From contig JAFGKN010000113.1 in the NCBI GenBank assembly GCA_016928605.1, positions 1 to 14,766 on the forward strand: 14,766 nucleotides of DNA. The letters run 5' to 3'. Under the pieces are notes generated by a model. It saw nothing but the letters and a program-made list of their open reading frames with translations, searched no databases and was not told the DNA's origin. Of the stretch, positions 1 to 14,766 are shown piece after piece (within the stretch, counting starts at the first letter, position 1; each line of letters starts with the position of its first letter). The stretch comes from Planctomycetota bacterium (GTDB taxonomy: Bacteria; Planctomycetota; UBA8108). The translations under genes and the position numbers were made by a program.

Positions 1-116
1 ATCAGCCGCCTCTCCCTCCACGTGGAGTGAGAGGCCCTGCGACAATCGTACGCTGATGCATCAGCGGCTGCGGCTCGCGGGAGGGGGAGCGGGAGCAGGA
101 GGGGGTCACCGTTGCA

Positions 117-256
117 GCTGCCGTTGCGATTACGGATGCCGTTGCGGCTGCCGTTGCGATTACGGATGCCGCTGCGGATCGCGGCTGCGGATCGCGGCTG
201 TGGATCGCCGCTGCGGTTCGCGGCTGCGGGTCGCCGCTCCGGTTGCGGTTGCGGCC
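117..256. repeat. Tandem repeat tract: a 30-bp unit x2 (117-146 and 147-176, 1 mismatch), followed by roughly six degenerate 13-bp GCGG-containing units (171-248)
   Basis: Read directly. gctgccgttgcgattacggatgccgttgcg occurs twice in tandem. The tract then continues as gctgcggatcgcg-like units, with GCGG recurring every 6-7 nt. All three reading frames are low-complexity here, so coding status is unresolved. Confidence 0.8.
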
Positions 257-465
257 AACGTTGCGCCTGCGGCGGCCGGGGCGGCTGCGGCTGGCGGCGA
301 GAGAGACTCTCCACGGCTGCCATCCTCCAGGGGAGGATGGATTCACCACAGAGACGCGGAGCGGAGGGCACTCTTCTCCGTCGCTCCGCGGCTCCGTGGT
401 GATTTCTTCTTGTCTTCTTCTTCCGAAGGCGTGAGACGCCTGGGGCTGCGGATCGCGCCCGCGGA

Positions 466-2154
466 TCAGCTCTGGTCGGAGGCCTTGCCCTTCGCCTTGC
501 GCCCTTCGGCAGCCTTGGCGGTCTCTTCCGCCGCATCAGGAGCCTTGGGGGCGGAGTCGCCGTCGGGGGGGACCATCCGGCCGAGGAACTGCGGGAGCTG
601 GATGCCGCCCAGGTTCCGCATGATGTCGAACAGCGGCGGCAGAGAGCCGCCGAGGCTCCGCAGGAAGCCGGCCGTGCTGCCCTGTCCGCCGGCGCCGCCG
701 CCGTCCCAGACGGTGATCTTGTCGAACTTGATGTTCGCGAGCGCCTTCGACGACGTCTCGGCGAGGTGGTCGAGATGCTCCAGGACGAGCATCTGGAACG
801 CGCCCTGGACTCCGCCGCAGCCTTCGACGATCTCCTGGAGCCCCTGCGCCTTCTTGGCCAGGATCTCGTACTCTCCGCGAGCCCTCGCCTCGAGCCGCGC
901 GAACTCGGCCTGCGCCTCGCCCTCGGCCTCGATGCGGATGGCCTGCGCGCGGCCCTCGGCCTCGATACGGCGCCGCTCGGCCTCCGCCTCGGCGTCGACG
1001 ATCGTGCGCGCCTTCTGCGCCTTGGCCGGCGCCTCCAGCTCGGCCCTCTGGTCCGCCTCGGTGCGCGCGCCGCGCGCCTGAGCCGCCTTGGCCTGCGCCA
1101 GGTACTGGCGGGCCTCGACCTCGGCCGCCGCCTCGCGCTTCTTCGCCTCGCCGATCAGGTATGCCTCGGCCTCCTTCACCTGGAGCTGCGCGTTCGAGGC
1201 GGCGATCTCAGCCTTCGAGGTGTTCTCGCCGGTGACCGCCTTGGCGTTCGCCTCGGCGATCTGGATGCGCATCGAGCGCTCGGCGTCCTTCACCTGCGAC
1301 TGCGTCTCGAACCGCGCCTCCTGCTCGGCGACCTCGCGCTCCCTCTGGAGAGTGGCGATGCGGATCGCCTTGTCGCGCTCGGCCTCCCGGGTGCCGATCA
1401 CCTGGAGCTTCTCCGCGTTGGCGACGGAGATCTCCTTCTCCCTCAGCGCCTCGGCCACGCCGATCGCGCCGTGCTTCTCCTGCTCGGCCACGTCGATCTC
1501 GGCCTGCTGCACGGCCTCGGAGGCCGCCTTGCGGCCGATGGCCTCGATGTAGCCGGAGTTGTCGGTGATGTCGGTGATGTTGACGTTGATGAGCACGAGG
1601 CCGATCTTGTTGAGCTCCGGCTCGAGCGACGTCTGGATGCTCGCGAGAAACGTGTCGCGGTCCCGGTTGATCTGCTCGATGGGCATGGAGGCGATCACCT
1701 GGCGGAGCTGGCCGAAGATGATGTCGCCCGCCTGCTGCGTGATGTCCCGCGTCGTGAGCCCGAGGAGGCGGACAGCCGCGTTCTGCATGATCTGGCCCGC
1801 GGTCCCGATCGCCACCGTGAAGACGCTGGGGACGTTGACCCGGATGTTCTCGGACGAGAGTGCGCCCTTGAGCGGGATCTCGATCTGGATCGGATCGAGG
1901 GACAGGAAAGCGTAGTTCTGGACCAGGGGGATGACGAAGGCTCCGCCGCCGTGATAGCAGTGGGCCGAGAGGCCCGGCTTGACCTTTCCGTAGACGACCA
2001 GGATCCGGTTCGACGGGCAGCGCTTGTACTGCTTGATCAGCGTCAGGACGATGCCGAACACGACCAGGATGGCGGCGATGATGATCGCCACCAGCCAGAA
2101 GTCGCCTTTGCCGGACCTCGCCGCCATCTCGAGGAGAAACGGTACCTCACCCAT
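466..2154 (-). CDS. Flotillin-like SPFH/band-7 membrane protein of the YqiK/FloT type, 562 aa
   Basis: N-terminal TM helix FWLVAIIIAAILVVFGIVLTLI, then an SPFH core (NRILVVYGK...FVIPLVQNYAFLSLDPIQIEI...), then a long Ala/Glu/Arg-rich coiled-coil region typical of bacterial flotillins. Its ATG overlaps the stop of the upstream NfeD-like gene as ATGGGTGA. Confidence 0.9.
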   Translation of the reverse strand: MGEVPFLLEMAARSGKGDFWLVAIIIAAILVVFGIVLTLIKQYKRCPSNRILVVYGKVKPGLSAHCYHGGGAFVIPLVQNYAFLSLDPIQIEIPLKGALSSENIRVNVPSVFTVAIGTAGQIMQNAAVRLLGLTTRDITQQAGDIIFGQLRQVIASMPIEQINRDRDTFLASIQTSLEPELNKIGLVLINVNITDITDNSGYIEAIGRKAASEAVQQAEIDVAEQEKHGAIGVAEALREKEISVANAEKLQVIGTREAERDKAIRIATLQREREVAEQEARFETQSQVKDAERSMRIQIAEANAKAVTGENTSKAEIAASNAQLQVKEAEAYLIGEAKKREAAAEVEARQYLAQAKAAQARGARTEADQRAELEAPAKAQKARTIVDAEAEAERRRIEAEGRAQAIRIEAEGEAQAEFARLEARARGEYEILAKKAQGLQEIVEGCGGVQGAFQMLVLEHLDHLAETSSKALANIKFDKITVWDGGGAGGQGSTAGFLRSLGGSLPPLFDIMRNLGGIQLPQFLGRMVPPDGDSAPKAPDAAEETAKAAEGRKAKGKASDQS

Positions 2155-2782
2155 TCGCAGTCTCCTTGTTCTCTTCCACGGGGACCACCGTCACCGTATC
2201 TGAACCCACGAGTCCCACCACGCGGATCGGAGTCCCCGTGGCGAGCCCTTCGCCTTGACTGAGGGCGGCCACCTCCACCGTGCGGTCCTGCACGCTGACG
2301 GTGACCTTGCCCCGCCCTTCCCCCTTGGGGGGGACTCTCAGATAGACCTTCCCCGTCGCTCCCACCGCGTTCTTCAGGTTGACGTTGCCCTGAGACTGGA
2401 GCCTGCGCAGGAGCATCCAGAGGTAGGCCACGAGGTAGAAGGCGACGCACCCCGAGATGCCGGCCAGCACGAGCTGGCCGACGACGCCGAAGTCGTAGGA
2501 CTCGCCGAGGAGCCCGCCGAGACCGAAGAACGTGAAGAACGCGTTCAATGTCTTGAACGAGATGACGGTGAACGAGCTCGTGGCTGCCTCGCCGCTCGCG
2601 CCCTCGCCGGCGTCGACGACGTAGCCGCCGGAGACGTCATCTGAGATCTCATCGGGCAGGTCGGCGGCCCCCACGTCCAGATCGGCATCGCCGCCGCTGT
2701 CCAACCCGATCACGAGGAGCAAGATCTGGATGACCAGGATCGTTCCTCCTGCCACCGCGCAGATCAAAAAGACGAGATGCAT
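2147..2782 (-). CDS. NfeD-like membrane protein (YqiJ-like partner of flotillin), 211 aa
   Basis: N-terminal hydrophobic helices and an acidic linker. The C-terminal beta-rich NfeD/OB-fold-like segment reads GATGKVYLRVPPKGEGRGKVTVSVQDRTVEVAALSQGEGLATGTPIRVVGLVGSDTVTVVPV. A GGAGG sits 7 nt upstream of the ATG at 2782. The gene lies directly 5' of the flotillin gene with an 8-nt overlap. Confidence 0.8.
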   Translation of the reverse strand: MHLVFLICAVAGGTILVIQILLLVIGLDSGGDADLDVGAADLPDEISDDVSGGYVVDAGEGASGEAATSSFTVISFKTLNAFFTFFGLGGLLGESYDFGVVGQLVLAGISGCVAFYLVAYLWMLLRRLQSQGNVNLKNAVGATGKVYLRVPPKGEGRGKVTVSVQDRTVEVAALSQGEGLATGTPIRVVGLVGSDTVTVVPVEENKETANG

Positions 2783-3016
2783 GGCTGACCTCCATCCGCC
2801 AGACCTTGGAGAGCGGGCAGCGATCTCCCGCCGATGAGTAGTCGTGCCCTCCGCGCCGCCGTTTCAGCCGATCGCGCCCGCCCCCTCCCGGGCGCCGTCC
2901 GCAGCGCCCAGGGGAGGCAGCAGTCCCGCTGCCGGCCTGCCCTTCGAGGCTTCTGCGGCAGGCTCGAGTTCGGGTCTTCCACGCTGGCAGCGGCCGCCAT
3001 TCTATACCAGGAAGAT

Positions 3017-3028
3017 ATTGCCGGCAAT
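3017..3028. promoter_or_regulatory. 12-bp perfect palindrome ATTGCCGGCAAT in a locally AT-richer patch of the 581-bp divergent intergenic region; candidate operator
   Basis: Read directly. It lies between the divergently transcribed NfeD-like/flotillin operon and the Tat-isomerase gene. The context is tctataccaggaagatATTGCCGGCAATcgagg. Any function is inferred. Confidence 0.3.
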
Positions 3029-3363
3029 CGAGGGGCCCCCGTTTCCGCGCGCGCGGAGCCCGCTGCGGTCGGCATCGCGGCCCGCCGCGGGCGGAATCTC
3101 GTCATCGGCCGGAAGGCTGCAGACAGTCACCATTCGCGGCCCTTTCCGGAGCGCTGTCTCCCTGCCGGCGAGAGCCGACGCTTCCGACCATGGCATTCCG
3201 CGTGCTTCTTGCGCGCGATGCCCTCGCGCCGCTATCCTGGTGCGGGATCCGGAGCTCATGGATCCCTGCGGCCGACCGGATCGCGAGCGACCGGTGCCGC
3301 GAGCAGAACCCAGAGGATGTCTCGCCGGAGCCTTCCCGCGCTCCGGCGGAGGGAGGATCGAAG

Positions 3364-4293
3364 ATGGGATCGACGACCGAGCAGCGCTTGATCAGCCGCC
3401 GCGGACTTCTCCAGGCCGGCCTGCGAGGAGCCTCGGCCCTCCTCCTCGCCCCCGCTGCCTTGCAAGCCGGTGAGGATCGCCCGCGCCCCGCCGGCGAGCC
3501 GTGGCGCATGAGGCTCTCGACCTCATCCATCCATTTCATGGGTCTGCCGATCGAGAAGGCCTGCGAGCGGATCGCGGCCCTCGGCTTCGAGGCGATCGAC
3601 ATCTGGTCGGCGCACGATGGCTGCCCCCACCTGGACGATGTCCTCAAGCGGCTCGGGCCCGAGGGGCTGAAGGAAGTTCTCTCTAAGAACCGCCTCAAGC
3701 TCTACGCCTTCTCGGTGTACCAGGGCGGCTACGCGCGCTACGCCGAGCTGCTGGGAAAGGCCGGGGGAGGCGTGGCCGTGCAGGGCAGCGCGGCCCCCTG
3801 CGAGCCCTCCGAGCTCTCAGCGAGGATGCGCGCCTTCCTGGAGGGCCTGAAGCCTCTCGAGGAGCTCGCCGAGAAGCACGACTCCTACCTCGCGATCGAG
3901 AACCACGGGAGCGCGCTCCTCGACTCGCTCGACTCCTTCAAGGCCTTCGTCGACCTCAACCGCTCCAGGCGGATCGGCATCGCGCTCGCGCCCTACCACG
4001 TGCAGGCGAGGAAGGAGTCCGTCGAGAAGGCGATCGAGATCAGCGGCCGCCAGCTCCTCTTCTTCTACGCCTGGCAGAAGGAGCCGGGAAAGAACCAGCT
4101 CCCCGGCCACGGCCCCGCCGACTTCAAGCCCTGGCTGGCGGCCCTGGCGAAGGCGCGCTACCGCTGGTACGTCAACCCCTTCATGCACGGCCACCCTCCG
4201 GCCGAGGAGATGGCCGAGGCGCTTGCGGCCTCGCGGGACTACCTCCGCAAGTCCTGGGAGGAGGTCACCAGCCGCGCGCCTGCGGCAGGGTGA
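3364..4293 (+). CDS. Sugar phosphate isomerase/epimerase, xylose-isomerase-like TIM barrel, with a twin-arginine (Tat) signal peptide
   Basis: I prefer the start at ATG 3364 (MGSTTEQRLISRRGLLQAGLRGASALLLAPAALQA), which has a GGAGGGAGGA SD 5-14 nt upstream. The six-frame ORF extends back to 3190, but that N-terminus is not protein-like. The Tat motif is SRRGLL plus a hydrophobic h-region and AxA. The rest has TIM-barrel isomerase composition (IDIWSAH...LAIENHG...). Confidence 0.8.
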   Translation: MGSTTEQRLISRRGLLQAGLRGASALLLAPAALQAGEDRPRPAGEPWRMRLSTSSIHFMGLPIEKACERIAALGFEAIDIWSAHDGCPHLDDVLKRLGPEGLKEVLSKNRLKLYAFSVYQGGYARYAELLGKAGGGVAVQGSAAPCEPSELSARMRAFLEGLKPLEELAEKHDSYLAIENHGSALLDSLDSFKAFVDLNRSRRIGIALAPYHVQARKESVEKAIEISGRQLLFFYAWQKEPGKNQLPGHGPADFKPWLAALAKARYRWYVNPFMHGHPPAEEMAEALAASRDYLRKSWEEVTSRAPAAG

Positions 4294-5662
4294 GGATGAC
4301 CGACCCGCCCTTGAAGATCGTCACCTCCCCCGTCGACTGCGAGAGGGTGACGGTCACGCACTTGACCGCCTTCGTGATGCCGCAGGCGGCTCTGTGGCGG
4401 CTGCCGTAGCCGCCGGGCAGGTCCACATCCTCCCCCACCTTCAGGAACGTGCCCGCGGAGTGGACGACGCCGTCGCCGCGGACGACGAACGCGCCGTCGA
4501 TTCCGGCGAACTCCTTGATCGTCTCGGCGAGCGTCGGATCGAGGATGTTGCGCTCCTCCTCCGGATAGCCGCGGAACGGGTTGATGACCATCTGCTGGGT
4601 GAACGGCGCGAGCTTCTCCTGGTCGCCGATGATGACGAACAGCGTGCCGACGGGGATGCCCTCGCGCCCCTCGGCCGCGAGCTCGGTCGCGAGCGAGATG
4701 ACGCGCTCCAGGACCTCGGGCGAGATCCCCGGAGCGACAGCCCCCGAGGGCGTCACGAACCGTCCGATCTGACGGCCGATCTCGACGATCGTCATCGTGT
4801 CGAGGCCGGGCCCGTCGTTTCCCGACAGGAACGCCACGATGTCCCCCCTCTGGATGAGCCCGTGCGTGAGCGCCATGAGGGCGGAGAGCTTGACGCTGGC
4901 GGCACGGCTCACGGCCATGCGAGGCAGCAGCAAGACCCTGTTCACGACCTTCTCGGCCTCCTCCGCCAGCTGCCGCGAGGCGGTCGTCACGATGAAGCTG
5001 GCGCGCTGCGGGATGCGCTTGAGGATCTCGAGCTCCTCGCGGGTCTCGATGTTGACGAGGATCGAGGAGACGCCCGTCTCCCGCGCGATCTTCTTGGCGT
5101 AGCTCAGCAGGAGCTGGGTGAGCGGCCTGGCCTTCCCCCGCAGCCGGTCGGACCGCCGGCTGTCGAGGAGCCGGATGACTGCAGCGGCGTCCGCGGCGTG
5201 GAGGATCTGATCCTTCAGCTCGGGGTTGATCAGCAGACGGGCGATGGTCCCGAGGAGGTGGACGTGCTCGGACTGGAGGTTCTCGTTGCCGACGACGAGG
5301 ACCGCCAGCACGACGGGCTCGTCGGTATCGATGCCGTAGGGAAGACCCTGAGGGTTGCGCGCGATGGCGAGGAAGATGCCCTCCACACAGTCGACGCGGG
5401 CGTGAGGAATCGCGACGCCGCTGCCCACGTAGGTGTTGACGGCAGCCTCCCGCTCCTCGATGCCGCGAAGGATCTTCTGGACGACGTCCTCCCCCGCGCC
5501 GGGCACGACGACCTTCGCGAGCGCTCGGAGGAGATCCTCCTTGGATCCGGCGGTGAGATCGAGGACCGCCTCGGGGCGGATGTACTGCGAGAGCTTCACG
5601 TCGGGCGCCGCCAGCTTCAGCCCCGTCGTCGGCGTGGACCTCTCCCGGGAAGGGCGGGTCAT
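4265..5662 (-). CDS. Three-domain signalling protein: PTS EIIA(Ntr)-type domain + pyruvate-kinase-C-terminal-like domain + diadenylate cyclase (DAC/DisA_N) domain. Putative c-di-AMP synthase under EIIA control
   Basis: The EIIA-2 signature REAAVNTYVGSGVAIPHARV and the ...DEPVVLAVLVVG...HVHLLGTIARLLINPELKDQILHAADAAAVIRLL block lie at residues ~25-165. The middle region (SFIVTTASRQLAEEAEKVVNRVLLLPRMAVSRAASVKLSALMALTHGLIQRGDIVAFLSG) resembles the PK_C alpha/beta domain. The C-terminal DAC motifs are GIDGAFVVRGDGVVHSAGTFL...GGYGSRHRAACGITKAVKCVTVTLSQSTGEVTIFKGG. A GGAGGAGGA SD lies 7 nt upstream of the ATG at 5662. Confidence 0.85.
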   Translation of the reverse strand: MTRPSRERSTPTTGLKLAAPDVKLSQYIRPEAVLDLTAGSKEDLLRALAKVVVPGAGEDVVQKILRGIEEREAAVNTYVGSGVAIPHARVDCVEGIFLAIARNPQGLPYGIDTDEPVVLAVLVVGNENLQSEHVHLLGTIARLLINPELKDQILHAADAAAVIRLLDSRRSDRLRGKARPLTQLLLSYAKKIARETGVSSILVNIETREELEILKRIPQRASFIVTTASRQLAEEAEKVVNRVLLLPRMAVSRAASVKLSALMALTHGLIQRGDIVAFLSGNDGPGLDTMTIVEIGRQIGRFVTPSGAVAPGISPEVLERVISLATELAAEGREGIPVGTLFVIIGDQEKLAPFTQQMVINPFRGYPEEERNILDPTLAETIKEFAGIDGAFVVRGDGVVHSAGTFLKVGEDVDLPGGYGSRHRAACGITKAVKCVTVTLSQSTGEVTIFKGGSVILTLPQARGW

Positions 5663-5744
5663 CGCGATCCTCCTCCAGGCCGCGCCGCCCGCGCCGGCGC
5701 ACGATCATCTCGGCCGCCGGCGCAGACCGCTCGCGGCGACTCCA

Positions 5745-6584
5745 TCATCCGGCCTGCGTCAGCCTGCGCAGCAGATCGATGCCCCCGCGGATGTCGGCCA
5801 CCCGCTGGCGCTGATCGCCGACCTCCCGCTCCACGACCAGCGGACCGCGGTAGCCGACATCTTCGAGAACCCGCACGAAGGCCTCGATGTTCACGTCGCC
5901 CTCTCCGAGGGGGACCTCCTCGCCCCACTCGCCGGGCGACTTCGGCGGATGCGCATCCTTGACGTGCACGTGCACGATGTCCGGTCCCAGCACGCGGACG
6001 GCGTCGATGGGATGGCCCATGTCGTAGAGGATCATGTTCGCCGGATCGAAGTTGACCTTGAGATTCGGCTCCGAGAGGTCCTGCAGCGTCCGCTTGAGGA
6101 GAGCCGCCGTCTCCTGGCCCGTCTCCATCGCGAAGATCACGCCGTGGCGCGCCGCCGAGCGGGCGACGTCGCGGATGCACTCGAGGAAGCTCTCGCGCTC
6201 GGGGCTCTCGGGCTCGGGGATGAACCCCGCGTGGCTGCAGAGGATCTCGAGGCCCAGCTCGGCCGTCTGGCGCGCGGCCTGCTCGAAGATCTTCTGGCGC
6301 GCCTGGCGCACGGCCGGATCCCCGAAGCCTCCCGTCTTGCGGATCGTGAGGGGACTTGTGTAGTCCTCGCCGGGAAATCCGATCATCGCGGCGGTCAGCT
6401 CGAGCGGCGAGTCCAGCAGCGCGCGGATGAGATCGGCGCCCTCCTTCCACGTCCCGTGGGTCGGATCGCCGAGCCCGATCTGCACCACGCCGGCCCCCAC
6501 CTCCTCCGCCAGCCGCATCAGCTCCGGTACGCTGGTCGCTTGCAGAGACCAGCTGCAAACTCCGAGATCCGGCGTCCACGCCAT
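5745..6584 (-). CDS. Sugar phosphate isomerase/epimerase (xylose-isomerase-like TIM barrel, AP-endonuclease-2 fold), cytoplasmic, 279 aa
   Basis: Typical family blocks: VVQIGLGD..., LEILCSHAGFIPE, VIFAMETGQE, KVNFDPANMILYDMGHPIDAVRVLGPDIVHVHVKD. No signal peptide. A GGGGAGG SD is upstream of the ATG at 6584. It sits 82 bp upstream of the EIIA-DAC gene on the same strand. Confidence 0.85.
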   Translation of the reverse strand: MAWTPDLGVCSWSLQATSVPELMRLAEEVGAGVVQIGLGDPTHGTWKEGADLIRALLDSPLELTAAMIGFPGEDYTSPLTIRKTGGFGDPAVRQARQKIFEQAARQTAELGLEILCSHAGFIPEPESPERESFLECIRDVARSAARHGVIFAMETGQETAALLKRTLQDLSEPNLKVNFDPANMILYDMGHPIDAVRVLGPDIVHVHVKDAHPPKSPGEWGEEVPLGEGDVNIEAFVRVLEDVGYRGPLVVEREVGDQRQRVADIRGGIDLLRRLTQAG

Positions 6585-6862
6585 GATGTCTACCTCCCCT
6601 CGGCCGCGATGCGAGCACCGCGGTGACAGGCTTTCCCGCCGGCCGGCGGCCGCCCCGGCGGCGGACCGAAAGACCTGGCCGGCTCGTCCATCCCGGCCCG
6701 AGGCCCGGGAAACGGATCATCCGCTCATCTTGCGAAGGACAGTCCTCGTCGAAGGGTTGCGCGCATCGACGAGCTGGCCGACAATGCTCGCAGCTCATTT
6801 TGACGGGGCGCTAGAGCCCGTCAAGCCCCAAGACTCCGAGGACGGCCGGGAGGCGAGAATCG

Positions 6863-8131
6863 ATGCAGGCTGCGACCGTGGTCCGGGTGGCGCTCGTCGG
6901 AGGCGGCATGTTCGGTGGAGACGTCGTCCTGCGCTCGATCGAGGACCTGGAGCGCTGCGGCATCGCCCCCTACCTCGGGCGGGTGGGGCTCGATCTGCGC
7001 GCCCGCGAGCTGGCCGCGGCGCGGTTCCGGCTGGTGGCGATCGGAACCAGGACGCCGCAGACCGCCCGCCGCCTCTGCGCGGCCTACGCGGCGAAGGTCC
7101 CGGACAGCTCGCCCGAGCCCTTCTGGGGCGAGGAGCCCTGGAAGGAGATCCTCGACCGCCACGACGTGCAGATCCTCTACATCGCGACGCCCGACCACCT
7201 CCACTTCGAGCCCGCGGCGCATGCCCTGCGCAGCGGAGCTCACGTCATGGTCGAGAAGCCCCTCACCCTCCGCCTCGCCGAGGCGCGCGAGATCCTCGAG
7301 CTGGCCCGCGCCCGGGGACTCATCGCGGGCGTCGACATGCACAAGCGCTACGATCCCTGCCACCGGTTCCTCTTCGAGGAGCTGGTGCCGAGGATCGGCA
7401 CTCCCCTCTACGGCAGGGCTGTGCTCGAGGAGCCCCTCGAGGTCTCCACGCGGACGTTCCTGTGGGCCGAGAGATCCAATCCCTTCAGCTACGTCGGAGT
7501 TCACTGGCTCGACCTCTTCGGCCACTACCTCGCGGCGACTCCCGTCTCCGTGCACGCGGTCGGCCAGAAGGAGCTGCTCGTGAACTGGGACCGAGAGGGA
7601 GGCGGCCGGAAGATCGACACCTTCGATGCGATGCAGGTCTCGGTCGACTACGAGGGCGGCCTGCGCGTCTACTACGTGACCAGCTGGATCAACCCCCCGG
7701 AGTTCGAGGCACCGGTCAACCAGGAGATGGAGATCGCCGGCACCCGGGGCAAGATCGAGTTCGACCAGCAGGACCGCGGCCTGCGCGCCACCATCTCCGG
7801 CCTCGGGACGCGCACCTACAACCCCCACTTCACGGCCGACGTGCGCCGTCTCGGAGGCTGCGCCCACCCCGCCTACGACGGCTACGGCAAGGACTCGATC
7901 GTCGCCATCACCGCGAGAGCGCTCGAGGTGATCCAGGGGCTCGCGACCCGCGATGAGCTCGCCGGCACGTATCCCGACGTGGAGAGCTCGCTGCCGACGG
8001 TCTCGGTCATCGAGGCAGCGGAGGAGGTGGCCCGCCGCAACTGGCGCCGCCAGCGCGGCGGCCGCGGCACGCCTGTCACCGCCCGCATCCGCGCCGACGG
8101 GTACGACATCGTCGACCCGCTGGCCGGTTGA
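6863..8131 (+). CDS. Gfo/Idh/MocA-family NAD(P)-dependent oxidoreductase, 422 aa
   Basis: N-terminal Rossmann motif VRVALVGGGMFGG. Conserved blocks ILYIATPDHLHFEPAAHALRSGAHVMVEKPL and GVDMHKRYDP. A GAGG SD is upstream of the ATG. It is divergent from the 5745-6584 isomerase gene, with a 278-bp shared upstream region. Confidence 0.9.
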   Translation: MQAATVVRVALVGGGMFGGDVVLRSIEDLERCGIAPYLGRVGLDLRARELAAARFRLVAIGTRTPQTARRLCAAYAAKVPDSSPEPFWGEEPWKEILDRHDVQILYIATPDHLHFEPAAHALRSGAHVMVEKPLTLRLAEAREILELARARGLIAGVDMHKRYDPCHRFLFEELVPRIGTPLYGRAVLEEPLEVSTRTFLWAERSNPFSYVGVHWLDLFGHYLAATPVSVHAVGQKELLVNWDREGGGRKIDTFDAMQVSVDYEGGLRVYYVTSWINPPEFEAPVNQEMEIAGTRGKIEFDQQDRGLRATISGLGTRTYNPHFTADVRRLGGCAHPAYDGYGKDSIVAITARALEVIQGLATRDELAGTYPDVESSLPTVSVIEAAEEVARRNWRRQRGGRGTPVTARIRADGYDIVDPLAG

Positions 8132-8136
8132 CCCTC

Positions 8137-8151
8137 GCCGGCTCGGCCGGC
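8137..8151 (+). terminator. Weak candidate hairpin GCCGGCtcgGCCGGC just after the Gfo/Idh/MocA stop, with a T-rich run (cacttttgtttcc) about 35 nt downstream
   Basis: Inverted repeat read directly. The U-tract is not adjacent to the stem, so this is not a canonical intrinsic terminator. It lies between convergent genes. Confidence 0.2.
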
Positions 8152-8204
8152 CGCCGCGCTACCCGATCGTTGACCGGATTTGCCACTTTTGTTTCCGAGA
8201 TACA

Positions 8205-8289
8205 CCTAACGCCTCAGCTCACCGATGGCGGCCCCCCACTGGCTCCCGAATCGCCTGGAGGCGTCGCAGGGCCGCCATTCGGTGCAGCG
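8205..8289. repeat. Copy 1 of an 85-bp dispersed direct repeat (partner at 8866-8950; 80/85 identical, no indels). It covers 9 nt of 3' junction, the stop codon and the last 24 codons of the minus-strand gene 8214-8864
   Basis: Direct alignment at a 661-bp offset. Copy 1 is cctaacgcctcagctcaccgatggcggccccccactggctccCgaatCgccTggaggcgtcgCAgggccgccattcggtgcagcg. The five mismatches are capitalised. Confidence 0.9.
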
Positions 8290-8864
8290 GTTTTGTTGGG
8301 CCTTGGCAGAACTCCTCGACCTAGCGAAGTGCCCACGGCGGCCTGCCACAGCACCATGTAAAGGCCCAATATAAGCTTAACGGAACCGTATGACGCCAGA
8401 CCCTTGGTGGCTGCAAGCAGATGCCCCCCCATCAACCCACCAATTGCAGTGCCAACAACCACAGTCGTGCGAGTAGCTCTCACCCAACCTGGCCGTCCAA
8501 AAAAGAGCAAGCTCGCCAGCACCAGTGAGCCCAGAAAACCTGAGAACGCGAACGCCGCAACCATGTATGCCCCCGGGTGGCGGGTCGTCGAGGCGGCGAT
8601 GTGCCATGCAACTGGGTAAACGCCGCAACTGGCGATCAGAGCGGCCGCGGTTCTTGGCCAACCGTCTCGGGCCAAGCGGGAGATGGGGAGGATGACTATC
8701 AGTGCGAACACGAGGCCCGGCCAGACAATATGGTCGTAGGTCTTTTGCTCGCGCACCACGTAGAGCATGCTAGAGTCTGCCATCCCACACGACAACACGC
8801 CCGAAACGAGACCAAGCAGTCCCCAGCGCACGGCCCACCTGGCAACTTTACGCATTGAACTCAT
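8214..8864 (-). CDS. Hypothetical polytopic membrane protein (216 aa) ending in a Pro/Gly/Ser-rich tail AAPNGGPATPPGDSGASGGPPSVS
   Basis: Five or six hydrophobic helices (for example LVFALIVILPI, YMVAAFAFSGFLGSLVLASLLFF, TTVVVGTAIGGLMGGHLLAA, VKLILGLYMVLWQAAV). Its ATG lies 10 nt after the stop of the upstream gene, over TGAGGCGTTAGGcATG. It sits in a lower-GC segment. I recognise no family. Confidence 0.6.
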   Translation of the reverse strand: MSSMRKVARWAVRWGLLGLVSGVLSCGMADSSMLYVVREQKTYDHIVWPGLVFALIVILPISRLARDGWPRTAAALIASCGVYPVAWHIAASTTRHPGAYMVAAFAFSGFLGSLVLASLLFFGRPGWVRATRTTVVVGTAIGGLMGGHLLAATKGLASYGSVKLILGLYMVLWQAAVGTSLGRGVLPRPNKTAAPNGGPATPPGDSGASGGPPSVS

Positions 8865-8865
8865 G

Positions 8866-8950
8866 CCTAACGCCTCAGCTCACCGATGGCGGCCCCCCAC
8901 TGGCTCCGGAATTGCCGGGAGGCGTCGGGGGGCCGCCATTCGGTGCAGCG
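8866..8950. repeat. Copy 2 of the 85-bp direct repeat, covering the stop and last 24 codons of gene 8875-9321 plus the 9-nt junction that here leads into the start of the next gene
   Basis: See copy 1. Three of the five mismatches are synonymous on the coding (minus) strand. The other two give A->P and D->N. Confidence 0.9.
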
Positions 8951-9321
8951 TATGGTTCGCTGAGTGAGGTCATCGGTTTTCTGGCTGGATCCGGTATTCT
9001 CACTGATTCAGAGCAATGCGGACAGTCCTTCACGATACCGTTGAACCACGAAACCACCACTGTGCCCCCACACTCAGGACATTGAAAGTGCCTCCGGCCC
9101 ATGATCGGCTTCGGATCAGCTACGTGGCCCCGCCAGTAGCCAATGATGCCGAACACCACTCCACCAGCGGGAATGCCAGCGATCGAATAGAGAATAATCA
9201 TAGGCCCCTTCACCACTCCACAGGCGTCGTGGAAAACAAGGAGGCCCACGCAAAACCCCGAAAGAGCCCCAGCACACAGGCCGATCAGAAACCAGAGCAG
9301 CGTCTGTTGAGTCTTCGTCAT
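8875..9321 (-). CDS. Hypothetical small membrane protein with two N-terminal TM helices, a C4 zinc-ribbon (CPEC...CPHC) and the shared tail AAPNGGPPTPPGNSGASGGPPSVS, 148 aa
   Basis: I prefer the start at ATG 9321 (MTKTQQTLLWFLIGLCAGALSGFCVGLLVF...), which has an AAGGG upstream. The six-frame ORF extends to 9429, but that would overlap the upstream gene by about 70 nt. The zinc ribbon is RRHFQCPECGGTVVVSWFNGIVKDCPHCSESVRIP. Confidence 0.55.
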   Translation of the reverse strand: MTKTQQTLLWFLIGLCAGALSGFCVGLLVFHDACGVVKGPMIILYSIAGIPAGGVVFGIIGYWRGHVADPKPIMGRRHFQCPECGGTVVVSWFNGIVKDCPHCSESVRIPDPARKPMTSLSEPYAAPNGGPPTPPGNSGASGGPPSVS

Positions 9322-9358
9322 TGGGATAGCCCTTTCGCCCTCGGTTATTGCCTCGCGA

Positions 9359-9784
9359 TCAAGGTGAGCGACTGAGGTTACTCGTTCTGCTTCCCGCCGG
9401 GGGCTTGTCTTTCCTCGTGTGCTGTTCAACGGCCGCCCTGATTAGGAAAGCCATCCCGCCGATCCCAAGCCCAGCCAGTCCGTACACGATGCCGTACAGG
9501 AAGAACGCCAGGAAGAACGCCTCGGCCGACAAGCCGGCACTGATCAGAGGAGGCACACGTGCCGCTGCGACCACCCCCCCGATCGCCGGGTAGTAGAGCA
9601 GCGCGAATCTGGACTTGGATACTCGGATGGCACAAACGAAGGCGACACCCATCAAGACCAGCGGGATTACAGCAATACAGAAAAGAATCTCACGGGCAGC
9701 TCGCTCAAAGCCATTCCCCAGCACAGTGGCCGGCTTGACGAACAGAACAAGAAGAATGAGTGCGGACAATATTAATCGTTGCAT
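9359..9784 (-). CDS. Hypothetical 4-TM small membrane protein, 141 aa
   Basis: I prefer the start at ATG 9784 (MQRLILSALILLVLFVKP...). The ORF extends to 9937, but that N-terminus is Arg-rich and non-hydrophobic. There are four hydrophobic helices. The local GC is the lowest in the window. No obvious SD. Its ATG overlaps the stop of the candidate upstream ORF by 11 nt (CGATGCAACGATTAA). Confidence 0.5.
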   Translation of the reverse strand: MQRLILSALILLVLFVKPATVLGNGFERAAREILFCIAVIPLVLMGVAFVCAIRVSKSRFALLYYPAIGGVVAAARVPPLISAGLSAEAFFLAFFLYGIVYGLAGLGIGGMAFLIRAAVEQHTRKDKPPAGSRTSNLSRSP

Positions 9785-10410
9785 CGTGTCTCGCGTGCCG
9801 AACGCCGATTGGACTGTTCCACCAGAACTCTTCCGTGCCGCCTTCGCGCGCCGTCTATAGTCTTCGGATGGCAGAACTCCCACGATTGCACATCGCTGCT
9901 TCCACGGCCTTTGGATGTTGGCGGCGTCAGCGCCCACTGGGTTTCGCCCGCAGGCGCGCGGCGCTGCGTATGTTTTTCGCAGCCATACAGCGGGTGTCGA
10001 GTCTCATGGGTTCGATTCGCCATACCTCGCGGTGATCGCTCAGCTCCACCATCGGCTCGACGGCGCTCTCGGCGCGTCACGGGCCGCGGCAGACTCGTCA
10101 GCCAGTCCTTTGAGCGCGGGTCGCGGCCGGCGGTGATCTTGCAGATCTGGACACCGGCGTCTTTCAGGCGCGGGCGAAGAGGCGCGAAACCGCGCAGCGT
10201 GGCCCGGCACAGAAGGCTCCGCATGCGGGGCGCGAGCGAGTCGAGATGCGCCGCAGCGGAATACCCTCCGGCGCGCGAGCCGGCTCTTCCGGACCGACTG
10301 GCAGCTCCTGCCTTCAGCACGCTCCGCCGTTCCCCCGCGGCGATCCCGCCAACTCGCCGGTAGAGGAAACGGCGCGCGTAGATGCGCGGGCTCTGAGGTA
10401 ATGCCACCAT
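9772..10410 (-). CDS. Candidate hypothetical protein (~212 aa, MVALPQSPRIYARRFLYRRVGG...), uncertain
   Basis: This frame keeps a higher third-position GC than the alternative frames over 10410-10040, and an AGAGGG SD-like sequence lies 5-8 nt upstream of ATG 10410. However the protein is Arg-rich and matches no family I recognise. It could be an off-frame artefact or a decayed gene. Confidence 0.25.
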   Translation of the reverse strand: MVALPQSPRIYARRFLYRRVGGIAAGERRSVLKAGAASRSGRAGSRAGGYSAAAHLDSLAPRMRSLLCRATLRGFAPLRPRLKDAGVQICKITAGRDPRSKDWLTSLPRPVTRRERRRADGGAERSPRGMANRTHETRHPLYGCEKHTQRRAPAGETQWALTPPTSKGRGSSDVQSWEFCHPKTIDGARRRHGRVLVEQSNRRSARETRCND

Positions 10411-10616
10411 CTTGCCCTCTCTGCAGCGACGGACGCTCGGAGCCTTCACACACCGAACGGAGGCAGCGTAGCAGAGCTGGTCGTCGCCAGCAAGCTCTTT
10501 GCACCGAGCTGCCCGCTTCGACTCAGGCAGCATGCTCCGGATCCGTCGGCGGTCTCGACACATCCTCCCGTCACAGCGGCGCAATCCTCTTCGTCTTCTT
10601 TCCTGGTGCCCTGCGC

Positions 10617-12437
10617 TCAGGGCTCCTTCCGCCGCGGCGCGGCTCTTGCCTCGCGCTCGACGTTCGCCTCGAGGAGGAAGTTGAGGAGCAGGTTCTCGAT
10701 GGCGTGCTCGTCCTCGCGGGATCCCTGCTTCCCGAAGTGGCTCAGGACGACCATCACGACTCCCGGAAGCCGCCCGCGAGGCGCCGAAGGCTGGCCCGGC
10801 GGCACGGAGCTTCCCGGCCGCACCGCGAGCGCGACGAGGGAATCGGCGCCGAGCTTCTTCTGGAGCTCGCCGCTGCCCAGAAGACCGACGACCTTCTGAG
10901 CGTTCCGGACGCGCAGCGCGTAGCTCTCGTCGTCGATCCACCACTCGTGGCGGATCCTGAGCAGGCTCGCCGGCTCCGGCTCCTCGTCATCCACCCCGGC
11001 CACGACGGTCTTCCCGCGCCCGGCGCCGCCTGCGGCCTTCTCTTCCTTCTCCTCCTCTCCATCCTCTTCATCGCTGAAATCGAGGTCCAGGTCGAAGGAC
11101 ACTCCGCCGGAGCCGCCATCCTCACCGGGCACGAAGATGCCCTTCAGGTAGGGATGCAGGGCCATGCCCCGCACGGGGACGACATCGACGCTCGACTCCG
11201 CCAGCTTGTCGCCCGCCGTCACGCTTTCCGGATAGGCCTTCTCCATCAGCTCCTTGACCACCCAGTCCTCGCAGAAGATGTAGCCTCCGGACTTGACGAA
11301 GCTCTTCAGCTTCTCGATCTGGGGCCCGGTCAGCTCCGCGGAGAAAGGGATGTGCTTGTCGCAGCCCGTGCAGGGGTAGAGGCGGTCGTTCTTCACCTTC
11401 CCCGGCTTGCAGAACGGGCAGATGCAGATGCGATGGAACTGGGTGCAGTTGATGAGGATGGCGCCCGTCTCGCGCAGGTCGAAGTCGAGAAAGTCCTCGC
11501 GCTCCACCACCGTGTGTGGGATGTTCATCCGCTCGAGGACCTCGTCCATGTGGTCGTTGTTGAGGTCCTTGCGGACCAGAACGGGGTGGCTCTTCTTCGT
11601 GAAGACCGCGCTCAGGACGACGACGCCTTTCTTCGGCGCGCGCTCGAGCGCGAGGTACCGCTCGCGGCGCTGGACATCGAGGCTGTCGACGGCCGTGCCG
11701 GTCTCCGACCTGTCCTGCTCCTGGCGGCCGGCCAGCGGCTTGCCCTGGTTCTTCTTCCACCAGCCCTCCCAGTTCACCGAGTTGAATCCGTACTTCTTGC
11801 CGGTGAGGTTCGTCAGGCTCTCGATCACCGTGATCACCGGCTCGCCGGAGTCGGACGCTCCCCGCTTCTCCTCCGCCTTCAGGACTTCGATGAGGGCGTC
11901 CACCGCCGCCGGAGAGCGGATGAAGCCGAGCTGGGCGGCCGCCTGGACCCGGAGATCATCCGCGGCGGACTCGTCGAGGAGCACCGGCCGGAGGGCCGCC
12001 GGAGCCTGCCGGGACGTGTTCCTGGAAAGCGCGTAGAGCACGTCCCGCGCCACGGGCTGCGCGCGGTTCTTCACGATGAACTCGCCGACCGCGCCGAGCG
12101 CCGGCCGGTCGGTGAAGCTGACGGCCCCCCGCAGGAGCGACCAGTAGAGGCTCTCGCGGCTCGAGGGGATCTGCCGGATGAGGGAGAGGAGCCGGCGGGC
12201 GGAGTCGGCTCCTCCGGCGCGGACGACGCCGGAGAGCGCATCCTCGATGGCATCCATGTCGTCGGCGCGCAGCGCCTTCTTCAGGCTTTCCAGAGCCGAC
12301 CGGGCGCCGCCGTCGCTCTCCGGCGCCGCGGCGGCGAAGAGAGCAGCGCCGGCGATCGCCAGCGACAGGAACAAGGCTCTCGGCGGAAACGAGGTGCGCA
12401 TGAAGTCCTCCATGCTCGAAGACATCCTTCGCTCCAT
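10617..12437 (-). CDS. Putative secreted protein with N-terminal HEAT/PBS-lyase-like repeats, a Cys cluster (CICPFCKPG...CTGC) and an acidic tract, ~606 aa
   Basis: Signal-peptide-like N-terminus MRTSFPPRALFLSLAIAGAALFAAAAPES, reached from ATG 12437 (GAGGA SD 7 nt upstream). In-frame alternative ATGs lie at 12425, 12413 and 12401. HEAT-like repeats include AAVDALIEVLKAEE and LRVQAAAQLGFIRSPAAVD. The core contains ...GAILINCTQFHRICICPFCKPGKVKNDRLYPCTGCDKHIPF...GGYIFCEDWVVKEL... and the acidic run DLDLDFSDEEDGEEEKEEK. The 997-aa six-frame ORF (to 13610) is an artefactual upstream extension through the SDR gene. Confidence 0.75.
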   Translation of the reverse strand: MERRMSSSMEDFMRTSFPPRALFLSLAIAGAALFAAAAPESDGGARSALESLKKALRADDMDAIEDALSGVVRAGGADSARRLLSLIRQIPSSRESLYWSLLRGAVSFTDRPALGAVGEFIVKNRAQPVARDVLYALSRNTSRQAPAALRPVLLDESAADDLRVQAAAQLGFIRSPAAVDALIEVLKAEEKRGASDSGEPVITVIESLTNLTGKKYGFNSVNWEGWWKKNQGKPLAGRQEQDRSETGTAVDSLDVQRRERYLALERAPKKGVVVLSAVFTKKSHPVLVRKDLNNDHMDEVLERMNIPHTVVEREDFLDFDLRETGAILINCTQFHRICICPFCKPGKVKNDRLYPCTGCDKHIPFSAELTGPQIEKLKSFVKSGGYIFCEDWVVKELMEKAYPESVTAGDKLAESSVDVVPVRGMALHPYLKGIFVPGEDGGSGGVSFDLDLDFSDEEDGEEEKEEKAAGGAGRGKTVVAGVDDEEPEPASLLRIRHEWWIDDESYALRVRNAQKVVGLLGSGELQKKLGADSLVALAVRPGSSVPPGQPSAPRGRLPGVVMVVLSHFGKQGSREDEHAIENLLLNFLLEANVEREARAAPRRKEP

Positions 12438-12475
12438 GGTACGTCCTCGGCGGGCCGGGCGCCTCTGGAATACCA

Positions 12476-13225
12476 TCAATAAGTCGCGCGTCCCCCGGAG
12501 ATGTCGTAGCAGAAGCCGGTGGAGAAGCTGCACCGCTCCGACGCGAGGAAGGCGACGAGCTCGGCCACCTCCTCCGGCCGGCCAACACGGCCCATCGGGA
12601 TCTTCGAGATCATGTACTCGCGGACCTCCGGAGCGACCTGCTCGAGGATCTCGGTCTCGATCACGGCGGGGGCGACCGCGTGGACGAGGATGCCATCCGT
12701 CGCGACCTCCTTGGCGTAGGCCTTGGTCATCCCTATGAGGGCGGCCTTCGTCATGGAGTAGGCGACGAGGCCCGGATTGCCCTCCTTGCCGGCGATGGAG
12801 GCGATGTTGACGATCCGGCCGTAGCCCGCGCGCATGAAATGAGGATGCGCCGCCGCGCAGAAGAACCAGGGCCCCTTGACGTTGACGGCGAAGATGCGGT
12901 CGATGTCCTCCTCGCTCTGGCTCGCGAGCGGTCCCGGCGTCCCCGCGATCCCCGCGTTGTTCACGAGGATGTCCAGGCGCCCGAGGGAAGAGACCGCGAG
13001 CTCGACGACCTCCTCGGCCCGCGAGCGGACCGTGACGTCGGCAGCGAGCGCCAGGACGCGCTCGCCCTCCGGATCGAGCTCTCGCGCAGCCGCCTCGGCG
13101 GCCGCGCGGTCCCGGTCGACGATGGCCACGCCGGCCGCGCCCTCCTCGACGAACTTTCGCGCGCAGGCCCGCCCGATGCCCCGCGCGCCCCCCGTGACGA
13201 TGGCGACTCGGTCCTTGAGCAGCAT
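12476..13225 (-). CDS. Short-chain dehydrogenase/reductase (SDR), 3-oxoacyl-ACP-reductase-like, 249 aa
   Basis: TGGARGIGRA cofactor motif in MLLKDRVAIVTGGARGIGRACARKF. NNAG motif (DILVNNAGI). Catalytic SIAG...YSMTKAA (YxxxK). An AAGGGAG SD lies 8 nt upstream of ATG 13225. The upstream six-frame extension to 13498 is Arg-rich junk. Confidence 0.9.
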   Translation of the reverse strand: MLLKDRVAIVTGGARGIGRACARKFVEEGAAGVAIVDRDRAAAEAAARELDPEGERVLALAADVTVRSRAEEVVELAVSSLGRLDILVNNAGIAGTPGPLASQSEEDIDRIFAVNVKGPWFFCAAAHPHFMRAGYGRIVNIASIAGKEGNPGLVAYSMTKAALIGMTKAYAKEVATDGILVHAVAPAVIETEILEQVAPEVREYMISKIPMGRVGRPEEVAELVAFLASERCSFSTGFCYDISGGRATY

Positions 13226-13400
13226 TCTCGAACTCCCTTCGTAGAATCCAGCGTACGGTACCCTGCGGGCCGCCCGGCAGTCCAGCCCCATCGCGCGATC
13301 CAGTCCGCGCCGTCCCGTCCCACTGGCGAAGGAGCCTCCGCCCCTGCGCGGCCGCTCCGCTCCGTGCCCACCCGGCTGGGATACCCGAGCTGCCATCGCC

Positions 13401-13494
13401 CGCGGCGAGGCAGCTGCGCCCATCGCGGCGCCGCCGGCGGCGTGGCCCGGGCCGAGGCAGCTGCGCCCATCGCGGCGCCGCCGGCGGCGTGGCC
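13401..13494. repeat. Intergenic tandem direct repeat, 2 x 47 bp (13401-13447 and 13448-13494). Each copy contains the 14-bp perfect palindrome CGCCGCCGGCGGCG (13429-13442 and 13476-13489)
   Basis: Read directly. The unit cgSggcGAGGCAGCTGCGCCCATCGCGGCGCCGCCGGCGGCGTGGCC occurs twice back-to-back. The tract lies in the 453-bp divergent region between the SDR operon and the Tat-isomerase gene at 13679. Confidence 0.85.
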
Positions 13495-13678
13495 TCATCC
13501 TCCTCCCGCCGCCCGCGGAAACCGCCGTTTCCCGCTCCGCTCGGCTCCGTGGGATGGTTACTATGCGGGAGTCCGTCCACCAGCACCGGCTCCCCCCGCG
13601 GCGAAGGCAACGGCCGGGAGCTGGGCTCTACTGCCGCAGCGCAGCCTTCCAGACCGCGACAACCGGAGACGATACGAC

Positions 13679-14614
13679 ATGTCGACAGACCGATCCGCGC
13701 AGCGCCGAACCTCCCGCCGTCGCTTCATCCGCATCGCGGCCGCCGCCGGCGCCGGAGCAGCCCTGCTGACCGGCGCGGGCGCGCGGGGAGAGTCGACCGC
13801 CTCCAGCGTTCCCCCAGAGGACTACCGCATCGCCCACGGCCGCATCCGCCAGTCGGTGATGGGCTGGTGCTTCCAGCCGATGCCGGTCGAGGATCTCATC
13901 GAGGCATGCCACCGCATGGGCATGCCGGCGATGGAGGGCATCGACAGCAAGTACTATCCGATGCTCAAGGAGCGCGGCATGGTCCCGGGGATCGTGGGAA
14001 GCCACGGCTTCGGCCGCGGGCCGCTGAGCCGCGACAACCACGCCTTCTGCCTCGAGAAGCTGCGGGCCGGCATCGAGCTCGCCGCCGAGTTCGGATCTCC
14101 CTCCGTGATCACCTTCACCGGCATGCGGGAGAAGGGCATCTCCGACGACCAGGCGATGCGCAACTGCTTGGATTGCTGGAAGCAGGTGATCGCGCTCGCG
14201 GAGGAGAAGAAGGTGAACCTCTGCCTCGAGCACCTGAACACGCGCGACTCCAGCCATCCCATGAAGGGCCATCCCGGCTACTTCGGGAACGACATCGACC
14301 TCTGCATCGAGCTGGCCCGCCGGGTCGGCTCGCCGCGCATGAAGGTGCTCTTCGACATCTACCACGTGCAGATCATGAACGGCGACATCATCCGCCGCCT
14401 CCGCGCGTCGAAGGACTTCATCGGTCACATCCACACAGCCGGCGTCCCCGGCCGCGGCGAGATCGACGAGACGCAGGAGATCAACTATCCGGCCGTCATG
14501 CGGGCGATCCTTGAGATCGGCTACGAGGGCTTCGTCGCGCAGGAGTTCATCCCCACCTGGCCGGACAAGCTCGCCGCCCTGCGCCACGCCGTGAAGCTCT
14601 GCGACGTGGCATGA
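13679..14614 (+). CDS. Sugar phosphate isomerase/epimerase (xylose-isomerase-like TIM barrel; hydroxypyruvate-isomerase-like) with a Tat signal peptide, 311 aa
   Basis: Start ATG 13679, with a GGAGA SD about 10 nt upstream. Tat motif SRRRFIRIAAAAGAGAALLTGAGA. TIM-barrel isomerase blocks are PSVITFTGM, NLCLEHLN, KVLFDIYHVQIM, IGHIHTAG and FVAQEFIP. The long six-frame ORF from 12680 is an artefactual 5' extension. Confidence 0.85.
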   Translation: MSTDRSAQRRTSRRRFIRIAAAAGAGAALLTGAGARGESTASSVPPEDYRIAHGRIRQSVMGWCFQPMPVEDLIEACHRMGMPAMEGIDSKYYPMLKERGMVPGIVGSHGFGRGPLSRDNHAFCLEKLRAGIELAAEFGSPSVITFTGMREKGISDDQAMRNCLDCWKQVIALAEEKKVNLCLEHLNTRDSSHPMKGHPGYFGNDIDLCIELARRVGSPRMKVLFDIYHVQIMNGDIIRRLRASKDFIGHIHTAGVPGRGEIDETQEINYPAVMRAILEIGYEGFVAQEFIPTWPDKLAALRHAVKLCDVA

Positions 14615-14766
14615 GACCTGGGCGGCCGCGGACGCAGGCCGAGCCCGGCCGCAGGGCGAGCGGACTCCCGCCGCGCGGCGGCTAAGTGCCCCATTTCATA
14701 AGTCATTGTCAGTTTGAGCGGCCATTTCGTCCGCCGGCTTCGTTGCACTCAGTCGACGATATTCTC

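Follow-up and report, generated by a model that had tools for sequence, protein, structure and literature searches.

EIIA-Ntr and c-di-AMP are the two best-known regulators of potassium and osmolyte homeostasis in bacteria, and to our knowledge the control of c-di-AMP synthesis is largely unknown, even for the well-studied cyclases. CdaA, the main membrane-anchored cyclase of bacteria, begins with three transmembrane helices and is under the control of CdaR and GlmM. The archaeal enzymes DacZ and CdaZ are experimentally active c-di-AMP synthases with an N-terminal fold resembling the C-terminal domain of pyruvate kinase (PK_C; PMC6741144, PMC10249747). Cyclases from Planctomycetales and Verrucomicrobia were grouped with DacZ/CdaZ by Braun et al. 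in 2019 (PMC6741144), and InterPro-based surveys file the bacterial relatives under DacZ (PMC12901056). For the phosphotransferase system (PTS), the ptsP gene, which encodes EI-Ntr, has been reported only from Proteobacteria, and Planctomycetes carry a 'group R' regulatory EI and no PTS transporters (PMC2405797).

Here we analyse a 14,766-nucleotide stretch of DNA from a Planctomycetota bacterium (hereafter the window), in which a first-pass annotation, made from the letters alone, had found a diadenylate cyclase (DAC) fused to a PTS EIIA domain. The fusion is real, and it belongs to a widespread and catalogued family that has not been studied experimentally, rather than being a new kind of enzyme.

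An intact cyclase with an N-terminal EIIA-2 domain

The cyclase is encoded on the minus strand by a complete open reading frame of 465 amino acids plus stop at positions 4265–5662, with its ATG at 5662 and a TGA at 4265–4267, as judged from the ORF list, the translation, the third-position GC content (GC3) and the alignment of homologs. GC3 in this frame was 0.93 and continuous over the whole of 4265–5662. The domains thus lie in a single frame, with neither a frameshift nor an assembly join, and an independent metagenome contig encodes an identical protein. A Shine–Dalgarno-like GGAGGAGG, read from the sequence at 5669–5676 on the minus strand, lies 6 nt 5' of the ATG and supports 5662 as the true start. 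A frame at 5659–6798 (minus strand), which overlaps the start of the cyclase by 4 nt, was considered as a translationally coupled upstream gene and rejected because its GC3 is that of a non-coding frame. Rfam and tRNA scans of the whole window gave no matches.

Three Pfam domains were called, each above its gathering threshold: PTS_EIIA_2 (PF00359, 75.1 bits) at residues 34–167 (positions 5162–5563, minus strand), the pyruvate-kinase-C-like alpha/beta domain DacZ_P (PF21755, 39.4 bits against a cutoff of 27.4) at residues 183–302 (4757–5116, minus strand) and the catalytic DAC domain (PF02457, 69.8 bits against a cutoff of 27) at residues 329–454 (4301–4678, minus strand). For several homologs, PF02887 (PK_C) matches are also precomputed. 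The AlphaFold2 model of the protein was confident (mean pLDDT 90.8, pTM 0.74), and its folds are consistent with the three domains. In Foldseek searches of the PDB with this model, the best matches of the N-terminal domain were the IIA-Ntr/PtsN structures 2a0j, 3urr, 4gqx and 1a6j (target-normalised TM 0.84–0.85), pyruvate kinase 1e0t was among the matches, and the C-terminal domain matched CdaA, DacA and CdaM with a probability of 1.00; the DAC domain also had sequence matches to CdaA in the PDB. The domain assignments of the first-pass annotation, including a middle domain like that of CdaZ-type cyclases, are therefore borne out, and its boundaries fall within about ten residues of those of Pfam. 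Its assignment of the N-terminal domain to the EIIA(Ntr) type holds in part: the EIIA-2 domain and the PtsN-like fold stand, but sequence does not place the domain in the Ntr subfamily, as it scored 47.1 bits against the PtsN equivalog TIGR01419, below the cutoff of 138.7, and 65.4 bits against a fruA-type EIIA model.

The motifs on which the annotation had relied are also present, and both the EIIA phospho-acceptor site and the cyclase site are intact. In the EIIA domain, GVAIPHARV contains His87 (codon at 5402–5404, minus strand), the predicted phospho-acceptor, and a second conserved EIIA-2 histidine, His133, is encoded at 5264–5266 on the same strand; both codons were verified in the sequence. 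We take His87 to correspond by homology to PtsN His73 and EIIA-Mtl His65, from which its predicted role derives. In the DAC active site, verified likewise, the DGA motif (D389-G390-A391) lies at 4490–4498 and the RHR motif (R422-H423-R424) at 4391–4399, both on the minus strand, and SQSTG occupies residues 441–445.

The EIIA–DAC fusion is widespread

Relatives of the cyclase were found in at least 598 species-level genomes, from Planctomycetota, Verrucomicrobiota, Spirochaetota, Fibrobacterota/Chitinivibrionales and other groups. Homologs with 37–75% identity could be aligned over 94–100% of the 465-residue protein, and a full-length alignment of 110 sequences (34–75% identity) has the same order of EIIA-2, DacZ_P and DAC throughout. 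Among the best 150 clusters of relatives (50% identity), about 95 combine EIIA with DAC, and EIIA-2, DacZ_P and DAC are all present in 88 of the top 150 cluster representatives; EIIA is missing from about 50 of the top 150 relatives, which consist of DacZ_P and DAC. Upstream of one such EIIA-less relative (locus L075), an ORF considered as a receiver domain was dropped, having no Pfam match. These numbers, together with the curated Pfam model that already exists for the middle domain and the earlier placement of such cyclases with DacZ, run against the rarity that had been implied for the fusion. The EIIA–DacZ_P–DAC proteins probably fall within one of the 22 DAC families of Galperin 2023; they may also correspond to the 'DacD' or 'DacC' classes listed in Braun 2019. 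The architecture is thus common and catalogued, but it is not already characterised: we found no experimental study of, or biochemical data on, any member in the literature. The cyclase at 4265–5662 is a typical, intact representative, and the locus brings no new architecture.

Conservation of the two active sites

Residues D389, G390, R422, H423, S441 and S443 of the DAC domain were invariant in all 190 family sequences, and A391 was kept in 188 of them; position 424 of the RHR motif varies (A in 87 and R in 73 of 190). The invariant residues indicate a working enzyme and not a degenerate domain, so the cyclase is predicted to be catalytically competent.

In the EIIA domain, the active-site residues R71, E72, G82, A84 and P86 are nearly invariant, and His87 is kept in 168 of 189 family sequences and in 89 of 95 cluster representatives, which implies selection on the phosphotransfer site. 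Position 133 is less conserved (H in 119, Y in 45 and other residues in 26 of 190). In the 21 of 189 sequences that lack His87, position 87 holds Q, V, N, M or Y, and never D or E. These losses, which are independent of one another and affect approximately 6–11% of the family, are spread over Planctomycetota, Chitinispirillaceae, Fibrobacterota and Puniceicoccales. The His-less proteins retain an otherwise intact EIIA motif and an intact DAC domain. Phosphorylation is therefore not obligatory across the family, and where His87 is absent the EIIA domain must work without being phosphorylated.

The cyclase probably shares an operon with a TIM-barrel gene

Upstream of the cyclase and in the same direction lies a gene for a 279-residue, xylose-isomerase-like TIM-barrel protein (5745–6584, minus strand; Pfam AP_endonuc_2, 118 bits), which has only sub-threshold similarity to L-ribulose-5-phosphate 3-epimerase. 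It directly precedes the cyclase in all six full-length Planctomycetota loci, the window included. This recurrent pairing, the strong ribosome-binding site and a gap of 82 nt with no terminator-like site suggest that the two genes are probably co-transcribed as operon partners. In Chitinivibrionales, Pgi is a conserved neighbour of the cyclase.

The window encodes no EIIB, EIIC or other component of a PTS transporter, as the first-pass annotation had observed, and EIIB and EIIC genes are also absent from 80 related loci. The search for PTS neighbours covered 81 loci of all the phyla; their ORFs were clustered, and sequences of HPr and PtsN served as tblastn queries. Neither EI nor HPr nor HprK was encoded close to the cyclase at any locus, and no PTS neighbour was conserved; the tblastn query for HPr likewise gave nothing. 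Neighbours of the rpoN, hpf or npr type were absent from the window and from the 80 related loci. A stand-alone EIIA-2 gene is present in a related Planctomycetota genome.

How the EIIA domain may control c-di-AMP synthesis

We favour, with a probability of roughly 0.55, a soluble cyclase of the DacZ/CdaZ lineage that has gained a PTS EIIA-2 domain at its N terminus for sensory input and whose output is set through phosphorylation of His87. Making c-di-AMP from two ATP would require two DAC domains to meet head to head, in an oligomeric geometry that DacZ_P would set, perhaps while binding an allosteric ligand. The EIIA domain would shift this geometry according to the phosphorylation state of His87, with an HPr/NPr-type carrier as the donor, which would itself receive phosphate from PEP through the regulatory, transporter-independent EI of Planctomycetes. 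The output of c-di-AMP would thereby track the PEP/pyruvate status, that is, the carbon and energy status, of the cell. Gating of c-di-AMP synthesis by EIIA phosphorylation, which the first-pass annotation had predicted, is plausible, but the version given there was over-specified. It named PtsP–NPr as the relay, which is the wrong name given that PtsP-type EI is reported only from Proteobacteria and Planctomycetes have a different regulatory EI (PMC2405797).

The repeated loss of His87 fits with a different account, in which EIIA is a phosphorylation-independent module whose conserved active-site surface docks a partner such as HPr or its Ser-phosphorylated form, or else a small ligand, and thereby controls the cyclase. 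The surrounding EIIA residues and the DAC domain have outlasted the histidine, its replacements are neutral rather than phosphomimetic, and in E. coli it is the unphosphorylated EIIA-Ntr that binds KdpD (bioRxiv 10.1101/2023.07.05.547876). However, retention of His87 in approximately 89–94% of the family is hard to explain unless most members use phosphotransfer, the protein studied here itself retains both His87 and His133, and the His-less forms could be lineages that have lost the relay and hold the enzyme locked in one state. We consider this account less likely than control through phosphorylation of His87. The main input might instead be a metabolite, for instance a sugar phosphate, that binds DacZ_P and is perhaps tied to the probably co-transcribed TIM-barrel isomerase or epimerase, with EIIA secondary. 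In pyruvate kinase the PK_C fold forms the allosteric effector domain, and a regulatory role has been proposed for it in DacZ/CdaZ (PMC6741144); the relatives without EIIA suggest that the DacZ_P–DAC core works on its own, and a sugar-phosphate enzyme is encoded as a conserved neighbour of the cyclase in each of two phyla (a TIM barrel for Planctomycetota, Pgi for Chitinivibrionales). But these neighbours differ between the phyla and may reflect plain synteny, and the TIM-barrel protein has no assignable specificity. As the main input such a metabolite seems improbable to us; the idea is compatible with control by EIIA phosphorylation and does not exclude it.

It is far less probable that the protein is the IIA subunit of a PTS sugar transporter, as the NCBI names of several homologs would have it ('PTS sugar transporter subunit IIA'), or that it serves in anti-phage defence, with a DAC-like domain whose product is another nucleotide signal. 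A transporter subunit would lack partners, as EIIB and EIIC are missing from the window and the 80 related loci, and Planctomycetes have no PTS transporters (PMC2405797). Recent preprints describe defence systems whose DAC domains produce other nucleotides, but here the gene context is housekeeping or metabolic rather than a defence island, the canonical DGA and RH(R) residues are kept, and the family is vertically conserved across whole phyla.

If phosphorylation of EIIA does gate the cyclase, it would tie c-di-AMP to carbon and energy status in several phyla that are large and little studied. It would also join two potassium regulators whose study has so far run apart, PtsN (in Proteobacteria) and c-di-AMP (in Firmicutes). 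The chemistry of the EIIA sensor is known (the His is phosphorylated from PEP by way of EI and HPr), which makes the hypothesis directly testable in vitro, with the naturally His-less variants as ready-made controls. More tentatively, and at somewhat less than even odds, the PVC group, Fibrobacterota and Spirochaetota may have wired a transporter-less PTS relay into c-di-AMP synthesis, such that EIIA-Ntr and c-di-AMP form one potassium/osmolyte pathway, the His-less variants are uncoupled lineages, and a sugar phosphate produced by the TIM-barrel protein, sensed by DacZ_P, is a second input in Planctomycetota.

Comparison with known systems

The catalogued EIIA–DacZ_P–DAC proteins (PF00359+PF21755+PF02457) have the same domain order and match the cyclase over its full length, at 37–75% identity, in more than 100 clusters; there is no substantive difference, and the cyclase keeps both His87 and His133, whereas certain members do not. 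With archaeal DacZ/CdaZ (Haloferax volcanii DacZ and Methanocaldococcus jannaschii CdaZ) it shares a core in which the DAC domain is C-terminal to a pyruvate-kinase-C-like domain, and all are soluble, without transmembrane segments. By contrast, the archaeal enzymes have two domains and approximately 270 residues, whereas this bacterial protein has 465, about 170 of which form an additional EIIA-2 domain at the N terminus. Against the NCBIfam DacZ equivalog NF041371 it scored 99.7 bits (cutoff 430), with only residues 244–459 aligning, and its middle domain is of the DacZ_P Pfam family and not of the archaeal type.

The EIIA domain has the fold of EIIA-Ntr (PtsN), its GxAxPH phospho-acceptor motif and its upstream R–E pair. 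The organisms that carry it have no PTS permeases, so that its role is expected to be regulatory only. PtsN controls potassium homeostasis through KdpD in Proteobacteria, the same physiology that is under c-di-AMP control in Firmicutes. However, EIIA-Ntr is a free protein of about 160 residues with PtsP as its upstream EI, whereas the EIIA domain here is part of the same polypeptide as its presumed output enzyme, lies outside an rpoN-type cluster and would receive phosphate from a 'group R' EI. CdaA (DacA) has a homologous DAC domain with the same DGA and RHR motifs, but the cyclase described here is soluble and carries EIIA and PK_C-like domains in place of the transmembrane helices.

A single intact gene encodes a three-domain predicted cyclase

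The gene at 4265-5662 (minus strand) encodes a 465-amino-acid protein, with an ATG at 5662, a TGA at 4265-4267 and, as read from the sequence, a Shine-Dalgarno element (GGAGGAGG) 6 nt ahead of the ATG on the same strand. Third-position GC (GC3) in this frame is 0.93 and continuous along the whole open reading frame (ORF); therefore, no frameshift or assembly join separates the domains, and the first-pass annotation had correctly delimited one intact ORF. An independent metagenome contig (Logan SRR13394437) encodes an identical protein. We found that all three Pfam domains exceeded their gathering scores, namely PTS_EIIA_2 (residues 34-167; 75.1 bits), DacZ_P (residues 183-302; 39.4 bits, cutoff 27.4) and the diadenylate cyclase domain DAC (residues 329-454; 69.8 bits), in close agreement with the domains and boundaries proposed earlier. 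An AlphaFold2 model, which that annotation had suggested as a check, was built on a 110-sequence alignment and was confident (mean pLDDT 90.8, pTM 0.74), with predicted disorder limited to the N-terminal 19 residues and a linker (171-176). In Foldseek searches of the PDB, the first domain best matched IIA-Ntr/PtsN crystal structures (target-normalised TM ~0.84) and the last matched CdaA, DacA and CdaM, with pyruvate kinase also among the matches; no solved structure of a DacZ-type or EIIA-fused cyclase was found in the PDB.

The EIIA site is complete, comprising the phospho-acceptor context GVAIPH87ARV, an upstream R71-E72 pair and a second histidine, H133. The cyclase motifs D389-G-A, R422-H-R and S441-Q-S-T-G are also present. 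Judged by its sequence, the protein is a soluble, three-domain predicted cyclase of the DacZ lineage with intact catalytic and EIIA phosphotransfer sites.

The architecture is common and modular

In a word-indexed search, all three Pfam domains occurred together in more than 100 clusters (37-75% identity), under database names such as 'diadenylate cyclase', 'PTS sugar transporter subunit IIA' and 'DisA.../mannitol/fructose-specific IIA (Ntr-type)'. Scanning one genome per GTDB species, we found relatives in at least 598 genomes, and nearly all of the best 80 matches covered query residues ~22-463. Among the taxa represented are Planctomycetota, Verrucomicrobiota (Opitutaceae, Puniceicoccales), Kiritimatiellae, Spirochaetota, Chitinivibrionales/Chitinispirillaceae/Fibrobacter, Hydrogenedentes and one metagenome-assembled genome (MAG) labelled Deltaproteobacteria. 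We also searched 1.84 billion cluster representatives exhaustively with phmmer, which yielded 283 clusters at E <= 1e-30, and classified the best 150 of these with custom per-domain HMMs. EIIA and DAC occurred together in 95 of these 150 (88 with a recognisable DacZ_P, 6 with a diverged middle domain and 1 with an extra N-terminal acyltransferase), and ~50 were EIIA-less DacZ_P-DAC proteins of ~300 amino acids. Rarer variants were DHH/DHHA1-DacZ_P-DAC and DacZ_P-DAC-FAD oxidoreductase. Thus, the DacZ_P-DAC core is a module to which EIIA is the domain most often added; by these counts the EIIA-DAC fusion, whose rarity had been implied, is common.

Three long database proteins may be gene-calling artefacts: P0226 (680 aa; DHH/DHHA1 phosphodiesterase-type domains with DacZ_P-DAC), P0240 (702 aa; DacZ_P-DAC with the FAD oxidoreductase) and P0129 (714 aa; a PlsC-type acyltransferase ahead of EIIA-DacZ_P-DAC). 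The acyltransferase part of P0129 is the same gene as that overlapping the cyclase in Chitinivibrionales loci.

The phospho-acceptor histidine has been lost repeatedly

We measured conservation across 190 family sequences (110 database proteins and the genes of 80 genome loci). The cyclase residues D389, G390, R422, H423, S441 and S443 were invariant in all 190, which shows that selection maintains the family as an enzyme. R71, E72, G82, A84 and P86 of the EIIA domain were nearly invariant. His87 was kept in 168 of 189 sequences; the others carry Q (10), V (5), Y (3), N (2) or M (1) at this position, and none carries D or E. Because 89 of 95 less redundant representatives (50% identity clusters) retain it, the phospho-acceptor is the dominant and probably the ancestral state.

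Members without His87 fall into separate lineages (several Planctomycetota, Chitinispirillaceae, one Fibrobacterota MAG and Puniceicoccales), and the losses in these four groups appear to be independent. The neighbouring motif and the cyclase are intact in these members, at genome loci L001, L002, L018-L023, L025, L035, L055 and L067 and in database proteins P0026, P0029, P0030, P0033, P0039, P0045-P0047 and P0058. The EIIA domain evidently remains functional without His87.

Genomic context

Gene calls from GC3 and Pfam placed a flotillin (466-2154, minus), an unknown 211-aa protein (2147-2782, minus) and a convergent AP_endonuc_2 TIM barrel (3190-4293, plus) on one side of the cyclase. The convergent gene overlaps the 3' end of the cyclase gene by 29 nt, with no terminator-like hairpin between them. 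On the other side lie a second AP_endonuc_2 TIM barrel (5745-6584, minus; 279 aa), 82 nt upstream on the same strand, a Gfo/Idh/MocA oxidoreductase (6863-8131, plus), a HEAT-repeat protein (~10617-12450, minus), an SDR (12476-13498, minus) and another TIM-barrel gene near the window's right-hand end. No PTS components of any kind were called in the window, bearing out the earlier remark that transporter-type components are missing from it.

The region at ~8200-10500 has a GC content of 58-64%, against ~69%, and lacks the GC3 periodicity of the flanking genes; it contains no tRNA or Rfam match and may be of foreign origin, evolving fast or mostly non-coding. Two copies of an 85-nt direct repeat (8205-8289 and 8866-8950; 94% identical, 661 nt apart) form the 3' ends of adjacent small membrane-protein ORFs (8214-8864 and 8875-9429, minus), which share the tail APNGGPxTPPGxSGASGGPPSVS and match no convincing Pfam family.

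The 82-nt gap contains no terminator-like site and the sole minus-strand promoter-like match sits upstream of the TIM-barrel gene rather than in the gap; the two genes therefore likely form an operon. Each of the six full-length Planctomycetota loci, the window included, has a xylose-isomerase-like TIM-barrel gene of ~279 aa directly upstream of the cyclase gene and in the same orientation (L002 9085-9918, L003 6162-6995, L004 3597-4433, L005 904-1767 and L006 3694-4563). The similarity of the window's copy to L-ribulose-5-phosphate 3-epimerase is sub-threshold only. Elsewhere, cyclase loci have an overlapping upstream PlsC-type acyltransferase and a downstream Pgi (Chitinivibrionales and Fibrobacter), a ClpA neighbour (Spirochaetes) or NuoA, RpoD and DnaG neighbours (Verrucomicrobia). 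Tblastn with approximate HPr queries gave no match in ~1.2 Mb of flanks.

L002, from a 7.9-Mb Planctomycetota genome, also encodes a stand-alone 163-aa PTS_EIIA_2 protein (2107-2598, minus; 102 bits), 7.5 kb from its His-less (Val87) cyclase and flanked by MoxR-type AAA ATPase and ThiF-family genes. In Pontiellaceae bacterium B12219 (L036), a 281-aa protein (7970-8815) with a cysteine-rich, zinc-ribbon-like N terminus and a C-terminal EIIA-2-like region (GLAFPH) is encoded two genes upstream of the EIIA-DacZ_P-DAC gene, which, judged by sequence, hints that PVC bacteria reuse EIIA-2 as a regulatory module.

How the EIIA domain may control the cyclase

DAC domains act as head-to-head dimers, and the motif histidine of EIIA-2 domains is phosphorylated by HPr or NPr. 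By way of the DacZ_P domain, the phosphorylation state of His87 could change how the DAC domains are arranged, and the output of c-di-AMP would thereby be tuned to the PEP/pyruvate balance. Archaeal DacZ and CdaZ, whose N-terminal fold resembles PK_C, synthesise c-di-AMP (PMC6741144; PMC10249747). The first-pass annotation had named a PtsP-NPr relay as the input; however, ptsP, the GAF-containing EI-Ntr, is reported from Proteobacteria only, whereas Planctomycetes have a regulatory EI of 'group R' and lack PTS transporters (PMC2405797). Nor is the Ntr subfamily assignable by sequence (PtsN equivalog 47 against a cutoff of 139; fruA-type model 65), and the 'Ntr-type' label, resting on the absence of a permease, is a functional guess.

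One alternative is that the signal is binding by the EIIA domain rather than its phosphorylation. This is supported by the recurrence of His-less variants, and E. coli KdpD is bound by unphosphorylated EIIA-Ntr. Metabolite input through the PK_C-like domain is a further possibility, compatible with the other readings. A phosphorelay leading to c-di-AMP is an attractive hypothesis and directly testable.

Comparison with known systems

The EIIA-DacZ_P-DAC family is already catalogued and uncharacterised, and a curated Pfam model exists for DacZ_P. The EIIA fusion is reportedly described explicitly by Galperin in 2023. A 2026 survey notes that Galperin's study distinguishes 22 cyclase families by architecture and, using the InterPro DacZ signature, identifies DacZ in 19 species of gut Verrucomicrobiota (PMC12901056). 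Braun et al. (2019) placed homologs from Planctomycetales with DacZ/CdaZ, and the example organisms of the older classes 'DacC' and 'DacD' that they list (Opitutae, Puniceicoccaceae, a spirochaete and deltaproteobacteria; PMC6741144) match the taxa of this family. Our full-text literature search found no experimental work on an EIIA-DAC fusion. The architecture itself would hardly surprise specialists; the protein adds a member to a known, uncharacterised family. The initial observation of the fusion stands, as does the part of its interpretation that concerns intact cyclase and EIIA sites, but the PtsP relay needs correcting and the Ntr assignment is not supported by sequence.

The protein is predicted to work as DacZ/CdaZ cyclases do, with a sensor added, but it scores below the NCBIfam DacZ equivalog cutoff (99.7 versus 430 bits) and, unlike archaeal DacZ, is not a two-domain protein. 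Likewise, it has a PtsN-like domain yet is not PtsN. It belongs squarely to the bacterial EIIA-DacZ_P-DAC family.

Follow-up and report, generated by a model that had tools for sequence, protein, structure and literature searches.

What kind of DNA is a low-GC island of small membrane-protein genes between two convergent conserved genes on a Planctomycetota chromosome? The window, i.e. the whole stretch of 14,766 nucleotides that was analysed, had been described in a first-pass annotation as carrying three such genes on the minus strand of this island and possibly a fourth, Arg-rich ORF upstream. The best answer, with a probability of roughly 0.88, is a small array of integron cassettes that lacks a functional integron integrase (a CALIN, cluster of attC sites lacking an integron integrase) and lies between the two convergent genes. 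Mobile elements of this kind are already known. Decisive for understanding the locus is an 85-nt direct repeat that is absent from the first-pass annotation; its two copies (8205-8289 and 8866-8950) are 94% identical and overlap the 3' ends of two genes, g1 and g2. A 'hypothetical membrane protein island' thereby becomes a defined mobile-element remnant with exact boundaries, and the cassette reading accounts for why two unrelated proteins end in a common peptide, for the dense packing of the genes and for the Arg-rich pseudo-ORF.

Limits and composition of the inserted segment

The borders of the foreign DNA are defined by synteny. In three relatives, whose Gfo/Idh/MocA genes are 72-74% identical to that of the window, the stop codons of the two convergent genes are 5, 12 and 13 nt apart, versus 2,485 nt in the window (Table 1). 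The insert is bordered on the left by the Gfo/Idh/MocA stop codon (8131) and on the right by the stop codon (10617) of a conserved gene of approx. 600 codons; alignment of its product with the L123 orthologue reaches 6 residues before the stop of the window's gene. The drop in GC content that had been seen by eye between 8140 and 10050 is borne out by computation, with a value of 0.600 for the island and 0.688 ± 0.013 (minimum 0.662) for 182 equal-sized windows elsewhere (z = −6.8). GC3 was likewise compared with the flanks and is 0.60-0.65 in the island ORFs versus 0.84-0.98 in the flanking genes. The island thus exists, but its extent had been drawn too narrowly: the true insert has a GC content of 0.621 (flanks, 0.69) and includes a GC-rich part at 10078-10616 (GC 0.683).

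The lack of the island at the same gene junction in all three relatives, together with its foreign composition, supports the earlier proposal of horizontally acquired accessory DNA, and the word 'cassette' used there turns out to apply literally, as the island is built of gene cassettes. No tRNA gene and no intact integrase or transposase was found in the window. The remark that no integrase is visible therefore holds for an intact gene, but mobility would have been provided by an integron integrase that acted in trans or has since been lost, an option that the first-pass annotation did not consider. The window covers 8.1 kb to the left of the insert and 4.1 kb to the right, and by synteny further ordinary chromosomal genes appear to follow outside it. 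Exact-sequence look-ups retrieved no record for the Gfo protein or for g2, and a 36-mer spanning the left junction had no exact match in the metagenome scan.

Table 1. Features of the inserted segment, with positions counted from the first nucleotide of the window
Feature	Position	Strand	Basis
Inserted segment, 2,485 nt	8132..10616		synteny with three relatives
attC site B, last site of the array	8204..8301	+	covariance model, repeat copy, hairpin
g1, 216-aa six-helix membrane protein	8214..8864	-	AlphaFold, relatives
attC site A, between g2 and g1	8865..8961	+	covariance model, repeat copy, hairpin
g2, 148 aa, two TM segments and CxxC...CxxC zinc ribbon	8875..9321	-	ORF, L120 relative
g3, 141-aa membrane protein, ~4 TM segments	9359..9784	-	relatives
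Junction of g3 body and g2 cassette, no attC	9363..9388	-	homology limits, model, folding
Orphan junction box GCCGAAC (GTTCGGC on the cassette strand)	9797..9803	+	sequence reading, family geometry
Tyrosine-recombinase-like stretch, weak, candidate remnant	10078..10419	-	tblastn, hhalign, IntI HMM

The attC-type sites and their family

Each repeat copy belongs to a site of 97-98 nt, within the range of ~57-141 nt used for attC, and the two sites lie 661 nt apart on the same model strand (+). Their termini agree with the attC core boxes R'' (RYYYAAC) and R' (GTTRRRY). Site B carries ACCTAAC (8204-8210) and GTTGGGC (8295-8301) on the plus strand, which read as R' GTTAGGT and R'' GCCCAAC on the cassette strand. 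Site A has GCCTAAC at 8865-8871, corresponding to R' GTTAGGC, and an imperfect R'' (aGCGAAC on the cassette strand); the ATG of g1 at 8864 directly follows its box. Between the boxes, both sites form imperfect palindromes consisting of L''/L' stems, an unpaired central spacer and a variable terminal loop. The extrahelical bases, an invariant bulged T, also seen in the fold of site B, and a second bulge with a variable base, are confined to one arm, the 3' arm of the plus strand. A covariance model built from ~100 related sites scores site B with 94.7 bits and site A with 98.1 bits on the plus strand, versus 39 bits for either on the minus strand. Hairpin z-scores range from −2.2 to −6.7 overall, and for site A amount to −6.65 on the plus and −5.1 on the minus strand. 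The bulged plus strand is presumably the recombinogenic bottom strand, and the orientation of the sites agrees independently with an IntI-linked array in locus L045.

Rfam, which contains no attC family, returned no match for the repeat at gathering thresholds or at E ≤ 1, and the identity of the window sites as attC rests on the purpose-built family model and on context. No third full site was detected by this model in 9300-10100 with filters off. Folding of 9380-9470 (z = −0.2), 9790-9925 and 9790-10025 was no better than that of shuffled sequences.

A scan of a genome collection yielded at least 119 loci, and ~100 of those listed carry this site family; the hosts among the matches listed are mostly Verrucomicrobiota, but also Planctomycetota and Acidobacteriota. 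In an alignment of 101 sites, conservation ends sharply at the terminal boxes, for which the consensus on the cassette strand is GCCnAAC ... GTTCGGC. The fourth position of R' is usually C in the family and departs from GTTRRRY, whereas both window boxes conform. When a hand-written attC-style structure is imposed on the alignment, 90% of the cells pair, compared with 29-47% when the partners are slid, and within the stems 96.9% of the cells pair. An inner stem pair covaries (CG 50, GC 11, AU 7), the spacers of the two arms differ in length (~7 and 5 nt) and the loop is variable. AAC pairs with GTT in ~85% of the sites. Pairing is less frequent at the outer positions of the boxes, in keeping with a TTRRRY half that derives from the neighbouring cassette. 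By alignment and predicted fold, the two ~97-nt window sites thus belong to a sharply defined family with attC anatomy.

Members of this family occur in same-strand arrays, with at least ten sites in L068 and five to six each in L061, L110, L095 and L111; copies are strictly in one orientation and spaced by 200-1,500 nt. An ORF starts within ~100 nt past R' in 92 of the 101 sites, mostly within ~25 nt. Integron integrase genes or fragments are present in ~12 loci, and in 11 of these they are transcribed in the direction opposite to the array (divergently). In four loci (L045, L035, L072 and L003), the integrase beside the family sites scores 354-450 bits with TIGR02249 (cutoff 265). The window sites are by association predicted substrates of an integron integrase, which would recombine them as folded single-stranded DNA. 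The geometry of ORF, site and strand in L045 is the same as in the window.

It is barely credible that the repeat belongs to some other class of hairpin, e.g. REP- or MITE-like elements or transcription terminators, and flanks foreign genes by chance. Its GC-rich, imperfectly palindromic sequence, its position where genes end and the lack of an Rfam family would suit this explanation, but no T-run follows the stem, the terminal boxes match attC core sites, and the uniform orientation and spacing in arrays as well as the linkage to IntI argue against it. In addition, the homology between the g1 cassette and a second locus, L124, stops at the boxes.

The long and homogeneous type of site (~97 nt), its conserved stems and variable loop, and the location of arrays next to IntI resemble sedentary chromosomal integrons, e.g. 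the repeats of Vibrio cholerae. Unlike lineage-typical attC sites, the family has identical 11-12-nt stem cores in metagenome-assembled genomes (MAGs) that are assigned to Verrucomicrobiota, Planctomycetota, Acidobacteriota, Binatia and a 'delta proteobacterium', although MAG binning of mobile DNA is error-prone. Taxon-specific attC models exist for Planctomycetes and Acidobacteria, and attCs were reported to cluster by environment rather than by host (Ghaly et al. 2021, PMC8352920), which fits a site family found in several phyla. A very homogeneous attC type common to uncultivated Verrucomicrobiota, Planctomycetota and Acidobacteriota is consistent with cross-phylum cassette exchange within one environment.

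Cassette genes and the origin of the array

CALINs are defined as at least two attC sites without a nearby intI (Cury et al. 2016, IntegronFinder; PMC4889954). The window contains two same-strand sites within 4 kb, the minimum for this class, and no integron integrase gene; its assignment as a CALIN follows from the lack of an intact integrase. On the minus strand, the order is R' box (9803-9797), g3, a junction without attC, g2, site A, g1 and site B. Small, presumably promoterless ORFs, of which two have a site behind them, are likewise shared with CALINs, and the small size and the uncharacterised cargo are typical of most of them. The locus differs in the loss of the site between g3 and g2 and in carrying ~800 nt of additional DNA in which a faint recombinase-like signal is seen.

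As in established integron biology, the plus strand of each site would fold into the hairpin recognised by the integron integrase, and cassettes would be excised or inserted by recombination at G|TT of the R' box. The cassette genes would be promoterless and rely on upstream transcription. A scan of the insert for sigma-70-type promoters gave no match, which carries no information in the case of a planctomycete. That the genes sit close together in one orientation, with short gaps, is explained by this cassette architecture rather than by an operon.

All three membrane-protein genes of the first-pass annotation are confirmed. The product of g1 has 111 relatives with 46-92% identity, none of which contains a Pfam domain. 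Its AlphaFold model (pLDDT 81) shows six helices over residues 2-185, and not the four transmembrane segments proposed earlier, followed by a disordered tail (186-216); the last ~28 residues are encoded by site B. Foldseek searches of the PDB retrieved generic helical bundles only (TM-score ≤ 0.39, E > 0.1) and no fold match. As a cassette, g1 forms a self-contained unit that is also found in other arrays: window positions 8885 to 8205, corresponding to one cassette, are 90.6% identical over 681 nt to L124, where the gene lies between a DUF2971-like gene and a cupin gene, neighbours unrelated to those in the window. This homology block ends at the boxes, which is what excision and insertion of a cassette would produce.

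For g2, discreteness is seen in part, i.e. its body recurs with other sites. The protein has one relative (75% identity) among 5.8 billion sequences, encoded on L120 by an ORF without the tail, between different, short sites and other neighbours, and the DNA homology is limited to window positions 9363-8985. As in this relative, g2 starts with the ATG at 9321 and not with the TTG at 9429. Its last ~25 residues are encoded by site A, and 10 nt separate its stop codon (8875-8877) from the start of g1. The g3 family is small and rare, with seven cluster representatives (best identity 70%), no Pfam or NCBIfam match and no relatives in the metagenome scan. The start of g3 is fixed at ATG 9784 by its closest relatives, which align from residue 1 to residue 1 but extend only to ~residue 132, corresponding to ~9388. 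The junction between g3 and g2 is therefore probably a fused cassette from which the intervening site was lost. In contrast to g1, g3 lacks a site of its own, and does not qualify as a discrete cassette; its upstream junction is only a 7-nt box, located 12 nt before the ATG with no hairpin behind it. This box has the family consensus R' and is also used at the first junction of the L003 integron, while the chance of GCCGAAC at this place is estimated at ~2%. It represents either an attI-side or a secondary-site junction.

No function can be assigned to the three small membrane proteins. The earlier suggestion of a toxin/immunity, abortive-infection or membrane-stress module acquired as a whole would fit the close packing, single orientation and small size of the membrane proteins, and toxin-antitoxin and phage-defence genes are known among integron cassettes (PMC8618304). 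Nevertheless, it is very unlikely and finds no support in the data: none of the three proteins matches PADLOC, Pfam and NCBIfam give nothing beyond sub-threshold zinc-ribbon matches of g2, and neither a defence or toxin-antitoxin family nor conserved co-occurrence was found. The genes occur apart and with other neighbours elsewhere, a search of the ~100 related arrays yielded relatives of none of the three, and g1 is an independent unit since recombination sites bound it on both sides.

The Arg-rich ORF (9772-10944, minus strand) is not credible as a fourth gene, having no family match at E ≤ 10 and an atypical codon-position GC. Inside it, and in the same direction as the cassettes, lies a putative tyrosine-recombinase-like stretch that is possibly a decayed integrase remnant. 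IntI proteins of three relatives matched it with E = 0.01-0.16 in tblastn, a search that was too permissive and of which the top hits alone were used, and hhalign gave E = 0.004 but a probability of 8.6%. An HMM built from four IntI sequences scored 10.5 bits, compared with a maximum of 6.4 bits in 3,000 composition-matched shuffles, and ranked the stretch first among 238 six-frame fragments of the window. The match comprises 115 columns of the IntI core and leaves the IntI-specific region uncovered. The trace does not reach the thresholds published for intI pseudogenes (E < 1e-3, > 50% profile coverage). The stretch had no match in Pfam, NCBIfam or the PDB at E ≤ 10, no ORF of the window matched Phage_integrase or TIGR02249, and 9760-10640 showed no DNA similarity to the intI-proximal (attI) regions of L003, L045, L035 and L072. 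A complete integron, with an intact intI adjacent to attI and the array, is thus not present.

Whether the array decayed in situ or was inserted as such bears on its origin. In-situ decay of an integron is slightly preferred because the insert contains additional DNA at 9804-10616, in which the weak recombinase-like trace lies. The less probable but serious alternative is that the cassettes entered a secondary genomic site ('attG') via an integrase encoded elsewhere, and that 9804-10616 is unrelated DNA. Two-cassette CALINs are very common (1,362 of 2,961), most lack a recognisable intI pseudogene, and integrase-mediated insertion at non-att genomic sites has been demonstrated by experiment (PMC4889954; bioRxiv 10.1101/2022.09.11.507474). 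An isolated short array in a conserved chromosomal neighbourhood, without transposase or tRNA at its edges, also resembles attG, SALIN or small CALIN insertions (Loot et al., bioRxiv 10.1101/2022.09.11.507474). The silence of curated models and the PDB on the remnant, its mere 8.6% hhalign probability and the divergent integrases of 11 of the 12 IntI-bearing relatives, where the remnant would imply a co-directional one, point in the same direction. On the other hand, the ~800 nt missing at this junction in relatives are not explained by cassettes, the recombinase-like match outscores all shuffles and is the best fragment of the window, and a co-directional layout with this site family exists in L003. 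Neither the full consensus R'-type 7-mer at the upstream junction nor extra non-cassette DNA is required or typical for attG insertions. Under attG insertion, the integrase would have come from elsewhere in the genome or from a transient element.

Reading frames through the sites

The proteins encoded by g1 and g2 share their final ~24 residues, and in related loci site-encoded tails are found on proteins of ~80 unrelated families. The tail comprises ~25 residues, is rich in Gly, Pro and Ser and disordered (~APNGGPAT.LGNSGVTEGPPSVS), and has no match in Pfam or NCBIfam to a known sorting signal or domain. Among 91 upstream ORFs of related loci, 71 enter the site in one frame, and 64 of these stop at the same TGA. 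Counted per unrelated family, the frames are split 62:10:8. Variability in the loop is 0.82, 0.97 and 1.17 at codon positions 1, 2 and 3.

These frame statistics, the identical type of C-terminus in g1 and g2 and the slightly more variable third codon positions would be compatible with a repeat that is kept for a shared C-terminal peptide (sorting signal or tag) of paralogous membrane proteins and is not a recombination site. This explanation is most improbable. Conservation of the DNA runs beyond the stop codon and ends at the R' box, the hairpin has covarying and bulged positions with strong strand asymmetry, and arrays adjoin integron integrases. The tail itself is predicted to be disordered, lacks a Pfam or NCBIfam model, and is missing from the g2 relative and some g1 relatives, and its carriers span too many unrelated families to be paralogues. 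A peptide role could exist on top of the attC role.

With the sites taken as attC, it is a tentative proposal that the attC of this family doubles as a built-in gene terminus. The duller reading is that the single frame is simply the sole frame that yields a harmless tail. If selected, single-frame fusion would be a device that keeps long promoterless arrays translated, by hairpin melting and coupling to the next cassette, or alternatively a universal C-terminal tag on cassette proteins in integrons of Verrucomicrobiota, Planctomycetota and Acidobacteriota. In either case, it would bear on the expression of distal cassettes in long arrays and on the constraints during formation of new cassettes.

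Translation through attC is known to relieve stem-loop blocks on downstream cassettes by termination-reinitiation (PMC8876359). The window resembles these cases, in that translation would cross the hairpin and stop a few nt before the next start. Since both g2 and g1 continue through their sites up to a TGA that the site supplies, and the g2 stop is so close to the g1 ATG, g1 is probably translated via termination-reinitiation. In the published cases a separate short ORF lies within attC, whereas in the window the cargo gene runs on in-frame into the site and takes its stop codon from it, as do ~78% of the unrelated cargo ORF families examined for this type of site. Approximately 60 unrelated cargo families without a stop codon of their own use one frame through the hairpin, with a site-supplied stop near the next start.

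Composition and position of the insert

The first-pass annotation had described a stretch of reduced GC and, on its minus strand, three small membrane-protein genes (g1, g2 and g3); both observations stand. In a sliding profile, the GC content of the island (8140-10050) is 0.600, against a mean of 0.688 elsewhere (sd 0.013, minimum 0.662; z = -6.8, 182 equal-sized windows), and GC3 is 0.60-0.65 in the island ORFs versus 0.84-0.98 in the flanking genes (see table). As had also been stated, no tRNA is present in the window; for integrases and transposases, this holds for intact genes.

The proposal that the island is acquired accessory DNA is borne out at the Gfo/Idh/MocA junction, which lacks the insert in all three relatives compared. 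The nearest Gfo/Idh/MocA homologues are found in Planctomycetota MAGs (70-75% identical). On three long contigs of such relatives (L121, L122 and L123), the gene order is DacZ - AP_endonuc_2 - small ORF - Gfo, and a convergent gene encoding 601-618 aa lies 5, 12 or 13 nt past the Gfo stop in each of them. The SDR gene follows directly in L121 and L123, and farther on in L122. Since the relatives have only these few nucleotides there, and alignment of the window orthologue of the 601-618-aa protein breaks off only 6 residues short of the stop codon at 10617, the inserted segment comprises 2,485 nt (8132-10616). It contains low-GC cassettes (8199-9803, GC 0.596) and a GC-richer part (10078-10616, GC 0.683).

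The C-terminus of the ~600-aa protein (10617-10640) extends 6 residues past the last aligned position, while the L123 orthologue (10283-10360) has about 24 further charged residues. In the window, the insertion may have truncated or exchanged this tail. A perfect 13-nt inverted repeat (8052-8064/8148-8160; AGCGCGGCGGCCG/CGGCCGCCGCGCT) flanks the Gfo/Idh/MocA stop codon at the left boundary of the insert. The PTS_EIIA_2 - DacZ_P - DAC fusion, a diadenylate cyclase, adjoins the AP_endonuc_2 and Gfo/Idh/MocA genes in the window and in L121, L122 and L123.

Genes and attC-type features of the window
Feature	Position	Strand	Remark
Band7/flotillin			flanking; ordinary chromosomal
Xylose-isomerase-like TIM barrel protein			flanking; ordinary chromosomal
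PTS_EIIA-DacZ_P-DAC cyclase	4265-5662	-	flanking
Gfo/Idh/MocA	6863-8131	+	flanking
Site B	8204-8301	+	attC-type site
g1	8214-8864	-	small membrane protein
Site A	8865-8961	+	attC-type site
g2	8875-9321	-	start at ATG 9321, as in the L120 relative
g3	9359-9784	-	start set by relatives
Read-through into sites	8214-8300 and 8875-8961	-	g1 and g2 tails
~600-aa conserved protein	about 10617-12400	-	flanking
SDR			flanking; ordinary chromosomal

attC-type sites and gene cassettes

A direct repeat of 85 nt (8205-8289 and 8866-8950, 94% identical), which the first-pass annotation does not mention, runs past the stop codons of g1 and g2, and both proteins therefore end in a nearly identical C-terminal peptide, ...AAPNGGPxTPPGxSGASGGPPSVS. 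Both copies form imperfect hairpins (second copy, z = -6.65 on the plus and -5.1 on the minus strand). On the gene strand, a RYYYAAC-like box opens each copy and GTTAGGY closes it, and the ATG of g1 directly follows the GTTAGGC of the upstream copy. Integron attC sites and gene cassettes are arranged in this way. A covariance model derived from an alignment of 101 related sites detects exactly two sites in the window, which score 98.1 and 94.7 bits on the plus strand, as opposed to 39 bits for the reverse strand. An R'-type box with the consensus sequence (9803-9797; GTTCGGC in gene direction) is located 12 nt upstream of the g3 ATG; no hairpin was found behind it.

The cassettes differ in their distribution. 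g1 has 111 relatives (46-92% identity), the named ones spanning different phyla; none of the 111 has a Pfam domain, and most carry a g1-type tail, intact or decayed. An 88%-identical relative belongs to a same-strand array on L124, where its neighbours are a DUF2971-like gene and a cupin gene, and its DNA is 90.6% identical to the window across 681 nt (window coordinates 8885 to 8205). The shared block, which begins just within the upstream site and finishes with the downstream R' box, is one cassette. In this array, an IS110-family transposase (DEDD_Tnp_IS110/Transposase_20; L124 2209-3270) directly follows the cassettes.

For g2, a single relative exists among 5.8 billion sequences (L120 300-870), with 85% DNA identity over the gene body only (window 9363-8985). 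Its ORF lacks the tail, which is dispensable for at least g2, and is flanked by different, short attC-like sites. The pairing of one ORF with different attC sites is not predicted by simple cassette excision and insertion. The short L120 sites are unrelated to the long site after g2 in the window. g3 belongs to a rare family with seven cluster representatives, which align from residue 1 to about 132. Because neither the covariance model nor folding detected a site from about 9388, where the g3 body ends, to 9363, where g2 homology begins, g3-g2 resembles a cassette fusion in which an attC was lost.

The site family and its link to integron integrases

A scan of one genome per species, using a pattern of two stem cores with a variable loop between them, revealed at least 119 loci, about 100 of those listed having an identical 59-nt core span. 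Among the matches listed, hosts are mostly Verrucomicrobiota MAGs, together with Planctomycetota, Acidobacteriota, Binatia and a 'delta proteobacterium'. The attC family of this element occurs widely among uncultivated phyla of soil and freshwater; Rfam contains no match to the site. The consensus of the 101-sequence alignment reads GCCnAAC-G..TCAG-CTCACCG.ATGGCGGCCCC-(loop)-GGGGCCGCCAT[T]CGGTG[N]AGC-GCCTG-GTTCGGC, in which only the unconstrained parts are informative, as the search pattern fixed both core arms. Conservation stops abruptly beyond the terminal 7-mers. An attC-style structure pairs 90% of cells versus 29-47% in slid controls, the inner stem pair covaries (CG 50, GC 11, AU 7), and both bulges are on one arm. 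AAC/GTT is paired in about 85% of cells; pairing is rarer at the outer box positions, as expected if the neighbouring cassette supplies the TTRRRY half.

In related loci, the covariance model identifies arrays whose sites share one strand and are spaced about 200-1,500 nt apart, with at least 10 sites in L068 and 5-6 each in L061, L110, L095 and L111. Integrase-like genes were located with an IntI1 sequence used solely as a probe; the proteins of L045, L035, L072 and L003 pass TIGR02249, the curated integron-integrase model, with 354-450 bits (cutoff 265). In 11 of the loci listed, an IntI gene or fragment and the array are transcribed divergently, as is canonical for integrons; in L003, the integrase is co-directional with the cassettes. 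The relation of ORF strand, site strand and integrase in L045 is identical to that in the window, which fixes the site orientation independently of which arm carries the extrahelical bases. In an Acidobacteria MAG, L003 1192-6433 forms a complete integron (integrase, 445 bits with TIGR02249). Past its intI come an AT-rich stretch containing ACTATACGGAA twice, a GTTCGGC box and then a start codon, plausibly an attI.

Within the insert, a minus-strand stretch inside an Arg-rich ORF (10078-10419) is the best whole-window tblastn match for the IntI proteins of three out of four relatives, aligning to IntI residues ~85-207 (E = 0.01-0.16). Profile comparison gives a collinear alignment of 115 columns (E = 0.004, probability 8.6%) that spans the catalytic Arg region and the GKGxKDR hairpin, a match that does not distinguish IntI from other tyrosine recombinases. 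A small IntI HMM scores 10.5 bits, where 3,000 composition-matched shuffles reach 6.4 at most, and ranks the fragment first of 238. The stretch has no match in Pfam, NCBIfam or PDB at E <= 10, and 9760-10640 shows no DNA similarity to the relatives' attI regions. On this mixed evidence, a decayed integrase is a tentative reading at somewhat below even odds, a lead rather than a finding. Under the published criterion, the stretch does not count as an intI pseudogene, which makes the element a CALIN as defined in PMC4889954. With a probability of roughly 0.88, the Planctomycetota chromosome has acquired here a small CALIN or degenerate integron. The element is a member of a known mobile-element type and itself ordinary; the homogeneity of its sites across phyla and the single-frame read-through deserve specialist attention.

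Single-frame read-through and cassette cargo

Among the loci listed, an upstream frame of at least 40 codons remains open into the core at 91 related sites. The frame of g1 and g2 is used in 71 of these, and 64 of the 71 end at the same TGA in GTGAGCTGA. The upstream ORFs represent 80 unrelated families, with frames distributed 62:10:8 when each family is counted once; about 60 unrelated cargo families enter the site in one frame and are ended by a site-encoded TGA. The resulting common tail (~25 aa) is Gly/Pro/Ser-rich and predicted to be disordered, with the consensus EPGAAPNGGPAT.LGNSGVTEGPPSVS. In the consensus, the second frame would produce an Arg-rich tail and the third meets no stop within the site; loop variability shows a mild third-position excess only. 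According to a published mechanism, translation through attC frees the next cassette from a stem-loop block (PMC8876359); in the window, 10 nt separate the g2 stop from the g1 ATG. The frame bias may reflect coupling, 'the only harmless frame' or a functional tag.

The further suggestion of the first-pass annotation, a toxin/immunity, abortive-infection or membrane-stress module, is unsupported, as g1, g2 and g3 occur apart elsewhere, and PADLOC returned no match for the cargo. Pfam and NCBIfam yielded only sub-threshold zinc-ribbon matches for g2. In the predicted model of g1 (pLDDT 81, pTM 0.74), six helices form a bundle and the tail is disordered; PDB contains no fold relative. The membrane is reported to be the commonest predicted location of cassette proteins (PMC8618304).

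Outside the insert, a dense block of tandem repeats (109-254; periods of 13, 30 and 39 nt, GCGGCTGCGGATC-type units, 81-94% matches) sits just past the 3' end of the Band7/flotillin gene; the period of 13 is no multiple of three. The SDR gene probably starts near 13225, as its relatives encode proteins of 249 aa, and the GC-rich DNA upstream of it contains a 47-nt tandem duplication (13398-13494; 2.1 copies, 96% identical).
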